This document shows, piece by piece, positions 1-64,000 of a stretch of 64,000 nt of DNA. This DNA comes from a virus: the IMG/VR virus record IMGVR_UViG_3300023174_000089, positions 50,874-114,873 of that record; one strand, written 5' to 3'. Both the position numbers and the translations under genes were made by a program. Under the pieces are notes generated by a model that was not told the origin of the DNA, made no database searches, and saw only the letters and a program-made list of their open reading frames with translations. Numbering within the stretch: position 1 is the stretch's first letter; each line of letters begins with the position of its first letter.

Positions 1-6
1 AGGTCT

Positions 7-1257
7 ATGGGTTACAAAGAAAAGTTTGATCCATTAAATGTTGTTAAATTTATGACCGGGGGCTCTAAGTTTGCAACTGCTCTTTATGGTAGTATGAGTG
101 GCAGAACTCAACAAGATATACAATATTTTGCTGGTACCAAAAAAGCAAAAGAAGTTGGTGGCACCGCTACACGAATAGGTCAATTAGAATCTGATAATCA
201 AGTATTAGATGTTCTCTCCAAGATATACAGTTTGTTAAAAACGACAAATGAAAATAATACTTTGCGTATGGAGAAAGAAGGTAATACACAAGAAGAAAAA
301 GAATTAGAAAGAGAAAAAAGGCATAAAGAATTGATTGCTGCTATTACAGGCAAAAAACAAACTGGCAGCACAGCCGTGCCAACAGCAACTAAGGCTGATG
401 ATGGTTCTGGACTAATATCTACAATTTTAGGAATGGTAACGGGTTTGATTGGTGATGCAATTAAAGGTGTGATGTCTGTTATATCTGGTATTACCAGTTT
501 TATCTCAATGATTACATCAGCATTAGGTGGTGGCGGTGTTGCTAGTATTGGTAAATTATTATTTGGATTAGGAAGATTTTTAGTATTTAATCCTGTTGGT
601 ATAGCTATTGTTGCTGGTACGGGAATAGCACTAGCTATTTGGAAAATGATAAAATCTGAGCCTAGTGAAGAAGCTAAGGCTGAAGCCGCAGGAATAGAGC
701 AGGCTGAAAAAGTTGGTGGTTTTGTTGGTGTAAGAGATGAGATGGATCGCCGTAAAAAATTACCAGAGTATGATAGAACTGTTTTAGAAATAAAAGATTA
801 TGAAAAATCGTATAATGAAGGCCAAAAGTTAAACAATAAACAATTAGAAGGTTTCGCTAAACGTGGACCTGGAGCTTTAGAAGCAGTTGAAGATTATAAA
901 TCAGAGAGAGATAGAGTTCAATCAGTAATTGATTCCAGAAATCAAACTGCAACACCAGTAACACCTCCACCACAAACAACAGAACCCACAGAAAATCCAA
1001 CGATGAGTAGGCAAGATGCTGGCCCAGCACTAATGAATCAGATGAGTGATGCAGTGAGTAAGTTGAATACAGTAACAAGTGAGAATCTAGAGTTGAATTT
1101 ACCAAGCACACCAGAGGCTGTTACTACAGCACAGATAACAAACAATATGAATGTCAATTCAACAAAAGAACAGAAACCGAAAGGTTCTATACCTTCTGTA
1201 AGAAATATGGAAGATTCGTTTCAAAGAATGTTATTAAGCAGTTTACGAGTTGTATAA
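7..1257 (+). CDS. Probable virion structural protein (baseplate hub/tape-measure-like), possibly 5'-truncated by the window edge
   Basis: Only long + strand ORF; coiled-coil then Gly/Ile/Ala-rich hydrophobic segment and Pro/Thr-rich tail; followed by a terminator. Confidence 0.4.
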   Translation: MGYKEKFDPLNVVKFMTGGSKFATALYGSMSGRTQQDIQYFAGTKKAKEVGGTATRIGQLESDNQVLDVLSKIYSLLKTTNENNTLRMEKEGNTQEEKELEREKRHKELIAAITGKKQTGSTAVPTATKADDGSGLISTILGMVTGLIGDAIKGVMSVISGITSFISMITSALGGGGVASIGKLLFGLGRFLVFNPVGIAIVAGTGIALAIWKMIKSEPSEEAKAEAAGIEQAEKVGGFVGVRDEMDRRKKLPEYDRTVLEIKDYEKSYNEGQKLNNKQLEGFAKRGPGALEAVEDYKSERDRVQSVIDSRNQTATPVTPPPQTTEPTENPTMSRQDAGPALMNQMSDAVSKLNTVTSENLELNLPSTPEAVTTAQITNNMNVNSTKEQKPKGSIPSVRNMEDSFQRMLLSSLRVV

Positions 1258-1258
1258 T

Positions 1259-1290
1259 AAAAAACCCACCATAAAGGTGGGTTTCTTTTA
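1259..1290. terminator. Bidirectional intrinsic terminator between convergent genes
   Basis: aaacccacc-ataaa-ggtgggttt stem flanked by an A-run and a T-run. Confidence 0.85.
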
Positions 1291-1302
1291 AGTGAAAGAA
1301 AA

Positions 1303-1431
1303 TTACTTCTTCTTTTCTTCTTTCTTAACTTCTGCTTTTGGAGCTTCTTTCTTTGGCTCTTCTTTCTTAGGAGCTTGAGCAAAGGCGGTTACTGCAAATG
1401 CAGCTGCGAGTAGAGATACGAGATACTTCAT
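1303..1431 (-). CDS. 42-aa secreted Lys/Glu-rich protein (not in ORF track)
   Basis: MKYLVSLLAAAFAVTAFA-QAPKKEEPKKEAPKAEVKKEEKKK*; GAAAGGAAG RBS; signal peptide ending AFA. Confidence 0.8.
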   Translation of the reverse strand: MKYLVSLLAAAFAVTAFAQAPKKEEPKKEAPKAEVKKEEKKK

Positions 1432-1477
1432 TTTACTTCCTTTCAATCAAAGTTAAAAAATCACAAACAACTCATCA

Positions 1478-2362
1478 TTAATTTTCTTCGGCCAATTTAG
1501 CAAAATAAGCCATGTCATCATCATCTGCTAAATCAGGTTCAACATCAACGGCTTTCTTAGGTGCCTTTGCTTGTTCTTTAACTTGTTCAACAGTTGTTTT
1601 TGCTGCAGGTGTTTCACCATTCAATCCAAGAACTTTGTCAAGGCGTTTCTTTAGATCATCATATGATTTAAATTCTTTGTCACCAATCAACTCTTGCAAA
1701 GAGTGTTGTGATTTCCAAATTGTTTCAAGTTCAGAATCATCTGTCGAAAGAGGAGAAGCAGATTCAAATTCAGACTTATCATAATTCTGATAGCCTTCAA
1801 CTTTACGAATCTTTAGTTTAAAGTTAGCACCTTTCCATAAATCAAATGGGTTAACTGCCTGTTCATCTTCAAACTGAGGATTCATCGCCTCTGAAATCTT
1901 ATCAAAGATTTTCTTGCCATAACGGAACAAGAATACTTTGCCTTCATTCTCAGGATGTTTTGGATCAGATACAATGTAAACATTTGAAACATAGTTTAGT
2001 TTACGTTTTTGTTTGCGAACAATATCTTTATTCGCTTCGATGCCAGAATTCCATAATGTAGAATTATGTTCACAAACAGGACATTTTTCGTCCTTTGTGG
2101 TCAAACAATTATCAATCAACCAACCACCAGGACCTTGGAATCCGTGTGAGAAGATTTTGACCCATGGTAGACTATCTTCACCATCTTTTTCAGATGCGGG
2201 AAGAAAACGGATAGTGGCCATGCCATTACCTGCTTTGTCAACTTCTGGTCGCCAGTAATTATCAGGCTTTTCAGAACCTTCGGATGTTTGAGAGAGTGCC
2301 TCGATTGCTTTAGATAGTTTGTCGAGGTTGCCAGATTGGCGTTTAAGATTTGCAAAACTCAT
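1478..2362 (-). CDS. 32: Single-stranded DNA-binding protein gp32
   Basis: GNGMATIRFLPA, HGFQGPGGW, Zn-ligand NC..CPVC, NPFDLWKGANFKLKI, acidic C-terminal tail. Confidence 0.97.
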   Translation of the reverse strand: MSFANLKRQSGNLDKLSKAIEALSQTSEGSEKPDNYWRPEVDKAGNGMATIRFLPASEKDGEDSLPWVKIFSHGFQGPGGWLIDNCLTTKDEKCPVCEHNSTLWNSGIEANKDIVRKQKRKLNYVSNVYIVSDPKHPENEGKVFLFRYGKKIFDKISEAMNPQFEDEQAVNPFDLWKGANFKLKIRKVEGYQNYDKSEFESASPLSTDDSELETIWKSQHSLQELIGDKEFKSYDDLKKRLDKVLGLNGETPAAKTTVEQVKEQAKAPKKAVDVEPDLADDDDMAYFAKLAEEN

Positions 2363-2426
2363 AGTATTTCCTTTCGTATAAACGGAATATTAACGGTGTA
2401 TAAAACGACTTATCCACAAACAACTC

Positions 2427-2455
2427 ATTATATAATAGTATTTATCCAATGTCAA
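2427..2455 (-). promoter_or_regulatory. sigma70 promoter of gp32 with embedded late-promoter-like GATAAATA (2439-2446)
   Basis: TTGACA-17-TATAAT on the minus strand. Confidence 0.8.
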
Positions 2456-2940
2456 GCATACATCTTCAAAATACCAATGGTAGTTAAGGCATCCGTGTGA
2501 AGTATACCAATACCACCATCTGTTCTCCATTGATCAATGTTTTGTGAAGTGTCATCAATCAATAGATAATCTGGTCGAGCATATGTTCTTTTCAATCTTT
2601 TACCTGGTACCAGGTTAACAGGAAACTCAATGTTGTGTTTCTTTAACCAATCTATCTTCTGTTCTCTAATTTCAGCATCACGTTTCTCGGAAGATGTTGA
2701 TGATAGAATTTCAGTAGGCAGGGGTAACGACCTTAGATAGTTAATTAATGTCAAAGCATCAGGCATTAAATCCAACTTTGCAAATTCTCTATCAGCAATA
2801 AACATTGTGAAGAACTTGTCAAAAGTTTTATATGTGTCTGCGTCCCTTGGAGCAATTTTATATAATTCTTTATATCTCTTGTCAAAGTCAGCGATTACAC
2901 CGTCCATGTCAAGATATATTTTTGTAACTTTAGTATGCAT
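2452..2940 (-). CDS. HAD-family 5'(3')-deoxyribonucleotidase-like protein
   Basis: YLDMDGVIADF motif I and LIDD motif IV. Confidence 0.85.
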   Translation of the reverse strand: MHTKVTKIYLDMDGVIADFDKRYKELYKIAPRDADTYKTFDKFFTMFIADREFAKLDLMPDALTLINYLRSLPLPTEILSSTSSEKRDAEIREQKIDWLKKHNIEFPVNLVPGKRLKRTYARPDYLLIDDTSQNIDQWRTDGGIGILHTDALTTIGILKMYA

Positions 2941-3544
2941 TTTCTTTTATTTTTTCTTTCAAAATTTGTTTGAACTTATTTTTATCATAATGTAAAAATG
3001 GTTTATACTTTACACATTTCATTTTAAAATTTGGCCAAACAATGTCATCATATATTTCTTTTTCCCACATTGGAAAAAAATTCATTAAATCATCCAAAAT
3101 AACCAGTGTTTCTATCGAAATGTCACCGTGTTGAGCATATTGCATCAATTTAGGAAATTCATTTTTATTTGCAATCAATAATTCATTTGGATTATCAACA
3201 TTTTCTAACAGTTTAATTATATCATTTTCAAAGGTATAAGTCAAGCTTTGTTGCCGTTTTTGCCACTTCTTGTAATTATCTTCGGCTTCTGGACCAAGTA
3301 TATCACCAATCCATTGGACATTATCTACCAAAAAATTGGCAATATAATAATCTCGTAATTCTGTCAATCCAAATTTACGTGATAAACGATAGAATGAATA
3401 CTTGTCTTTTCTGGTAGAGAATGTGGTTTTGCTGACATTGGTTTTACCTTTATATTTGATATAATCATAACTATCTGAGGTAAAATGCAACTTCAACGCA
3501 TGAAACATTGCGAAAGCGGCAAAGCCCGAATTTTCAACTGTCAT
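2930..3544 (-). CDS. 59: Helicase loader gp59
   Basis: ALKLHFT..YDYIKY.GK, RKDKY.F, ISIETL; gp33-gp59-gp32 synteny. Confidence 0.92.
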   Translation of the reverse strand: MTVENSGFAAFAMFHALKLHFTSDSYDYIKYKGKTNVSKTTFSTRKDKYSFYRLSRKFGLTELRDYYIANFLVDNVQWIGDILGPEAEDNYKKWQKRQQSLTYTFENDIIKLLENVDNPNELLIANKNEFPKLMQYAQHGDISIETLVILDDLMNFFPMWEKEIYDDIVWPNFKMKCVKYKPFLHYDKNKFKQILKEKIKENAY

Positions 3545-3545
3545 A

Positions 3546-3767
3546 CTATAATGGTAATCTAGATGTTTTCTTCAACATATTATTGTCTTGCGCTTCTTCT
3601 TTGATTTTAGCTTTGAGCGCAGGTGAGATTAGTGTTGCTGCTACTTCAATTTCCAAACCTGTTTCTTTACAATGATGGCAGATTGCATCCATATAACCTA
3701 ACCGATGTTCTACCACCAATTCTTCAATCATCATACTAAATTTTTTTATTTCATCACGGGTGGGCAT
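3546..3767 (-). CDS. 33: Late transcription coactivator gp33
   Basis: FS..IE......YMDAI...C....E.E....LI...LK.KI..EA...N.L; adjacent to gp59. Confidence 0.9.
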   Translation of the reverse strand: MPTRDEIKKFSMMIEELVVEHRLGYMDAICHHCKETGLEIEVAATLISPALKAKIKEEAQDNNMLKKTSRLPL

Positions 3768-3769
3768 AT

Positions 3770-4312
3770 TTAAATTCTACTATAAAATATATGATTACCT
3801 ATTTTTGTTACAACCTTATTTCTATTCCAACCAGGATTTACATAAGTTGCGTGGTAATACAACGCATTTGTTTCTGCTATCTTATCATGTAAAACTGGAA
3901 CTGTCAATGCTCTTTTTGCAATTAAATGAGATTCTTCCCATCTATACCGATCATGAATGTGTACCATTTCTTTGACCATACAAGTCCATGAGAATTGGCA
4001 AACTGTTCTTAAATTTTGATCAGTTGTTTTCTGATAAACAACCGAACATATATCTTTAGGGAAAATGCCACTATTTACACGGTTCAATGTGACCTGTGCT
4101 ACGGCTAATTTACCTTCATATGTTTCGCCTGCTGATTCATAGTAAATGTTTTTAGCAAGGCATTCTACTTGTTTCTGATAATCTGCTGCAACTTGTTTTT
4201 GTGTTGCAGTTGTAACAAACTCTCTCGATAGAGTTGGTGCTGTGTATACGATTGTCAATACTGCTAATACTACTGCTAATGTGTTAAACTTCTGTGTGTT
4301 AAATTTAAACAT
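3770..4312 (-). CDS. SleB-like cell wall hydrolase (Hydrolase_2)
   Basis: CLAKNIYYES.GE...GKLAVAQVTLNRV, CQFSW, YYHATYV.P.W, IGNHIFY; N-terminal membrane anchor. Confidence 0.9.
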   Translation of the reverse strand: MFKFNTQKFNTLAVVLAVLTIVYTAPTLSREFVTTATQKQVAADYQKQVECLAKNIYYESAGETYEGKLAVAQVTLNRVNSGIFPKDICSVVYQKTTDQNLRTVCQFSWTCMVKEMVHIHDRYRWEESHLIAKRALTVPVLHDKIAETNALYYHATYVNPGWNRNKVVTKIGNHIFYSRI

Positions 4313-4365
4313 CTTTCTTCCTTATTGATTACGGCAGCCAAACATCTGACTGCCTTGGTCTCCAA

Positions 4366-4644
4366 TTACGAATTTGTTTTCGTTTTTACTTTAACTTCAG
4401 GTTGTGGAGTGGTTTGAGAAACGAATTGATTGAGAGCTTCCGCTTTCTTTACAATTTCATCTTCTGTGGGAAATGCCGGTAAGGCAGGGTAGTCAGGTGA
4501 TGTTGTACCAGCAATTTTAGCTGCATCGACCTGTGTATGCCATTGTTGCTGTAGAGAATCACGTTTGGTGTGAAAATCATCAGTTAGCATATCTTTGGCC
4601 ATTTTTAAGAGTTCTAGCCGTATCTCGTATGGTGTCATACTCAT
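4366..4644 (-). CDS. Conserved phage hypothetical protein
   Basis: TPYEIRLELLKMAKDML...FPTEDEIVKKAEALNQFVS; AGGAG RBS after a CA-rich leader. Confidence 0.7.
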   Translation of the reverse strand: MSMTPYEIRLELLKMAKDMLTDDFHTKRDSLQQQWHTQVDAAKIAGTTSPDYPALPAFPTEDEIVKKAEALNQFVSQTTPQPEVKVKTKTNS

Positions 4645-4709
4645 TTACTTCTCCTTTTGTGTGTTGTGTGTGTTATCAGCGAAATGTGTGTGCTGATACA
4701 TTATATAGG

Positions 4710-5020
4710 CCAGGTGATTCTGTTGCTAAGTTCACCTGGTGAAACTCCGCTTACCGTTTAGGCAGCAAGTGCAAACTTATTATCGTTAGCGTTTAATTTA
4801 ATTTGCTTCTTCGGCCGAGTATCTTCAACCCTAACGTCTTTAGCTTTGACGATTCTCCATTGTTCTAATTATTGCTATGTCGAATCTAGGCACCCCCATC
4901 AGAAGTATATTGCCACATTTGTGTTTGCTACCAAGAACCTGGTTCGTCAATATACTTTTGGTGGAGGTGGTGGGAATCGCACCCACGTCCACAACAACTT
5001 TGAAACAACTTCTACGAATT
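4710..5020 (-). ncRNA. ssrA: Circularly permuted (two-piece) tmRNA
   Basis: Acceptor piece ends ...CACCTCCACCA at 4959 and lies upstream of the coding piece starting GGGGGTG at 4897; acceptor stem has G3:U70; tag ANDNKFALAA* at 4790-4758; outer ends approximate. Confidence 0.92.
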
Positions 5021-5119
5021 TCCTAGAATTAATAATGTTGCCATAACTAAAGCAACACCACCAATCCAATAATTAAATCTATTTACTTTTTTTTGTTCTA
5101 CACAATCTTTACTAGGCAT
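5012..5119 (-). CDS. 35-aa small membrane protein
   Basis: MPSKDCVEQKKVNRFNYWIGGVALVMATLLILGNS*; TAATG coupling to the upstream ORF. Confidence 0.55.
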   Translation of the reverse strand: MPSKDCVEQKKVNRFNYWIGGVALVMATLLILGNS

Positions 5120-5247
5120 TACAGAATCCTTCCTAACAACCAAATGATAAAAAGAAAACTTAAACCACCAGCCAATACTTTTAGAGCCCCGATTTGTCTT
5201 GCGTTCTGCTCGGGAGTGCAGAGTTTTTTCCAATATTTGTTTTGCAT
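5119..5247 (-). CDS. 42-aa small membrane protein (not in ORF track)
   Basis: MQNKYWKKLCTPEQNARQIGALKVLAGGLSFLFIIWLLGRIL*; AGGA RBS; late-like TATAAGTA at 5271-5278. Confidence 0.6.
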   Translation of the reverse strand: MQNKYWKKLCTPEQNARQIGALKVLAGGLSFLFIIWLLGRIL

Positions 5248-5294
5248 AGTGTTCCTATTATAAGTGTTTATACTTATATAGGCAACCAGCTTAC

Positions 5295-5954
5295 TTAATA
5301 TTTACCACTTTTCTCATAATATGAAATGGCGTTGACTAGACCTGTGATGTGGTCCTCGGTCTTTTGTTTGAATACGATTGGATGGTTATTCTCAACGGCC
5401 ATAATGATTACTAGGTCGTGGATAGGTTCACCTATCAACTCCTCATACATCAACGCATAGGCGCTTGTTTGCCAAAAATAATCTTCAATATCTTCATGGC
5501 TTTTAACTTTTTTGGATGTTTTGAAATCAATTACCGAAAGCACACCATCAAATTCGGCAATACAATCTACACGACCTGCCATATTCAATTGTTTTGACCA
5601 AAGTGCCTGTTCTTGGTAATGAATGTTATTAATACGATTCAGGTGTGGTTTAATTGATAAGAACATTTCATGTGCATCAGGCATCACATTACCCAAATCT
5701 TCATTATTCAAATATCGTTCACATAGTGTATGAACATTTGTACCACGAGAAGTTGCTTTCTTGGTAATTGCATTAGCAACATCATCACCTACTTTATTAC
5801 GCCATGCTTGAAAGATGTGTTTCTTTTGAGCACCAATCACTGTAGTGACTGATGGTAATTTTGTACCATCAGGCAGTTTGTAGAATCGTCTACCATCAGG
5901 AAAAGTTTCTGATTGTAAATCTTGTAATTGTTTTGGTGGGCAGTAATTAAACAT
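5295..5954 (-). CDS. PD-(D/E)XK exonuclease (RecB/Cas4-like) of T4-like phages
   Basis: PSVTTV, RGT.VH, AGRVDCIA...VIDFKTS, Q..AY. Confidence 0.88.
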   Translation of the reverse strand: MFNYCPPKQLQDLQSETFPDGRRFYKLPDGTKLPSVTTVIGAQKKHIFQAWRNKVGDDVANAITKKATSRGTNVHTLCERYLNNEDLGNVMPDAHEMFLSIKPHLNRINNIHYQEQALWSKQLNMAGRVDCIAEFDGVLSVIDFKTSKKVKSHEDIEDYFWQTSAYALMYEELIGEPIHDLVIIMAVENNHPIVFKQKTEDHITGLVNAISYYEKSGKY

Positions 5955-6726
5955 TTTTTTTCGTCAAAAACTTTTCTTTTAATCTATCAAATAATGCTAT
6001 ATCTTCTGGTGTAAGAGTAACAGCATCTACATTTTTTCTATATTCTTTTGCTTGATTCTCAACTTGAAAGATATTCCCATAATATTTGAAATTTTTGGTG
6101 ATTTGCCTTGTGTCATAGGCATCCATAATTATATGATAACGATCTTCATCTGAATCATTTCTAATTTGGTGCCACAAATTCACCCACAGAATATAAACTG
6201 AACCATCAGCTGGCATATGTAGATTTTCACCTTGGCAGATATGCACACATTTCTTATTTGTAATTAATGGAATATGAATTCTTGCCATATAGTTATTTGT
6301 GTCTGAATCTTTATGAACCAAAGATTTTGAATGTGCCTGTAAACAAGATACCCTTGCTCGTCTAGGATAAAACCCTAATGATTCCAAATCATCCAACACT
6401 TCTTTAATATAACCAACACATCCTGCTGTTGGATTTTTATGTTCAAATCCTTCTGCGACATTCATATATTTCATGGCTTTATAATTATATTGGCCATTTG
6501 GAAAAAATACATCATTTGTTTCTTTATCATCAGAATGATAAACTTCCCAACCATCTCGCCAATCACCAGTTCTAGACAATAATGTCCAACCACCAAAGCC
6601 ATGGTATTCTAGTGTTTCAAATTCTTCACCTTGAATCTGTTGTTTACCAAGAGTGAATACATTATTCTCAACCTCTTTTCTCAATCGGTCGATATCAACT
6701 TTATAATCCAACTTTTCATACCACAT
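5947..6726 (-). CDS. Aspartyl/asparaginyl beta-hydroxylase-like 2OG-Fe(II) oxygenase (likely start MWYEK)
   Basis: HKD iron motif, RIHIPLITN, distal H in WHQIRN, R.H.I 2OG-binding strand. Confidence 0.8.
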   Translation of the reverse strand: MWYEKLDYKVDIDRLRKEVENNVFTLGKQQIQGEEFETLEYHGFGGWTLLSRTGDWRDGWEVYHSDDKETNDVFFPNGQYNYKAMKYMNVAEGFEHKNPTAGCVGYIKEVLDDLESLGFYPRRARVSCLQAHSKSLVHKDSDTNNYMARIHIPLITNKKCVHICQGENLHMPADGSVYILWVNLWHQIRNDSDEDRYHIIMDAYDTRQITKNFKYYGNIFQVENQAKEYRKNVDAVTLTPEDIALFDRLKEKFLTKKNV

Positions 6727-7289
6727 TATAAGTTTCCTGTTTCTTTTAAAATTTGACACACATCTTGATAATAATACTGTGTACCTAGAGTAATGGCAAG
6801 CCTTTCACTCAAAACATTATTTGGTTTTACTGCGTGTGGTCGTGTTACATCAAGTAACCACACTTCATTATCTTTTGCGATGAATGATTCTGTTTTTTCC
6901 AAATCGTCCTCTTGGTAGATAAATCCATTGGTTTGATTATCTATCTGATAGGTATTTGGTTGTTCATCTTTAAACTTATAAAACTGTGTTAAGCAATTTT
7001 CAGTTTTTATATAGAAGTTAATTGTTGAATTTATACCACTATCGGTGTGAGGAGGTATTGAATGGTTCACTTTCATTAAAGACATGAAGAAGTCTTTACG
7101 ACATCTTTCCGGCAAAACAGAATATATTTGTGGATGTAATAATGAATTCAAGTTTAAATATTGTATGCCTTTAAATTGGCCATCAATATTTACACCGTAA
7201 GATATTTGAACATCAAGTGGTTCATAACCAGGAACAATGAAATTGTTTTTTAATTTAACAAAACTACTTCTTTGATTTCCATTCTTCAT
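6726..7289 (-). CDS. Second 2OG-Fe(II) oxygenase-like (DSBH) protein
   Basis: IPPHTDS, INFY, WLLDVTRPHAV...R. Confidence 0.7.
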   Translation of the reverse strand: MKNGNQRSSFVKLKNNFIVPGYEPLDVQISYGVNIDGQFKGIQYLNLNSLLHPQIYSVLPERCRKDFFMSLMKVNHSIPPHTDSGINSTINFYIKTENCLTQFYKFKDEQPNTYQIDNQTNGFIYQEDDLEKTESFIAKDNEVWLLDVTRPHAVKPNNVLSERLAITLGTQYYYQDVCQILKETGNL

Positions 7290-7626
7290 ATTGTTTCACG
7301 ATTTGACATTCATAATCCCAATTAATACCTTCATGTGGATTATCCTTAGCGGCTTGCCAAGGTTTACCCAAAATATGTTCGAGAATAGGAATGCCAGGAT
7401 GTAATATTTTTTCTAATACATCAGCATAATCAGTAAACATTTGAAACAACCGCTCTTTATCGGGTTGTTGTAGATTTAAAATGTCGCTGTTCAATTGAGT
7501 ATCGAAATATTTTACGATATGTTTACGATATAACTCAATTTCTTCTTCTGTAACAATACCATCACGGTTGATGTCGGCGTCTGCTACACCATCGTTATTT
7601 AAATCAATATCTTTAATATCAGACAT
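7264..7626 (-). CDS. EF-hand-loop protein
   Basis: DLNNDGVAD and canonical 12-residue loop DINRDGIVTEEE. Confidence 0.6.
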   Translation of the reverse strand: MSDIKDIDLNNDGVADADINRDGIVTEEEIELYRKHIVKYFDTQLNSDILNLQQPDKERLFQMFTDYADVLEKILHPGIPILEHILGKPWQAAKDNPHEGINWDYECQIVKQYEEWKSKK

Positions 7627-8602
7627 TTTCTAATTTCCCCTGAAACAGTTTTTCTTTAAATTCTATTAATTTACTTAGATATAGAGCTGTGTAATAAGTA
7701 AAAAATACAAGAGCCCAAATTGTGTATACGGCCAAGACTTGTTGTTTTCTATTTGATTTTGGTTTTGGTGGTATATAACTGACCACTCTACAGATAACTG
7801 TACCAATTTTCATAATGATACGACCCATGGTGTTATCTTGTTTCAAAACACCCATCTTATAAGCCATATGTTCAGACCAAGGTGTTCCAATCTTAACAGC
7901 CATTTCAGTTGCAACAATCTTTTGTTCAATTTTACGGCGTGATTCTTTTTTGATCCAGAACATAAAATCTGGACCTTTAGCATTCATCCATGATGTAACG
8001 ATACGAGCCCAACGGATATAACCACGATAAACCCTCTTATCTGTTTTACGTAACATCTGGCCATATGCCTGATCAGCTGCCCATATTGTAGAACTCATTA
8101 GGCCTTTATCATACAAATCAGCACAAACGATCTTAGAACAGTTACATGCACAGTTACAATTAAATGTTGCTGAAGCTGCGGCGCCACAATTGTAGCCTAC
8201 AGTTGCATTACAGTTACAATTATATCCAGAAGAACAGTTACAATTGGCTTGAAGATACGATTGTGTATCACAGTTTGTGCAATTTATACCAGAACAATTT
8301 GTGCACTGAGATTCAAAGGCACCAAAAGGTAAACACTGCTGACATTGAATGTTTCCACAGTTACAGTTACAGTTTGTGCAATTTGTAGGAGGACAATTGG
8401 TATTTGAACAGTTACCATTATCACAGTTTCCGTCCATATTTCTCTGATAGTATGCTTTATCTTTAAAAGCATCCATGTTTGGACTGGCTGGAGGATTCTT
8501 TAAATAACCATTTAAAAACTGCAAAGATGCAGAATATGTTGCACCTAAACCTAGTTCGGTCGTTACATCAGATGTCGATATTTGGCCACTTGGTGTTGTC
8601 AT
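7619..8602 (-). CDS. Cys/Asn-repeat protein: virion-fibre-like N-terminus, 22-Cys core, C-terminal helical domain and TM segment
   Basis: MTTPSGQIS.SD..TELG start; aa 59-155 carry 18 NC, 3 QC and 1 AC; KIVC...GYIRWA domain; hydrophobic C-terminus. Confidence 0.75.
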   Translation of the reverse strand: MTTPSGQISTSDVTTELGLGATYSASLQFLNGYLKNPPASPNMDAFKDKAYYQRNMDGNCDNGNCSNTNCPPTNCTNCNCNCGNIQCQQCLPFGAFESQCTNCSGINCTNCDTQSYLQANCNCSSGYNCNCNATVGYNCGAAASATFNCNCACNCSKIVCADLYDKGLMSSTIWAADQAYGQMLRKTDKRVYRGYIRWARIVTSWMNAKGPDFMFWIKKESRRKIEQKIVATEMAVKIGTPWSEHMAYKMGVLKQDNTMGRIIMKIGTVICRVVSYIPPKPKSNRKQQVLAVYTIWALVFFTYYTALYLSKLIEFKEKLFQGKLENV

Positions 8603-8629
8603 TTTACTGTCCGTTACAATTTATTGTAG

Positions 8630-8637
8630 TATTTATG
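8630..8637 (-). promoter_or_regulatory. T4-type late promoter-like CATAAATA
   Basis: 7/8 match to TATAAATA about 28 nt upstream of the Cys-rich gene. Confidence 0.6.
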
Positions 8638-10078
8638 TTGTTTCCAACCGTGATTTTCCATATACTTCAATACCTTCTACCTGACCTATTTTTTCACTTA
8701 CGACCTTGATGGGTATAACCTTTTTCTTTGGTTCCTCTTTGTGTTCATAGATTGTACCAAAAATATCTTGGCGTTCTAGGGGTAGACCTTCCGCCTTAAT
8801 TAAAGTTGGAATGTAACCACCAGTAATTTTCTCAATGGCCAAGGCAAACAATGGTACATTATCTGAATATGAGTTTGCACAAGATATATCCCAAAACTTT
8901 TCATCTAGGAACATACAAGCACCTTTACATAGGTGTAAAACTGGACAACCGCTACATTCTTTACGATTACTCCAATGTGTAGAACTTTTGATTCGAACAT
9001 TATCAAAATCATCTAGTGTTCCACTATGGTGACTTTCACCATTTTTACCCATTTCTAAAGAACTTACGTTTTGACAGGTCATAACATTACCACGCAGGTC
9101 AACAGCAAGGGTGTGTTCATCATCCATGCCACACTTTTGACCTAAGAATTTAGAATTTGTGTGTGTTAATACTGAACCAATAAACCCATCGATTTTGGCC
9201 AACTGGCCAAAGAATCCTATTTTACCTTGTGTGGTGAATATATCAGCAAATGCTGTTCTACGATATTCAAAGTGTTCTTGTTTTGTTTGTAATGAATTAA
9301 CGATACCATCTTCATCATAAGCGTCAACAATACCACCTTCACCCAATACAACATTTGGATCACCGGTTAGTTTAACAAACCATTCATAAATTTCTTTACG
9401 TGATTTGTTTTTCGAATTCATCATTGGGTTGAAACTAAATGATTTACCCAATCTACTCATCATACGGTGAAATCCAAGAATTCTTTTCTTGGCTTCTGGA
9501 TCATCAAATGGATCTGGCCCACGAACTGATTGTCCTGGTCCATCATGTGATATTGATACGGAGAAATCCATCATCATCAACCAATCAATGATATCATCAG
9601 TTAGAATTGACCCGTTGGTAATGATAGAGAATTGTGGTTTTCTTTTCCAATCAGAAAACTTTTCTGCAATAGTTTCGGCCAAAGGTTTTAATGTTTTCCA
9701 ATATACAAGTGGTTCACCACCCCAAAACTCAACTCTTAAGCCAGACTGTTCATCAAATTCTAGTTTGTTAAATTTTTCCATAAAAGAATCGATATCTTTT
9801 TTGGATGTTTCTGGCATTCTTTCAACAAATTTCTGTGAACAATAATCGCAGGAGTAGTTACAACTCAAACCTAATTGAATTTTAATATGTTTAACTAATC
9901 TAGATTTTTTGAGTGGATTATTCTTGTCGAATGGGACATAAGGTTTTAAACCATGTGGTTGAATATTATTGTATTGTAATATGTTTCCATTTTCATCAGA
10001 CAATATGTTGGTCATATTATCATAATAAAAAATCCTCTTATCGTCTTTTGACTTCTCGGTGTGTATTTCAAATAACAT
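8633..10078 (-). CDS. Radical SAM/SPASM-domain maturase
   Basis: CNYSCDYC, FWGGEPL, ITNGS, SISHDG; SPASM cysteines KCG...GNVMTC...CSGC...LCKGAC...C. Confidence 0.93.
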   Translation of the reverse strand: MLFEIHTEKSKDDKRIFYYDNMTNILSDENGNILQYNNIQPHGLKPYVPFDKNNPLKKSRLVKHIKIQLGLSCNYSCDYCSQKFVERMPETSKKDIDSFMEKFNKLEFDEQSGLRVEFWGGEPLVYWKTLKPLAETIAEKFSDWKRKPQFSIITNGSILTDDIIDWLMMMDFSVSISHDGPGQSVRGPDPFDDPEAKKRILGFHRMMSRLGKSFSFNPMMNSKNKSRKEIYEWFVKLTGDPNVVLGEGGIVDAYDEDGIVNSLQTKQEHFEYRRTAFADIFTTQGKIGFFGQLAKIDGFIGSVLTHTNSKFLGQKCGMDDEHTLAVDLRGNVMTCQNVSSLEMGKNGESHHSGTLDDFDNVRIKSSTHWSNRKECSGCPVLHLCKGACMFLDEKFWDISCANSYSDNVPLFALAIEKITGGYIPTLIKAEGLPLERQDIFGTIYEHKEEPKKKVIPIKVVSEKIGQVEGIEVYGKSRLETT

Positions 10079-10217
10079 TATTTTTCCTGTAGTCCTTTAG
10101 TTGTTCTACTTCTCTTTGTTGTTTTATATATTCTATTAGTTCCTGTCGAACTCTTTCCTTGTTGTGATATTCGTAATATAGCCGCTGTTGTTTTGACATC
10201 ATTCTTTTTTTGCTCAT
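10068..10217 (-). CDS. 49-aa basic hypothetical protein (not in ORF track)
   Basis: MSKKRMMSKQQRLYYEY...; AGGAG RBS; overlaps the rSAM start. Confidence 0.6.
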   Translation of the reverse strand: MSKKRMMSKQQRLYYEYHNKERVRQELIEYIKQQREVEQLKDYRKNNVI

Positions 10218-10334
10218 TAAAACTCCTATCGTTATTATTGTATTTTGGAATTTTAGAAGCAGGTTCTACAGGATTAACTTTGCCATTATCTGACCTCCTG
10301 ATATTAAGTAGATGGGGAATTTGACTATTCACTG

Positions 10335-10610
10335 TTACCATTCTCTAGGCATCTTTGTTTTGTGACCGTGTTTAACAGTATTTTGTGGAACTTTTTCTTT
10401 GATACGACCAATAATCTCACGTTCAAATCTTGCATCAGGTTGACCAATACCTGGTACTGACATACGCATGCCGTCACCAAACATTGGTACATCTGTAATG
10501 TGTCGTTCTAAATGGGGATTATTTTGTTTGAAACCATCCAACTCCGATATCTTCATCGTGTGGGTTTCTATTTCGTTTGTTGTTTTATTTAAAAAATCAT
10601 AGGTTGGCAT
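10335..10610 (-). CDS. FmdB-like conserved T4-like phage protein
   Basis: MPTYDF...E....MKISE....K..NPHL pattern. Confidence 0.65.
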   Translation of the reverse strand: MPTYDFLNKTTNEIETHTMKISELDGFKQNNPHLERHITDVPMFGDGMRMSVPGIGQPDARFEREIIGRIKEKVPQNTVKHGHKTKMPREW

Positions 10611-11212
10611 TAACTATACTCATAGGAAAGTGATTCACGAACATTTTGTGACCACTCTTTCATAAAAGGTGGCACCTCTCTCTTATTTATCTTACCTTTC
10701 CATGACCACATTCTCTGTTTTTCCATGATATAGTAATTGCGATAAGACTTCAATGAATCACCTGGTACCTTACAAGCATCAGGCATGGCAGGTGTAGGAC
10801 CAGTAAAACTTACTGCCTTTGGTATGTTGTTTGGTAGATTCCAAAATAAAGCTTTGACCAAACCATCAGATTCACATTTGTGAACTTTACCATAACGATA
10901 GGTGTATTCTTTACATAACTCATTTAACAATTTGCTTAACCAAATGTAATTTGAATCTGATTGGCGGCACCATACGGCTGATGGATGATTTACATGAGTG
11001 GCTGAATAAAGAATCGTTTCTCTTTCATCAGGTAAAATCCAGCGTTTCACTTTACGACCAGTTTTCGATTCAGCAATGGTTTCTTTGCCGTCAATGATAC
11101 GGTGTGCCGTTGATAATAGTTGGCAATATTCTAGAATCATTTTTACAACGTGCTTATCAACATGATATTGAGCACATTTCACAGGATCATAATCAAGATA
11201 AAAAATATTCAT
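10610..11212 (-). CDS. Pyrimidine-dimer DNA glycosylase/endonuclease V-family protein
   Basis: MNIFYLD...DKHVVKMILE..QLLST, THVNHPSAVW, EYTYRYGKVH, AMPD. Confidence 0.75.
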   Translation of the reverse strand: MNIFYLDYDPVKCAQYHVDKHVVKMILEYCQLLSTAHRIIDGKETIAESKTGRKVKRWILPDERETILYSATHVNHPSAVWCRQSDSNYIWLSKLLNELCKEYTYRYGKVHKCESDGLVKALFWNLPNNIPKAVSFTGPTPAMPDACKVPGDSLKSYRNYYIMEKQRMWSWKGKINKREVPPFMKEWSQNVRESLSYEYS

Positions 11213-11493
11213 AGCATTCTAATTAAGCCGATTGTATCAATAGTAGTAAGTAAAACGTAATTAGCAACCATGCCAAATGATTTACGAGTATAAGCAGCCC
11301 AACCATACATAGCACAACCAAGGATCCAAATAGGGTATAGAATAAGTAGGGGCGGGTTTGGTACTGTAAGAGCCATTGTGATAGAGCATCCAATAGAGAT
11401 TGCCCATGCCAAGAGCTCCACAACAAAGCGGAACTTACCAGATTTCCAATCATCACGAATCCAATCAAATAAATTATAAAATAAATCGTTCAC
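11209..11493 (-). CDS. Small multi-TM membrane protein
   Basis: Three hydrophobic segments; coupled to neighbours. Confidence 0.65.
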   Translation of the reverse strand: MNDLFYNLFDWIRDDWKSGKFRFVVELLAWAISIGCSITMALTVPNPPLLILYPIWILGCAMYGWAAYTRKSFGMVANYVLLTTIDTIGLIRML

Positions 11494-11760
11494 TTAACAC
11501 TCATCAGACCTGATTATACTCTTTCTGCCAGAAAAAATAGAATCCAAATCATCTAAATCATCATCTTCAACAATTTTTTGATCAGGCTTTACAACTTCTA
11601 AGTAACCGTCTAAATGAAAACCACAACCACGCAGAAAGGTTTCAAACTCACCAACCACACCATCTAGTGTATCAGCATTGAATTCAAATGTTCTTTTAGT
11701 AACGATTGTGTCACCAAATGGTGATGGTTCATCTTCACAGACAAATGTAAATTTACTCAT
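11494..11760 (-). CDS. Hypothetical protein
   Basis: FETFLRGCGF phage motif; operon packing. Confidence 0.65.
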   Translation of the reverse strand: MSKFTFVCEDEPSPFGDTIVTKRTFEFNADTLDGVVGEFETFLRGCGFHLDGYLEVVKPDQKIVEDDDLDDLDSIFSGRKSIIRSDEC

Positions 11761-12014
11761 AGTTTTGGAATTTCCAATTCAGCAGGTTTCTTTTTTGGTG
11801 GAAAACGTTTTGCAATATCTTCGGCTGATACAGTTTGCATTGCAAATTGTTTGAATTGGTCATATGAATCTTTTACTTTCATAATACTACCATGTGTCAT
11901 AAACAATGCACAACCACCATCAACTAGAGGAGCAATTTCACCAACCCTATCTAAATTGATAATAATTTTACACGATTTTTCTACTGATTCAACTTCAACA
12001 AATAATGCCATCAC
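11757..12014 (-). CDS. Hypothetical protein
   Basis: AGGAG RBS; operon packing. Confidence 0.6.
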   Translation of the reverse strand: MMALFVEVESVEKSCKIIINLDRVGEIAPLVDGGCALFMTHGSIMKVKDSYDQFKQFAMQTVSAEDIAKRFPPKKKPAELEIPKL

Positions 12015-12181
12015 TCATCTCCTTTATCAGACTTCATAGTTAACTTGGCCATCTTGGCACGTTTTTCGGATACTTCTGCTTCAATCATCATATTCTTCCA
12101 ATGTCCACGTTTATCTGCCGGCATAAGTGCCAATATTCTTTTGGACGATTTACTTAATTTAAAATCTTTGTTGGTTTTCAT
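12011..12181 (-). CDS. 56-aa basic hypothetical protein (not in ORF track)
   Basis: MKTNKDFKLSKSSKRILA...; fills the gap with ATGA overlaps. Confidence 0.6.
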   Translation of the reverse strand: MKTNKDFKLSKSSKRILALMPADKRGHWKNMMIEAEVSEKRAKMAKLTMKSDKGDE

Positions 12182-12444
12182 TTACCTGCCTTTTGAACTA
12201 ATTCAACTTTATCACAATCTTTTACACGAACTAACAGCGTATCAGTTTGATTCAATGGTCGAACAAAAAAACATTCGCCTTTAACTGACCAAACCAATTT
12301 ATTCTGTATGCCGCCATCAAAATTACCGTTGACTGGCAAATTCATAAAATATGGTGTGTAGTAAAATGTTAAACCAAACACAACAACAGCTACAAAAAAT
12401 AAAGTTTTATTTAATTGTAACCATTCATTAATTTTTTTAAACAT
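12178..12444 (-). CDS. Membrane-anchored hypothetical protein
   Basis: N-terminal TM segment, two Cys. Confidence 0.6.
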   Translation of the reverse strand: MFKKINEWLQLNKTLFFVAVVVFGLTFYYTPYFMNLPVNGNFDGGIQNKLVWSVKGECFFVRPLNQTDTLLVRVKDCDKVELVQKAGK

Positions 12445-12736
12445 GAATCAATCCTTGAGTATATAATACTAACATTATACTAGCAAATACTGCCAATGTC
12501 AATAGAATTAAGGTAAACTTCTGTGATTCTTCTTGGTAATATTCCATTTCTCTTTGAATCATTTCGTGTTGAGCTAGAACCATATTAGGCACATCTGGTT
12601 CCATCATATTGATTGTTTTTTGTGATGATTCGAAACGCTTCAATGCCTGCCAATAACGATAATATGATATCATATCAATCCCAAAGGTTTTCGTAATACT
12701 TTCCAAATAGTCTAAATGCGTTACGCTTTCTTTCAT
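12437..12736 (-). CDS. Hypothetical membrane protein (true start probably MISYY)
   Basis: C-terminal TM segment; operon packing. Confidence 0.55.
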   Translation of the reverse strand: MKESVTHLDYLESITKTFGIDMISYYRYWQALKRFESSQKTINMMEPDVPNMVLAQHEMIQREMEYYQEESQKFTLILLTLAVFASIMLVLYTQGLIHV

Positions 12737-13304
12737 TGTGTGCGTTGAGGCCGTCCCAATCTACTTTTGGTCCAACATAATCTTCATGCCATGGCAACTT
12801 GCCTTTACTTTCAGAGTGGTCAAAGAACTTACTTTCTGCATCATCAATTACTTTCTGTTCAAATGCCCAAATCATTTCATCTAACACATATTGCCAGCGT
12901 TGGTGAATCATGTCATCTTCACTTGATTCTAAAGCTTGAATAGAAGGATCAACCATCTTTTTACTTTTCTTTTTGCCACTACGCATTTCAGCCGGCACAT
13001 CTTCTTCATCAACAAAAGGTGAACCATGAGATTCTGCTTTGAGTTGCTTCAGCATTGGTAGAATGATATAAGCCAAAGTGTGATCCATCGACCATGTATC
13101 CCAACGGTCAATCTTTACATAATCAATTTTTGGATGAATGAAATCAAGCACCTTTTGAATTGCGGTACAAATAGGCGAAAGCACCTTATTGCATTTCTCA
13201 ATGAAAGGCTCTTCATAATCAATCTCACGCCAAAAGATAACCTTCTCCATAATTCTGTATGGAGAGAACCAATGGCTACGGTAACAACTCAAATAAACTT
13301 TCAT
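12675..13304 (-). CDS. Conserved phage hypothetical protein
   Basis: DRWDTWSMDHTLA.II.PMLKQLK...HG.P, W..VLDEMIWAF, LFGKYY..LWD. Confidence 0.75.
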   Translation of the reverse strand: MKVYLSCYRSHWFSPYRIMEKVIFWREIDYEEPFIEKCNKVLSPICTAIQKVLDFIHPKIDYVKIDRWDTWSMDHTLAYIILPMLKQLKAESHGSPFVDEEDVPAEMRSGKKKSKKMVDPSIQALESSEDDMIHQRWQYVLDEMIWAFEQKVIDDAESKFFDHSESKGKLPWHEDYVGPKVDWDGLNAHNERKRNAFRLFGKYYENLWD

Positions 13305-13305
13305 T

Positions 13306-14142
13306 TTATACTTTCAATAGGTCACTCAATTTATAAGTTGATTTTAAATAAGACGATGGATTATCTAACACACTATATTCTAAATCACCTTCACGCCTTT
13401 GGCAATAGTTAATTTGAAAATTACATTCATTTACCAATCTAAATGTGGTAGCCATTTGTAATACCGAATGACCTTTACCATGACCTAGATTCTCTAACTT
13501 ATTTGCCGGTGTTTCGATTGCCATTCGAATGGATTCACATATCTCATTCACATGAACATAATCACGAATGGGTGTACCATCTTCTGTATTATAATCACCG
13601 CCATACAAATTAAATACACCAGTTTCTTTGGCCTTTATCAGATTGGCCATTAAACCATCCGGATTGGTTGGTGCAATCCCATCAGACCCAATCACATTAT
13701 AAAATCTGAAAGAGGTGAAAGTTTTTGAATTTTCAATGCAATATCTTTCGACCACATTTTCAGCACATCTTTTACTCAAAGCGTATGGGTTGATGGGATT
13801 AGCGGCTGTGCCTGTCGATGCAAACACAAAATTCTTAAAAAATACTTCTTGTAATACATTTACAGTACCATTGATATTGGTATTGTAATATGATATTGGT
13901 TTTTTTACTGATTCATTTACTTTAACGAGAGCTGCAAGATGAACAACAGTATCAAATACTGTGGTCGGCCATTTTACAAAGTTCTCAGCAATATCTAATT
14001 TGATAAAATGATTTGGTACCAAGTAATCATTAAATCTGGTGTTTTTATCAAGACCAAAAACCTCGTAATCATCCTTTTTGAGGAGTTTTACGAGGTGTTG
14101 GCCGATATAACCAGAACTGCCGGTTATTAATACTTTTTTCAT
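13306..14142 (-). CDS. NAD-dependent epimerase (GalE-like)
   Basis: TGSSGYIG, VVHLAA, YALSK, RFYNV.G, DGTPIRDYVHV. Confidence 0.88.
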   Translation of the reverse strand: MKKVLITGSSGYIGQHLVKLLKKDDYEVFGLDKNTRFNDYLVPNHFIKLDIAENFVKWPTTVFDTVVHLAALVKVNESVKKPISYYNTNINGTVNVLQEVFFKNFVFASTGTAANPINPYALSKRCAENVVERYCIENSKTFTSFRFYNVIGSDGIAPTNPDGLMANLIKAKETGVFNLYGGDYNTEDGTPIRDYVHVNEICESIRMAIETPANKLENLGHGKGHSVLQMATTFRLVNECNFQINYCQRREGDLEYSVLDNPSSYLKSTYKLSDLLKV

Positions 14143-14582
14143 TAAACTTGTTCTGCTTTATGTGCTTCTAAAGTTTTACGGAACTTATTGGCATGACTAC
14201 GCTCTGCTTTGGCCAATGTTTCGAACCAATCAGCAATCTCATCAAAGCCTTCATCACGAGCGGTCTTTGCCATACCAGGATACATATCGCTGTATTCATG
14301 GGTTTCACCGTGAATAGCGGACTCTAATGCTTCTGCTACAGTTGCAGCCGATAGACCAGTGCCTGGATCTCCAGCACCACCACTCAACAAATACTCCATG
14401 TGACCATGAGCATGGCCTGTTTCACCTTCTGCTGTAGAACGGAATACTGCCGCTACATCTGGTGCACCTGCTACGTCAGCCATGTTTGCGAAATACAAAT
14501 AACGGCGATTTGCCTGTGATTCACCTGCAAATGCCTCTTTCAATGCTGCTTCGGTACGAGTACCTTTTACTGATTTTGCCAT
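14142..14582 (-). CDS. rbr: Rubrerythrin (di-iron, no fused rubredoxin domain)
   Basis: [34 protein letters not shown]. Confidence 0.93.
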
Positions 14583-14583
14583 A

Positions 14584-14730
14584 CTACTTCTCCTTTACTA
14601 TTGAATAATATTCTTCTTTAAAACAACCACACTCAGGACAAATGAAAGTATCTGGCAAATCCTCAAATTTACCTTCTGCCTCATCATCATGGACATGGCC
14701 ACACACGGTACAAATATACTGCAATTCCAT
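14584..14730 (-). CDS. Rubredoxin, 48 aa (not in ORF track)
   Basis: MELQYICTVCGHVHDDEAEGKFEDLPDTFICPECGCFKEEY; CxxCG...CPxCG; AGGAG RBS. Confidence 0.9.
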   Translation of the reverse strand: MELQYICTVCGHVHDDEAEGKFEDLPDTFICPECGCFKEEYYSIVKEK

Positions 14731-14773
14731 AACATCTCCTTTAATAGTTAAAAACTAACAATATTACTTATAC

Positions 14774-14841
14774 ATAGTTTATCACTATTAGATGGTTTTG
14801 TCTAATGATATTTTTTAATTCTGATTATCGATTTTTTCAAT
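14774..14841 (-). promoter_or_regulatory. OxyR-type box abutting a sigma70 promoter of the rubredoxin/rubrerythrin operon
   Basis: ATTG-N7-CGAT-N7-ATTA-N7-TCAT (14841-14805), then TAGACA-17-TAAACT; perfect ATAG-N7-CTAT at 14774-14788. Confidence 0.65.
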
Positions 14842-15165
14842 CTTAATCATCTTACCATCCATGAACAAGGCCTTATATTCAATCCAGTTATCGGCCTTCC
14901 AACCGCCATTCTCTTTATCTTCACGGTAGAATCGAATGAGGCCATCAAAGTCTTCCTCAAACTTCCAATAGAAGTCTTTCCGTTCTATACGGATTTTAAG
15001 CCAACTATCTGGTTCATCATGTAATTCCATGGTGTAACATTCACGCCATAATGTACCATCTTCACGAATCTCATAATCATCCAATGCCTGTTGTTTGGTG
15101 TCTTTGGTCTGATACTTATGGCCTTCGTAGGTGATATAATCAAACATTCCCATAATTACTCCCAA
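14815..15165 (-). CDS. Hypothetical protein
   Basis: MGMFDYI...YQTKD...W.EY.A.F.DG phage family pattern. Confidence 0.65.
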   Translation of the reverse strand: MGVIMGMFDYITYEGHKYQTKDTKQQALDDYEIREDGTLWRECYTMELHDEPDSWLKIRIERKDFYWKFEEDFDGLIRFYREDKENGGWKADNWIEYKALFMDGKMIKIEKIDNQN

Positions 15166-15509
15166 ATTCTATGTTTTTCGGCAACCCATTCATAACCATC
15201 ATACTCATCAATCTGCCATTTTACATCATCCGGAATTTCTACAATCTTTAACGATGCAGCAAATCCATTGGCTTCGTCACCAAACTCCTCAATTACAGAA
15301 ATTAAATTCTCATCATTTCGTGGTGAGTAATGTTCATATTGAGAAATGAAATAGTCATCATTACCAACATGGCCTTTAACAAAATAATTTGTGTGACCAA
15401 AATCAGTTTCAGCACTTTCAAATTCAATACCTTTCAACTGCAAAAGCTTTTCAAAAGCTTTATCAGAAAGGCCAAAACCACCATGTTGTTTGTTAATTGC
15501 AACTTTCAT
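15156..15509 (-). CDS. Hypothetical protein
   Basis: INK..GGFGLS, LKIVEIPDDV.W.I.EYDG.E.V.E.HR.W phage motif. Confidence 0.7.
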   Translation of the reverse strand: MKVAINKQHGGFGLSDKAFEKLLQLKGIEFESAETDFGHTNYFVKGHVGNDDYFISQYEHYSPRNDENLISVIEEFGDEANGFAASLKIVEIPDDVKWQIDEYDGYEWVAEKHRIWE

Positions 15510-16366
15510 TATACCTCCAAATATTTTAATTGAAAATTATCAGCACGAGCTTCATAATTAATGTAACCACGAGGATTACAAACCACTCTGGTGGTGCCAA
15601 TCAGATAATCAAAATCTTCATGTGTGTGACCATGAGTCCATAATTTGATTTGTGGTCGATCCAAAATGAATTCATTCAAATCAGAACTATAACCACCATT
15701 CATCAAGGCCTCATCTCTATATCTTGGATGGGTTGATAAACGGCTTGGTGCATGATGGCCAACCACCACAAACTTATGGTCATGTTTGCCTTCTACTACC
15801 ATTGAGATGTAGTCAACCATCGCACGGTGTTCTTTCACCGCATCTTCAGGTGAAAATCTGCTATCACGATATTTTCTCTCACGCTGACCATCATTCTCAA
15901 CCCAATATCCCACCTGGTTGGCACTATTCTTCACGCAACGAAAATCATTCATGGCTCTACCAATGTGCCATAGTGTCAATGGATCTTCCTTATTCATATC
16001 GGTCCACAAGGTACCACCAATGAATGTGACCTCATCAAATAAAGTCCATGCTTCTGTGTCTAGAATTTGTAGATTTGGCAGATGCTTTAATCTCTTTTTT
16101 AAATCTTTTACTGTGTGTGCAAAATCATAATGATAATGCTCATGATTACCCACGATATACACAACATGAGGAAATTTATTGCAGCAATCATAAAAGAAAT
16201 CGTGAAGGTTCTTTGACTTTTCGGTAGCCATAGGATCATCATGGTCAAGCAAATCATGAGCAACGCAGATATCACCAGAAAGGAGCAATACATCAGCAAC
16301 TTCCGTATTTTCTAATACGATAGGTCCAAACTCTAAGTGAAGGTCTGATGCTAATGCCAATTTCAT
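15509..16366 (-). CDS. Calcineurin-like metallophosphoesterase
   Basis: SDLHLE, GDI, GNHE, HHAP, HGHTH. Confidence 0.9.
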   Translation of the reverse strand: MKLALASDLHLEFGPIVLENTEVADVLLLSGDICVAHDLLDHDDPMATEKSKNLHDFFYDCCNKFPHVVYIVGNHEHYHYDFAHTVKDLKKRLKHLPNLQILDTEAWTLFDEVTFIGGTLWTDMNKEDPLTLWHIGRAMNDFRCVKNSANQVGYWVENDGQRERKYRDSRFSPEDAVKEHRAMVDYISMVVEGKHDHKFVVVGHHAPSRLSTHPRYRDEALMNGGYSSDLNEFILDRPQIKLWTHGHTHEDFDYLIGTTRVVCNPRGYINYEARADNFQLKYLEV

Positions 16367-16600
16367 TTAATGTACCTGTTTGTTTTCTCGTTCTGTTTTA
16401 TGTATAACATCTTTTGGTGATTCCAAAAGTTTTAAATAATCTTCTTCAATATTACTTTGTTTTGCTACCCACGTTAATCGTGCCAATATAACGGCAATCA
16501 AATTAAGTGGATGAATTTCAAATGTAGTCATCCACTTTAATAATTCTGTATCAACATCTAACGATAGTTGTTCTAACATTTCATCATTAAATGCGTCCAT
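16367..16600 (-). CDS. Hypothetical protein
   Basis: Operon packing. Confidence 0.55.
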   Translation of the reverse strand: MDAFNDEMLEQLSLDVDTELLKWMTTFEIHPLNLIAVILARLTWVAKQSNIEEDYLKLLESPKDVIHKTERENKQVH

Positions 16601-17033
16601 GATTCACTTTCACCATCTGGCCATTTCTCCATTGCTTACGCCATTTAACTGGCTCAGCATTGTTCTCACGGTCACGCCATAGTGCTGCACATTGTGATTG
16701 TGTCAAACCACCATACAAACTACAATCTTCCATAAACATCTGTTGGTCAGTTTTAGGTTTCGATTCAGGTTTAACCTCAGCCACAGGTGGTTGTGGTTTA
16801 ACTTCTTCCCACTTTGGTTCTTCATTGACAATTGGTGCCTTAGCTACTTCAATCGATTTACTATCATTCTTTGATGGCATAGCAAACACGACAACGCAGA
16901 ACACGATGCCAATGCCAGTTACAATGAATCGCCAATACATACCAACCAAAAAGATGGCAATAGCAGCAACAATTATAATTTGTAATACACCAGTGGTTAA
17001 GCCTACTGCGGCTAAATTATCAAATAATTCCAT
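16587..17033 (-). CDS. Membrane protein with two TM segments
   Basis: Two hydrophobic helices then a Pro/Lys/Glu linker. Confidence 0.6.
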   Translation of the reverse strand: MELFDNLAAVGLTTGVLQIIIVAAIAIFLVGMYWRFIVTGIGIVFCVVVFAMPSKNDSKSIEVAKAPIVNEEPKWEEVKPQPPVAEVKPESKPKTDQQMFMEDCSLYGGLTQSQCAALWRDRENNAEPVKWRKQWRNGQMVKVNHGRI

Positions 17034-17035
17034 GA

Positions 17036-17278
17036 TTACTTTTTCTCAATATATGGTTCACAATGAACATTGATTGGCACTAATACTTTGCCAGAATCAG
17101 TTTTCTTTACAACATACTCAACATTCGGTTTCATACCTGCACTAACACAATCTTTATTGTATTTGATGACATCGGTATTGGCCAATGCTTTGGGGCCTTC
17201 ATAACCAGAAAGTTTTGGTGTTGAACTACAACCCACTACCAATAATAATAAACTACTAACTACTATGCTTTTTTTCAC
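17036..17278 (-). CDS. Putative lipoprotein
   Basis: MKK + hydrophobic core + VVGC lipobox. Confidence 0.7.
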   Translation of the reverse strand: MKKSIVVSSLLLLVVGCSSTPKLSGYEGPKALANTDVIKYNKDCVSAGMKPNVEYVVKKTDSGKVLVPINVHCEPYIEKK

Positions 17279-17456
17279 TTTTTAACTCCATAATGTATTG
17301 AATAACTTCTCTTGCTTCTTTCAAATCGGATTTGTTTACTGCTTCATCAATCATTTCCAATTGAACTCTATGCAAATAATTTAAATGAATTACAATTGCA
17401 GCTTGTTTTAAATTATTCACATTTAAAGTTTTATAATAAACATATTTTTTGTTCAT
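17256..17456 (-). CDS. Hypothetical protein
   Basis: Operon packing. Confidence 0.5.
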   Translation of the reverse strand: MNKKYVYYKTLNVNNLKQAAIVIHLNYLHRVQLEMIDEAVNKSDLKEAREVIQYIMELKSEKKHSS

Positions 17457-17584
17457 TGTTTCTCCGTGGTAATATTAATTGATTTAATAACGTCCACACC
17501 TTTATCTAAGGATTGTGCTATGCCAGTAAAACCTATCGTGGCAATAAAAAATCCTAAAATACAACCTAACACAAAGTTAATCAT
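17453..17584 (-). CDS. 43-aa membrane protein (not in ORF track)
   Basis: MINFVLGCILGFFIATIGFTGIAQSLDKG...; GAGG RBS; first gene after the promoter at 17611. Confidence 0.6.
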   Translation of the reverse strand: MINFVLGCILGFFIATIGFTGIAQSLDKGVDVIKSINITTEKQ

Positions 17585-17610
17585 AAAATTCCTCTCTTAC
17601 TTTAGGTACC

Positions 17611-17661
17611 ATTGTATCACAACCACGGAATAACACAAACGAGTGTTGTATGGACACAACA
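17611..17661 (-). promoter_or_regulatory. sigma70-like promoter plus TGTTG-N8-CAACA box
   Basis: TTGTGT-16-TACAAT; palindrome at 17644-17661. Confidence 0.6.
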
Positions 17662-17880
17662 TCATTCAGGTATCAACTCCAATTTACCAATGCCAATGTA
17701 TTCTTCAATGGACTTCTTTAGGTTGCGCTTGGAGGTCGATGGTGCCACGAACACATAGTCCTGATGGTCACCGTCCTTAGGCGCAAGGACGCTGTTTAAA
17801 TAGGTCAAAGCATCAACAGGATTGCTGAACTCTTTTTTACCTACATTATTACATAGATTTGGTTTTGCAATGTATTTCAT
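17662..17880 (-). CDS. Hypothetical protein
   Basis: Operon packing. Confidence 0.55.
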   Translation of the reverse strand: MKYIAKPNLCNNVGKKEFSNPVDALTYLNSVLAPKDGDHQDYVFVAPSTSKRNLKKSIEEYIGIGKLELIPE

Positions 17881-18170
17881 TTCTTACCTTTTGTTTTTTC
17901 TGCCAATTGTTCACGCAAGGCAGCACATTCTTCTTCAAGCATTTTGTTCTTACGAACTTCTGCCATCATTACATCTTCAAACAAACTCCACAACTTATGG
18001 AATTTCACATCATAAACATGAGCAAGAGCCATTACTTGGTTTGAAAAAGAATCTTCACTATTGTTTTCTACCCAACCTTCAAAGAGGCCTTCATCAAGCT
18101 CTTTGAGGTCATCCACAATACTCCAACATTTTACAATTTGTTGTTCAAAATCAAACCTGTCGCTCGGCAT
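17877..18170 (-). CDS. Hypothetical protein
   Basis: DRFDFEQQI..CW..VDDL...Y..KF..LW phage motif. Confidence 0.65.
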   Translation of the reverse strand: MPSDRFDFEQQIVKCWSIVDDLKELDEGLFEGWVENNSEDSFSNQVMALAHVYDVKFHKLWSLFEDVMMAEVRKNKMLEEECAALREQLAEKTKGKK

Positions 18171-18324
18171 AAGTTTTCATCCATTCTGTTAAAATATTTT
18201 TGGCTTCTCTACGCTCAAGGCCAAAAGCTTGTTGCAAATAAGGTGCAGCACCAAACATATTGGTTACACCAGTTTCACGCAATGTATCCAAATACTCAAA
18301 CATTTCTTCTTTATCGAGTGTCAT
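18151..18324 (-). CDS. 57-aa hypothetical protein (not in ORF track)
   Basis: FEYLDTLRETGVTNMFGAAPYL...F...A..I...WM common phage motif. Confidence 0.7.
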   Translation of the reverse strand: MTLDKEEMFEYLDTLRETGVTNMFGAAPYLQQAFGLERREAKNILTEWMKTYAERQV

Positions 18325-18340
18325 AATTTTCCATAATATA

Positions 18341-18402
18341 AAAAGGTGCCAATCATATAGCCCGAGCGTTTCACAACGAGTCTAAAAAACTATATGATGG
18401 CA
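18341..18402 (-). terminator. Long stem-loop followed by a U-run (terminator or processing site)
   Basis: TGCCA-TCATATAG...CTATATGA-T-TGGCA stem with inner CGTT-GTGA-AACG hairpin, then CCTTTTT. Confidence 0.55.
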
Positions 18403-18408
18403 GAGAGA

Positions 18409-18735
18409 TTAGGCAGCGACTGATTCTGATTGAACCGCAGCTACTTTAGGTTGTGCCTTAGCAACAGCACCTTTGAAACGGCCATTGGCATCGAATTGAT
18501 CAAAGTTAACCAATTGGTACGCTTGAACTTTGCGACCACTCTTGATTACTTTAACGATACCACCATCTTTACGAATGTTATAGATGTTGGTACTCAAACG
18601 ATACAATACTTTTTCTTGATCGGTGCCTTTGAATACTGCCTCGATTTCAGCAGGACTTACAGGTTTACCAGATAATAATACTTGGGTAATTTTCTCATGA
18701 CGGTTTACCTTACCTTTACGAACTGTTAATGCCAT
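18409..18735 (-). CDS. Basic putative DNA-binding (winged-HTH-like) protein
   Basis: Lys/Arg-rich; RLSTNIYNIRKDGG..K....KV..Y.L pattern. Confidence 0.5.
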   Translation of the reverse strand: MALTVRKGKVNRHEKITQVLLSGKPVSPAEIEAVFKGTDQEKVLYRLSTNIYNIRKDGGIVKVIKSGRKVQAYQLVNFDQFDANGRFKGAVAKAQPKVAAVQSESVAA

Positions 18736-18834
18736 TGTGATACTCCTTCAAATAAACATAATAAAAATGTATCCTATTATACACAAGAACCTAGGTTTTT
18801 GTATACTATATGATACATACACATAACCATTCTA

Positions 18835-19983
18835 TCATACCTGTGGTTGGTTGGCAACCTCAGATGTGGTAGAAATGGTACTTGTATTGGCAGGTGATTC
18901 TACCGAACTATCAACCTTCGAATACAAATCCAGAAATGCCATTTTCGTTTCTTCATCAAAGCGATTCACACACAAGGTGATGGCCTTCATGCGGTCTTTG
19001 AAAATGGTAAAAGCTTTTGCAATATGTACCAATCGGCGAGTGGAAATAATCTCATCAGTAGCACCTTCGTCATATGATTTGCGTACCACATCTGCCCATT
19101 GTACCAAATGATCCACAAATTCTTTGTCATCAATTAATGGTGTAAGAATCTTTTTCTCAGTTTTGGCATCAGGATATTCCTGTTCTACCGTAATTGGAAA
19201 ACGCTCTAAGAAAGCATCATCAAGAATCTGTGATAGATACTTGCCTTCATCACTACCACGACCTTTGGTGTTGGCGGTGGCGATGATAGTAAAGCCAGAT
19301 TTTGGATATACCATTTCACCTGATTTCTTATTGTAATGTGGTTTGCCTTCCATAATACCTTGCAAGCACATTAGTTTGTTTGAACCACGGTCAACTTCGT
19401 CAATCAACAATACTGCGCCACGCTTCATAGCGGTGATAACAGGACCATCACGATTGACCACATTACCATTGACCAATGTAGGACCACCAAGCAAATCAGT
19501 TTCATCAGTTTCAACCGAAATGTTTACACGAATACATTCACGCTGTAATTCGGCACACACTTGCTCAACCATCAAGGTCTTACCATTACCTGATAAACCA
19601 GTAATGAAAATTGGATAGAATGCTTTGCTTGATACAATGTTTCGTAAATCTTTGTAGAAACCAAATGGCACATAATCAGGCCATTTTTGTGGCACCGATG
19701 GTTCGTTCTCATCAACCAATTTTGGCTGGCGGAACTCTAACACTTGTGCATAAGCCATTTCAGTTTCAGGTTCTTGCTGTGCTTGTTTCACAACTGGTTC
19801 ACCTGATGCAGGCACTTTGTATTGGCCTCGGTCATGGCGATATTGTGCCTTCGTAACCAACCAATATGGATACGGTGCACCTGATTCGTTACATACTCTT
19901 GTAATGTCATCACGATTCAAAATTGGTTCAACACCAAAAATTGATTCTGCTGCTGTTACAAAAGCTTTTGCATTTTTATTCAT
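18835..19983 (-). CDS. cobS: MoxR/CobS-like AAA+ ATPase
   Basis: GLSGNGKT Walker A, LLIDEVD Walker B, TANTKGRG, AFLERF, ISTRRL. Confidence 0.9.
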   Translation of the reverse strand: MNKNAKAFVTAAESIFGVEPILNRDDITRVCNESGAPYPYWLVTKAQYRHDRGQYKVPASGEPVVKQAQQEPETEMAYAQVLEFRQPKLVDENEPSVPQKWPDYVPFGFYKDLRNIVSSKAFYPIFITGLSGNGKTLMVEQVCAELQRECIRVNISVETDETDLLGGPTLVNGNVVNRDGPVITAMKRGAVLLIDEVDRGSNKLMCLQGIMEGKPHYNKKSGEMVYPKSGFTIIATANTKGRGSDEGKYLSQILDDAFLERFPITVEQEYPDAKTEKKILTPLIDDKEFVDHLVQWADVVRKSYDEGATDEIISTRRLVHIAKAFTIFKDRMKAITLCVNRFDEETKMAFLDLYSKVDSSVESPANTSTISTTSEVANQPQV

Positions 19984-20012
19984 ACATTCTCCAATTAATC
20001 ATAACAAAATAC

Positions 20013-20098
20013 TGGTGGGTAAGGATGGATTCGAACCAACTCAGCCTGAGGCAACGGATTTACAGTCCGCTGTAGCTCTCCAACTCTACGGCTTACCC
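20013..20098 (-). tRNA. tRNA-Tyr(GTA)
   Basis: GGGTAAG/CTTACCC acceptor stem, GCGGA-CTGTAAA-TCCGT anticodon arm, long variable arm, TTCGAAT loop, encoded CCA. Confidence 0.92.
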
Positions 20099-20111
20099 AA
20101 TTTAACCTACC

Positions 20112-20162
20112 ATTATACAGGTGCCACATCAAATGTCAATCGACTGTTGTTTTTTAGCAACA
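20112..20162 (-). promoter_or_regulatory. sigma70 promoter plus TGTTG-N8-CAACA box
   Basis: TTGACA-16-TATAAT just upstream of the tRNA; palindrome at 20145-20162. Confidence 0.8.
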
Positions 20163-20536
20163 CTCTCCGAATGCTTACATTTACCACGATACGAATAACC
20201 AACACAATTACATTGGTACTTACCAGATTCTAAGGTGACTGTATAGGTCTTGCCAGAATCACTCTTAACCTGCCAGTTAGGCACATTCAAAGCTTCTGGT
20301 TGGTCAACCACCACCGTTGCACCTATGGCGTCCAATTCTTTGTGTTTGACCTTCACGAACTTACGCCTACGAGTATCCATTGGTAATGGTTTCTTGAATA
20401 CCATCACCTGACCATCACTCTCACGAGCATAGGCCAATATATTGGATTTACCATCAAACAAATAGGTATGATTAGGCACCACAAAATCTGGTTCATTCCA
20501 TTCTGTAATTTCTTTGTATGCTGATATACCCATCAT
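20129..20536 (-). CDS. SWIM zinc-finger protein
   Basis: V.SDSGKTY.V......CNC.GY..RG.CKH. Confidence 0.75.
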   Translation of the reverse strand: MMGISAYKEITEWNEPDFVVPNHTYLFDGKSNILAYARESDGQVMVFKKPLPMDTRRRKFVKVKHKELDAIGATVVVDQPEALNVPNWQVKSDSGKTYTVTLESGKYQCNCVGYSYRGKCKHSESVAKKQQSIDI

Positions 20537-21323
20537 TCATCTTTCCATTGGTCATTTTCACCGGTTTCAGTCCAAACATTCCAAATCTTTGCTTCTGGCC
20601 AACCGAGTTTAATACTATACACCGCCTCTTGTGCTGAAATGGCGGATACTTCTTCATAGTGGTGATTATTAACCTTACTCATAGGATGAATTGAATCATC
20701 TACAAATTCAACCAAGTAATAATTCATTCTTCTTCCTGAGCCAAAGCTTCAAACACATTTTGGTAAATGATGTAAATATTTTCATCACCATGTTGTTTGA
20801 AAAATTGTTGTTTGCAATCTTCCATATCTTCGGCACCAAAATGATATTGATTGCCTTCAACTGTTTCAACCATATAAATTTTATAATCAAAGCTCATTAT
20901 GTTCTCGCAATGTTAGTATTGTACCGCTCTTCATAAATTAATACGATAGTATCATCAGTCAGCTCACGCAAATTATCAGCCAGCAACTCTTTGGTCACAG
21001 CCAATAATTCTGTTTTCTTGAGCTTTTTGATATCAAGCATCGAATCATTTACCAATTCATCAATTAATTGATTAATTTGTCTACTCATATTAGTCCAATA
21101 ATATCATGTATGCTGAAGCGTTATTGCTACGAAACCAATCAAGGCCTTTACGAACACCTTTATAATCACCCATCAATTCACAACCTTTGAGGTAATCATA
21201 AACTGCAACCTCATCAGGTGTTAGAACTGTGCTCTCACCACTAAACGGGTTTTGCACCTCAACTGGTTTTTTATCCAATACCATAATGCCTGGAAATAAT
21301 TCTTGAATCGATTTCTTTTTCAT
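20533..21323 (-). other. Four small tightly packed hypothetical CDSs (20533-20727, 20724-20897, 20897-21088, 21090-21323)
   Basis: Stop/start overlaps; 20724-20897 (MSFDYKIY...) read by hand replaces the listed 20708-20890. Confidence 0.55.
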
Positions 21324-21784
21324 GCTGTTTCCTTTTCTTTACAAAACTCAACAAAATCAACCAATGAACCATTAAAGATTTCTTCGTAGGTTTCATCATT
21401 TGTCATACCAAAGAAATTACAACCACAATTCATTACAATGATTTTCAATCCGTTCTCTTGCTTATAAATGTGATATTCATAATCTTGACCACAATCTTTA
21501 GCAATTACAGGATACAAATAGAAACCACCTGGTTCTTGTTTGAAGTGTGCTACCAATTGTGCAGCCAAATCACCCATACCATTGAATACCACTTCTTTGA
21601 CCGTTTTCGTATGAATCAAGCCATTCACCATACGACCACCAGATAGAAACTCGGCCAATTCGGCACCATGGCCTGTTGGATAACCATCATACTGACGATA
21701 AAAATTGATAATTGGTTCATTCACTACTGAACCTTTTTCTGTTATGTAAGAATCATACACAAATGTTAAACTTCTGGTACCCAT
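21320..21784 (-). CDS. Conserved phage hypothetical protein
   Basis: MGTRS...YRQYDGYP.GHG..L..FL, NGMG.LAAQL...FK. Confidence 0.75.
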   Translation of the reverse strand: MGTRSLTFVYDSYITEKGSVVNEPIINFYRQYDGYPTGHGAELAEFLSGGRMVNGLIHTKTVKEVVFNGMGDLAAQLVAHFKQEPGGFYLYPVIAKDCGQDYEYHIYKQENGLKIIVMNCGCNFFGMTNDETYEEIFNGSLVDFVEFCKEKETA

Positions 21785-21793
21785 AAATTCTCC

Positions 21794-22111
21794 TTAATGA
21801 CTACGATTATTAGCCCATCTAACACCACGCTGAAATGCCTCACGCTCAATACGAATCTCACGGACAGTCCGTGCATCACGCTCATACACATCAAAAGCTT
21901 TTGCATCACGCTTACGAGTAGAACTTGCACCACGATTACGAGGACCACGGAACATTACAAAATATTTGGTAAAATCAATGAATTGTTTTATTGTTTCATA
22001 GTTACCAATTGGCATACCTTTGTAGATTGACCGAAAGCCAACAGGCGATATGTGATTGGCAAATATTGCTTTCATCACTGCTTCTTTTTCTTCATAACTA
22101 AACTGTTTCAT
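21794..22111 (-). CDS. Hypothetical protein
   Basis: FRGPR motif; operon packing. Confidence 0.6.
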   Translation of the reverse strand: MKQFSYEEKEAVMKAIFANHISPVGFRSIYKGMPIGNYETIKQFIDFTKYFVMFRGPRNRGASSTRKRDAKAFDVYERDARTVREIRIEREAFQRGVRWANNRSH

Positions 22112-22405
22112 TTACGCTCCACACCATCTAATATGATTAAAATTACCAGTTAATACATTACCACGAGCAAAGTTTCTTGCCGGTGCATTCCATGATGCTG
22201 ATTTGAGAATGTCACCACGCTTAAACTTTTTATCATCTACCAACATCACCCACGAATGTGAACTGCGTTGGTTATCTTCCATGATGATATGCACATACTT
22301 ACGACCATTTACAAAATAAAATTTTTTGTTATTGTAAGCCGCTGTATTGGTATAATCATTAGCCAGATGGTTTACATAATTTTGAATTGCTTTATCTAAA
22401 TCCAT
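22112..22405 (-). CDS. Conserved phage hypothetical protein
   Basis: GRKY..I......S.H..V......GDILK.ASW.APA...ARGN. Confidence 0.75.
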   Translation of the reverse strand: MDLDKAIQNYVNHLANDYTNTAAYNNKKFYFVNGRKYVHIIMEDNQRSSHSWVMLVDDKKFKRGDILKSASWNAPARNFARGNVLTGNFNHIRWCGA

Positions 22406-22406
22406 A

Positions 22407-22709
22407 TTAACCTCTACTCAAATTAATCACACGAAAATCAAATTCCATAAAACTGGTTTGGTGCGGTACAAACATAATCTTACCAACACGATTCTTTTTA
22501 TTAGGTCTGGTTTCAAACTTCACAAACTTATCAGCAGTCACCGTAATTTTGTAGCAGTTAAAACCAGGTTCATTACAATTTGCCTGCTCTACCACGCCTT
22601 CAATAAATGCATCATCACGACCAGCACATGGTTTAAAATCATATGCACGAATCACATCACCAACTTTTGCAATACCTTCAAATTTCAACATATTATAGCT
22701 CCTACTCAA
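22407..22709 (-). CDS. Hypothetical protein
   Basis: GD.IRAYDF; first gene after a promoter. Confidence 0.65.
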   Translation of the reverse strand: MSRSYNMLKFEGIAKVGDVIRAYDFKPCAGRDDAFIEGVVEQANCNEPGFNCYKITVTADKFVKFETRPNKKNRVGKIMFVPHQTSFMEFDFRVINLSRG

Positions 22710-22720
22710 TTAATACTACC

Positions 22721-22771
22721 ATTATACACTTACCACAGGGGTTTTCAAGCCCCTGTTGTAAATATACAACA
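22721..22771 (-). promoter_or_regulatory. sigma70 promoter plus TGTTG-N8-CAACA box
   Basis: TTGAAA-16-TATAAT; palindrome at 22754-22771. Confidence 0.75.
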
Positions 22772-23075
22772 CTATTTGGTCTTTTTAATAGAATACCCTT
22801 TTAATAAAACCCATTCCACATACGCCTGAACGATTGCTGGTGTATCTGGCGTTTCCTGTTGAAGTGCCTTTAATTCTTTGATTGTAAATTCCCATTTACT
22901 CATAATTATGCCAAACTTTCATAATCTTCAATAATGTGCCGTTCTGACATATTATCATATTTTTCAATAATCAACTCTTTAAGAGCTTCGAGCAATTCAC
23001 CACGGTTCGATGTTTGAAAATAATTCATTTTATCACGAACCAAGGCTTCACGCATACGGTCAACATTTGAGATAC

Positions 23076-23348
23076 TCATACGGTCTCCTTAAACCATTCA
23101 GTCCAGAGCTCTCGCTCATTCATTTCATTCACCAATTCTTCATCGGTAAAATTGTCATAGCCTTTGAAACCAGAATACAAAAAATCAAATAGAAAATCCG
23201 TATCGACACCATTATTTTGAATACTATCAAAATCAGAGTCAATTAGCATTTTAATCATTTCTTGCCGTCTACTCATATTAATTATTGTCCTCTTCCGCAT
23301 TTTCTTCTTCCCATTCACGCATGGATTCGGTGATACAATACATTTCAT
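23076..23348 (-). CDS. Hypothetical protein (true start probably MSRRQ)
   Basis: GFKGYDNFTDEEL motif. Confidence 0.5.
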   Translation of the reverse strand: MKCIVSPNPCVNGKKKMRKRTIINMSRRQEMIKMLIDSDFDSIQNNGVDTDFLFDFLYSGFKGYDNFTDEELVNEMNERELWTEWFKETV

Positions 23349-23823
23349 TCAAAGCTTCGGGAAGATATTCTTCCGCTTCATCAGCATTCATGCCAGAATA
23401 ATCATAGAATTCATCCACGCCTTCATACACACCAGCAAAACCCATACCAGGTTCATAGTAATATGCACGAACCGCAAAACCTAATTGTTCCAACTGCTCA
23501 TAGGCCTGTATTGGAGGACCCCATGGACTATCAAATGAACCAGTCAGCGTATTACCATCAACCTCACACTCATAAGGGCTGATATCCCACTTGGTACCCC
23601 AATTATTCACACACCACGAGTACCAATCAGAGGCACCATACTTCTCCTGTAATTCTTCATTGGTGAACCGAGCAGGTGCCGTGGTGTCTTCCAACTCTTT
23701 TGGTAGTGGAATAAACTCATTCAACAATGTGCCATCAGCAAATGCTTTGGTGGCACGCTCGACCATCGCTTTATCAGGATGAGATAACTCAATATTATTA
23801 TTACACCAATTTGGCATATTCAA
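23278..23823 (-). CDS. Api92/YubB-like ferredoxin-like domain protein
   Basis: MPNWC.N, WY.W...NWGTKWD, FDSPW.PP, YYEPGM.F.G. Confidence 0.75.
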   Translation of the reverse strand: MNMPNWCNNNIELSHPDKAMVERATKAFADGTLLNEFIPLPKELEDTTAPARFTNEELQEKYGASDWYSWCVNNWGTKWDISPYECEVDGNTLTGSFDSPWGPPIQAYEQLEQLGFAVRAYYYEPGMGFAGVYEGVDEFYDYSGMNADEAEEYLPEALNEMYCITESMREWEEENAEEDNN

Positions 23824-24026
23824 AACTCCTTAATCACAAAATAAATTAATAACGCTGATGCTACCATATACAACAAAATACCTACATTAATTGCAAGCAT
23901 CATACTTTGATTACCTTGCATACATCCAATACAATATCAAACTTACGAAATTGCTCATTGGCATAGGCCACGGCTAATTGGTAACTGTCAAAAAGTAAAC
24001 CATCACATACATAAAATGTCATATAA

Positions 24027-24263
24027 TCACCTTATCAATAATTCTAAATCAGCACCCCAACCATTTACCTTTACACAGGTAGCGGTTAATACTTCGTATG
24101 GTGCACCTTCTTCCCGCAAATCATCAATACGATAGCGTGCGGTATGCTCTTCGGCATATAAACCAAGAATGGTTGGATTGTATTGGTTCTTACCTTCGCC
24201 ATTGTGGCCGGTTACGATCCATACATCAGTTTGTTTGCTCATCATTTTCTCCAAATAATACAA
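24027..24263 (-). CDS. Hypothetical protein
   Basis: GGAG RBS before MMSKQ; follows a promoter. Confidence 0.55.
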   Translation of the reverse strand: MYYLEKMMSKQTDVWIVTGHNGEGKNQYNPTILGLYAEEHTARYRIDDLREEGAPYEVLTATCVKVNGWGADLELLIR

Positions 24264-24265
24264 CT

Positions 24266-24333
24266 ATTATACAGGAAACTGGTATAAATGTCAATACCCT
24301 GTATAATAGTCGACCAAAATGGTCAACTATTGG
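24266..24333 (-). promoter_or_regulatory. sigma70 promoter plus a second-type palindrome
   Basis: TTGACA-17-TATAAT (24294-24266); TAGTCGACC-AAAAT-GGTCAACTA at 24307-24329. Confidence 0.75.
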
Positions 24334-24992
24334 TTAATCACACAAATTAACCGAACAGGCCAAAATCAATTGGCGCTTCGTTTTATCCACACCTACAATG
24401 GTATCAGCATTCGCCCAGCGTAAAACACCATAACCGCTCTGGTTTTCACCAAGTTTTCCGGCGCTCCGATACGCTTCAATGATGGCCTGCTCAACTTCTG
24501 GCGTAATTTCACCATCATAATCAATATCAATACCATCCAACCAAGTATCCTGATAAGATTCCATGCGGTGACTGCCTTCCACCATTTTCCTAGTTTTTAC
24601 TAACAATTTACCACCAAACATATTACACTCCATACATAGAAGGTGGAGATATATTTTTGTTACCAGCACGAACAAAATATATTTCCTGTTCAACATAATC
24701 CAATGGCAGGTGCAATACTCTTGCAATATGCTCACTGGTACGGCCTTTGAAGTAAAATTCCTCAATCGCCGAATAAATCAATTCTTTTTCATTTATTGCT
24801 TTCATATTACTCCAAGGTTAATTCTTCAATTTCCACATCCTCGGTTTCACCAAGGTTCTTCAATGGTATTTGATTCTGTACCATTTTCATAAACGCTACC
24901 GCCTTATCGTAATCAGAAAAGGCACGGAGATTCAACCATTCCCAACCGGCAAAATCAACCAAGGCACCAGATTTTACAATATACACATTCAT
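24334..24992 (-). other. Three small hypothetical CDSs (24334-24621, 24623-24805, 24807-24992)
   Basis: Head-to-tail packing; GGAG RBS before the first two. Confidence 0.55.
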
Positions 24993-25202
24993 AATAATAC
25001 CACCATTAATAATAAACCAAATAAAAACACATATAGATCCAACTTATACGAATATGGCATAATTACTCCGCAAAGTCCGTCCAATATTCTACTGCCTGCT
25101 CTGCCATTTCCAATGAGCAACCTAATGCTTGGGAGATTTGGTCGGCATTGTAACCACACTCCAATAATACCTGGACTTCATCCAGAAATGCTTTCATACC
25201 GC

Positions 25203-25991
25203 TCATGCTGCCTCCTTCAAAATTGTAATATGCTTCACAAAGCCAGAGGTATCGGCTTTCGCTTTACCTTTGGCATACAAACCAACCACGACACCACGAG
25301 GATCCAGAAAGCGTAAGTCCGAATCATCACCGTTGAATATAGGTGCCACGGCAGAATAACCAGGTGCTGTAAATATATGTTGCTTTGGCATGGCCATGGT
25401 TTTCTTCAAACCAAACACCACAGCAATATTCATACCTGACTGCCAAGCACGCATCACATCCGCATCATTACCATCCGCTGCTGAAAAGGTTAGGTGGTAA
25501 TTGGTGATACCTGATACCTTACGACCAAGCACCTTGGTGTAATCATAGAATTGCACCTCAGCAAACGCTGCAAAAATGTTAGTATATACTACACCACGGC
25601 GAGTAACCGAATATTTTTCCCACGATAAGTCCGAGGTGCCATTCAAACGGAAAACAGGAATCAAATCTAATTTAGCCGATTGTTTAATGGCCAACTCAAT
25701 ATCAGCAACCAACATGGACATAAATTGCTCACGGTCACTATAAAATAACCGAGTTTTACGAATCCGTGCCTGCTGAATGGTATTGGTGGTTTCACCACGC
25801 TTAAACATACCACCACGACCTGCCGTATTCAAACAAGCAGCCGCACAACCGTGGGTGGCCTTTGGACAGGTATTATAACCAGAAAGCGTAGCAGGTGCAA
25901 GGTGCAAAATGTAGGTGTTATAACCTTGAGCCAAACCTTTCAAAACCTTAGGATTGCCAGTAGATAATAATTTCATAATAAAAATTTCCAA
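25203..25991 (-). CDS. GP88-like phage protein (Cys-motif enzyme of unknown function)
   Basis: L.LAP....G..TCP.A..GC...CL..AGRG, RLNGTSD..W, FYDYTK, NYHLTFS, GD.SDLRF.D. Confidence 0.75.
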   Translation of the reverse strand: MEIFIMKLLSTGNPKVLKGLAQGYNTYILHLAPATLSGYNTCPKATHGCAAACLNTAGRGGMFKRGETTNTIQQARIRKTRLFYSDREQFMSMLVADIELAIKQSAKLDLIPVFRLNGTSDLSWEKYSVTRRGVVYTNIFAAFAEVQFYDYTKVLGRKVSGITNYHLTFSAADGNDADVMRAWQSGMNIAVVFGLKKTMAMPKQHIFTAPGYSAVAPIFNGDDSDLRFLDPRGVVVGLYAKGKAKADTSGFVKHITILKEAA

Positions 25992-26006
25992 TCAATCAAA
26001 ACAACC

Positions 26007-26067
26007 ATTATAAAGGTATGGTATGGAATGTCAATAAAAATCGAACATCCGTTGTAAAAAAACAACA
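26007..26067 (-). promoter_or_regulatory. sigma70 promoter plus CGTTG-N8-CAACA box
   Basis: TTGACA-16-TATAAT; palindrome at 26050-26067. Confidence 0.75.
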
Positions 26068-26254
26068 CCAAAACCTGTATATAACCAAAAGTAATATAGC
26101 AAGTGTTGCAAAGTGTGAAATTGTGTGAAAAAGTGGGATTTTCGCTAATACCATCGCCGCATATATGCTACTTGCGGCTCTTAGTTTGTTCCCACGATTC
26201 TCCGCACAATTCCTACCATTTCCTGAGTATCCTAGAGAAGAGCTCCTAAGCATT

Positions 26255-26464
26255 TCAGAATACCTCATTTAATTCCGTGTAAATTACTGAGCGGCCATGG
26301 CGCTTTACTAAGGCTATTTCATTACAGCGCCGGCTCTCTAGTGTGAATATACTAGGCTTTTCTACTGTAATATCCACCTTAACGGTTAGGCCAAGGTCAG
26401 CCTGTAGCATGGCCAATAGTGCTTTCTTATCGTTTAGTGATAATGCTTTAATATTCTCTAACAT
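26255..26464 (-). CDS. Hypothetical protein
   Basis: AGGTG RBS; N-terminus resembles that of 26528-26800 (I..LS..[DE]K.AL). Confidence 0.55.
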   Translation of the reverse strand: MLENIKALSLNDKKALLAMLQADLGLTVKVDITVEKPSIFTLESRRCNEIALVKRHGRSVIYTELNEVF

Positions 26465-26479
26465 ATTACACCTGTAAAA

Positions 26480-26526
26480 ATGGTATTACTAATAACGCCT
26501 CCGTGGAAGCGCTACTATAATACCAC
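26480..26526 (-). other. About 21-bp intergenic RNA hairpin
   Basis: GTGGTATTA-TAGTAGCGCTTC-CACG-GAGGCGTTATTA-G-TAATACCAT; mismatches are G:U only on the minus strand. Confidence 0.7.
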
Positions 26527-26527
26527 T

Positions 26528-26800
26528 TTAAGCGGTAATTACTGTAACCTTGGAAGGTTTACGATTAGCCTTGATAGCTTTGGCACCGACTGGATTGCGA
26601 AGCGCTTCGAGCTTGGCTTCCAGAGCAGCGATACGAGCGGCCTTCTTTTCAGCACGAGCCAGAGCGGAATTCTGCTTCCGCTGGAAATTGGCTTCACGGT
26701 TAGCCGCAATGTGCTCTTTAATCATTTCCTTAATGGATTTTACCAAAGCCCGCTTTTCACGGATTGAGAGGTTTTGAATGGTATCAATGTATGAAAACAT
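26528..26800 (-). CDS. Basic Ala/Lys-rich early protein
   Basis: AGGAG RBS; first gene after the promoter at 26851. Confidence 0.7.
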   Translation of the reverse strand: MFSYIDTIQNLSIREKRALVKSIKEMIKEHIAANREANFQRKQNSALARAEKKAARIAALEAKLEALRNPVGAKAIKANRKPSKVTVITA

Positions 26801-26850
26801 ATAATGCTCCTATAAAAAATAAATTTAATCAATTAACTACAATAGAACCC

Positions 26851-26878
26851 ATTATACAGGTTCGGCGGTATTTGTCAA
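26851..26878 (-). promoter_or_regulatory. sigma70 early promoter
   Basis: TTGACA-16-TATAAT. Confidence 0.75.
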
Positions 26879-27212
26879 ATGGTATTTTCTGCTGCCGTAA
26901 GCGCTTGATTGGTATAGGGATAATACTTGACCGGCCGGCTGGACTATTGGTGGGGGTGGCTCTCGGACGCATACGGACGCACAGGAGCCCCATGGTGGAC
27001 AAGGCTCGGAGGCGTATAGGAGCAGCTCTGGAGCCGTGTGTGGTATGACTCGGATTCTGCCATTGTGCGAGCTCTGGACCGACTGTTATATTGTAAAGGG
27101 GGGAGGGGGATAGTAAAGCGTTAGCTAAAAAAGCGCCACCAGGTCAAACTCTTTTTTTCAATTTTTTATTTTCTGGGGCTTCCGTCAGGATTTCGAAATT
27201 CCAAATTTTTTT

Positions 27213-27698
27213 TCAGGACCGGTCCACGAGGATTCTCTTTTCTATTTCTTCTAGGTCTTGTAAGATTTTTTTTAATTCGGATACAGTAGCATTACTTTTT
27301 AATGCATTTGCTCGATGTGAAATAATTCTCACATTATCTTTGGTATAACCTCCATCATTGTCAATTCTGTCTATCGATGGTGAATTGTCGGTATATCGAC
27401 CTTGTATATCTTCACGAATCTCAATACCCAATACTGGACAAATTTTTGGTATAATCACATCCGAGATATCAATGTTAAATTCTAAACCTTTTTTCTTAGC
27501 ACGGTTCTTTGCTTTTGTTAGTAGTATACGTTTCTTGTTATTTTTGACATATTCAATCGATTTAATGTTACCACAGATTACACATACACCATCACGTGTA
27601 TATCTTTTGGAAATATGTCCTTTTTCACAAGGTAATCCGGTGAAATAGTGTCTATCACCGTCCAGTTTAGCTTGGTCTCTACTTTTAACGGGATCCAT
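27213..27698 (-). CDS. HNH-type endonuclease with N-terminal Zn-finger
   Basis: YFTG.PC..GH...RY....C..C; CPVLG; SPSIDRID...GY..DNV.IIS.RAN..K. Confidence 0.8.
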   Translation of the reverse strand: MDPVKSRDQAKLDGDRHYFTGLPCEKGHISKRYTRDGVCVICGNIKSIEYVKNNKKRILLTKAKNRAKKKGLEFNIDISDVIIPKICPVLGIEIREDIQGRYTDNSPSIDRIDNDGGYTKDNVRIISHRANALKSNATVSELKKILQDLEEIEKRILVDRS

Positions 27699-28114
27699 GG
27701 AGTTGTTTCTCTAATTCATTAATACGGTCTACAAGTTTCATTACATCTTCAACTGGTACCCATTTACCAGAGATATCGGTACAGAAGGCTCTCATACGGT
27801 CACCCGAAATATGAATGGTTTGTTGGTTATATCCAATATTATGTTTCTCTAAAGTTTCTACCATACTCTTATTCATGTTGTATCAAAGTCCTTTCTTGTA
27901 TTAACCAGTATCTTTCTACAGCAGCCTTAGCGGTTTCAGAATTAATATACATGCCTAATGAAATAGCTTGACTGGTATTAGGATAAACTGTGGTGGTATG
28001 TTTCGTATTAATCTGATGACCAGCACGGTTTACTTCACCAATGATTCGACCAGTATCATCATAGTATAGAAAGTGTGCAACGGTCTCTCCGTCCTTCCAT
28101 TGGTGGATATTCAT
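27685..28114 (-). other. Two small hypothetical CDSs (27685-27876, 27869-28114)
   Basis: Overlapping stop/start packing. Confidence 0.55.
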
Positions 28115-28262
28115 ATAAACCTATCTGGTCGATCAAAGACCATTGCGATACCACAGATAGTCAGAAGAAGATAACCTTTCGGTGTTTTCTCTTTGAAGAA
28201 CCAGAAAGATGGTGAAAGCCAAAGAGATGGATAAGTCCAGTATTGGAAGATGTGTAGTAACC

Positions 28263-28481
28263 TCATTTGGCGTCCCTATCTTTAATGAGTAAATTGGAAA
28301 TTGTTTTCCCATTTTGGTCGGTGCAAATCCAAGTATGGCTCAGCGGCTTCTGAGGCCGACATTGGAGAATGATTTCCCGACCTTTAGAATCTTTTGCGGG
28401 AGCCTCGGAAGGCGCTTCTTGTCCGGAGGCGGCGGAAACGCAGAGGATTAAGAGAGATGGTATTAGAAGGAGTTTTGCCAT
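28263..28481 (-). CDS. Secreted small protein with two Cys
   Basis: Signal-peptide-like N-terminus. Confidence 0.5.
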   Translation of the reverse strand: MAKLLLIPSLLILCVSAASGQEAPSEAPAKDSKGREIILQCRPQKPLSHTWICTDQNGKTISNLLIKDRDAK

Positions 28482-28680
28482 AATATAATGATACGTTTCG
28501 CAGAGGCGTTTCGCTATTGTGTGAGGTTACGCCAGAGGTCCTTGTAAGTTTCGATGAGGGTTATCCAGAGAGTAATCACGGTACGGATCGGATGCTCAAT
28601 GAGGGTTGCGAATGCGATGAGTGTTGCTGGTATGGCAACCAGAACGGTGATGATAAAGCCGATAATGCCTAAAAACGTAA

Positions 28681-29403
28681 TCATGTTGTTTCTTTCACAT
28701 ATTCATTTGAAATGGTTCGTGCTTCTTCTTCGGTGGTGGCGGTACGAACAGCCTGCCACACTCTGTTATTATAACATTCAATGGTGTAATGAGTTCTACG
28801 GTCATATACATCAGCCTGTCGGCTGTTTTCGGTAATACTAAATTTAGGTCCTAGTTTTTGTGTTGTCATATTTAAGTCAAGCGGTATCTGTTCAGTTAAT
28901 GGTGTAAAAAATAAATTCTTTTGTACCATTATCTCTCCCACTTTTGACCGCCCTTCAGAAAATCAATAATCTTTTTGGATGTAGACACATGACGATCCTT
29001 CACTTTAAGCAACTCATCAAATTCTTTAGATAGAATAGTTAATTTTTTACTTTCTATAACCGCATCTTCGTAACCTGGATGATAAGGTGCTTCTGCAACA
29101 AGGTTCGGTTCTTCCATGCCGTTGGCAGAAGATGGTGTTACACAAGTTAAACCTGGATCATAAGCCGCTTTTCTATCATCTGATGTAAATGTGGTCATAT
29201 TATCTCCTATCGAATTCTTGATCTAACTCCATTTCTTTACGAATCTCATCAATACGGTGTTGTAATACAGAAGCGGCCGTATTAAAATGTCCTGTGCCTT
29301 CGGATTTAGGTTTATAGTAGTGTCGTAATAAAGTTTCTTTTTCGGTTTCTAAAACGGCAATATATTCTTCGTTAGTAATATCAAAAGGCATATCATTCTC
29401 CAA
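28681..29403 (-). other. Three small hypothetical CDSs (28681-28941, 28929-29198, 29200-29403)
   Basis: GGAG RBSs; MTTFTSDDR and EGTGHFNTA phage motifs. Confidence 0.55.
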
Positions 29404-29653
29404 AAATTAAAACAATCTCATTCTCACTTACAATATAATAATCTTTATTGTCGTATTTGATTTTTCTTGCTTGGTTCCAATTGGGTAATACCAGATCACC
29501 TTCTTTGACTAATTCGACATTTGGTCCAAGTGATACTACTTTACCTCGATTGGCTTCTGCTGGATCGGCCGATGAAAGAACAATACCAGAACTGGTAACC
29601 TTTTCTTTCTCGATCAACTCTACTGCTACATTATTCTTGATAGGTCTTAACAA
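29393..29653 (-). CDS. groES: GroES/Cpn10 co-chaperonin
   Basis: LRPI...V.V......T.SGIVL, G.VV..GP....VK.GD.V, Y.IV.E.EI. Confidence 0.85.
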   Translation of the reverse strand: MLRPIKNNVAVELIEKEKVTSSGIVLSSADPAEANRGKVVSLGPNVELVKEGDLVLPNWNQARKIKYDNKDYYIVSENEIVLIFGE

Positions 29654-29888
29654 TTACAAATCTCCTTCCATCATTACACATAGTTACCACATCTATTGGA
29701 GCATCATAACTCAACTTATTACAATTATACTGTATCTCAATCATTTTGTCAAATTTTTTGTGGTAATCATCATTAGACGTATAGGCATAGGCCATCGTCA
29801 AGGCAATTATAAAGAGGGAGAGTCGGAGATATTCTAACATACCCTTATATATGCCAGTATTATCTCCGTTGCGCCGCCAACTGGTCAA
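29631..29888 (-). CDS. Membrane-anchored hypothetical protein (true start probably MLEYL)
   Basis: One TM segment, two Cys. Confidence 0.5.
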   Translation of the reverse strand: MTSWRRNGDNTGIYKGMLEYLRLSLFIIALTMAYAYTSNDDYHKKFDKMIEIQYNCNKLSYDAPIDVVTMCNDGRRFVIVKTYQE

Positions 29889-29968
29889 TTACCTCTTGTA
29901 TTTTATTTCGTATATAACTACCATGTGGCGTCCAAGGCAGAAGATGTTTTAGAAATTTCAGTAGTTCA

Positions 29969-30259
29969 TCAGGATGCATCTTTGAAAATACTCGACCATT
30001 TTTCTAGTTTCTTCTTTTTAAGTTCCATATAGGTCATCAAATCTTCTTCGTTGACTACCTTTTGTTCTACTAATAATCCAATCATACAAAGTAACTGTCC
30101 TAGTTCCATCGTTAGGCATTCTCTGGTTGTTGGTGAATCTTCATTTGGGTAACACGAATCAAAACCGAACCGAAATATCTTTGAGGCGGATTGAATTACT
30201 TCAGCACATTCTTCTTGTAATATAATTAATGTTTCTCTTGTTTTATTTTCCACAATCAT
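29969..30259 (-). CDS. MazG-like NTP pyrophosphohydrolase
   Basis: LQEECAEVIQ..SK..RFG...L..ELG.L. Confidence 0.75.
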   Translation of the reverse strand: MIVENKTRETLIILQEECAEVIQSASKIFRFGFDSCYPNEDSPTTRECLTMELGQLLCMIGLLVEQKVVNEEDLMTYMELKKKKLEKWSSIFKDAS

Positions 30260-30907
30260 CTTCTACAAATTTAATTACAGGCATGTATTCTTCCACTTTT
30301 TTAATTGCTGCCTCTTTTGTGGGAGCAATTACTTTGCAAGTATACAAACCATCTTTCATACTAATCGTAAATGGTACAACACCATTAATAAACCATTCTT
30401 CTTGCACATAACACTTGATATGCCATTCTCTGGCATCAAGGCAGCGTTTAATCATTTCATCAGCAATTTTCTTAGGATTGAATTCATCTTCAGCAATCAT
30501 ATTAGACATCATTCCACCTTTCAACTAAAAATTGTGGACCTTTCTTTTCTTCGGCCAGCACATAATCTTCGGCCAAATCTTCTGCTCGTTGATAGTCAGC
30601 CGTTGTTTCTTTTTTAATTATCTTATCATTCAGATAATAGACAATCGTATAATTGAAATCAGCTCGTTCAACAATTGCTTTTTTATCACCATTCATAAAA
30701 GTAGACATTTGCATTTTATTCTCCAAAGGCATATTTCTTGGCAGCTTCTTCTGCTTCTTCTTCTGTTGCAAAAAACTCTGTCTTAAACAAATCAGACTCT
30801 TTAAAAAAGTCCACAATATATGGTGACATCACACAGGATGCCACGAATATAATTTCTGCATGCCGGTGACCTTGAGCACCGAAAAAGGATACGATTTCGT
30901 TAATCAT
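30243..30907 (-). other. Three small hypothetical CDSs (30243-30524, 30502-30816, 30716-30907)
   Basis: Operon packing; the latter two share an AE..A..Y C-terminal motif. Confidence 0.55.
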
Positions 30908-33015
30908 GCTATTAGTCCTATAAAGCGATTCAACACAACACGGTTTGATAACCGGTTACCAGCATATTTACTAAATGCAGATACAAGACCACGAGTAGTT
31001 GCATTTTCTTTTACAACAAATTCTGTATCATCATCCGTATCTAGGCCTTCCGAACGGAGCAAATAATATTCATCAAAGCCAGCATTGGTTACAATCTTAT
31101 ACTTTTCTTTACGGAACTCAGATTTTAATTTGGCATGATCTGATGATCTCGGAAAGAAGTTATGTGCAACACGGCCAAACTCACGACTAGACAATACATA
31201 GAAACCAATAATGTTGCATTGTGTTCTGACCTTCAACATTTTGACATAAGCAGTCATCAACTCATTACCATAACTATGGTAAATCTTTTCTTCGTGTTTG
31301 GTAATAGGATCACGGAGAACAAGCACTTTTTCTTTACCATATGCAGAACCAAAATCTAAATCTGGATTATTGTAACCAGATAGTCTTTGTTTTTTGCCAT
31401 TACTATCTAAATTTGAGAACATAACATTTCTTACAGGATTACCATCACCATCGGTAAGAAATACCGTGTTTACAATTTGTAGTTTGTAATCTTTTTGAAA
31501 CTGTGGCACAATCTTCATGGCAGAGATTACACCCTCATAGAGAGGAGTTCCACCGAGCTGCATCCAGTGTGGTCGTGGTGCTCTAGGTTTAGCACAGCTC
31601 ACCAAAGCAGAACAAGCATAAGTGAATTCAGAAGCCGACATTTTACTTGATAACAAATTCATTAGTTTGAAACCATTTAAATCCAAATCACCTTCTTTAA
31701 AATCAACATGATACTTATCAGTATGTTCAGAGGTGAAAGCATATACTTCGTAAGGAATGTTTACCTTCTTACAGAACATGACCAAATTGATTAATTGTTT
31801 AACAGTATTTTCCATATGGTCAGACATAGAACCAGACCAATCAAGGAACATTACGAGACCATGTGATTTGCCTTCAGGTAACACAGTCATGCGTTTGAAA
31901 ATATCTTCGGTAAATTTATACGCATAAACTTTGTTAAGATTCAATTCACCAGTTTTGGCAATTGATGCACGTTTCTGTTGATCGGCATTCTTACGCAATT
32001 CAAATTCTTTGGCCAAATAACCAACAACTTTTTTAGCATCATTACGAATTTTCATAAATTCTGCTGTGTCAATACCAGACATATTATATTTGGCCAAATC
32101 GTTTTTGTATTCAGTCCATAATTGTTTGTATGGCATTACTGCTTTTTTCAAATCGATATCGTTGATATTACCATAATAGAAATGCCTGTTACTTGATTCG
32201 AATAGTTTGCTTTCATTCTTACGATACGATTTATCAGTGTGCGAATCCAATGCACCTTCATCACTGCCTTCATGGCCTGCTAGATTTTTCTGTTGTGCAC
32301 CACTTTCGATTTCATCCATTGATTCATCGGTGTTTGAATTCGGTTTGCCAAACTTTTCAATAACATCATCATCAAATTCATCAGAATCATCATAACCATC
32401 AGCCGAAAAATCACCATCTGGATTTTCTTCAAATTCAGGAATAGCTACTTGGCGTTCTTCTTTTTCTTTTTTCATATACGCCATTATTTTGTATGCAAGC
32501 TGAATCACATCATCATAAGTTTCAGTAGATTCGATTTCATTAACTAAACCACGCTCTTCGTCATTGAATTTGATACCTTGTGCTGCACCACCTTTTGTAT
32601 AAAGGTTTACACGGTCAATGAAATTCATATCGTTCAAATCTACACCACTGGTACCAAAGAAATCTTTTTCAATCAGTTCACGATAACCACGAACAAAAGA
32701 GGAACGAATACCAGGATATTTGTTTTTGATTTTTCTTTCAATACGAGAATCTTCCAGCACATTCATAATACCCATTGGGATTTTTTCTTCATGTGCTTTC
32801 ATCATACCATCTAAAGGAGTGTAAAGTGCATGGCCAACTTCGTGACCTAGAAAAAGATCATAGAGATAACCCGAGATGTTTTTATCAAGGACTGGAACGG
32901 TTAGGATACGGTTCTTTACATCAAACGCAGCTGTATTGGTATTGCGCTGTTCAATGGTTAAATTTTCGTTGGCCATTAGTTTGGCAAGTAATGATTTAGA
33001 TTGAATGAGTTCCAT
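30904..33015 (-). CDS. CobT-like metallopeptidase-motif/VWA protein (MoxR partner)
   Basis: HEVGHALYT, NVLED.RIE, acidic linker, DWSGSM MIDAS, GTPL, LTDGD. Confidence 0.85.
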   Translation of the reverse strand: MELIQSKSLLAKLMANENLTIEQRNTNTAAFDVKNRILTVPVLDKNISGYLYDLFLGHEVGHALYTPLDGMMKAHEEKIPMGIMNVLEDSRIERKIKNKYPGIRSSFVRGYRELIEKDFFGTSGVDLNDMNFIDRVNLYTKGGAAQGIKFNDEERGLVNEIESTETYDDVIQLAYKIMAYMKKEKEERQVAIPEFEENPDGDFSADGYDDSDEFDDDVIEKFGKPNSNTDESMDEIESGAQQKNLAGHEGSDEGALDSHTDKSYRKNESKLFESSNRHFYYGNINDIDLKKAVMPYKQLWTEYKNDLAKYNMSGIDTAEFMKIRNDAKKVVGYLAKEFELRKNADQQKRASIAKTGELNLNKVYAYKFTEDIFKRMTVLPEGKSHGLVMFLDWSGSMSDHMENTVKQLINLVMFCKKVNIPYEVYAFTSEHTDKYHVDFKEGDLDLNGFKLMNLLSSKMSASEFTYACSALVSCAKPRAPRPHWMQLGGTPLYEGVISAMKIVPQFQKDYKLQIVNTVFLTDGDGNPVRNVMFSNLDSNGKKQRLSGYNNPDLDFGSAYGKEKVLVLRDPITKHEEKIYHSYGNELMTAYVKMLKVRTQCNIIGFYVLSSREFGRVAHNFFPRSSDHAKLKSEFRKEKYKIVTNAGFDEYYLLRSEGLDTDDDTEFVVKENATTRGLVSAFSKYAGNRLSNRVVLNRFIGLIA

Positions 33016-33038
33016 AAATTCTCCGAGTTAATACGAAT

Positions 33039-33090
33039 ATTATCTCATATTCCACATACTTTGTCAAATGAGTGTTGTATGAAAACAACA
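33039..33090 (-). promoter_or_regulatory. sigma70 promoter plus TGTTG-N8-CAACA box
   Basis: TTGACA-17-GATAAT; palindrome at 33073-33090. Confidence 0.75.
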
Positions 33091-33091
33091 A

Positions 33092-33518
33092 TCATTTAAA
33101 CGAATACATTTCCTGAATCTTTTGGTACTCGGAAAGGTCTTTTTCCATACCAGATAATACTGCCCATTTCCGAGTAACGATATCCAAGCGTTTCCACGCA
33201 GGAATTTCATCATCATCTACGATTGCATTTAGCCAAAAATAGTTGGATTTTTCATCCATGATTTTTTCCTTCGTTTTTATCAAAAATTCGTTGTTCAATC
33301 GCAGTTGCCAGCTCATCGGCAAGCTTCGGATTGAATTTTACCAGAAAATGAGCGACATCATCAGCTGGTATATGACGCAGATTGTGCATAATTTCATCAA
33401 TTCCACGATAAATTTGTGTTTCTTCCCATTGTGTTAACATATTTACCTCACATTTTATAAAAAGTTTCATTCGGAACAATAATTTTGCCTTCTTTTTTTG
33501 CTTTTCCGAGCGTTTCAA
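33092..33518 (-). other. Two small hypothetical CDSs (33092-33322, 33252-33518; true starts likely MDEKS and MLTQW)
   Basis: RBSs at the internal Met codons. Confidence 0.5.
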
Positions 33519-33621
33519 GCAATTTTAACTCAATTTCGAGCTCTTTGGCAGACAAATTTTGCAAATATTCCTCATAATCGTCCCAATCTTCATTATTCCA
33601 GCCTTTTGGATTCATTTTTGA

Positions 33622-34020
33622 CTATCTCCGCATGCTGGAAATTTCTTTTGCTTCAGTATCCGTGAAAACCGGCACAGCATTTGACTTATGCATTGTAGCC
33701 ACACCTTTCATTTTGTCACCTGTATAAGAAAATGGAAGTTTTTTTGTGCAAGGCACAAAACCAGTATCTACGGACGCAAATTTAGGAGTTTCTCGACCTA
33801 CAGGAACCTTGTAAGAAGGAACATTGTTATAATTCTTCGTGGATTTGGTTTTACTGAAATTGGTAGTGATTGAATTAATGGTAGTTAACCATTCTTCGTT
33901 TTGAATTTGCTTGGCTTTTGAAACCTTGCGTTGTTTGCTTTTTGGAATATATCCGTAGATCATCATAACAATTCTCCATTGTAGAAGAACCATTATACTA
34001 CAGGAATAGGGGAATGTCAA
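33622..34020 (-). CDS. Conserved T4-like hypothetical protein (start likely MMIYG)
   Basis: YTG....G.ATMHKSNAVPVF....A.EIS.MRR. Confidence 0.75.
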   Translation of the reverse strand: MTFPYSCSIMVLLQWRIVMMIYGYIPKSKQRKVSKAKQIQNEEWLTTINSITTNFSKTKSTKNYNNVPSYKVPVGRETPKFASVDTGFVPCTKKLPFSYTGDKMKGVATMHKSNAVPVFTDTEAKEISSMRR

Positions 34021-34045
34021 TACAGAATGTTGCTAGGATACAACA
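33992..34045 (-). promoter_or_regulatory. sigma70 promoter plus TGTTG-N8-CAACA box
   Basis: TTGACA-17-TATAAT; palindrome at 34028-34045. Confidence 0.8.
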
Positions 34046-34118
34046 CTATTACCAATACCTCTTATCTGAAAGCGGACATACCTACTTATGCTTAAAAAAC
34101 AGAAAAATATTGGTATTT

Positions 34119-34301
34119 TTAAGAATTCTTACTATGTGAAATTTCATATTCTTCGAAATCTTCACTTTGCCAGTTTTTAAACTGTTTCTTTACTTCTGGA
34201 TGTTCACCACGGCGTTTTTTGGTGTGTAATACTGTTTTAGCGTAAGTGTAATCATCATTATAATCTTTGTTTTTGCGAAACTTACCTACAAACTTTGTCA
34301 A
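34119..34301 (-). CDS. Hypothetical protein
   Basis: GGAG RBS with TTG start. Confidence 0.5.
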   Translation of the reverse strand: MTKFVGKFRKNKDYNDDYTYAKTVLHTKKRRGEHPEVKKQFKNWQSEDFEEYEISHSKNS

Positions 34302-34310
34302 TTAAATCTC

Positions 34311-34682
34311 CTATTTCATGGTTTCAAAATTGATGCCTTTTATTTTGGTTTCTGGCATATTAAACATATCATCTTCTGAAATATAAGTTATACTTGCATC
34401 CGGATAACATGCTTTTATAATTTTGAGTAATTGGCAGACGGTGCCATCGGAATCATTAAATGAAAATACTTCATCTACACATTTTAAACTTTTTATGATG
34501 TTCCTGCGTGATTCATAATTTTGAACAAAACCACCATCTGCCCAAGCAAGATACCAATCGGAGTGAACACCAACAGCCAACCAATCTCCTCTCCTTCTAC
34601 ATTTCTGTAAGAAACTGAGTTGATGGTTTGTAAGTGGGTCAAATTTTCCTGATACTACTACTATCCTATCTTGTGGATGCAT
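34311..34682 (-). CDS. Cytidylyltransferase-like protein with degenerate HxGH motif
   Basis: VVVSGKFDPL, GD.L.VGVHSD, R..II.SLKCVDEV; HxGH position reads TNHQ. Confidence 0.7.
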   Translation of the reverse strand: MHPQDRIVVVSGKFDPLTNHQLSFLQKCRRRGDWLAVGVHSDWYLAWADGGFVQNYESRRNIIKSLKCVDEVFSFNDSDGTVCQLLKIIKACYPDASITYISEDDMFNMPETKIKGINFETMK

Positions 34683-35105
34683 TTATGGTAAAAGTTGTGG
34701 AAAAGCTTCTTTAACAAATTTGTAATTTAAACCTTTGACACCTAAATCTTTACTTAATATACCAATAACAACCTCTGCTTCACGTGGTTCTAAGGATTCA
34801 ACTAATTGTAATAATAATTGCTTCCTTCTTTCCTCTGATAACTTTTCGGCTGTATCATCACCCTTTCTAAACAAATACAATTTTCTAATTTCTGTTGAGA
34901 GTTGTGCTCTAGAAATTCCAGGTAAAGTATCTGGAATTTTATACTCATCTGGCATTTCTGTTATGAGAAATTCATAATTTGGATGAAAAGCCAATTCTAA
35001 TACTTGTACCAAAGTCTTTGACAGATTTTTTTCAATTACTGCCATTTTTTCTTTTTTTGATGCGGCTTCTTCAAATTCATCAAATACTTCATAAATATTT
35101 TTCAT
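34683..35105 (-). CDS. Conserved T4-like protein downstream of rnh
   Basis: RKLYLF.KG, Q..ESL...EA, V..AFP.LL. Confidence 0.7.
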   Translation of the reverse strand: MKNIYEVFDEFEEAASKKEKMAVIEKNLSKTLVQVLELAFHPNYEFLITEMPDEYKIPDTLPGISRAQLSTEIRKLYLFRKGDDTAEKLSEERRKQLLLQLVESLEPREAEVVIGILSKDLGVKGLNYKFVKEAFPQLLP

Positions 35106-35950
35106 TAAAACTCCTCGATTACGTCCATTAAATTTTTAAGTTTGTGTTCCATAAAATAGTTCAATAACTTACCTTTGGCAGGTTTTGTTTCTTCATAGGT
35201 ATTTATGATTTTTTGTTTGATATCGCCAGGAATGTTTCTGAGGTCAATAAGTGTCTGATTACGTGAAAAACCTGTTCGAGCGCTTTCATCTTCCCATTCA
35301 CCATAGTGAACATCTAAGTATTTTTCAATAAGTTTTTGTGTAATTGGTTTCTGTCGTAGGTCACGGACAAAACAATCAGCAGGAGAAAAAATATTTGGTA
35401 TACCATCACCTTTGTCACCACGAATAATCTTTTCTTTTAGTTCTAAATGTGGATCAGCAGATTTGACATATTTCTTCTGTGATGGATTGTATTGTTTAAC
35501 ATTACTTCCATACATTTGCAATTGTAGAAAGTCACCATCACTTGATAGTATTAAAATCTTTTCAGATGGAGCATAGATTGGTACCAGTGTGCCAATAATA
35601 TCATCTGCTTCTGCACCTTCAACATCAATTACTTTATAGGGAAAATTATCTCTTAATTCTTGTTTAAGTTTGGCAAGAATATCAAAGATTAGATGCCAGT
35701 CCAAATCAGATTTCTCTCTCGTCTTTTTTCGACCAGCTTTATAGAATGGGAAAAAATCTTTACGCCAATATTTACGGTTATCACAACACAATACAATTTC
35801 ACCGTATTCTTTTTTAAAGTTCTTTACGTGAGTTCGTATGATGTTTAACACCATGTGACGGATTAAACTTTCTTCTAACTTACCTTTATGATTGGCAATC
35901 TGTGCCATGAGGCCAGCTAGTAACACTTGATTCAAATCAACTAAAATCAT
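35105..35950 (-). CDS. rnh: T4-type RNase H (5'-3' exonuclease)
   Basis: ILVDLNQ, YWR...P.YKA.R, EADDIIG, SSDGDF.QL, GDKGDGIPN. Confidence 0.95.
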   Translation of the reverse strand: MILVDLNQVLLAGLMAQIANHKGKLEESLIRHMVLNIIRTHVKNFKKEYGEIVLCCDNRKYWRKDFFPFYKAGRKKTREKSDLDWHLIFDILAKLKQELRDNFPYKVIDVEGAEADDIIGTLVPIYAPSEKILILSSDGDFLQLQMYGSNVKQYNPSQKKYVKSADPHLELKEKIIRGDKGDGIPNIFSPADCFVRDLRQKPITQKLIEKYLDVHYGEWEDESARTGFSRNQTLIDLRNIPGDIKQKIINTYEETKPAKGKLLNYFMEHKLKNLMDVIEEF

Positions 35951-35981
35951 AATAAACTTTCAATAGTTTCCAATATTACCT

Positions 35982-36010
35982 ATTGTATCATTCTTTTTTG
36001 AACCTGTCAA
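35982..36010 (-). promoter_or_regulatory. sigma70 promoter of rnh
   Basis: TTGACA-17-TACAAT. Confidence 0.7.
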
Positions 36011-36332
36011 CTATCTTTTCAATGATTTTTTGAGATGTGGTAGTTTTCTTGGCAATTATACCAAGCCAACCGGAAGGTATTAAGTTTGAAATGTATTCCA
36101 ATGGATCAGGTAATATGGCATCAAAGTGATCAAAATCAACATACTTGTCCTGTGTTTCGTGACACCTAAAGAGAACAATGTGATACGCATCACCCATATC
36201 ACTACCGCCAATCTTTTCTCCAGGATTGGCATAATCTTGTCCTAGAATTTGAATTGAATTTTCTTTGTCACCATCCAAAAATGTTAAGAAATCAAATTTA
36301 TCATTTTTGAGTGGCCTGAGAAAGTCTAACAT
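35988..36332 (-). CDS. Hypothetical protein
   Basis: Operon packing. Confidence 0.6.
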   Translation of the reverse strand: MLDFLRPLKNDKFDFLTFLDGDKENSIQILGQDYANPGEKIGGSDMGDAYHIVLFRCHETQDKYVDFDHFDAILPDPLEYISNLIPSGWLGIIAKKTTTSQKIIEKIVDRFKKE

Positions 36333-36738
36333 TATAGTCCTTTATATGTGATTTTCTAACTCTTACCATTATCCATGTATTGTAATAGTCATCGCTTTCC
36401 ATTACACCACGGATAAACTGCTCTTTTGCTTCAAGATAACCACATTCACCTTTTGATTTACATAAATGCAGAATTTCACGAACAAATTTTTCATGTCCTA
36501 ATTCTAACACATCTTGCTGTAAATTGGCACTACTTCCGTAGTAAGTTTGCCAGTCTGATAGGACCTTTGTCCGTTTCTTCTTTCCTTTGACTTGTTTGGT
36601 TTTGGTAGAATAGAAAAATTTCTTACCTATGTATTTTTTGTCATTCGTCAGATTAGTTATCTGATACACGAACCCGTAATTATCACCAATCAAGTCTTCC
36701 GTAAAGTCTTTACCATTATACTGCCAATTTATTCCCAT
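36301..36738 (-). CDS. GIY-YIG endonuclease (endonuclease II/Seg-like)
   Basis: GFVYQITN....KYIGKK, W..YYGSS, F.REIL, YYN. Confidence 0.85.
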   Translation of the reverse strand: MGINWQYNGKDFTEDLIGDNYGFVYQITNLTNDKKYIGKKFFYSTKTKQVKGKKKRTKVLSDWQTYYGSSANLQQDVLELGHEKFVREILHLCKSKGECGYLEAKEQFIRGVMESDDYYNTWIMVRVRKSHIKDYNVRLSQATQK

Positions 36739-36917
36739 TCCTTAATGTCCAAATCATCTTCATCATCCTCTATATAGTCCTCGGATAATTCTTCGATTTG
36801 TTCACCACAAAATGGGCAGTGTTCTGGTAATTCTTGTGAAACCATTTCTTGCATGAAGGATACGTTATAAGTTGATTCACAACTCAAGCATTCACCTGAT
36901 AATGATTTATTTGTCAT
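36729..36917 (-). CDS. Zinc-ribbon protein
   Basis: CLSC...CPFCG, acidic tail. Confidence 0.75.
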   Translation of the reverse strand: MTNKSLSGECLSCESTYNVSFMQEMVSQELPEHCPFCGEQIEELSEDYIEDDEDDLDIKEWE

Positions 36918-36926
36918 TTAAATTCC

Positions 36927-37913
36927 TTAATGGGCCCAAACATCTCCCCAATTTCCTGACAAAGCTCCTTTTGCATAATCAGTAGCACGATTTTCAAAGA
37001 AATTGGTGTGTGTTGGTGCGTTAATCATTTCTTCTACCCAAGGTAGAGGATTCTTTTTCACTTTAAACACACCTTTGAGTCCCAATGAAATCAACCGGCG
37101 GTCTGCAATATAACGAATATACTTCTTAACATCTTCTGCTGATAGTCCTTCCATTTGATTCACACCAAATGCTAGGTCAATAAATTTATCTTCTAATAAA
37201 ACCATTCTCTCAGCAATCGTGTAGATTTTTCCTTTGAGTTCATCATTCCAAATCTCACGGTTTTCTTCTATGTATGTTCTAAACAATTTAATCATAGATT
37301 CTGCGTGTTGGGTTTCATCAACGATTGACCATGTAATGATTTGTCCCATACCTTTCATTTTGCCATGACGAGCAAAGTTCAATAACATAATAAATGAACT
37401 GAATAATTGCATGCCTTCGGTAAAAGCGGAGAACACAGCAATATGGGTGGCAGTATTCTCTCTTGTGGTATTCTTACTGGAGATATCCATAATGTAGTCA
37501 TGTTTCTCACGCATCGCTTCATACTCTAGGAACTCATTATAGGTGGTTTCAGGTAGACCTAGTGTTTCGATAAGGTGTGAGTAGGCTGCGATATGTAACG
37601 CCTCTCTGGCAGCGAATCCAGTCAGCATCATACGAATCTCTGGCTGTGGAAAGTATGGTAAATAATTCTTAACATAACCACCAGCCACATCAATATCACC
37701 TTGTGTAAAGAAACGGAAGATTTGTGTTAGAAATGTTTTTTCTTCTTTAGATAATTTTTTCTTCCAATCCTTTACATCTTCGGCCATAGGAACTTCGGTA
37801 TGTAACCAATGAGATTGTTCATGTTTCAGCCAAGCTTCATAGGCCCAAGGATAGTTAAAAGGTTTGAAATAATTACGTTCTTCCGAAAGATTTGATTCTA
37901 CTTTTTTTATCAT
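36927..37913 (-). CDS. nrdB: Ribonucleotide reductase class I beta subunit
   Basis: KPF.YPW, FFTQGD, REALH..AY, EGMQLFSSF, DETQH, NFFE.R...Y. Confidence 0.97.
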   Translation of the reverse strand: MIKKVESNLSEERNYFKPFNYPWAYEAWLKHEQSHWLHTEVPMAEDVKDWKKKLSKEEKTFLTQIFRFFTQGDIDVAGGYVKNYLPYFPQPEIRMMLTGFAAREALHIAAYSHLIETLGLPETTYNEFLEYEAMREKHDYIMDISSKNTTRENTATHIAVFSAFTEGMQLFSSFIMLLNFARHGKMKGMGQIITWSIVDETQHAESMIKLFRTYIEENREIWNDELKGKIYTIAERMVLLEDKFIDLAFGVNQMEGLSAEDVKKYIRYIADRRLISLGLKGVFKVKKNPLPWVEEMINAPTHTNFFENRATDYAKGALSGNWGDVWAH

Positions 37914-37930
37914 TATTGTTTTTCCTTAAA

Positions 37931-39739
37931 TTAACCTTCGCAAGCGATACAATCATTACCTTGTGCAATAGCACTCATATCCAATTCTTTAATCACTTCT
38001 CTTTCAATTTTTTTGGCAACTTTATCTGCTTTACCAATTTTTTCAGAACGACAATAATACAAAGTTTTCAATCCTTTTTTCCATGCCATGAAATGAATGG
38101 CATGAATATATTTAATGTGTGCATCTGGTCTAAAGAACAGATTGAGTGATTGTGCTTGGTCGATATACTGTTGTCTATCAGCAGCTAAATCAATTACCCA
38201 ACGTTGATCGATTTCCATAGAAGTTTTAAACACATCCTTTTCTGCTTCATTAAGTATATCTAAATGTTGAACAGAACCATCATTAGCAATAATTGACGAC
38301 CAAATATCATTATAATCTTCCGTGGCCAGTGCACCACTTTCGTCAGCCAATTTGTTTTGAATGAGTTGGTCTAACCATTTATTTTTATTTAAGTAAGCAC
38401 CAGATAATGTATCTTGCCGATAAGCATTAGCACGGTATGGTTCAACACTAGGTGATGTATTACCCATAATGATAGAGCTACTAGCATTAGGAGCGATAGC
38501 CATAACATGACTAAACCTGCGGCCGGTGCCTTTTGCATCTGGTGCTTCACCACGTTCTTTGCCCAATTGTAAATTCGCTTCATCTAGTCCTTCTTTGATA
38601 TGTTTGAACATTCTATTGTTTGCAACTTTGGCCATCACTCCTTCAAAAGCAATACCATTACGCTGTAGATAAGCATGGAACCCAAGAGCACCGATACCGA
38701 TAGAACGTTCTCTTTCGGCACTATATCTTGCACGAGCGATAGCATCAGGAGCATTAGTGATGAAGTAACTGAGGACGTTATCAAGCATTTCGGCAACGTC
38801 TTTGAGAAATAATGGGTCAGATTTCCATTCATCATAGTTCTCCAAGTTTAATGAAGATAGACAACATACGGCTGTGCGTTCTTCGTTTGTGGGCAAAATA
38901 ATTTCAGAGCAAAGATTTGACTGATGAATCTTCAAACCTTTATCTTTGAGAAATTGTGGTAAGTGTTTATTACTCGTATCAATGAAGTGAATATATGGTT
39001 CACCTGTATGCATACGCAATTCTAAAATTTGTTGCCAAAGATGCTTTGCTGACACTACTTCACGGACTTCACCTGAGTGTGGGTCTTTTAATTCCCAATC
39101 ATCTTTTGCTTCAGGATCCAACATACAATTTTCAATGATTTGCATGAAGTCATCGGTGATGTTAATACCATGATGTAGATTTAAACAACGAACATTTGGG
39201 TCGCCTGTTGGCTTCCGCATCTCTAAGAAAGGGATAATATCTGGATGAAAAATACTGAGGTAAGCAGCATAACTGCCCCTGCGAGTGCGACCTTGCCTGT
39301 ATGCCAAAGAACTGGCGTCATAGATTTTGAGGTGAGGCATGACACCAGTAGATTTATCGTCTGCTGAACGAATACCAAAGCCAATGCCAACACCACCCCC
39401 GAGCATAGAAAGCCAATTAGTTTCTGATAGGTTATCAACTAGTCCCTCCGCAGTATCTTCAATATAGTTGAGAAAACATGATATAGGCATCCCACGCTTA
39501 CTGCGACCAAAAGAAAGAATGGGAGTAGAATAAGAGAGCCAATGCTTGCTAGAATAATCGTAAAGCCGTTGGGCATGTTCAGCATTTGAGCTGAACGCTT
39601 TTGAAACGAATGCGAATCGATGCTGTGGAGAAGTTTCATCTTCTCGCATGTATGATTCTTGTAATCTTTTAATTCCGAGCTCATCAAATAATTTATCTCT
39701 TTCTAAATCTATATTAATCCCTAGATATTCCATGTTCAC
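37931..39739 (-). CDS. nrdA: Ribonucleotide reductase class I alpha subunit (short form)
   Basis: ISCF, GGGVG, QG..RRG, SNLCSEI, VCCLSS, APNASSS, DQAQS, KTLYY, C..CEG. Confidence 0.97.
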   Translation of the reverse strand: MNMEYLGINIDLERDKLFDELGIKRLQESYMREDETSPQHRFAFVSKAFSSNAEHAQRLYDYSSKHWLSYSTPILSFGRSKRGMPISCFLNYIEDTAEGLVDNLSETNWLSMLGGGVGIGFGIRSADDKSTGVMPHLKIYDASSLAYRQGRTRRGSYAAYLSIFHPDIIPFLEMRKPTGDPNVRCLNLHHGINITDDFMQIIENCMLDPEAKDDWELKDPHSGEVREVVSAKHLWQQILELRMHTGEPYIHFIDTSNKHLPQFLKDKGLKIHQSNLCSEIILPTNEERTAVCCLSSLNLENYDEWKSDPLFLKDVAEMLDNVLSYFITNAPDAIARARYSAERERSIGIGALGFHAYLQRNGIAFEGVMAKVANNRMFKHIKEGLDEANLQLGKERGEAPDAKGTGRRFSHVMAIAPNASSSIIMGNTSPSVEPYRANAYRQDTLSGAYLNKNKWLDQLIQNKLADESGALATEDYNDIWSSIIANDGSVQHLDILNEAEKDVFKTSMEIDQRWVIDLAADRQQYIDQAQSLNLFFRPDAHIKYIHAIHFMAWKKGLKTLYYCRSEKIGKADKVAKKIEREVIKELDMSAIAQGNDCIACEG

Positions 39740-39772
39740 CTTATTGTTGTTATCGTTAATACAAATTTACTA

Positions 39773-40783
39773 CTAAATCTTTTTCCAATTCATGAATTCT
39801 ATTTTTGCTCTAAGATTTACAAAGGTATTTTTACTTATAAAATCTTGGATTTCATCTGGCGAAAAACCAGATAATATCATATCATTAATGTCCTTTTCTT
39901 CAATCATTTCTGGCCATATCACCACATTATAGTGATTATCTATCGCCTTTTCCATTTTATCTACAATTTGTTTATTACGAGGTTCGTTATCAAATATTAA
40001 AACCACTTTTGATTTATCAAACGCATCAGTAATTGATTCTAAATTTGAATCTGCTGTAGCAACAGCATTTTTAATAAACATAGAATCGATTGGGCCCTCA
40101 ACAACATATATTAATTCATCCTGGTTGGTCCTGTCAAGTCCATAAATCTTTTTATCGTTCTCGTCTACCTTTAATGTTATGTATCTGAGCTTGGATTCAC
40201 CTAATGCTCGACCTTGTATAGCGATGAGATTCTTTTCAGCATCATAGAACGGAATAACAAGGCGTTTGTCTTCCTTAATAAGCTCTTTCTCAATCCCCAA
40301 ACTTTGTATGAAGGCTGCAAAGTCTTCCGCATAGTATAATTGCGAGAGAAAGTCCTCTGGAATTTTCCTTGATTTAACATACACTTTAGCAAAATGCGCT
40401 TCTGGTAAAGAGTCGATAGACGGGAGATCCAAGGATTTTTTAAATACTGGCTTGGACGTTTTTGCTTCCTCAAATTCCGGCTTAGTATAATTGTTGTTTC
40501 CCGTTTCACCATTTTTATATCTCTCTAACTGATATTCTTTTATCAATGTTTCATCAACTTGTTTCAAAAAATTATAGAATGTAGTGGATGCACCGCAGTT
40601 ATGACACATATAAAAATAGTCATTCTTTTTGCGATAAACATAACCACGAGATTTTAATTTGTTTTTTTGTGAGTCGCCACAAAGCGGACACCTGAAATTA
40701 TAAAGGTCATCCTTTTTCTTGGTAAACCTTTGTAATTTAGGCGATACTTGTAACAGGAAAGACCTGTCAATAAAAACACTCAT
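39773..40783 (-). CDS. 61: DNA primase gp61
   Basis: RCP.CGDS, CHNCG, QGRAL, EGPIDS, DNEPRN, KDIND. Confidence 0.96.
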   Translation of the reverse strand: MSVFIDRSFLLQVSPKLQRFTKKKDDLYNFRCPLCGDSQKNKLKSRGYVYRKKNDYFYMCHNCGASTTFYNFLKQVDETLIKEYQLERYKNGETGNNNYTKPEFEEAKTSKPVFKKSLDLPSIDSLPEAHFAKVYVKSRKIPEDFLSQLYYAEDFAAFIQSLGIEKELIKEDKRLVIPFYDAEKNLIAIQGRALGESKLRYITLKVDENDKKIYGLDRTNQDELIYVVEGPIDSMFIKNAVATADSNLESITDAFDKSKVVLIFDNEPRNKQIVDKMEKAIDNHYNVVIWPEMIEEKDINDMILSGFSPDEIQDFISKNTFVNLRAKIEFMNWKKI

Positions 40784-40798
40784 AATATAAAAACCAAT

Positions 40799-41221
40799 TT
40801 ATTTAATAAACTTACTTATTGTATCAGGATTAACATGTGAAATCAACCATGAAATAGCAATAATACCACCGGCAACCATCCATTTCCATTTCAGTAAGGC
40901 ATCTAAAGCATCTTTTTCTTGTTTATTGTGTTCAGTCATATCATTTCTTAATGACTTAAATTCATTCATAATTTCTTTATTGGAAGCTTCCATTTTATCA
41001 AGAACAGTATCAATACGTTGATGTATCTCTTTAATATCAGCCTCCGTTTCTAACCTGCGATTGTCCATATCTGTGTATACCTTTGCAATATGCCGGTCGT
41101 GTTGGTCGACCAACTTTTCTATAACCTGGTCCATTTTATTACAAAGTGCAGATAAAGTCAATACCTGTGTCTTTAAAACACCAATATCAACTTTAATGTC
41201 GGTATCGTCAAACTCTGCCAT
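40799..41221 (-). CDS. Coiled-coil protein with C-terminal TM segment
   Basis: Heptad pattern, WKWMVAGG then a hydrophobic tail. Confidence 0.65.
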   Translation of the reverse strand: MAEFDDTDIKVDIGVLKTQVLTLSALCNKMDQVIEKLVDQHDRHIAKVYTDMDNRRLETEADIKEIHQRIDTVLDKMEASNKEIMNEFKSLRNDMTEHNKQEKDALDALLKWKWMVAGGIIAISWLISHVNPDTISKFIK

Positions 41222-41413
41222 TTATTTTTTCTCTGGTACTGGTGTGCCTTCTAACTTCTTATGCACCTTGATTTCTTTGCAAACTTCTTTTTCTTTACCA
41301 GTTTTTGAGTCTTTTTGTGTTACACAAGCTTTCTTGGTTTCGGCAGCGTAAGTAATTTGATATCCAACCAAAGACCAAATTACAATATTAAATGCAATTA
41401 AAAACTTTTTCAT
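41222..41413 (-). CDS. Small secreted Lys-rich protein with two Cys
   Basis: Signal peptide; KKAC...KEVCK. Confidence 0.65.
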   Translation of the reverse strand: MKKFLIAFNIVIWSLVGYQITYAAETKKACVTQKDSKTGKEKEVCKEIKVHKKLEGTPVPEKK

Positions 41414-41631
41414 TTTTCTTCCTTTTTAGCAAATTTTTCTGAGGCGGTAAATCCTAATCCTGCGATTACGAGATATATCATCGAATCAAATAATGAAGGT
41501 GTTACTTTATAACCAAATATATCGGCAACAAGTGCAAAACCACATATTAAAAATGCCAAAAATGTTATAACTCTTTTGCTACTGACTGAACCATTTTGTC
41601 CATCAGAAAGCATACTGTTTAACCAATTCAT
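41410..41631 (-). CDS. Holin-like 2-TM protein
   Basis: SSKR motif, two TM segments, charged tail; lysis-cluster position. Confidence 0.55.
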   Translation of the reverse strand: MNWLNSMLSDGQNGSVSSKRVITFLAFLICGFALVADIFGYKVTPSLFDSMIYLVIAGLGFTASEKFAKKEEK

Positions 41632-41634
41632 TTA

Positions 41635-42120
41635 TTAAATCTCCGGCTGAGGTGGTTGAACTGGTGCAGGTTTACCACCAAATCCTGTTACAACTGCTGG
41701 TGTAAATGGCGATGGTGCAGGTGCCGATGTAACAAAAGCAGGCGTTGTCACACCACCAAAACTTGGTGTAGATGGTGTTGTTGGTGCAGGCGACACTGTT
41801 GTTGTTCTATTGGCCAATTCTAATGCTTTTCTCTGTGATTCTTTATCACCGCCAGCCAGCATAATACCAGACAATGTGCCTGTTAAAAATGTGGCGATAG
41901 GTACAATCAACTCAAAAAACTTTTGGTCAATTGGTGAAATGGCATTGAGTGGTTGTGTCACAAAGATTAGTGAGTATAACACAACAAATACGATACCAAA
42001 CAATGTAAGTGATAAACAGATACCAATGAAGAACTTCAGACGAGCCATTAACTGCTCTTCTGTATACATGAAGTCTGGTTCTGGTTGTTTTGGTTCTTTA
42101 TTAAATAAATTCATTTGCAA
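41635..42120 (-). CDS. 2-TM membrane protein with Pro/Thr-rich tail
   Basis: Two TM segments around QP....PID..F; PIATFLTG.LSGIML. Confidence 0.65.
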   Translation of the reverse strand: MQMNLFNKEPKQPEPDFMYTEEQLMARLKFFIGICLSLTLFGIVFVVLYSLIFVTQPLNAISPIDQKFFELIVPIATFLTGTLSGIMLAGGDKESQRKALELANRTTTVSPAPTTPSTPSFGGVTTPAFVTSAPAPSPFTPAVVTGFGGKPAPVQPPQPEI

Positions 42121-42383
42121 TTCGCTCCTGTTACTGGTACTGATGGTATATTTTGTGCAAGAGGTTTATTTCCTCCTGGTCCCAAACGTGGGTCATTTTG
42201 GCCTTTGAAGATATGTTCTGGACAAGTTCTAGTTACATCACAATATGGCAGTTTACACATATCTTTATCCCAATTTGCTGGGTCTTGGCAAGGATAACGG
42301 AATCGGTCACCACTAAAATAAGCCAATGTTAAAGGCAATAACAATATAAACAAAATCCACTTTAATAACTTCTTGTCATTCAT
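42111..42383 (-). CDS. Membrane-anchored Cys-containing protein
   Basis: DRFRYPCQDP.NW....C..P.C.....CP. Confidence 0.65.
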   Translation of the reverse strand: MNDKKLLKWILFILLLPLTLAYFSGDRFRYPCQDPANWDKDMCKLPYCDVTRTCPEHIFKGQNDPRLGPGGNKPLAQNIPSVPVTGANCK

Positions 42384-43009
42384 TAATGAACTCCCAATAC
42401 ATGAAGTGCGTGTTCATAATGTTTAATTCTATCTTCAAGTCCAATGATACCACCATTGATACGCTTTGTTAATGTTAGTATGTCGCCTTTGTCAGCCCAT
42501 TGGTTGAGATTGTTTGTTTCCCAAAACCAGCAAGCAGATTGAGCTGCACCTTCAAATGTTTGTAGATATTCGGATGCTTGTTCGACAGGTATTTCAATTG
42601 AGGCAGCAAACCAAGAATAGTTCTCTTTACCTGTCAATTGAATTAGACCACGGCCACAATATCTGAAACCATCACCAGAGGCCTCATCGCCATTACCCAT
42701 ACGATTAGCATAGATACGATTTGCGATTGCTTCTTGTTTGTTTGGTTTGTTTGCATACTCATTTGCCAACTCATCTGTTGGAAAATACTTAGCAAATAGT
42801 TTGCGTAATGTAGCTGCCTTGTAATTTAAATTTTCTTTGAGAAATACAAAATTACCAGATTCATGAGCGCACTGTGCTATGAAAGCTGCAATACGTTGTG
42901 GTGTGTTAATACCGTAGTCAGGTAACAATTGTGCCAAGGCATTGTGCCATTGGTCAATGTATGGATTTTTTGGAAGCAGTTGCTTCAGTTGTTCTTTTGT
43001 TAGTTCCAT
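42383..43009 (-). CDS. Glycoside hydrolase family 19 endolysin
   Basis: AAFIAQCAHES, ENLNY, YANRMGNG, GRGLIQLTG, TKRINGG..GL.DR. Confidence 0.93.
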   Translation of the reverse strand: MELTKEQLKQLLPKNPYIDQWHNALAQLLPDYGINTPQRIAAFIAQCAHESGNFVFLKENLNYKAATLRKLFAKYFPTDELANEYANKPNKQEAIANRIYANRMGNGDEASGDGFRYCGRGLIQLTGKENYSWFAASIEIPVEQASEYLQTFEGAAQSACWFWETNNLNQWADKGDILTLTKRINGGIIGLEDRIKHYEHALHVLGVH

Positions 43010-43122
43010 TATTTTTTAATCATTCCTAAAACTTTTGCTTTGATTGCTTTGGCCCAAAATGGTTCTGGAAAATGCCAGCCAACAAATGCGCCTACTAAAA
43101 TCCAAAATAGTGTATCTACCAT
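43009..43122 (-). CDS. 37-aa membrane protein (not in ORF track)
   Basis: MVDTLFWILVGAFVGWHFPEPFWAKAIKAKVLGMIKK*; AGGAG RBS; TAATG coupling to the endolysin. Confidence 0.65.
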   Translation of the reverse strand: MVDTLFWILVGAFVGWHFPEPFWAKAIKAKVLGMIKK

Positions 43123-43132
43123 CTTTTTCTCC

Positions 43133-43339
43133 TTATACAGCCATCTTTGCAACAGAAATTGCTGCATTGATCATTGTGTTTAATTGTTCTTTGAGTGCTA
43201 AACCTTCAGCATCATCATTAATGCCTTCCATTATATTAATACCTTGTACCAATTGAACATATTCTTCTTTACTGATTTGGCCTTCAGCCCACATCTTATT
43301 ATACTCTATAATCAAAGCATTTAATTGTTCTGGATTCAT
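43133..43339 (-). CDS. Hypothetical protein
   Basis: Operon packing. Confidence 0.55.
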   Translation of the reverse strand: MNPEQLNALIIEYNKMWAEGQISKEEYVQLVQGINIMEGINDDAEGLALKEQLNTMINAAISVAKMAV

Positions 43340-43740
43340 CTCGGTTTGCTCCCTAAAACATGTTGAATGGTATCAGCAGATTTTTCTATTTGTTGTAACT
43401 TTGCTTTACAAAATACAGGTGAAATTTTTTCTGCCTTATTAAAATAATCTCTTGTATCCTTTGTTAATGTCAATAACTTAGTTGACATATTATCCGTATC
43501 TTTATTTCGTGGTATATGAGTTGTAAAGTTTTTAAATTCTAATGCTTTAATATACAATTCATTTACCTGTGTAACCACCAATAATTGATTGTTACAATTT
43601 TCTTCAGCAACCTGTGCCTTTGTCTTAATATCATTTACAATAAAGTATTCATTGGTATCATACTTGGCCATAAAATAGGCATCAAATAACGTGCAACCAC
43701 CCAAAGATAAAACAAATATTAAAGGTAATAACCTTTTCAT
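43336..43740 (-). CDS. Putative lipoprotein
   Basis: LGGC lipobox. Confidence 0.7.
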   Translation of the reverse strand: MKRLLPLIFVLSLGGCTLFDAYFMAKYDTNEYFIVNDIKTKAQVAEENCNNQLLVVTQVNELYIKALEFKNFTTHIPRNKDTDNMSTKLLTLTKDTRDYFNKAEKISPVFCKAKLQQIEKSADTIQHVLGSKPR

Positions 43741-44175
43741 TTAATTGCACCAACTTTGTTTTGCTTCACCAAAATATTCACGAGCATAACCATTTTTAAT
43801 TAACATGGTGCGTAATGATTGGCCATTTAGTATGATATCACCCAAGACACGGCCACCAAATTTATCCCACCCATACAACACAACTTGGCGCTGATTGGAA
43901 GCGGATACTGCTTTTTTTGTAAATTCTGTTGCTGCTTGTCCTCTGGCATCTTCTGAAGGACATTGGGCTCTGAATCCTTTTTCTGGAGTATCCACACCGA
44001 ATACTCTAACGGCAAGTTCGGGTTTAAGTGGTGCCGGTAAAAAGGGAGCCGCTATGACTACAGTATCACCATCATTAACACGAATGATCTGAGCGTCATA
44101 GGTTACACCTTGTGGAGTTTTCTGTGCAAATGCCACCAAAGGTAAAATCAATAAAACAGTTAATAATTTTTTCAT
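43741..44175 (-). CDS. Secreted thermonuclease (SNase family)
   Basis: Signal peptide ending AFA; DGDT, VR..GVDTPE, DKFGGR.LG, L...GYA. Confidence 0.88.
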   Translation of the reverse strand: MKKLLTVLLILPLVAFAQKTPQGVTYDAQIIRVNDGDTVVIAAPFLPAPLKPELAVRVFGVDTPEKGFRAQCPSEDARGQAATEFTKKAVSASNQRQVVLYGWDKFGGRVLGDIILNGQSLRTMLIKNGYAREYFGEAKQSWCN

Positions 44176-44465
44176 TTTACACTTTCAGATATTTGTTTCT
44201 GTTGTTTGTACCACAACTGCCAAGCATTATATCTATCCTGTAGTTCATAATACAATCCGTAATTCTCATTAGCATTTTCTAATAAATCGGCTAATGTCTT
44301 TTTATCTTTACTTAGAGGCTTTAGAACCGGAGCGGGCTCCATTAGCACTTGAGGAGCTTCTGGAAACTTTTGGCTCAACGGCACGGTTGTAGAGCACCCA
44401 AGCATCATCAGACAGCTTACACTCAGCGTTAATAGCTTCCCTTTTCGCTTCAATATCTTTAGCAT
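44172..44465 (-). CDS. o-spanin (Rz1-like lipoprotein)
   Basis: MLGC lipobox, Pro-rich (FP.AP..LM.P.P); overlaps the i-spanin. Confidence 0.75.
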   Translation of the reverse strand: MLKILKRKGKLLTLSVSCLMMLGCSTTVPLSQKFPEAPQVLMEPAPVLKPLSKDKKTLADLLENANENYGLYYELQDRYNAWQLWYKQQKQISESVK

Positions 44466-44802
44466 TCCTATTCACCTTCTCTCTAATCAATTCCTTATTT
44501 TTACCAACTTCAACAGTTAATTTTTCATTCAGTTTAGCAGACTTAACTTCTGCTTCTTTTATCTTTGCTTGCATTTCGGCTATTCTAGCACGATATGACA
44601 TTTCTACGCCATAACCACCTTCAAAATACACACCAATTAATAATAACACTATACCAACTTGTCTGCCAACTAAAGCATATGGTTGAATCACAGGTATAAA
44701 TTTAACAAGTGATCCTATAAATGTTAATACAAGTCCGAGTATAACCAGACCATGTATTGCCCATTGTAAAATCCAATCAGGTATGAATGACAAAAACCAC
44801 AT
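44308..44802 (-). CDS. i-spanin (Rz-like)
   Basis: N-terminal TM segments, coiled coil, C-terminal Cys; 3' overlap with the lipoprotein gene. Confidence 0.75.
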   Translation of the reverse strand: MWFLSFIPDWILQWAIHGLVILGLVLTFIGSLVKFIPVIQPYALVGRQVGIVLLLIGVYFEGGYGVEMSYRARIAEMQAKIKEAEVKSAKLNEKLTVEVGKNKELIREKVNRNAKDIEAKREAINAECKLSDDAWVLYNRAVEPKVSRSSSSANGARSGSKASK

Positions 44803-44804
44803 TT

Positions 44805-45431
44805 TTAAGCCTTAGGTTGTTTTCTCCGAATCGACATTAAGATTGGAGTTTTTTTCTTTTTCATGTGAACACCTGGTTCACCATCTTTACCTACACCAAT
44901 ACCAGCAATTGCACCACCTCCGGCAACATTAGCAATACCATCTTCATTTATCTCTTTGCGGCGTTCAGCATTACTTTTAACGTTGGGTGCATCGGGATTT
45001 TTATAAGGCGTTTTTCTAAAGCCTTTTGCATCATAATTTCCAGATTTTTTCTTTGCAATTGCTGTAGCAGCAGCTATGGCTGCAGCTGACCCTTCTTTAA
45101 CACAATTGGGCACCATACGGTTGCCTTTCTTTTTTAAACCAATAGCTTTGTATCCTGTCCAGCATGCTTCTGTTCGCACATTGATTGGTGCACCACGGCG
45201 TTCTGGATTTGGATCTTCTTTACGTTTTCTACGAGCAGCTGAAGCACGAGCTTCTTTGCCTATTGCATGTGCTTTAGCTTGTGGTAAGCACTTTGGTTTA
45301 CCTTCGCCTGGTTCTCTTGCACAATCACCTTTTATATTACCTTTGGTGTCCATGCGAACCCACTTTTGTTTAAACCATTTACGTAAATCTTCACCTAAGT
45401 ATTGTTTAAAAGATTGCATTAGCAATTCCAC
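44805..45431 (-). CDS. Basic modular protein, putative head-internal protein (start MQSFKQYLGE)
   Basis: CTS-like N-terminus; LRKWF..KW, KPKCLP, CW.GY...G.K.K....VPNCV modules. Confidence 0.65.
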   Translation of the reverse strand: MELLMQSFKQYLGEDLRKWFKQKWVRMDTKGNIKGDCAREPGEGKPKCLPQAKAHAIGKEARASAARRKRKEDPNPERRGAPINVRTEACWTGYKAIGLKKKGNRMVPNCVKEGSAAAIAAATAIAKKKSGNYDAKGFRKTPYKNPDAPNVKSNAERRKEINEDGIANVAGGGAIAGIGVGKDGEPGVHMKKKKTPILMSIRRKQPKA

Positions 45432-45739
45432 TTTCTTAGTGCTTTGTTGATACGGCTATCCGGATCACGAGCTGTTTTTGCAGATGTCAAACGTTTTTTC
45501 ATACCACCCATTCTCGCACAGAATGATTTACGGCGATTAGCTGCTTTAGAACCCGGTTTTAATTTTGATGGTTTCGTTGTAACTGCCATCGATAATTTAG
45601 AACCAGGATTCTCTCTACGATAAGAAGCAATACCTTTACGATTTAGACCACCTTCTGGATCTTTACCTGCAGCACGTTGCCATGCTGGTGATTTCTCATC
45701 TAAGTATTCTTCGATTACAAACTGTTTGAATGTTTTCAT
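45419..45739 (-). CDS. Basic putative head-internal protein
   Basis: MKTFKQFVIEE; SPAWQR..GK...GGLN..G, RRKSFCARM. Confidence 0.7.
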   Translation of the reverse strand: MKTFKQFVIEEYLDEKSPAWQRAAGKDPEGGLNRKGIASYRRENPGSKLSMAVTTKPSKLKPGSKAANRRKSFCARMGGMKKRLTSAKTARDPDSRINKALRKWNC

Positions 45740-46161
45740 ATTTGTCGTAATATCTCTGCAATATTGTTATCTATGGGAATATCTCCCGTTCTTATATTTT
45801 TTCCATTGATACCATAAATCATATCAGGTAAAATATTCAAATATATTAAAAATGTTTTCAATACATCATAATCTCTGTGGTCTATTTTGTAGAATAAAAT
45901 TCTAGCTGTTGCTTCTGGACCAAAAACATTGTTTAATAAAATAATATGATTTAATATTAATCTTTCTTTTACAGATTTCGTAATTTTATATCTACGAAAT
46001 AACCGTTTTAAATATTTTATTCTTTTAATATCACTTTCAAACTCCGACATCATACACATCGGAGAGTTATAATATTTTACAGCGTATATTAAAAAATTTT
46101 CATCAGTCAAATTATCAAACATCATTAATCCTAAAGTGGGGGCCGAAGCCCCCGTATTCAA
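45736..46161 (-). CDS. Conserved T4-like hypothetical protein (true start MFDNL)
   Basis: EF..D.KR.KY.KRL..RY, ERLILNH.I.L.NVFG. Confidence 0.75.
   Translation of the reverse strand: MNTGASAPTLGLMMFDNLTDENFLIYAVKYYNSPMCMMSEFESDIKRIKYLKRLFRRYKITKSVKERLILNHIILLNNVFGPEATARILFYKIDHRDYDVLKTFLIYLNILPDMIYGINGKNIRTGDIPIDNNIAEILRQI
46133..46153 (-). terminator. UUCG-tetraloop hairpin terminator
   Basis: GGGGGC-TTCG-GCCCCC-ACTTT after the Ig-domain gene. Confidence 0.75.
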
Positions 46162-46173
46162 TAATATTAACTA

Positions 46174-46857
46174 TTACGCCGTAACAGTCAACTTAACTGG
46201 TGTAGATGTTGCTGAAGCACCTGTACCTGTTGCAGAAACAGTTACTCTATAGTAATTGTTATTAGCATCGGTAAATGTTGGGGTAATTGTCAATGTTGCG
46301 GTTGTTCCACCAGAATATGTTGTATTTGCTGGTGTACCATTCGAAACGTTGACATAAGAACCGCCAAGTGTTGCAGAACGCTGCCATTGATAAGTCAATG
46401 GAGCTGCAGTATTTCCTGATGTAATCGAAGCTGCAACTGTAAACGATGCTACTCTTCCACCACCAAATTGAACAGAATTTGCAGAAGGATTGGTACCAAT
46501 TGTGATGATGGCATCTTGATATGTTGTATCTTCATCGTCACCATTGAAGTTTGAAATGGCTACCAAAACTTCTTGTTGGACACGACCAGCACGACCACCA
46601 GAACCAGTGGTTCTTAATACCCATCCTTGATGAGCAGCTTTACCATTAACATTAATCTCATTGGCATCAACACCAAAAAGACCAATTGTTTCACCAACCG
46701 TATAAACGTCAGCGGTAGTGTTTGCATATAAGCGAGCTACATTGGCTGCCGTTGGAGCAGCATAATTGGCTTTTACGTTTGTAGCATTTACGATTGTTGA
46801 ATTGACAGCCCAATATGGTGCATTGGCTGCGTTATCGAATTTTCCATGCGATGACAT
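46174..46857 (-). CDS. Virion structural protein with C-terminal Ig-like domain
   Basis: H.GWV....G..GR.GRV..EVLVA; F.V.A, TYQWQ, TLTI, YYRV.VS; late promoter and terminator. Confidence 0.75.
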   Translation of the reverse strand: MSSHGKFDNAANAPYWAVNSTIVNATNVKANYAAPTAANVARLYANTTADVYTVGETIGLFGVDANEINVNGKAAHQGWVLRTTGSGGRAGRVQQEVLVAISNFNGDDEDTTYQDAIITIGTNPSANSVQFGGGRVASFTVAASITSGNTAAPLTYQWQRSATLGGSYVNVSNGTPANTTYSGGTTATLTITPTFTDANNNYYRVTVSATGTGASATSTPVKLTVTA

Positions 46858-46888
46858 CTTTTTTCTCCTTTAAATGTCCATTGTTAGT

Positions 46889-46896
46889 TATTTATC
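46889..46896 (-). promoter_or_regulatory. Late promoter-like GATAAATA
   Basis: About 30 nt upstream of the structural gene. Confidence 0.6.
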
Positions 46897-48079
46897 TTGT
46901 TATACTCTTTTGTTTTTGGTCTATTGGTGGACCAGGTTTTCTCATCAAAGGATCAATTTCCAAAGTATCTCTGGTTTGACCAGTCAAAGTTTTACCTCCA
47001 GTTAAAACTGCTGCGGCCTGTGGTTGATTCTCGGCCATACCTAATTTTTTCTCAGCTTTTACCATGGTTGGTTTTTTACCATAAGTAGCAACGGATTTAT
47101 CTTCTTTTTCATGGTCATATAATTCTTCTTTAACCACCTTATGCTTTTTATATAAAGCCTTAATCATACGAGCCGATTTGGACATTTCTCTTTTTCTTAC
47201 TTTTTCTTCTGGTGGCAAATCTGCAATTTCCATACCAGTAGTTTGTGTGGCTGCATAAGAATCTTGATAAGTATCTTCTCTATTAAGAAGCTTAGATATA
47301 AACGAAGCTTTCTTTGATGGTTTCTTGGCCAGAGTTTTTGGTTTAGGACTGTAACTAGGAGTGCCTAAATTTACTTTGACATTACGTTTACCTTTAATAG
47401 AATCCAAAGCAGCTTGAGATACATGACCTTGAACTCCAGTGGAGAATACTTCAGATACGCTTTCAGTTTCTTCAGATGTTGGTTTAAAACCCATTAAACG
47501 AGAAATTGACCTTGATACATTTTTTGCTGAAACTTCTTTACCTTTTTTCTTTTTACCAACTTGATCTCCATGAAAATCATCTCTGCGTTTCTTGTAGAGA
47601 GATTTAACGGTATCATAGTTTAATTCATCCAAAGTTTCTTCTTTCATTTTCATTTCATCTTTACGTTTACCAAAAGTTGAATGAACGAGTTTGTCTAATT
47701 TTTTATGAAATGAAGTTTCTTTGGTTTTACTTACACCTGCATCAGCAGCTTCCTTATTCAAGTGTTTTTCTAAACGATCAATAGCACCTTTCATATCAGG
47801 TTTTTCTTTTGACTGTTTTTCAATCTCAGCATGTTTCTTTTCACGTTCAGCAGATGCTTTACGAAACTTTTGTAATGAAGTTAATTTCTTTTCTTCAATG
47901 TGTTCAACTTCTTCTTTTGCAAAACGATCCCAATGGTCTGCTTTCCATTTTGCATACTGAGAGGATTTAGCATGAGCTATTTTTGTATCTCTAGTTACAA
48001 ATTTTGCATTAATTCCTCTGGAATTTAAATATGCAGCTAAAAGCTGTTCTTCGCTAGCTTCTAAAATGTTATCTTTCAT
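46892..48079 (-). CDS. Lys/Glu-rich modular putative head-internal protein
   Basis: Basic modules separated by [ILV]xE/EE linkers. Confidence 0.6.
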   Translation of the reverse strand: MKDNILEASEEQLLAAYLNSRGINAKFVTRDTKIAHAKSSQYAKWKADHWDRFAKEEVEHIEEKKLTSLQKFRKASAEREKKHAEIEKQSKEKPDMKGAIDRLEKHLNKEAADAGVSKTKETSFHKKLDKLVHSTFGKRKDEMKMKEETLDELNYDTVKSLYKKRRDDFHGDQVGKKKKGKEVSAKNVSRSISRLMGFKPTSEETESVSEVFSTGVQGHVSQAALDSIKGKRNVKVNLGTPSYSPKPKTLAKKPSKKASFISKLLNREDTYQDSYAATQTTGMEIADLPPEEKVRKREMSKSARMIKALYKKHKVVKEELYDHEKEDKSVATYGKKPTMVKAEKKLGMAENQPQAAAVLTGGKTLTGQTRDTLEIDPLMRKPGPPIDQKQKSITR

Positions 48080-49671
48080 TTTTTGCTCTCTGACGTTCCA
48101 GTTTTACCTAACATCTCTGTTTTAACTTTTTTCATTGCTGCTCGAGCTAAATCTCTAGCACGGGACATAGGAGTATGAACTGCACCAGATTTATCTTTAA
48201 CATCAGTTGGAGCTGACCTTGTGTAAGGCTCGTCAAAAGGAGGAGCATCGTCAGTTTCAGGACGCTTTCCTTCCATCTTCAACGTTTGTTTTGTTTCGTG
48301 TGATTTTCTTGCTAGTGTATCATCAGGCTGAATAACAGCAGGTGTAGCATCTTTTGGTTCTTTCTCACCTTCTTTGTCTAAAGGACGAACACGAATTTTG
48401 TAAGATTTAAAATCATTAGATTTGCCACCTTCTGATCTACCAGCCAATGTATCTGTCGTTATGGCAGAAGAATCTTCAGAAGCTTCTTTCATCGCTTGTT
48501 TAGTTGCCGTAGCATACATTACATCTTTTGCACGAGCACCATAACGGGCTTTGAATCCAGCTAATCCTTTTTTCATGCCTTTAACAATATCTTCTTTTTT
48601 CTTCATTTCAGCATTGGTCATTTTACGCTCTTCTAAATCATGAACTTCTAATAGAGCATCAATATCTTCGTCAGACCAATCCTCATCTTCTTTACGTAAT
48701 TTAGCGAGAATTGCACCAGCAACACGTTTACCTGCTTCACCTGAACCATATCGTTCACCTGCTTTTTTAGCAATCATGCTAAATGCTTTACCTGGTTTAC
48801 CAATGTCTTTACCTGCACGTGCTGCTTTGGCTGAATATCCAGCTTTCTCATCGAGAATTTCTTCTTCAACTTCAACTTCTTCTTTTGCAGTCTTCCATCC
48901 ACCACCCATTGCTTTGTATTTCTTGGATGCCCAACCATTAGCGTATGCTGAAGGATATACTGCAAATTTAGATTTAGCTGCTGCTTTAGCTTTAGCCCAT
49001 TTTTCTGGACTTGTTGGTACATTCTTTTCATCAATTTGTTCAACTTCTTCATTACGTGCTTTAGCTAAATTGGCCGAAGCAGAAATAGAATCTTTTGCCG
49101 GAGCTTTTACTTCTGCCGGTGTCAATGGTGCATCACCACGAGCTTTACGAACAGAGGCAGGTATATCAGAACGCTTCATGCCTTCAATTAATTTTTTAGC
49201 AAAATGCATATCTTCTTTGACTTTCTTTTGGCCACGGAGAATGGCAAAGTCTTGTGCATCTATTTTGTTGTTTTTATTCTTATCAATTTTATGTTGATCG
49301 CCTTTAAGTTCTTCTTTTTTGACTTCTTCTTTTTGTACCTTCTCTTTATCAGCCAAAGCTTTTTTCATAGATTCTTTTTTGTTACCATCTTTATCAAAGT
49401 CAAGATAATCTGGCTTAGCGGCCTCATCATAACGACCTTTCGTTTTTTTGTGATCTTCTACATCTTTATCAATCAAATCTTTGGTCTTAGGACCTTTTAA
49501 TGTATCAACGGAAGACTTTGTTTGATCTTGTTTAGCCTTTGCTGAATTGCCATAACTACGGCCATATACTTTCATGCCTGTAGAAGTGGGTTCTTTGACA
49601 GGACCAGCCTCGTCAATGACGTTTTTAACAGCATCTATTAAAGATTGGCTTACATTAATTTTTGTAAACAT
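48076..49671 (-). CDS. Lys/Glu-rich modular putative head-internal polyprotein
   Basis: EF-hand-like DFDKDGN and DKNKNNKID loops, YPSAYANGW module, KDVMYATATK module, EE linkers. Confidence 0.65.
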   Translation of the reverse strand: MFTKINVSQSLIDAVKNVIDEAGPVKEPTSTGMKVYGRSYGNSAKAKQDQTKSSVDTLKGPKTKDLIDKDVEDHKKTKGRYDEAAKPDYLDFDKDGNKKESMKKALADKEKVQKEEVKKEELKGDQHKIDKNKNNKIDAQDFAILRGQKKVKEDMHFAKKLIEGMKRSDIPASVRKARGDAPLTPAEVKAPAKDSISASANLAKARNEEVEQIDEKNVPTSPEKWAKAKAAAKSKFAVYPSAYANGWASKKYKAMGGGWKTAKEEVEVEEEILDEKAGYSAKAARAGKDIGKPGKAFSMIAKKAGERYGSGEAGKRVAGAILAKLRKEDEDWSDEDIDALLEVHDLEERKMTNAEMKKKEDIVKGMKKGLAGFKARYGARAKDVMYATATKQAMKEASEDSSAITTDTLAGRSEGGKSNDFKSYKIRVRPLDKEGEKEPKDATPAVIQPDDTLARKSHETKQTLKMEGKRPETDDAPPFDEPYTRSAPTDVKDKSGAVHTPMSRARDLARAAMKKVKTEMLGKTGTSESKK

Positions 49672-51463
49672 TTTTTTTCTCCGTTGTTTTTCTTTTTTTT
49701 ATTTGAGTGGTAATATTTCTTTCCACATCTTTATACGTTTCCAAAGGTTCTTTATTGGTTGAACCACCAAGAACGCCAGCAACACCCATGTTATTGGCAC
49801 CAGGATCGTCAATCGCTTCCAATACTTTTCTAAACTTACTAAATTGTTTTTGTTCTCTATAAGTTACATCGCCTAGACCTGACATAGGATATACTGTTCC
49901 TTGCTGGCGTGTATCGTATTCGGGACCTACCGAGGCCACGTTTCTAATTCTTTGGTTTACCGACTGTATATCGGTAAACCTTTTCCTTTTACCTACTTTT
50001 TCTTTGTCTTTGGAGAAGTTGGTCTCTTTTGGCTCTGGCGAGATTTTGAGGACTGGCTTTTCTTCTGTGTAGGTGCGGAAGGTGTAACTTCCTCTTGTTT
50101 TGTTTGCGTTCCACTTGATGTCGTCTGCGTTGGGGTCGCTTGCTCGGTTGTCGGGGGACAAACTATCGAGGCCACCTGCTCGGAGTTCTGGCGTGGTTTT
50201 AACTTTAGAAAATCTATTAGCGCTTTTAACATTTTTTTCTTCCTTAAATAATGAAACATTCCTATTTTTCCAATCACTAGCGATATCATTAATATTGCCA
50301 GTATCCAAGAATTGTTTAGTAAATTGATATACCTCTGTAATATCCTGTTCCTTGGTATCTAATTTACCAGTATTGTCAAATCCAATGAAATCAACAAACA
50401 TTTCTCTAAAATATTTAGTATTTTCTTGACATTTCATCCATTTGTCATACCGAACCGACTCCACCATCATTCTGGATAATGCCGAGTTTCTTTCTTTACT
50501 AACTTCGTTGGTGGTATTGACAAAAATCATCATGGTGTCATACCCCAATTCTTCCAATTCTTCTTTTATATATGACAACCTCTGGAGGTCATCGGCCGGA
50601 CCATTAATTAATAATGGACCTCTCCTACGGATGGCTTCCCTACGGAAATCACTGGTTTTTTCTGATAATTTTTGTTTGTCGGCAAGATAATCCTTGGCCT
50701 GGACAAAATTTAACTCAACAATTTTACCTTCAGCAATGGCTTCACGAATTACAATATCTTTACCAGAACCTGGACCACCAGTTACGAATATTGCCTTAAA
50801 TTGACCACGGTTATACTGTTCATGTAAACCCATACCTTTACGAGTATCGTGCATTAACTCTTTGGCATGAGAATCAGAAACATGAGAAGGTACACCTTTT
50901 CTAAATTCATGGAAGTTTTTATTCTTGGCATGTTCTCTCATCTTAGTAGCCGACATACCTTCGGTACCTTCAGCATCAGGATCACGATGACCAGCTGAAT
51001 GAACTGTAATTTTCTTAAAATGATATTTTCCGTGACCAGCTTCTACGCCATTGTATTTGTGTAATAGATGGTGCATTTCTTTAACACGATCAGAACCAAC
51101 AACAACATGTAAATGTGTTACACCATTATTATGGGCTTCTACCGCATGATGTAATATTGTTGGCTTTTCTTTTGATGCTGCTTTAAAATTTGTACCACCA
51201 GATTTTGATTCCTCTGTTATTGGGCCAGCGGCATAGCGTTTGAGGTGTTTAATCTTCTGTTCTGCACTCAGAGGATTCTTCTTGCTATCTTGTGTATGTG
51301 AAACGACAATCGTATGGGTTGCATTATTTTTCTTTGCAATCTCTTTTACTTTATTGATTAGTTTCAAATGTCCTGATGTGGGTGGACTCATTCTACCAAA
51401 AGTAATAACATGGTGTTTCTCACCCTCTTGTTGTTCTTTTAGTATATCTAAAAATGATTTCAT
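49655..51463 (-). CDS. HxGH nucleotidyltransferase fused to a P-loop kinase domain
   Basis: MKSFLDILKE; FGRM.PPT.GH, KNPL, VVGSDR, SAG.RDPD, MSATKMR; FVTGGPGSGK. Confidence 0.8.
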   Translation of the reverse strand: MKSFLDILKEQQEGEKHHVITFGRMSPPTSGHLKLINKVKEIAKKNNATHTIVVSHTQDSKKNPLSAEQKIKHLKRYAAGPITEESKSGGTNFKAASKEKPTILHHAVEAHNNGVTHLHVVVGSDRVKEMHHLLHKYNGVEAGHGKYHFKKITVHSAGHRDPDAEGTEGMSATKMREHAKNKNFHEFRKGVPSHVSDSHAKELMHDTRKGMGLHEQYNRGQFKAIFVTGGPGSGKDIVIREAIAEGKIVELNFVQAKDYLADKQKLSEKTSDFRREAIRRRGPLLINGPADDLQRLSYIKEELEELGYDTMMIFVNTTNEVSKERNSALSRMMVESVRYDKWMKCQENTKYFREMFVDFIGFDNTGKLDTKEQDITEVYQFTKQFLDTGNINDIASDWKNRNVSLFKEEKNVKSANRFSKVKTTPELRAGGLDSLSPDNRASDPNADDIKWNANKTRGSYTFRTYTEEKPVLKISPEPKETNFSKDKEKVGKRKRFTDIQSVNQRIRNVASVGPEYDTRQQGTVYPMSGLGDVTYREQKQFSKFRKVLEAIDDPGANNMGVAGVLGGSTNKEPLETYKDVERNITTQIKKRKTTEKKNVYKN

Positions 51464-52588
51464 TTATTGAACTTTCTGAAACCGTGTGTTTGTCAAGAGT
51501 GCATGAGATACTTTTTGTGGCACCAACTTGGCAGCAGGCCGATTATTTTTCTGGAGCACAATGCCTTCTCCTGGCGACTTTTTACCCTCTATGCTTGTTT
51601 CCATATCAGTATGGTGTATATTCTTTAATAGACTTTCGGTTGCTTGTGATAGGTGATGCCTAATTTCAAGTGACCTTTGGAAATTCTCTTTATGTGTGTC
51701 AACATGATTGACCAAGGCATCATAGTGTTGTTCTTTTCTCAATTGTCCTACAGGCGTTTTCATCTTGCCAGCTTCTTTCTGTTTTATTTTATTTAAATGT
51801 GTTTTAAAACCATTTACTGAAGGTTTTGTATTCTGCCTTGTTGTTCCGTTAAGATATGTTATAAAGTGTTTCGTGTGTTCTGGTGTCAAGTGTTCAGAAG
51901 TATGTTTATCTAAAAGTTGTTGAGCCATATTTAGGTGGTGCTCTGTGGTTTCTTTATCTTTTTGAGAATAGGAAGATGGTTCAGCATTGTATTCATGGTT
52001 TGGTACAAAAACATTATTCGAATGTTTTAGAGCACCTTTTGAAAGGGCTTGTGCGACACCTTTTTTAACTTCGGTGTGTATAGCGATACCAACTGGTGCT
52101 TTTGTTTTTGCTTTATATGTTATTCTATTTGGTGTGGTTGATGTGTGTTCACCTTCTTTTTTTACTTCTTCAGCTGGACTAAACAACAAATCTCCTTGAA
52201 CATGGTGACCTTTATTGACAAATTCTTTACCGTGTTTTAGTATGTGTTTAAGAGCTTTAGCGTAACCTGGTGCATGGCCAAAATGTTTATCGATTTCCTG
52301 TGGTGTTCTTGCTATAACACCTCGTTTGAATCTATGTTTGTCGGATACACCAACACCATCTTTATCGTGTATGACATGGACAGACGCACCACCATCCACT
52401 TTTAGCGTGGCTTTGGTGTCACCAGATGGTTTACCTTGGCGAATGTTATGAAAGTCCCTCAAAAGATTTATTGCCTCTTGTCCTTTTGATGTATCCTCAT
52501 GGGGTATATCTTTTGTATGGGTTAAATGACCCAATTGTTCATCGTCAATAGATGTAGCTTCTCTCAGAAACGATAAAAAAGACCGCAT
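51464..52588 (-). CDS. Ligase-fold (KxDG) protein of T4-like phages (DUF6267-like)
   Basis: Annotated start MRSFLSFLRE; HLTH..D, TLKVDG, QGDLLF, PNRITY, EGIV, KLV. Confidence 0.7.
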   Translation of the reverse strand: MRSFLSFLREATSIDDEQLGHLTHTKDIPHEDTSKGQEAINLLRDFHNIRQGKPSGDTKATLKVDGGASVHVIHDKDGVGVSDKHRFKRGVIARTPQEIDKHFGHAPGYAKALKHILKHGKEFVNKGHHVQGDLLFSPAEEVKKEGEHTSTTPNRITYKAKTKAPVGIAIHTEVKKGVAQALSKGALKHSNNVFVPNHEYNAEPSSYSQKDKETTEHHLNMAQQLLDKHTSEHLTPEHTKHFITYLNGTTRQNTKPSVNGFKTHLNKIKQKEAGKMKTPVGQLRKEQHYDALVNHVDTHKENFQRSLEIRHHLSQATESLLKNIHHTDMETSIEGKKSPGEGIVLQKNNRPAAKLVPQKVSHALLTNTRFQKVQ

Positions 52589-52634
52589 TGATTTCCTTAC
52601 TAGATTTGCAACACACTTTGGTTGCCGGTTTGCT

Positions 52635-52642
52635 TATTTATA
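52635..52642 (-). promoter_or_regulatory. T4 late promoter TATAAATA
   Basis: Exact consensus in the intergenic gap heading the 52588-44805 gene run. Confidence 0.75.
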
Positions 52643-52712
52643 CAACATTTAAATTTTCTATGTTTCAAACTAAAAACATTCGGTTCGATACATAGCACAA
52701 AAAATGTTGGAT

Positions 52713-53423
52713 TTAAAACTGTGTTCCTTCAAAGTCCAACCAATAAGTTGTCATTTTACCCTTTCCCTCAAGGAGGTAGAATGGTAAAGTATGAATTAAA
52801 CCTCGGCTAGAACCATAGTATAACAGTTCTTTAGGACCTCTGTCAAGTGCCCAAGCAAAATGGCTAGAACCAGTATCACCACCTACAAAGATTTCGGCTG
52901 TGGTAATGTGGTAATAATTCTGAACAAAATTGGTAGAATACCGCCAGCCTTCGTATGGACAAGATTCTGAGAAGTGTCCTTTTCGGCAGATTACTTTTTC
53001 ATAATCTTTATATTCTTCAGTTGAGAATTTCTGTATAATTTGTTCAAATACTGTTTTAGGCCAGTTGCGCCATGTATTATATGGTGCATCAAACAATGGA
53101 AATACAGTAATCTTTTTCTCCATCGGCGCATTATTTGGTATCTTTACCAAATCACCAGAAATGTCACGAAAATCCCATATATTCACTTTTCTCCATGGCA
53201 ACGATTGGTCACCAGGCTCAGCCGAAAAGTAGTTGGTCATTTTCAACATTATCTCATAAAATGTTTGACAATGTGTATCCGAACTAATATTACCAGGTTT
53301 TAAATGAAACTGAATAAGTGGGTTGTTATTTGTTTTACGAATATGTTCTAAAACATTTGCAACACCAATCATATCACCATTACGAATTGTACCAAAGGTA
53401 CCAGGTTCAATATTAATAATCAT
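52713..53423 (-). CDS. GT9-like glycosyltransferase
   Basis: GDMI N-terminal motif, RNWP, FVGGDTGSSHFA. Confidence 0.65.
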   Translation of the reverse strand: MIINIEPGTFGTIRNGDMIGVANVLEHIRKTNNNPLIQFHLKPGNISSDTHCQTFYEIMLKMTNYFSAEPGDQSLPWRKVNIWDFRDISGDLVKIPNNAPMEKKITVFPLFDAPYNTWRNWPKTVFEQIIQKFSTEEYKDYEKVICRKGHFSESCPYEGWRYSTNFVQNYYHITTAEIFVGGDTGSSHFAWALDRGPKELLYYGSSRGLIHTLPFYLLEGKGKMTTYWLDFEGTQF

Positions 53424-54163
53424 AATAAAGATTGTAATTCATTTGCGTGAACTAACTTAGCCTTTCGATTTAAATAAAAGTGTTTTTCAAAAATCTGATT
53501 AATGTTCTTGCCATTATCCCAAGATACATCATCACCAACCCTAAATTCTGGTTTCCAATCTTCTGCTTTCCATACACAATATAAAGGAACATTACAGAGA
53601 TCGGCCAACATACCAACACCAGTGAAATTCGTAATAAATGGTTTCTTTAGATTTTTAATAATGTAAGCATTCTCCAACATTGGTCGATTGAAATCTATAA
53701 ACTCACAATCTTTTAGATGTGATAGTATATGTGTTTCTCTACGGTCATCAATATTGCCTACTGCCCATCGGTCACCAACATAATAAGCATCTTTAATTTC
53801 AATATCATATTCAGGAGTTAAAGGAACAAAATCATCATCAACTTTAAATAACATTCTGTATTTGTCATTTAACCAATTTTCATATCGGCATGTTTCTGTT
53901 GGCCTATTTGGATCTTCTTTATCTTCTCTAATTGGCCATGAACTTAAATTGATGACATCACCATATATAAACAATTCATCATCAAAACTAACATCAGTAA
54001 ACAAATCTTGAAACAATAAAAATTCTTTGAGACCGTTGAATTTCCTCATTTCACTTTTAATTACAAGGTCAAATTTAGCAACATCTTTACTGACGCCAGA
54101 CAAAACAGGCATCGCATTTAAAAAATCACCAAGATTAGAAGTTCCACTAACAAATATTTTCAT
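53420..54163 (-). CDS. GT9-like glycosyltransferase (divergent)
   Basis: NLGDFLNAMPVL; FITNFTG...LA...VP. Confidence 0.55.
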   Translation of the reverse strand: MKIFVSGTSNLGDFLNAMPVLSGVSKDVAKFDLVIKSEMRKFNGLKEFLLFQDLFTDVSFDDELFIYGDVINLSSWPIREDKEDPNRPTETCRYENWLNDKYRMLFKVDDDFVPLTPEYDIEIKDAYYVGDRWAVGNIDDRRETHILSHLKDCEFIDFNRPMLENAYIIKNLKKPFITNFTGVGMLADLCNVPLYCVWKAEDWKPEFRVGDDVSWDNGKNINQIFEKHFYLNRKAKLVHANELQSLL

Positions 54164-54960
54164 TTACTAAATTCCTTAAAAGCAACAAACCAGTCCGATT
54201 TAGAAACTGGATGTAATTCAAACAATTCTGGTTTTTGCAGATATGACATCAACAATAATGTTTGATCATCATCCACTAAATTATTTTTTATCAATTCACT
54301 TATACTATGATGCACCAATTTCTCTAAAGTGAACCACATTTCTTTTCCAGCAACAATACATGGTCCTGTTATGTGAACATCATTATTAAAAATTACATCA
54401 CTAATGTAGGTATTTGGTACCCACTCTTTAATATTGAAAAAGTGAATTTTGTTTTTATCAAAAGGATATTTCCACTTCTTTACACCATTCAATGTTGATT
54501 CTTCTCTACAATAACCAAAGTCCATCCATGCCACTAAGTCGGTTGAAACTACATCATTCTCAATTGCTTTAGTAATGAAAGAGGACTTTAATGTATTGAC
54601 GGTAACATAATCTGCATTCCAATATTCAGGATTTCTACATTCTCTAGGATTGATTTTAATTTGAAACTCTTTGCTTTTTTGTACCTTTGAAATCTTTTCT
54701 CTAAGGTCTTTAAAATTATCCTGAAAATCAATCGTGAATATATCTGTAGGTCTATCTTGCCTTAAAAATCGAATATCAGACACAAATTCTTTTGATGTAA
54801 ACACGACCATGGGATTTTCTAATTTGGCCATATAACCAAATCGTTCCAAGTATGTTTGATTTGTTCTGTGTAAATAATGTGGTAAACCTTTATCAGGAGT
54901 CCAATCGCCACGGCCAATATCAAAGAAAGCAGTTGTAATCGTTATATCACTCATACCCAA
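54160..54960 (-). CDS. HtrL/YibB-family protein
   Basis: IT..TAFFDIGR..W, R....Y...F, PEYW...Y, AW.DFGY, DDDQ. Confidence 0.8.
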   Translation of the reverse strand: MGMSDITITTAFFDIGRGDWTPDKGLPHYLHRTNQTYLERFGYMAKLENPMVVFTSKEFVSDIRFLRQDRPTDIFTIDFQDNFKDLREKISKVQKSKEFQIKINPRECRNPEYWNADYVTVNTLKSSFITKAIENDVVSTDLVAWMDFGYCREESTLNGVKKWKYPFDKNKIHFFNIKEWVPNTYISDVIFNNDVHITGPCIVAGKEMWFTLEKLVHHSISELIKNNLVDDDQTLLLMSYLQKPELFELHPVSKSDWFVAFKEFSK

Positions 54961-55706
54961 TAATATTTCTTATAGTTGTTGACAATTTCTATATGCTCTG
55001 GTTGTTCATTTACAAACTTGTCATAATCATAACCATTATTCTGATGATGGTGTGTATCTGTCATATATGGATTAACAGAATAATTTTTACCACACAAGAA
55101 GTAATACACAACCATATAACAATCCATGTAACCCAAAGGATTATATTTTATTTGAAACCAATCATGGTTTTCTTTAAACCATTCAATAACTTTATCATGG
55201 TTATTTAAGAATGTTGCAACTTTGAATATTGATCCACCACCACATCCATATTGATTTGTGATAGGTCTTATACCAGAAAAAGTTTCAATACTATTCATAA
55301 TAAAGTCTGGAATAACATTCCCAATACGAATATCGTGGCCTACCATTTCCCACTCTTTATGTAATGTAATTTGTTTTTTAATCCAAACATCATCTTCAAC
55401 CATCATTATATGTGATGTATTACACTTTTGGCAAGCCAGTTTGAATCTTTCTAACCATGATATTACTTTTTCCATATTGTAACTAGGATATCCAAGTTTT
55501 GTTTTAAATGGGTAATAATCACAATTATTGTCTATTGCAATATCAGATAAATCATCTGCGGCATCTGATCCCAAAAAATAATAGGCATCAGGATAATACT
55601 TACGAATATTTTCTACAATTTTTCTGGTTGAGATAGATTTACCAGCACTGGCTAAATGACAGAATGATACATCAATCATGGCGTACCACAAACATAATAG
55701 AATCAC
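54951..55706 (-). CDS. Glycosyltransferase-like (GT-A) protein
   Basis: R..YPD, SD, VEDDV, YG.GGG. Confidence 0.55.
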   Translation of the reverse strand: MILLCLWYAMIDVSFCHLASAGKSISTRKIVENIRKYYPDAYYFLGSDAADDLSDIAIDNNCDYYPFKTKLGYPSYNMEKVISWLERFKLACQKCNTSHIMMVEDDVWIKKQITLHKEWEMVGHDIRIGNVIPDFIMNSIETFSGIRPITNQYGCGGGSIFKVATFLNNHDKVIEWFKENHDWFQIKYNPLGYMDCYMVVYYFLCGKNYSVNPYMTDTHHHQNNGYDYDKFVNEQPEHIEIVNNYKKYYWV

Positions 55707-56247
55707 TCATGTTCGAAATTTCACGAGCATCAATGATTTCATAAACCATATCCTTAGGTACTAACTTCTTATATTCTTCTGTCCATTCCATTTGTGCAAT
55801 ATCTTCAATAACGAAAACACCAAATTGTCTTAGCTTTGGTAAATATAATTGAAGTGATTGTAAATGGCTCTCTTTAGTATGTGGGCCATCATCAATAATG
55901 ATATCGAAATTTGGCAACGATTCGGCAAATTCTCTACGATAACCATCAGCATAAATTACTTTAACTCTAGGATAAGGTTCACAGTTTTGTTTTGCACCAA
56001 AATCAACGGGATCAACACCATAGATTTCTGCTTTAGGAAAATAATGATGCCATACAGCCAAACTACCACCACGGTGAATACCTAATTCTAAAATTCTTAA
56101 ATTTTCTTGATATCGATATTTACTAAACTCTTTATCATAAAAAGCTGTGCAATATTTGTGATTAAATTCTTTATCTGTTCCAAACTCATAATGTGTATCA
56201 TTACGAATATTGTGTTCAATCATAATATCAACAAGTGTATTCATCAC
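55672..56247 (-). CDS. Class I SAM methyltransferase
   Basis: TDK...H.Y, LELGI..GGSL..W, FDIIIDDG.H, G.FVIED. Confidence 0.85.
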   Translation of the reverse strand: MMNTLVDIMIEHNIRNDTHYEFGTDKEFNHKYCTAFYDKEFSKYRYQENLRILELGIHRGGSLAVWHHYFPKAEIYGVDPVDFGAKQNCEPYPRVKVIYADGYRREFAESLPNFDIIIDDGPHTKESHLQSLQLYLPKLRQFGVFVIEDIAQMEWTEEYKKLVPKDMVYEIIDAREISNMSDSIMFVVRHD

Positions 56248-57245
56248 ATCAACCTATCTTTCCACGTTGCAGGAGTTTTATCTGAAATAATTTCTAAAGG
56301 ATAAGAATAATCAAATTTCTTAGGTCCTTTTCCTTTAATGTATTGTACCGTTTCTTTTATTGCTGTTCTCAAATCAGTCTTTGTTTCATAGTTCAACAAT
56401 CGTCTGGCTTTATCAGCAGAGCAAGAAGCGTGTTTAACTTCTCTTGGCCGATCAGGCATGTGAATTGGTTCACCTTCAAAACCACATTCTTCTGCAACCA
56501 TCTTCGACATATCTTTTACTGTAATTGTTCCCTCATCGGGACCAATGTTGATAATTTGATGCACTAAATTAGGATCAAGTGCCATTTTCTCTAAACAAGA
56601 AATACAATCATCAACATAAGAGAAACACCTTGTTTGTAATCCGTCACCATAAATGATGGCAGGTTTGCCTTGTAGATTGCGATTAATCATAATACTCATC
56701 ACGTTACGGAAAGGATCATCATATCGTTGTCTTGGTCCTACGATATTATGTGGTACAGCAATATTCCACTGCATATGATGTGTATCACATAATACTTTTA
56801 ATACTTCTTCACCAGCAACCTTTGCAATACCATACGGATCAACTGGTTGTGGTCTCATATCTTCCGTAAATGGTGTTTGTTGTTCACCATATCGTGCCAT
56901 TGATGTGCAGTATACGAATCGTTTTACTTTGTTTTGGATGGCCGCAGAAATGGTAGATACAGAAGCTTCAAATATATTTCGTGTGATGAAACTTGGACTA
57001 AAAACAGAAAGTCCTTCGTGTGCTGTGGCGGCTGTATGAATTACAACATCACAATCTTTCATGATTCGTGTCATTTGTTCAACATTACAACAATCGACCA
57101 TATATAATTTAGCCTTTTCTGGCACATTATCAACATAACCACCAATCAAAGTATCGTTACCAATAACTTCATGGCCAAGTTCAATCATTCGGTCAGCCAA
57201 ATGACTGCCTAAGAATCCTGCTAATCCTGTTATAAAAATTTTCAT
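56244..57245 (-). CDS. NAD-dependent epimerase/dehydratase
   Basis: TGLAGFLG, YGIAK, HNIVGP.Q, GDG.Q.R.FS. Confidence 0.9.
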   Translation of the reverse strand: MKIFITGLAGFLGSHLADRMIELGHEVIGNDTLIGGYVDNVPEKAKLYMVDCCNVEQMTRIMKDCDVVIHTAATAHEGLSVFSPSFITRNIFEASVSTISAAIQNKVKRFVYCTSMARYGEQQTPFTEDMRPQPVDPYGIAKVAGEEVLKVLCDTHHMQWNIAVPHNIVGPRQRYDDPFRNVMSIMINRNLQGKPAIIYGDGLQTRCFSYVDDCISCLEKMALDPNLVHQIINIGPDEGTITVKDMSKMVAEECGFEGEPIHMPDRPREVKHASCSADKARRLLNYETKTDLRTAIKETVQYIKGKGPKKFDYSYPLEIISDKTPATWKDRLM

Positions 57246-57772
57246 GATACTCTCTTAATTAATGTCATACCGTTACAATTGGTTCGCCTTTCAACTAATT
57301 GCCATTCAGGATGAGTTTGTAAAAATTCTTGAACTGCAGGCCACACACCTAATTCACCGCCTTGGCCACGATCACCAAATAATGTGGTATCATGAAAGAA
57401 AATATATTTTTTTACCTTATTGGCATGGCGTTGTAACTCAATCTTAACTTGTTCATAAGAATGATAACTATCAACCAACATAATATCGGTTGGATCAATA
57501 ACGGCTGTTCTGGTGTCCTCAACGTGCAAGGTAACTCTGCGGCCACCTTTTATAGCTGCATCAAAGAATTCTCTTGTTTCTGGATACACATTGATATCAT
57601 AACTGTGCATTTCAATATCATGTCGTAAAAATCCTCTGGTGCTTTGGGCATACCCAACACCCAATTCAGTAGCATGTTTACACTCGGAAGTCATTTGTGA
57701 AATCCAAGGTAGATGTTCATGCATATCAGTTTGTCTGATACAAGCGTCTTGATATTCTTTTTCAAAGTCCAT
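57242..57772 (-). CDS. Methyltransferase (Methyltransf_24-like)
   Basis: ELGV....ST, D....D..H.Y.Q...EL, FHDT, GVWPA..EF. Confidence 0.75.
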   Translation of the reverse strand: MDFEKEYQDACIRQTDMHEHLPWISQMTSECKHATELGVGYAQSTRGFLRHDIEMHSYDINVYPETREFFDAAIKGGRRVTLHVEDTRTAVIDPTDIMLVDSYHSYEQVKIELQRHANKVKKYIFFHDTTLFGDRGQGGELGVWPAVQEFLQTHPEWQLVERRTNCNGMTLIKRVS

Positions 57773-58620
57773 TATGTTGTCCTAAATGTGATTAAATCTT
57801 CTTGTTGATATTTTTGTTTAATGTATTCTTTCCATTCTGGTACACGATCATATTGATGCACAATAGCAAATGGTCGGCCCAAAGATGTTTTAACGATACC
57901 ATCTTCAAATCTTGGTTCTGGTTCTAATAAGTGTGGTCTAAAAGATTCAATTTTTGACGGATCAACCGTTGTGCCAGCCTGACAAGCCCAACCATCCAAT
58001 TGTGCAGCAAAACGAGTTACATCTTTGTATGGCTGTGTCTGAATTAATACATTATATACCGCTTGATCACAGATGGCAATAGGTCGATTAATAGCATTGA
58101 ATAGAATGTTAAAAACCAAATCTTTAACATATTCGGACACACCACCAATTGTACCAACATTGTATATTTCATTATCTTTAAACTGATTATGAACATATGG
58201 TCCATAAGCTTGCATGAGATTTTCATTACCCCATGGTTCATCTCTATACCTCATACTTTCAGAACCAGCAACTAACTTTTTGCCTTTGAGATTTAATTCC
58301 AACCATGCGATTGGATTTGTTTGAAAATAAACATCTTTGACATCTGTGGTAACTATATGATTATAGTTTTGCCAAGTGTTTTTTAGAAAATCATAGATTG
58401 ATAAGAAGCGAGCGACATGAATTGGAGCTTTGATGTCGTGCATTTTAATGATGATGAAATTTCTTTTTTTCAATTCATCAATCGTTTCTTCTGATGCGTT
58501 ACCAACAACCATGGCTTTATCGCCAGTGAAACCACATTCATCAATCGATTCAACCCAAGGTTTTAATTGATTGTAGTTGTAATTAGTAAATGCACCGATT
58601 ATGAGGCTTTTTGACGCCAT
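57772..58620 (-). CDS. Glycosyltransferase-like protein
   Basis: TDVKDVYFQ, DQA.YN, IVHQYDR. Confidence 0.65.
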   Translation of the reverse strand: MASKSLIIGAFTNYNYNQLKPWVESIDECGFTGDKAMVVGNASEETIDELKKRNFIIIKMHDIKAPIHVARFLSIYDFLKNTWQNYNHIVTTDVKDVYFQTNPIAWLELNLKGKKLVAGSESMRYRDEPWGNENLMQAYGPYVHNQFKDNEIYNVGTIGGVSEYVKDLVFNILFNAINRPIAICDQAVYNVLIQTQPYKDVTRFAAQLDGWACQAGTTVDPSKIESFRPHLLEPEPRFEDGIVKTSLGRPFAIVHQYDRVPEWKEYIKQKYQQEDLITFRTT

Positions 58621-59327
58621 GGGTATACTCCATTATATTTTTCATTCATTACTCTATTGCCATTTTCAAAGAATTCTGCATTAACAGAACCTTTACCACC
58701 ATCTACTCGATAACAAGTTGTATATTCTCCTGTGCAATCAAATTTAGGAAAATGATGCGTGATAGCTTGTAAGAATACTCTATCTTGTCCCCAACCACCG
58801 TGCCACACACTTGCAATCTTATTTGCTACCTGTGTTTTAATGAAATAACAATTCGTATCAATGTGATGTATGCCATGATAAGTTGGCCATTTACCTAATG
58901 ATTCACAATCATCAAAACAAACAAGTTTGCCTTCTTTATTATATATTTGTCGTAAGGAATAACACCAATCTAATGATCGTGTATTGATTGTTTTAATACA
59001 TTGATCAACATGAGACCGATATAACCAATTATCTTGGTCGAGATATCCAACATACTCTGTATTGATTAGATGTGTAAATGCGGCATAGACACGGTGACCG
59101 TAAAATCCTTTGGCACCGACATTGATTGGTAGTGAACAGATGTGAACTCTTTCATCTGTTAATGTTGAATCTAATACTTCTAATGTTTTATCCATGTATT
59201 CATCACCATCAATCACAACATAACATTCTGTGTGATGACTTTGATTTAAAACAGATTCAACGGCCGTTTTTACCTCTGGTGATCCAGTGGTGGGTATAAT
59301 TATAGTAGCGCTCATATAAATTTCCAA
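58599..59327 (-). CDS. GT2-family glycosyltransferase
   Basis: IIIPT, SVL.Q, VVIDG, YLDQDN. Confidence 0.85.
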   Translation of the reverse strand: MEIYMSATIIIPTTGSPEVKTAVESVLNQSHHTECYVVIDGDEYMDKTLEVLDSTLTDERVHICSLPINVGAKGFYGHRVYAAFTHLINTEYVGYLDQDNWLYRSHVDQCIKTINTRSLDWCYSLRQIYNKEGKLVCFDDCESLGKWPTYHGIHHIDTNCYFIKTQVANKIASVWHGGWGQDRVFLQAITHHFPKFDCTGEYTTCYRVDGGKGSVNAEFFENGNRVMNEKYNGVYPWRQKAS

Positions 59328-59917
59328 AATATTTGATAACCTTTATATACTGGTTGATTATCTATTTTTTTCATATAGTCAAAAATTAATTTTCCTTTGC
59401 CTGCTTCAACTTGCATATTATTTTTATATTCAAACCAATTATCATCAACACCAATCAAAGCGCCAGATTTCAATGATGGTATAATTACGGTGTATTCATA
59501 TAAATGGTGTAATGCACTCTCAAAAACAACTTCTGGTTTTCCTCTTGGTGCATCAAAACTATCTAAATATAAAAAATCTATTTTTTTGTTTTGATCTTGT
59601 AATTGTGTATTGAGTTGTTTTAAATATGTAATACTATCACTTAATATAACGTGGCTGTTTGGTGATGTCATTTTACTAATGCAATACTCAACACTTTCTT
59701 TTGCATTATCAATCGTGAAAAATTCACCACCATATTCATTAACATATTTGTCAAATAATAAACTACTTTGACCATCACCACTATAATTATCCTCTTGTCT
59801 TGCGCATCCAGTTTCAACAATTAAAGGATTTTCAATTTGTTTTAGGTAGTCAAAAATTAAATCAAATCCACGAATTCGGTGACCTAGTCGGTTTCTCACA
59901 TCATTATAAAATTCCAT
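59312..59917 (-). CDS. Methyltransferase-like protein
   Basis: IVETG, DFLYLDS.D, VDD, GKG. Confidence 0.7.
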   Translation of the reverse strand: MEFYNDVRNRLGHRIRGFDLIFDYLKQIENPLIVETGCARQEDNYSGDGQSSLLFDKYVNEYGGEFFTIDNAKESVEYCISKMTSPNSHVILSDSITYLKQLNTQLQDQNKKIDFLYLDSFDAPRGKPEVVFESALHHLYEYTVIIPSLKSGALIGVDDNWFEYKNNMQVEAGKGKLIFDYMKKIDNQPVYKGYQIFWKFI

Positions 59918-59920
59918 AAT

Positions 59921-60199
59921 TTATTCTTTTGTTAGTTTCAATATTTTTTCTATTTGTTTTTCTATAATAGGTTTACGGTTTGGCCAATATATGTATTCTT
60001 TATCTCCGGTCGAATGTAATTTTGTTAAGAATGGTATAATCAGTTTCTCAACTTCTTTTAACCGTAATTTATAATCTTCTGCGGTCTCAGCAGTTTTGTT
60101 TATAACTGAATTATATTCTTCTTCTGATACAGCAGAAAAACCAAAATCATCTTCTACATCATATTCTTGAGCTAGTTTATCAAAATCAATTAGTGGCAT
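59921..60199 (-). CDS. Conserved T4-like hypothetical protein
   Basis: DDFGFSAV, I.P.L..L.....EYIYWPNR. Confidence 0.7.
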   Translation of the reverse strand: MPLIDFDKLAQEYDVEDDFGFSAVSEEEYNSVINKTAETAEDYKLRLKEVEKLIIPFLTKLHSTGDKEYIYWPNRKPIIEKQIEKILKLTKE

Positions 60200-60202
60200 A
60201 TT

Positions 60203-61480
60203 TTACTTTGCAATTACAAATGGTCCAGAATCTTCAGAACGAGATGCCGTGTATTGATATATTACACGAACAAACTTGTCCGCATTGTCATTTTTGTTAA
60301 ACCAAGATATCAACATAGGCATAAGTTTATTAGTTACTGCTGCACTCAATTCTGTTCTTTTTTCTTCAAACATAATCCTTAAAGGGTCTTTTGGAGGAGC
60401 TTTTTTTGCTCCTTTCTCTTTAACAGGTTTTGGTGGTTTTACTCCTCCCAAATCAATTTTTAGGAAATCTTTTAATTCTTTTTTAAATTTATTATTTTCC
60501 ATTGTAAACTGATTTAACCACCTAGTAGCAAATGCATTATCAACTAACGATAAAGCATCAGAAAATACATATTGTGATGCCAAAGAACCGTGGCGAGCTT
60601 CAGAATCTTTGTCCATGTTATTTGCTTTCCAACCACCACTTGATTCAGTAACATGTAACATTTGTATGTATTTTGTTTTGTCTTGTGACATATACAATTT
60701 TAAATCTCTAGCATTTTTTCCACCAGGTTTTCTTGGCTGCCAATCACTCAATCCATATGACTTTACTTTTTCCAGTTGTTTTAACTCATAAGGTCTACTA
60801 AAATTAATTTTATAGATGTTAACTTCTTGTGTTTGTTTTTTTAGAGATAATGGTAGTAAATTTCCACTTGCAATCATTGAAGCAATAAATGTGTTTAGTG
60901 TTGTAAAAGTTAAACCTTGTTTGTTTCTGACCATATTTTGTATATCTTTTTTTGCTTTGGGTGAAGCAAAATATATGTCAGCTGGGCACCATTTATTGAT
61001 ATCACCAAATAACAATTTTCTTGGTTGACCACTTTCAACTAACATTGCATTTATTTTTTTCTGATCTTCATTGGCTGCATCAAATAAAGATTGAATATTG
61101 GCCATCACTTCTTTGTCACCACGAACATAAAAAACAGATGACCATGATGGTCTTTTTATAGCAGTAAATTTATTTGAAATATCATCTAAATCTTTTATAA
61201 GTTTTTTTGCAATCTTTAAAGAAGAAAGATACCAACTATCATCTTTCATTAAGAAATCTTCAATCTCTTTTAAATTTGTTGATCCTGAATCAACGTGACT
61301 TCTAAATGCAACACCAATTTTTGCTGTTGGGTGATTTTCGTCCCAAAATCTTTTAAAAATTTTATAAGTTGGATAAAGTGTTTCATCAAACACCTTTTCA
61401 ACTTTAGATGCTCCTAAAAAATCTGCCATTGCGCAAAAAAGTGCTTGAGCTGATTCTGCTTTTGAGGTATCGTCTGCCAT
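60203..61480 (-). CDS. Putative PD-(D/E)XK restriction-endonuclease-like protein
   Basis: ES.QA, NKWCPADIY...LLPLSLKK (AD...SLK active-site pattern). Confidence 0.5.
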   Translation of the reverse strand: MADDTSKAESAQALFCAMADFLGASKVEKVFDETLYPTYKIFKRFWDENHPTAKIGVAFRSHVDSGSTNLKEIEDFLMKDDSWYLSSLKIAKKLIKDLDDISNKFTAIKRPSWSSVFYVRGDKEVMANIQSLFDAANEDQKKINAMLVESGQPRKLLFGDINKWCPADIYFASPKAKKDIQNMVRNKQGLTFTTLNTFIASMIASGNLLPLSLKKQTQEVNIYKINFSRPYELKQLEKVKSYGLSDWQPRKPGGKNARDLKLYMSQDKTKYIQMLHVTESSGGWKANNMDKDSEARHGSLASQYVFSDALSLVDNAFATRWLNQFTMENNKFKKELKDFLKIDLGGVKPPKPVKEKGAKKAPPKDPLRIMFEEKRTELSAAVTNKLMPMLISWFNKNDNADKFVRVIYQYTASRSEDSGPFVIAK

Positions 61481-61482
61481 GT

Positions 61483-62592
61483 CTACCTAATAATTTGAAT
61501 GTCTTTTCCTGAAGTCCACACTTCAACTTCTGTTCTTAATCTACCCTCAGATTTAAGGGTTTCGTATCTATTTATAGCTTTACTCCGCCACCATTCAATC
61601 ACATTATTCAATTCATGTTTGTGATAGTTTTCACCAGGTAAAAGTTTATCAGTTTTAAGGTTAACATAATCGACCATGTTTTTAAAACCATAATCACCCA
61701 CATAATATCTTTTTCTCTCTGTCAACGATTTTGCTTTCTCAATCGTTAAGGAGAATGCCTCCGCTTCAGGTGATCCTTTTAATGCAGCTTTGGTGAGAGC
61801 AATAATCTTTGTAAAGGTTCTCAACTTTCTACTAGTGGTACTTTCATCACCCCCTAAAATATCTCCAACTTTACTTTCCACATATTGTTTTAAATCATTG
61901 TATGCTGGTCCGTGCATCATTGGCACCATATCAGATTCAGTAAGACCTTTGTAACGAATATAAGGCTTCATACCATCATACTGTGATACCTGTTTTGTTG
62001 AACCATATAAACTGGTAGTTTCAAATAAACAAAGATTCATACCATATTTTTTATTACAGATTTCTCTTACTGTGTGACTGGTACATATGGCAGCCATAAG
62101 TTTACCACCTAGATAATTAAAACCAAATGGTTGAGATGGTACAATCACAAATCCCATCATAGCAGAAGCATTAAACCGTTTGGATGTTTCTGTGGTTTGC
62201 GAGAACACCTGTCCAAGCATTTCATTGCGTGGTTTCATATAGATTACAGGTGAACCCAACCGAATGAAACCTAGAATCTTTCCTGTGTTTTTCTCTCTGG
62301 CAGCTAATTGTATATTTCTACCAACTGGTGCTTTATTGATATGTGATGATGTGATTGCAAGTAATGTATCCCAAGTTTCATATGGTATTTCTACCACTTC
62401 AATATTCATTTCTGATGGGTGCATAGAAAAATCAGAAAATAAATCATCTTCTGGTGGAAACAATGATGTTGGTATTTCATTGAGAGATTTTATCTTTTCT
62501 TCTCGCATGTATTGTTCAATGTTTTCATAATTGTTAAAGTAATCATGAAAAGCTTTGGCACAATACAACCCATCTTCTCTAGAAATAATCAT
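61483..62592 (-). CDS. DUF4338/DruA-like protein
   Basis: SH....GR, GFIRLGSP....PRN, P.QPFGFNYLGGKL.A, TTSLYG, SQY. Confidence 0.7.
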   Translation of the reverse strand: MIISREDGLYCAKAFHDYFNNYENIEQYMREEKIKSLNEIPTSLFPPEDDLFSDFSMHPSEMNIEVVEIPYETWDTLLAITSSHINKAPVGRNIQLAAREKNTGKILGFIRLGSPVIYMKPRNEMLGQVFSQTTETSKRFNASAMMGFVIVPSQPFGFNYLGGKLMAAICTSHTVREICNKKYGMNLCLFETTSLYGSTKQVSQYDGMKPYIRYKGLTESDMVPMMHGPAYNDLKQYVESKVGDILGGDESTTSRKLRTFTKIIALTKAALKGSPEAEAFSLTIEKAKSLTERKRYYVGDYGFKNMVDYVNLKTDKLLPGENYHKHELNNVIEWWRSKAINRYETLKSEGRLRTEVEVWTSGKDIQIIR

Positions 62593-63980
62593 ACTTTGAA
62601 TCCACTAAATTTCTTTGGCCGTTCTTCCCTGGTACCAAATGTGTTCAATGGCTTATCGTGGCCAGCATCAGCAATACCCATCTGTGCAGCCTGTTCAACA
62701 TCATATAGTTTCATTTTGGCACGGTCGACACCGAGAGTGAATCGTTTGTGGAATGTTGGATCATTATAACGATTCTTCAATTGTTTCACCATAATTTGGC
62801 CGAGTTCTTCTAGTTCTTCAGAAGAAATCAAAGCAAACATTAAGTCTGCGGTGGCGGGAAGTCCGAACGACTCACTCGTATCCTCAAGTCCCGGATCACT
62901 CGAAGTAAATCCTGATCGGGTAGTTTGTGTAGCAGATACAATAGGAACATTAAACTCAACAGCAAGGCCACGTAATTCTTCTGCAATTGCTTTAACGTAG
63001 GTGTATGAATTAATATTCGCACCAGCTTTAATACGAGCACTGCAACAAATATTAAGATAGTCAACAAATATAATGTCAGGTACAAAAGACCTCTTGAGAT
63101 TAAGTTCATTCAATAGTGTCCGAAAGTGTATGGTCGAAGCGGATGCAGTTGGATATTCTTTGATGATTAGTTTGCCTGTAGTCTTTTCACGAACTCTTGT
63201 TACCTTTTTATCATACATATCTTTTGGTAATTCCATCAAATCATCAATCGTTACATTTAATAAATTTGCATCGATTCGTTCTGCAATCTTTTCTTCACTC
63301 ATTTCCAGAGTGATGTATAATACATTCTTGCCTTGAACCATACACGATGCAGCCACATGACACATAAAAAGAGATTTGCCAACACCAGTGCCAGCAAGAG
63401 CGACATTGAGTGTCTTAGCAGGTAGACCACCTTTTGTGATTTTGTTAAAGTAGTCCAAGTCGAAAGGTATTCTTTCCTCTTTTCTATGATAGAATTCATA
63501 TCGAGCATCTGAGTCCTGTAAGTAATCGTGTCCTACCGAGTTATCAAATGAAACGGCCAAGGCGTCCGATAGTATCTTGGGAATCTGACCTTTGTCGTGA
63601 TTTTTGTCCTTGCCATCGAGAATTGAAATAGACCCCAATACTGCATTGTAGATGGCTTTCTCTTGGCAGAATTTTTCGGTCTTGTCAACAAGCCATTGAA
63701 TCTCGGTTTTTTCTTCATGATTACTCTCAATTTCTTTAAGATAATCCTCTGCTCTCTTAGCATCATCATCTGTGAGATTTCTCTTTTCTTTGAAGGCAAT
63801 ACTAAGTGCTTCAACCGTTGGCGTAGTGTTGTAAGTTTCTGTGAATGATGTAATTTCATTGAATAGTGTTTTCTCTACATTACCACTAAAATATTCATTC
63901 TTTAAAAATGGTAATACTTTTCTAAGATATTCTTCATTATAGATTAGATTCTTTAATATCGCTTGTTCCAGCTTCATCAA
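62589..63980 (-). CDS. 41: Replicative DNA helicase gp41
   Basis: LAGTGVGKS, YITLEM.EE, IKEYPT, VDYLNIC, SATQTTR, SESFGLP.TAD, KQLKNRY. Confidence 0.97.
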   Translation of the reverse strand: MMKLEQAILKNLIYNEEYLRKVLPFLKNEYFSGNVEKTLFNEITSFTETYNTTPTVEALSIAFKEKRNLTDDDAKRAEDYLKEIESNHEEKTEIQWLVDKTEKFCQEKAIYNAVLGSISILDGKDKNHDKGQIPKILSDALAVSFDNSVGHDYLQDSDARYEFYHRKEERIPFDLDYFNKITKGGLPAKTLNVALAGTGVGKSLFMCHVAASCMVQGKNVLYITLEMSEEKIAERIDANLLNVTIDDLMELPKDMYDKKVTRVREKTTGKLIIKEYPTASASTIHFRTLLNELNLKRSFVPDIIFVDYLNICCSARIKAGANINSYTYVKAIAEELRGLAVEFNVPIVSATQTTRSGFTSSDPGLEDTSESFGLPATADLMFALISSEELEELGQIMVKQLKNRYNDPTFHKRFTLGVDRAKMKLYDVEQAAQMGIADAGHDKPLNTFGTREERPKKFSGFKV

Positions 63981-64000
63981 TTATTTCCTGTTCAATATTA

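Follow-up and report, generated by a model that had tools for sequence, protein, structure and literature searches.

Tail fibres set the host range of phages and, to our knowledge, they are currently understood as unmodified proteins that are stabilised by folding chaperones and metal ions; fibre proteins are trimeric in the known phages, and fibre metal sites are known from T4. Among cellular proteins, the SPASM enzyme QhpD installs thioethers on a whole Cys-rich protein, QhpC. It has been demonstrated that CrpC of Methanococcus voltae (2026) likewise forms SPASM thioethers on the whole Cys-rich protein CrpA, and that the SPASM cysteines of CrpC number seven, an open site being proposed for its first auxiliary cluster (PMC13692751). 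In the streptococcal RaS-RiPP system NxxcB/NxxcA, the Cys sulfur is joined to the Asn beta-carbon, and Ala, Gln and Asp are tolerated at the acceptor position (PMC9389541). The preliminary description of the present locus held that no system of this kind had been described, a view that has to be narrowed: SPASM enzymes are known to form thioethers at the protein level (QhpD/QhpC; CrpC/CrpA, PMC13692751), while none was found for a virus, and our literature search found no paper describing such chemical modification of a phage fibre-type protein.

The locus lies in a stretch of 64,000 nucleotides (the window) from an uncultured, freshwater, T4-like phage, and we consider it fairly probable that it is an accessory late-gene cassette which post-translationally modifies one phage protein.

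The cassette and its enzymes

Five contiguous genes occupy positions 5947-10078 of the minus strand, as the preliminary description had indicated. They encode a radical SAM (rSAM)/SPASM enzyme (8633-10078, 481 aa), a protein with an Asn- and Cys-rich tract, hereafter the Asn-Cys protein (7619-8602, 327 aa), a putative helper (7264-7626, 120 aa), a protein with a 2OG-oxygenase fold (6726-7289, 187 aa) and an AspH-family oxygenase (5947-6759, 270 aa), the likely true start of which is the ATG at 6726. Four overlapping junctions had been claimed; overlaps of 8, 26 and 34 nt do occur inside the block, but the junction between the rSAM and Asn-Cys genes is a 30-nt spacer, and the fourth overlap counted earlier is one of 8 nt with the downstream exonuclease gene. 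Since homologues of the AspH-family oxygenase begin at the ATG of residue 12, its 34 nt of overlap more likely reduce to 1 nt, in a TAATG junction. On the contig, structural genes extend from 702 to 46589 and the cassette lies at approximately 56.8-61 kb, separated from the structural module by a gap of about 10 kb and surrounded by replication and repair genes, with no fibre genes among them. A T4-late-promoter-like box, CATAAATA, is located at 8630..8637 on the minus strand, where it overlaps the rSAM stop codon and precedes the ATG of the Asn-Cys gene by 27 nt; the heptamer ATAAATA is scarcer than chance in the window (8 found versus 31 expected), and among 71 related loci, 46 have the same late-like box 11-51 nt, mostly 27-40 nt, upstream of the Asn-Cys gene. 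RNA traces were weak.

The identity of the first enzyme as a radical SAM protein is supported by Pfam PF04055 (35.5 against a cut-off of 29.5) and by the CX3CX2C motif formed by C73, C77 and C80, which is invariant in 38 homologues. SPASM membership was judged by a C-terminal CX9-15GX4C ... CX2CX5CX3C ... C pattern together with the TIGR04085 cut-off, and this assignment was likewise confirmed (33.9 versus 27): seven SPASM cysteines (C316, C335, C375, C378, C384, C388 and C400), spaced C316-x13-G-x4-C335 and C375-x2-C-x5-C-x3-C388 followed by C400, are invariant in the same 38 homologues. The best partial family matches are the PapB, geopeptide, QhpD and CcpM models, with SCIFF also among the best; of these, PapB, QhpD, CcpM and SCIFF represent maturases that form Cys thioethers. 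None of the curated maturase models was matched by the rSAM, the scores of 49-77 bits standing against cut-offs of 340-525. Accordingly rejected were a PapB-type ranthipeptide maturase (NF047865; 77.1 bits versus 340, the alignment being confined to the N-terminal core), the SCIFF maturase CteB (TIGR03974; 54 versus 425), QhpD (TIGR03906; 69.9 versus 453), TIGR04463 (49.5 versus 525) and an anaerobic sulfatase maturase (anSME; TIGR03942, 49.2 versus 349.45). In the PDB, CteB (5wgg) is the sole full-length sequence match, aligning to residues 55-391, and the core is matched best by the cyclopropyl synthase TvgB (8VPO); the reaction is therefore not fixed by homology.

It is unlikely, in our judgement, that the enzyme modifies the tract by a chemistry other than thioether formation, such as conversion of Cys to formylglycine as in anSME, alpha-carbon (sactionine) linkage, C-C or C-O links, or epimerisation. 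Such a chemistry would agree with the alignment of the anSME model and of DynA over the whole length, with the C-C-forming nature of TvgB and with the failure of every thioether-maturase model to reach its cut-off. Against it, anSME enzymes have eight cluster-ligating Cys in the SPASM region and recognise the substrate motif C/S-x-P/A-x-R, whereas the phage enzyme has seven invariant Cys and the motif is absent from the tract. Furthermore, Cys-rich substrates of characterised SPASM enzymes have, as far as known, given thioethers (PMC9389541, PMC13692751).

The 187-aa protein, to which no Pfam family was matched, had been called a double-stranded beta-helix (DSBH) oxygenase, and its predicted fold and its invariant HxD...H...R pattern (H81-x-D83...H152...R163) bear this out: the AlphaFold model has a pLDDT of 93.4, VIA-align gives Z of 8-10 to 2OG oxygenases over 125-157 aligned residues, and nearly all of the top structural matches are 2OG oxygenases (proline hydroxylases, YcfD, ALKBH, PHD2). 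The likeness of the last protein to Asp/Asn beta-hydroxylases also holds (PF05118, 40.5 versus 22.6), and its H149-x-D151...H197 triad is invariant in 25 homologues. The 120-aa protein had been described as an EF-hand protein; it does contain one canonical loop, DINRDGIVTEEE, at aa 20-31, but Pfam EF-hand_1 scores 14.5 versus 25.4 and the loop, present in 4 of 25 homologues, falls within a variable N-terminal extension and is thus optional, while a second EF-hand-like loop is degenerate, where the usual EF-hand is a paired helix-loop-helix. Alignment defines the protein as a helical core with M63 and W116; a profile search of PDB sequences gave no match. Of 80 related loci, 43 have the gene in synteny.

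Association of the enzyme with Asn-Cys tracts

The Asn-Cys tract (aa 58-156; 8135..8431, minus strand) contains 22 Cys, all within aa 59-155 as previously counted, together with 22 Asn, 18 Asn-Cys dipeptides and nine NxxC motifs. It is unique in its own 115-kb contig (1 of 315 ORFs), and an origin as a DNA tandem repeat was ruled out, just three copies of one hexamer being present. In the alignment, the pairs N59C60, N110C111 and N128C129 and the triplet C153-N154-C155 are invariant or nearly so. Across 36 homologues, Asn precedes 79.6% of 564 tract Cys, the remainder following mostly Ala, Gln or Asp, and the tracts have a median of six [ND]xxC motifs.

Homologues of the rSAM might have been expected to lack a Cys-rich neighbour in most loci, which would have spoken against a joint function; instead, an Asn-Cys neighbour was found in 86 of 87. 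This count covers rSAM homologues of 35-80% identity with sufficiently long flanks and takes as a neighbour any same-strand ORF with at least three [ND]C dipeptides in 12 residues lying no more than 4.5 kb from the rSAM gene; such a tract was present in 39/39 viral loci and 47/48 bacterial-genome loci, against 0/4100 control ORFs. The association persists at 35% rSAM identity and with unrelated carrier proteins, and it argues for an enzyme-substrate link in which the tract would be the substrate of the rSAM.

This regularity also bears on the improbable reading that the tract is a metal-thiolate or disulfide-stabilised knob, comparable to what T4 has in the gp37 needle, with its His-x-His iron sites, or in gp12, with its Zn site, and that the enzymes act elsewhere or just assist folding. 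The Cys density is indeed metallothionein-like, the tract is found at the ends of fibre proteins, AlphaFold fails on the isolated tract (confidence of about 30), as expected for a metal- or oligomer-dependent fold, and the authors of the CrpA study suspected metal binding too (PMC13692751). A radical SAM enzyme, however, is not needed for a metal site, yet enzyme and tract stand together in 86 of the 87 loci. The presence of Asn before Cys in four cases out of five points in the same direction, as we know of no such preference in metal-binding Cys motifs.

The cassette as a whole behaves as one functional module, as had been proposed: gene order is conserved across many phage contigs, and most of 80 viral loci retain the succession of rSAM, Asn-Cys protein, helper, oxygenase and oxygenase. 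Related loci that share the flanking p91-like and exonuclease genes fall into two classes, 26 with the block and 15 lacking it entirely, and in a freshwater DNA run one contig joins position 5955 to position 10152. The five-gene block is therefore present or absent as a unit, a newly recognised pattern.

The Asn-Cys protein and the fibre context in relatives

Two further regions flank the tract. The N-terminal domain (approximately aa 1-57; 8432..8602, minus strand) has a conserved start, MT-x-P-x-SG-x-I, and is common to short forms of 125-224 aa adjoining tail-fibre genes. The C-terminal module (aa 157-327; 7619..8134, minus strand) starts K-I-V-C and is predicted by AlphaFold as a helical bundle with a hydrophobic, membrane-anchor-like end helix (pLDDT >90). 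A profile of this module retrieved 1556 protein clusters comprising proteins of 110-1859 aa, in all of which it is C-terminal, following poly-Gly in most cases and a Hint-domain end in some; a Synechococcus phage provides the one cultured example, encoded among its fibre genes. Judged by these sequence matches, the module is widespread and newly recognised. The Asn-Cys protein of the window gave no Pfam or PHROG match and has neither an S74 nor a Hint domain.

In relatives, the position of the tract on or beside tail fibres is supported by several gene arrangements. For example, the T4 gp36-like fibre of Achromobacter phage JWF has at its end an NC run and then a Hint domain, of a self-cleaving type, and Ralstonia phage RSP15 encodes NCQCGN at the end of its side-tail-fibre gene, which is three genes away from the rSAM. 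Prophages of Limnohabitans and Burkholderiales present the order fibre-(NC)n, a 275-aa ORF, PF13759/PF13640 oxygenases, rSAM and lysis genes. In further relatives, a fusion joins the tract with a Peptidase_S74 chaperone domain (L076), or a short Asn-Cys protein stands directly after genes for the distal subunit of the long tail fibre (L077, L083). A B12-type radical SAM gene lies between the distal-fibre gene and the short Asn-Cys protein in L060; some relatives carry such an enzyme as well as a halogenase-like enzyme, which are candidate tract decorators.

The N-terminal domain and tract of the window's protein are homologous to the forms found inside fibre modules, and on this analogy the protein would be part of the virion. 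It is quite improbable that it is instead a non-virion product, membrane-anchored or released, acting as a RiPP-like effector or as an exclusion or lysis-timing factor, with the conserved N-terminus serving for recognition in the manner of a leader. The hydrophobic C-terminal helix predicted with high confidence, the location among replication and repair genes and the dispensability of the cassette in 15 of 41 related loci would fit such a product. The late-promoter-like box does not, nor do the S74 fusion and the forms directly after tail-fibre genes, in which the N-terminal domain and tract occur without the C-terminal module; similarly, the tract of prophage carriers terminates proteins that range from 110 to >600 aa and include several fibre-like ones, and is not borne by small peptides. 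Because the rSAM is almost always beside Asn-Cys tracts, often at fibre ends, cassette-bearing phages probably modify a fibre-type protein chemically.

Proposed chemistry and comparison with known systems

Our best guess for the chemistry is the formation of Cys-to-Asn thioethers accompanied by hydroxylation. The 327-aa protein would be synthesised in the cytoplasm, its gene probably being read from a late promoter of its own, and the SPASM enzyme would then act on its tract. With a conserved set of just seven SPASM cysteines, the first auxiliary cluster may have one iron left open to bind a substrate thiol; the 5'-deoxyadenosyl radical would abstract hydrogen from a residue nearby, most likely from the Asn beta-carbon as in NxxcB, and a Cys-to-carbon thioether would form. 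Repeated along the tract, the reaction might tie it into a compact knot that resists reduction. Hydroxyls would be added by the two Fe(II)/2OG oxygenases, Asn beta-hydroxylation being the obvious candidate, and the 120-aa protein would assist. The finished tract would probably be a fibre-associated, host-contacting element. Radical SAM enzymes are oxygen-sensitive, yet 2OG oxygenases need oxygen, which counts against a joint pathway; the oxygenases may be accessory, because none is recognisable near the rSAM of JWF.

A broader reading, which we regard as possible but put at somewhat below an even chance, is that of a widespread class of virion modification, not described before, in phages and prophages of freshwater and soil bacteria, in which a dedicated rSAM welds Asn-Cys tracts at host-contacting fibre ends into thioether knobs, variable sets of oxygenases decorate them, tract and enzymes move between genomes as a unit, and the decoration tunes receptor binding or stability. 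If true, receptor recognition and phage engineering would gain a new layer through covalent rewiring of a fibre-type protein, the reach of radical SAM cross-linking, so far peptides and a few cellular proteins, would be extended to viruses, and the Asn-Cys repeat would offer enzymologists a simple substrate rule. The idea is directly testable, since the cultured phages JWF and RSP15 have the enzyme beside a fibre gene.

A strict RiPP pathway, which would call for a short leader-core precursor and an RRE within or next to the maturase, was considered and rejected, the candidate substrate being a 327-aa protein or else a fibre that may reach ~600 aa. The system is better called RiPP-like because its candidate substrate is large, the stretch ahead of the rSAM core measures only ~60 aa, which would not accommodate a standard RRE, and no RRE family was matched in the rSAM by Pfam and curated-model searches. 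The best curated matches of the enzyme, the sacti- and ranthipeptide maturases CteB/SCIFF and PapB/freyrasin, act on multi-Cys substrates, as is proposed for the phage enzyme, but differ in having an N-terminal RRE and short precursor peptides, and the scores lie far below the cut-offs.

With regard to the oxygenases, the phage protein resembles AspH, the Asp/Asn beta-hydroxylase of EGF domains, in its PF05118 domain and in having a Cys- and Asn-rich neighbour as a plausible substrate, but unlike AspH it keeps the classic HxD...H triad, and inspection of the tract by eye shows no in-register copy of the EGF consensus C-x-[DN]-x4-[FY]-x-C-x-C. In T2-type phages, gene 38 follows the distal fibre gene, and the short Asn-Cys form takes the same slot as the T2-type gp38 adhesin, a likeness of gene position. 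Fibre-end processing modules have a parallel in the relatives' tracts, which lie immediately before a Peptidase_S74 intramolecular chaperone or a Hint domain, whereas the window's protein ends in a different module.

Among the cross-linking systems, CrpC is matched by the phage rSAM in its seven SPASM cysteines; CrpA, of unknown function, and QhpC, an enzyme subunit, are on the other hand cellular proteins, both without fibre context or oxygenases. NxxcB/NxxcA, likened here by substrate motif, also places a SPASM rSAM beside a substrate with repeated N-x-x-C, and the residues that mostly replace Asn before Cys in the tracts, Ala, Gln and Asp, are those accepted by NxxcB. Its acceptor Asn lies three residues before Cys, whereas the Asn of the phage tract is adjacent to Cys, and NxxcA, encoded in a bacterial operon under quorum control, is a short leader-core peptide, whereas the phage cassette presents a 327-aa protein or a fibre end and has oxygenases attached.

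The five-gene cassette and its products

The five genes of the cassette (5947-10078) lie head to tail on the minus strand, with a 30-nt spacer after the gene for the radical SAM enzyme (rSAM) and overlaps at the next three junctions, the last of which, between the 187-aa gene and the AspH-family gene, is probably a TAATG stop-start overlap. The first product, a radical SAM/SPASM enzyme of 481 aa (8633-10078), scores above the cut-off in both PF04055 and the SPASM model TIGR04085 and carries ten Cys that are invariant among 38 homologues, namely CX3CX2C plus seven in the SPASM motif. Its top curated matches are all Cys-thioether maturases (PapB, QhpD, CcpM and SCIFF), and since it reaches 49-77 bits against models with cut-offs of 340-525, it is placed in a separate subfamily. 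Residues 55-391 align by sequence with CteB (5wgg) and the top match of the core is the cyclopropyl synthase TvgB (8VPO), so that homology alone does not fix the reaction, and the enzyme may perform radical chemistry other than thioether formation.

The Asn-Cys protein (327 aa; 7619-8602), characterized by its Asn-Cys tract, a homologue alignment and a predicted structure, consists of three parts: a conserved N-terminal domain of ~57 aa, the 99-aa tract, and a C-terminal module with a confident helical prediction and a hydrophobic helix at its end. The tract holds 22 Cys, 22 Asn and 18 Asn-Cys dipeptides, is not a tandem repeat at the DNA level, and is given no fold by AlphaFold (pLDDT about 30). 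Among 564 tract Cys in 36 homologues the preceding residue is Asn in 79.6%, Ala in 9%, Gln in 7% and Asp in 3%, and several N-C pairs are invariant; the tract may alternatively bind metal.

The third product, a helper of unknown fold (120 aa; 7264-7626), has a conserved helical core, and its profile gave no significant match among PDB sequences. The EF-hand ascribed to it in the preliminary description stands in part: the loop is real in the sequence, but it is sub-threshold and present in only 4 of 25 homologues. The 187-aa protein (6726-7289) has no family match, nor any significant match of its profile to PDB sequences; its assignment to the Fe(II)/2OG-oxygenase fold follows from a predicted double-stranded beta-helix (pLDDT 93), whose matches to 2OG oxygenases score Z 8-10, together with an invariant HxD...H...R pattern. 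The last gene (5947-6759) encodes an AspH-family oxygenase of 270 aa, a member of PF05118 with an invariant HxD...H triad. A search of the ESM Atlas returned only unnamed viral clusters, below 0.9.

More than 470 rSAM relatives were found in the IMG/VR scan, and the loci of the best 80, at 63-80% identity, widely share one gene order (rSAM, Asn-Cys protein, helper, oxygenase, oxygenase), often with extra genes inserted. Presence and absence were counted by searching with the flanking exonuclease gene and retaining the 41 loci with enough upstream sequence. The block is carried by 26 of them; the other 15 (among related loci L199-L241) have none of the block in this position, neither rSAM nor Asn-Cys nor AspH-like gene, save for one stray oxygenase homologue, and several have the p91-like gene, the cassette's other neighbour, 160-300 nt from the exonuclease gene. 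In one contig from a freshwater DNA run window position 5955 is joined to 10152, the cassette being absent. Loci with and without the block, together with this contig, therefore indicate that the five genes come and go together.

The tract as partner of the enzyme and its fibre context

The preliminary description had inferred that the Cys-rich protein beside the enzyme is its substrate, and rSAM homologues almost always have such a neighbour. A tract was scored where 12 residues contained three or more [ND]C dipeptides, in a same-strand ORF no more than 4.5 kb from the rSAM gene; one was found at 39/39 viral and 47/48 bacterial-genome loci with adequate flanks, against 0/4100 control ORFs of the same loci and 1/315 ORFs of the phage's own contig. 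Most of the bacterial loci are prophage-like regions in Burkholderiales, among them Limnohabitans and Polynucleobacter, and rSAM identities at the bacterial loci are 35-59%. In the majority of these loci the tract makes up the very C-terminal end of a protein that is otherwise unrelated, and several of these proteins are fibre-like (one ends in NCNCNCNCNC followed by CGCC), which argues that what stays with the enzyme is the tract and not any one protein family.

A link to fibres recurs in cultured phages and prophages. In Achromobacter phage JWF the NC run of a T4 gp36-like fibre directly precedes a Hint domain, with the rSAM gene one gene away, a layout repeated in two prophages; in Ralstonia phage RSP15, NCQCGN ends the side-tail-fibre gene and the rSAM gene lies three genes away. 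The prophage order is fibre-(NC)n, an ORF of ~275 aa, one to three 2OG oxygenases (PF13759, PF13640), rSAM and lysis genes. The conserved ~275-aa ORF (at the related loci L097:4128-4955, L111:5483-6340 and L001:3314-4129) always comes after the (NC)n fibre gene, both in the prophages and in RSP15; it has no family match and may be a fibre assembly factor. RSP15 ORF046, beside the rSAM gene, appeared oxygenase-like by eye and was rejected, as its E values with the window oxygenases (0.16 and 2.8) are not significant and it has no Pfam match.

T4-like relatives encode, upstream of the rSAM gene, a shorter Asn-Cys protein of 125-224 aa that consists of the N-terminal domain and the tract. At two of these loci (L077, L083) this short form directly follows genes for the distal subunit of the long tail fibre, which carry S74 chaperone domains, at a third (L076) the short form and an S74 domain make up one fusion protein, and at L060 a B12-type radical SAM gene stands between the distal-subunit gene and the short form. 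The Asn-Cys/rSAM pair of the last locus (L060:5996-12304) is flanked by this B12-binding radical SAM, two PF13759 oxygenases and a tryptophan-halogenase-like flavoenzyme; tailoring enzymes therefore differ among phages.

The C-terminal helical module of the window protein (7622-8134, minus strand) belongs to a large uncharacterised family. A word-based search for longer proteins carrying it found none; a full HMMER search with a profile of residues 157-327 (E <= 0.001, 1.8 billion representatives) then found many, in 1556 clusters and on proteins of 110-1859 aa, always at the C-terminus and nearly all metagenomic. Its first residues, K-I-I/V-C, are invariant and are usually preceded by a poly-Gly run, sometimes by the ...VHNK end of a Hint domain, and by an Asn-Cys tract in only ~10 of the top 150 proteins (P0001-P0150). 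The module could serve as an anchor, could aid assembly, or could be an end that is removed. An identity as NEL E3-ligase, the best structural match, was rejected, Z values of 5.1-6.5 being too weak for a helical bundle; the resemblance is no more than a similar helix arrangement. The Asn-Cys protein may itself have a non-virion role. In the sole cultured carrier of the module, Synechococcus phage SynMITS9220M01, the module ends a Gly/Pro-rich protein whose gene lies between those annotated fibre protein and tail fiber.

Source phage and timing of expression

The window belongs to a 115-kb IMG/VR contig with an estimated completeness of 68%. Its gp32-type SSB, primase, DnaB-like helicase, ribonucleotide reductase and cyanophage-like peptidase (~35% identical to peptidases of T4-like cyanophages) assign the source, by gene content, to a distant T4-like phage. 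Near-identical DNA is held by freshwater metagenomes (lake, river and other; ~9 studies), and megablast of the cassette region against cultured phages gave no match. A permuted (two-piece, alphaproteobacterial-type) tmRNA gene (4707-5055, minus strand; Rfam RF04321 112 bits, RF01849 58 bits) hints at an alphaproteobacterial host; it lies directly downstream of the cassette, and ARAGORN reads its tag as ANDNKFALAA. Also on the minus strand are a SleB-type cell-wall hydrolase (3770-4312; PF07486), an AAA-type ATPase (18835-19983) matching a PHROG family labelled 'porphyrin biosynthesis', and a tRNA-Tyr (GTA) gene (20013-20098).

The window shows a four-fold depletion of the late-promoter core ATAAATA (8 found, 31 expected); 7 of the 8 copies lie on the minus strand, which is the coding one, and several of them stand a short distance before a gene start. 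Near the cassette an exact TATAAATA was not found, only the variant CATAAATA, which overlaps the stop codon of the rSAM gene and lies 27 nt ahead of the start codon of the Asn-Cys gene. At 46 of 71 related loci the core recurs 11-51 nt (mostly 27-40 nt) upstream of the Asn-Cys gene, a placement that fits late transcription. In metatranscriptome X20, three contigs of 151-159 nt fall on the Asn-Cys gene and two on the rSAM gene, and the other three cassette genes have none at this low depth; given that depth and possible DNA carry-over, the contigs are a weak hint of expression of the two genes.

Proposed chemistry and comparison with known systems

In the proposed pathway the rSAM would form Cys thioethers along the Asn-Cys tract, the acceptor most likely being the Asn beta-carbon, and hydroxylation of the tract would follow or accompany this step. 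Thioether formation is suggested by the thioethers that SPASM enzymes have yielded on Cys-rich substrates (PMC9389541, PMC13692751), by the seven SPASM Cys, which fit an iron site open to a substrate thiol, and by the Asn, Ala, Gln and Asp found beside tract Cys in the phage proteins, which resemble the acceptor tolerance of NxxcB. A co-fold in which the rSAM, SAM and three 4Fe-4S clusters were combined with residues 1-160 of the Asn-Cys protein reached 0.25, where the mark was 0.32, and decides neither way. The hydroxylation step is proposed because AspH-type enzymes act on Asn and Asp of Cys-rich modules.

Literature searches covering phages and their tail fibres, radical SAM enzymes, thioethers and RiPPs turned up no paper on this system, in a virus or otherwise; a cyanophage paper names a different rSAM as an antibiotic-synthesis gene. 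Radical SAM thioethers on whole proteins are already known, CrpC/CrpA being a named system (PMC13692751). No virus-encoded radical SAM cassette linked to fibre ends is known from earlier work, and in this the phage system differs from CrpC/CrpA, a cellular one.

Follow-up and report, generated by a model that had tools for sequence, protein, structure and literature searches.

Why should the cysteines in one stretch of a small viral protein stand, almost without exception, directly behind an amide residue? The question is raised by the window, a stretch of 64,000 nucleotides of viral DNA (IMGVR_UViG_3300023174_000089:50874-114873) that belongs to a 115-kb IMG/VR virus record, ~68% complete, encoding a ribonucleotide reductase, a DnaB-type helicase and further phage genes. 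The protein, P0001, is the product of the second gene in a tight, co-oriented block composed of the genes for the radical SAM (rSAM) enzyme P0002, P0001 itself, a 120-aa protein (P3), a 187-aa protein and an AspH-like oxygenase. The features of this block are listed below.

8633..10078, minus strand: P0002, radical SAM/SPASM enzyme, 481 aa (Pfam Radical_SAM PF04055, 35.5 against a cut-off of 29.5)
7619..8602, minus strand: P0001, the N-C protein, 327 aa; its translation comprises an N-terminal domain, the N-C array and a C-terminal helical module
8432..8602, minus strand: N-terminal domain of P0001, residues 1-57 (AF2 pLDDT 72-86), kept in short forms without the C-terminal module
8138..8431, minus strand: N-C array, residues 58-155, the presumed modification sites
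8240..8269, minus strand: conserved strand inside the array, residues 112-121, D.Q.[YW]LQ (AF2 pLDDT ~80)
7619..8137, minus strand: C-terminal 'KI[IV]C' helical module, residues 156-327 and stop codon (pLDDT 89-97)
7264..7626, minus strand: 120-aa protein (P3) with two DxNxDG loops, weakly EF-hand-like (EF-hand_1 E = 0.026, below the cut-off)
6726..7289, minus strand: 187-aa protein with the motif HTD...PH in its translation, a candidate second DSBH oxygenase
5947..6759, minus strand: Asp/Asn beta-hydroxylase-family 2OG oxygenase P0274, 270 aa (PF05118, 40.5 bits against a cut-off of 22.6, E = 3.3e-10)

The array proper spans 8138-8428 on the minus strand, corresponding to residues 59-155 of the 327-aa ORF (7619-8602), and holds 22 Cys and 22 Asn in 97 residues. 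The original prediction had counted 18 of these Cys after Asn, 3 after Gln and 1 after Ala; a recount gave exactly the same figures, and each of the units it had named (NGNC, NTNC, NCNC, NIQC and [YF]NC) was found in the array. Within residues 56-165 of P0001 there are 21 [N/Q]-C dipeptides, whereas composition-preserving shuffles yielded a mean of 5.9 (sd 1.9, maximum 15), and none of 100,000 shuffles equalled 21. Together with a background of zero among the ~3,700 ORFs described below, the shuffles rule out chance or composition as the origin of the array. A tandem repeat at the DNA level was rejected as its source as well: Tandem Repeats Finder reported a single 18-nt tract, and the Asn codons are mixed (AAC 11, AAT 11). 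The N-C pattern therefore lies at the protein level, as had been claimed.

Homologues of P0001, all of them uncharacterised, numbered at least 281 in an indexed search and 619 representatives in a second search. In 121 homologous proteins we counted 2,288 clustered Cys, 1,720 of them after Asn, 247 after Ala, 126 after Gln and 43 after Asp. Position statistics were based on 117 distinct homologous arrays with 1,870 Cys. At position -1 of Cys the residue was Asn in 83%, Ala in 7%, Gln in 7%, Asp in 2% and Val in 2%, and the entropy there was 0.94 bit vs 2.7-3.4 bits at all other flanking positions; position +1 was occupied by Asn (30%), Thr (20%) or Ala (16%). Conversely, 67% of the array Asn stand directly before Cys. 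The number of Cys per array ranged from 13 to 34, with units gained or lost as blocks. Alignment of homologues had been proposed as a check of the pattern, and in these arrays N/Q-C is indeed kept while the spacers and the number of units vary.

Two analogies drawn in the original prediction fared less well. The first likened the repeat to the NxxC unit of NxxcB, but Asn at -3 occurred in 38% of cases (background 25%, KL 0.23), compared to 83% at -1 (KL 1.43), so that the unit is the adjacent N-C dipeptide. Among Cys without Asn at -1, 301 of 437 had Asn at -3, but these represent a few inherited columns. The NxxC client motif of the NxxcB/NxxcA system therefore does not describe the 117 arrays and their 1,870 Cys. 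The second analogy was to the AspH consensus of EGF domains, C-x-[DN]-x4-[FY]-x-C-x-C, which was present exactly in 6 of the 117 arrays and by its tail alone in 18; the likeness of NCSSGYNCNC to it is therefore coincidental. What comparative genomics supports well is the further proposal that the conserved N-C runs are an iterated enzyme-recognition motif selected at the protein level.

The candidate for such an enzyme is encoded immediately upstream. In addition to its Pfam match, P0002 scored 33.9 with the SPASM domain model TIGR04085 (cut-off 27), and in an alignment of seven sequences with 43-75% identity the SAM-cluster motif C73x3C77x2C80 and the seven-Cys SPASM signature C316-x13-G-x4-C335...C375xxC378x5C384x3C388...C400 were invariant. 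P0002 thus belongs to the radical SAM/SPASM superfamily on both counts; only seven conserved Cys were seen in the SPASM region, a point in favour of thioether formation. Its best NCBIfam rows are maturases of Cys-rich clients, namely PapB (77 bits), geopeptide, QhpD (70 bits), CcpM, SCIFF (54 bits) and CefB. All equivalog scores were far under their cut-offs: P0002 gave 77.1 bits vs 340 with the PapB maturase model NF047865, to which only residues 64-182 align, 49.5 bits vs 525 with TIGR04463 (the CrpC family), and 49.2 bits vs 349.45 with the anaerobic sulfatase maturase (anSME) model TIGR03942, and is a member of none of these families. No NxxcB model appeared among the best 25 NCBIfam rows listed. 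P0002 aligns to the thioether synthase CteB over its full length, with an N-terminal extension of ~55 aa vs ~90 in CteB. Its best PDB profile match is the cyclopropylglycine synthase 8VPO, a C-C bond-forming enzyme, and homology therefore leaves the reaction unfixed.

P0002 might thus alter Cys in another way, either by oxidising C-beta in the manner of anSME, to give formylglycine or a thioaldehyde, or by a C-C or other cross-link, with Asn at -1 serving as a recognition element only. The top PDB match would agree with the latter. For the former, core and SPASM domain of P0002 both fall within its profile alignment to anSME (query 72-390), the homologue in phage JWF is annotated as anSME, and the N-terminal extension, ~35 residues shorter than that of CteB, may lack an RRE, as in anSME. 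However, only 1 of 121 arrays contained the anSME-type client motif [CS]-x-[PA]-x-R, the constrained position precedes Cys whereas in sulfatases it comes after, and thioether maturases score higher in NCBIfam than TIGR03942 (49 against a cut-off of 349). We regard such a reaction as unlikely, and the rarity of the client motif in particular makes anSME-type chemistry less likely than thioether formation.

The association of N-C arrays with P0002-like enzymes was examined in viral loci and, separately, in bacterial genomes. In 79 of 80 viral loci encoding the N-C protein family the rSAM gene was present; the exception is a contig that starts inside the N-C gene. P3 was found in 67 of these loci (at a fixed position), the 187-aa gene in 72 and the AspH-like gene in 69. 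As far as the contigs reach, the order rSAM, N-C protein, P3, 187-aa gene, AspH-like gene is kept in 80/80, and the outer flanks of the cassette differ. Elsewhere in the virus record of the window there was no second N-C-run protein and no second rSAM of the clade; a megablast search for near-identical phage DNA returned no match.

For the forward test, we scanned bacterial genomes with the rSAM alignment alone and obtained 80 loci (31-74% identity), the majority in prophage regions of Burkholderiales, Rhodospirillales and other groups. A run was defined as at least three consecutive [N/D/Q/A]-C dipeptides in a six-frame ORF of at least 80 aa. A run-bearing ORF on the same strand was present in 35/35 loci whose rSAM reached 40% identity and whose upstream DNA extended for 3 kb or more, and in 7/23 loci at 30-39% rSAM identity. 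In total, 48 of 3,787 six-frame ORFs had a run, and all 48 adjoin the rSAM gene on its strand; among the ~3,700 other six-frame ORFs of these loci there was none. In 37 of the 46 upstream cases the run ended no more than 6 residues from the stop codon. Reciprocally, viral contigs were searched for DNA encoding NCNCNC[N/D]C, with matches counted as in-frame when they lay in an ORF of at least 80 aa. A member of the rSAM clade was encoded in the fetched stretch for 43 of 56 in-frame runs vs 2 of 24 out-of-frame or low-complexity matches. In a quick tree with midpoint root, the window-type enzymes formed one clade (support 100) nested in a clade (support 99) dominated by fibre-tail-associated enzymes, and the run-less Bacteriovoracaceae enzymes formed a separate long branch.

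The oxygenases of the cassette could also be the reason for the Asn preference. P0274 passes the gathering score of PF05118 and, for the HxD...H iron triad, possesses H149-K-D151 with downstream His residues; the 187-aa protein gave no HMM match. Beside N-C-tailed fibres there are three more types of 2OG oxygenase, namely phrog_81 (L090 and L113 types), PF13640 (L103 type, 31.1 vs a cut-off of 27) and the type of ORF046 in phage RSP15; pairwise BLAST of the cassette oxygenases against RSP15 ORF046 gave no significant match. An 'endonuclease V' had been considered as a shared neighbour of the rSAM gene and was rejected, the two proteins being unrelated and the one in L103 being the Pfam-assigned 2OG oxygenase. 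With this range of oxygenases near the fibres, Asn before Cys might serve beta-hydroxylation as in EGF domains, the rSAM being secondary. Against this, besides the rarity of the EGF consensus in the arrays, only 30 of 48 run-positive loci had a detected 2OG oxygenase, and none was seen, even by HMM, in the short-array loci (L088, L089) or the Hint-type loci, whereas the rSAM is always there; moreover, the oxygenase families change between lineages while the rSAM clade is constant, and no lineage keeping the N-C grammar without rSAM was seen here. We consider this explanation very unlikely. It is thus the rSAM that the N-C grammar follows, the oxygenases being accessories.

The run-bearing partners of the rSAM are mostly tail fibres (phrog_5073, 1.4e-44; phrog_8443; collagen-like repeats). 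In 38 distinct fibre tips reached via the rSAM only, 237 of 363 Cys follow Asn, 43 follow Ala and 30 follow Asp; scattered Cys 60-80 residues upstream of the terminal run keep the same rule. In 36 of the 38 tips Asn precedes the first Cys of the cluster; after the last Cys comes the stop codon in 25 tips and a Hint domain in 6, so that the motif reads as (N-C)n in that polarity. The N-C grammar is thus conserved, and at the genomic level it is linked in both directions to one rSAM clade and to fibre proteins.

P0001 itself had no match in Pfam, PHROG or NCBIfam and no named look-alike in the ESM Atlas. Its N-terminal domain is possibly an attachment or recognition domain. In an AF2 model based on 136 sequences, the strand inside the array, in which L117 is nearly invariant and Q118 invariant among homologues, is predicted to dock on the N-terminal domain by pairing of E116-119 with E49-52, and the array stretches 58-109 and 122-156 had pLDDT values of 31-42. 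No confident monomer fold of the array was obtained with 32 or 136 sequences (pLDDT 25-42), but a trimer with interdigitated chains, or a fold that depends on metal, would likewise be modelled by AF2 with low confidence.

The 'KI[IV]C' module that follows the array ends in a hydrophobic helix (the top 19-residue Kyte-Doolittle window begins at residue 289). It is also C-terminal in hundreds of proteins without N-C repeats (130-1,859 aa). A Foldseek search of the module against PDB gave no match, and BFVD contained homologues only, among them a 'DUF4815' protein. The NEL E3-ligase domain was considered as its fold and rejected, the best VIA-align Z scores of 6.7 and 6.0 being under the bar for helical bundles.

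Sister proteins with the same N-terminal domain and array end variously: in a stop after the array, in Hint, in Peptidase_S74 or in another domain, and the 'KI[IV]C' module stands where they have Hint or Peptidase_S74. Hint follows the array in P0217 (34.9 bits vs a cut-off of 32.1), and Peptidase_S74 follows it directly in P0235 (27.6 bits) and P0270 (25.8 bits; cut-off 22). Peptidase_S74 is a self-cleaving intramolecular chaperone of trimeric fibres and spikes. Its presence suggests for the N-C protein a small trimer of the fibre type, with the array as the mature C-terminus. Self-processing fibre ends of this kind, as in P0235, P0270, P0217, gp028 of JWF and the L140-type proteins (the last three with Hint), would leave the N-C run as the mature C-terminus; P0001 differs in having the uncharacterised helical module at that place, where cleavage would be hypothetical. 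In a Polynucleobacter prophage (L088), a short form is encoded immediately after the long-tail-fibre distal subunit (phrog_11011, 3e-36), a position that would suit a tip adhesin or assembly factor.

With partners that are trimeric fibre proteins, the array may instead serve a structural role, its Cys and Asn forming a ladder for metal binding or disulfide formation, for instance on a trimer's three-fold axis, while the rSAM acts elsewhere or docks on an N-C tag. HxH repeats bind iron in T4 fibres, alternation of x-C-x-C sets all thiols on the same face of a strand, Peptidase_S74 follows the array in two sisters, AF2 monomer models of interdigitated trimers are typically poor, and CrpA-type proteins are discussed in an iron/sulfur context. 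Yet metal or disulfide bonding needs no rSAM, whereas the linkage is near-absolute both ways; nor does a metal site need Asn at -1, and metallothioneins accept many residues before Cys. The arrays contain Y at 4.0%, W at 0.8% and F at 0.5%, i.e. ~5% aromatic residues, with K and R at 0.2% each and H at 0.1%, a composition that argues against a classical metallothionein, which typically is Lys/Ser-rich with few if any aromatic residues, and the parity of Cys is free (75 arrays even, 42 odd). As for the docking tag, 13-34 units per array fit iterated sites better. Taken together, we judge the ladder reading improbable. The metallothionein or disulfide role named as an alternative in the original prediction is thus weakened by the composition and the free Cys parity, though possible, for instance as a metal-binding trimeric ladder.

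We favour, with moderate confidence, the reading in which the SPASM rSAM encoded immediately upstream takes the array, an expanded (N-C)n fibre tail, as its client region and probably installs a thioether at each unit. The array would be an enlarged form of the short (N-C)n tail found in many phages and prophages at the C-terminal, distal end of tail-fibre-type proteins. The enzyme would read the N-C dipeptide in that polarity, with Asn, less often Asp, Gln or Ala, directly before Cys, and would form a sulfur-to-carbon thioether at each unit as ranthipeptide and protein-thioether maturases do. A 5'-deoxyadenosyl radical would remove hydrogen from a carbon atom in the adjacent residue, plausibly the beta-carbon of Asn as with NxxcB, leaving a carbon radical for the Cys thiolate to capture. 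Because Ala, Gly or Cys occupies -1 in some units, Asn cannot be the obligatory acceptor at every Cys. The product may be a ladder made up of very small rings, or staples between the chains of a trimeric fibre tip; either would rigidify and protect the end of the fibre that contacts the host. A thioether between adjacent residues closes a seven-membered ring, for which we know of no precedent. The 2OG-Fe(II) oxygenases would be frequent but dispensable tailoring enzymes, possibly hydroxylating Asn or Asp, and the domain after the array is probably removed or used in assembly, leaving the array near the mature C-terminus. From the grammar and the genomic linkage we infer that the array is the rSAM substrate and, with it, the thioether chemistry, the acceptor atom and the biological role; chemical cross-linking of the N-C-run proteins by the rSAM is the most likely outcome. 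One caution concerns oxygen: rSAM enzymes are oxygen-labile, and the cassette also encodes oxygen-requiring oxygenases, with apparent hosts that are aerobic freshwater bacteria.

Maturation of Cys-rich clients by SPASM rSAM enzymes is known; the dipeptide code, the enzyme clade and the virion fibre clients are new here. The nearest parallel is CrpC, a SPASM rSAM with three [4Fe-4S] clusters, which installs several short-range ranthionine cross-links on the repeat-rich, Cys-rich CrpA of Methanococcus voltae (PMC13692751, 2026). As in the window, the client is a neighbouring repeat-rich, Cys-rich protein rather than a short peptide, with a conserved N-terminal part and C-terminal Cys repeats of low-confidence predicted fold. 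The two systems differ in that CrpA has C-x-x-Q/D motifs, with the acceptor downstream of Cys, whereas here Asn stands at -1; CrpC belongs to TIGR04463, of which P0002 is a non-member, and has a predicted RRE, whereas the N-terminus of P0002 is short; and the host is an archaeal cell whose clients are not fibre proteins, whereas the cassette is viral.

In the streptococcal RaS-RiPP system, NxxcB, likewise a SPASM rSAM, abstracts hydrogen from the Asn C-beta and joins this carbon to the downstream Cys (PMC10989515). The polarity is the same, with Asn upstream of the paired Cys, but Asn lies at -3 there and at -1 here, and NxxcA is a short quorum-sensing-regulated peptide with one NxxC, whereas here each client, a phage protein of 327 aa or a tail fibre, has many units. 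PapB/freyrasin, CteB/SCIFF and QhpD/QhpC, which supply the best NCBIfam rows, also work on repeated Cys motifs, the acceptors being Asp, Glu or Thr, and the client of QhpD is a protein subunit. These systems, however, are all non-viral, place the acceptor 3-9 residues after the Cys and make no use of an Asn-Cys dipeptide. An acceptor downstream of Cys, as in CrpA and the clients of PapB, CteB and QhpD (QhpC), is the opposite polarity to that of the N-C runs. RiPPs in the strict sense have a short precursor with a leader bound by an RRE, and the clients, being proteins of 130-630 aa and mostly tail fibres, fall outside this definition; only the distant loci L147 and L160 encode peptides of 63-67 aa, with alternating A-C tails.

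Full-text literature searches yielded no description of a system combining an Asn-Cys repeat, an rSAM and a tail fibre. Iyer et al. (2010) went no further than to note beta-hydroxylases next to tail-collar and collagen-like proteins, and the 'rSAM maturase' that a cyanophage paper gives as an antibiotic gene is unrelated. Tail-fibre-type proteins with Asn-Cys runs and one dedicated rSAM are a widespread, undescribed system. To our knowledge, virion proteins are not recipients of RiPP-type cross-links. We put forward only tentatively the fuller proposal that fibre tips, or small tip proteins such as P0001, carry a ladder of rSAM-installed thioethers at Asn-Cys, as very small intra-chain rings or inter-chain staples; this would be a new PTM chemotype and the first covalent rSAM-made modification of a virion protein, with an (N-C)n code, RiPP-like but at protein scale, hardening or tuning the end of the fibre that contacts the host.

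Provided that the N-C units are modified, an iron-sulfur radical enzyme would chemically edit the distal fibre or adhesin end in hundreds of uncultured phages, freshwater and marine, and in at least two cultured ones (RSP15 and JWF). The motif may also explain the stability or receptor specificity of these fibres. A C-terminal (N-C)n together with a member of the rSAM clade provides a rule for genome mining, and the run itself is a compact iterated substrate for the study of multi-site SPASM processing on proteins. In both cultured phages, Achromobacter phage JWF and Ralstonia phage RSP15, the rSAM homologue lies inside the fibre cluster, and with these two phages the question is directly testable: gp028 of JWF has 'NCNCDCNCNCSC' immediately before its Hint domain, and the side tail fibre ORF048 of RSP15 has the C-terminal 'NTNCQCGN'.

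The N-C protein of the window, P0001, carries a helical module at its C-terminus, which we refer to as 'KI[IV]C':

Window 7619-8137 (-), C-terminal 'KI[IV]C' helical module, P0001 residues 156-327

The Cys in the first turn of the module is invariant, and a hydrophobic helix lies at its end. Its slot in P0001 is that of Hint or Peptidase_S74 in the sister proteins, which share the N-terminal domain and the Asn-Cys array. More than 200 further phage-like proteins (130-1,859 aa) have the same module as their C-terminus, with poly-Gly or poly-Pro linkers upstream of it; in P0151 and P0153, it even comes after a Hint domain that ends with 'VHN'. In structural comparison (VIA-align), the top rows were NEL E3-ligase domains (SlrP, Z 6.7; SspH1, Z 6.0), whose scores fall short of the threshold that the tool sets for helical bundles. 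Employing P0001 as the query against 50,697 deposited phage genomes, we obtained a sole match:

L001:4669-6519, gp028 of Synechococcus phage SynMITS9220M01, 617 aa, adjoining fibre genes

This protein has the same C-terminal module as P0001, preceded by runs of ~32 Pro and 8 Arg.

The N-C gene is separated from the radical SAM/SPASM (rSAM) gene by a short gap:

Window 8603-8632 (-), 30 nt separating the stop of the rSAM gene from the start of the N-C gene

The next three gene junctions are overlaps of 8, 26 and 34 nt. The gap holds CATAAATA and CAATAAAT, with 1 mismatch relative to the T4-type late promoter TATAAATA.

In other genomes, a ~275-aa protein is encoded directly 3' of N-C-tailed fibre genes, as in:

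L113:4611-5435, ~275-aa protein
L002:3314-4129, ~275-aa protein (RSP15 ORF047)
L103:2890-3708, ~275-aa protein

It ends with '...K.GF[KR].[FY]SG...' and matched no family. Its presence in 30 of the 48 run-positive loci makes it another conserved component of the prophage-type module.

The protein encoded at L103:5390-6001 matched phrog_274, 'DNA endonuclease V', in PHROGs (2e-16) and 2OG-FeII_Oxy_3 in Pfam (31.1 bits vs 27); the endonuclease label looks misleading. Kinship with the Pyr_excise-like gene of the window (10610-11212) was rejected, the two proteins being unrelated.

Small peptides of 63-67 aa are found beside distant rSAM members of the same clade (32-33% identity):

L147:1970-2158, small peptide
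L160:7760-7960, small peptide

With C-terminal ends 'ACACGGPCACGGPCY' or 'ACACACACGGPCY', these peptides resemble classical RiPP precursors whose core has alternating Cys residues.

In a Rhodospirillaceae MAG, an rSAM/SPASM gene pair lies in tandem (L132:4714-5802 and 5806-7212) 3' of a single N-C/A-C-tailed fibre. In Rhodospirillales prophages, a CDP-alcohol phosphatidyltransferase gene (L140:4395-5135; PF01066, 46 bits) is flanked by a Hint-type N-C/A-C fibre gene and rSAM.
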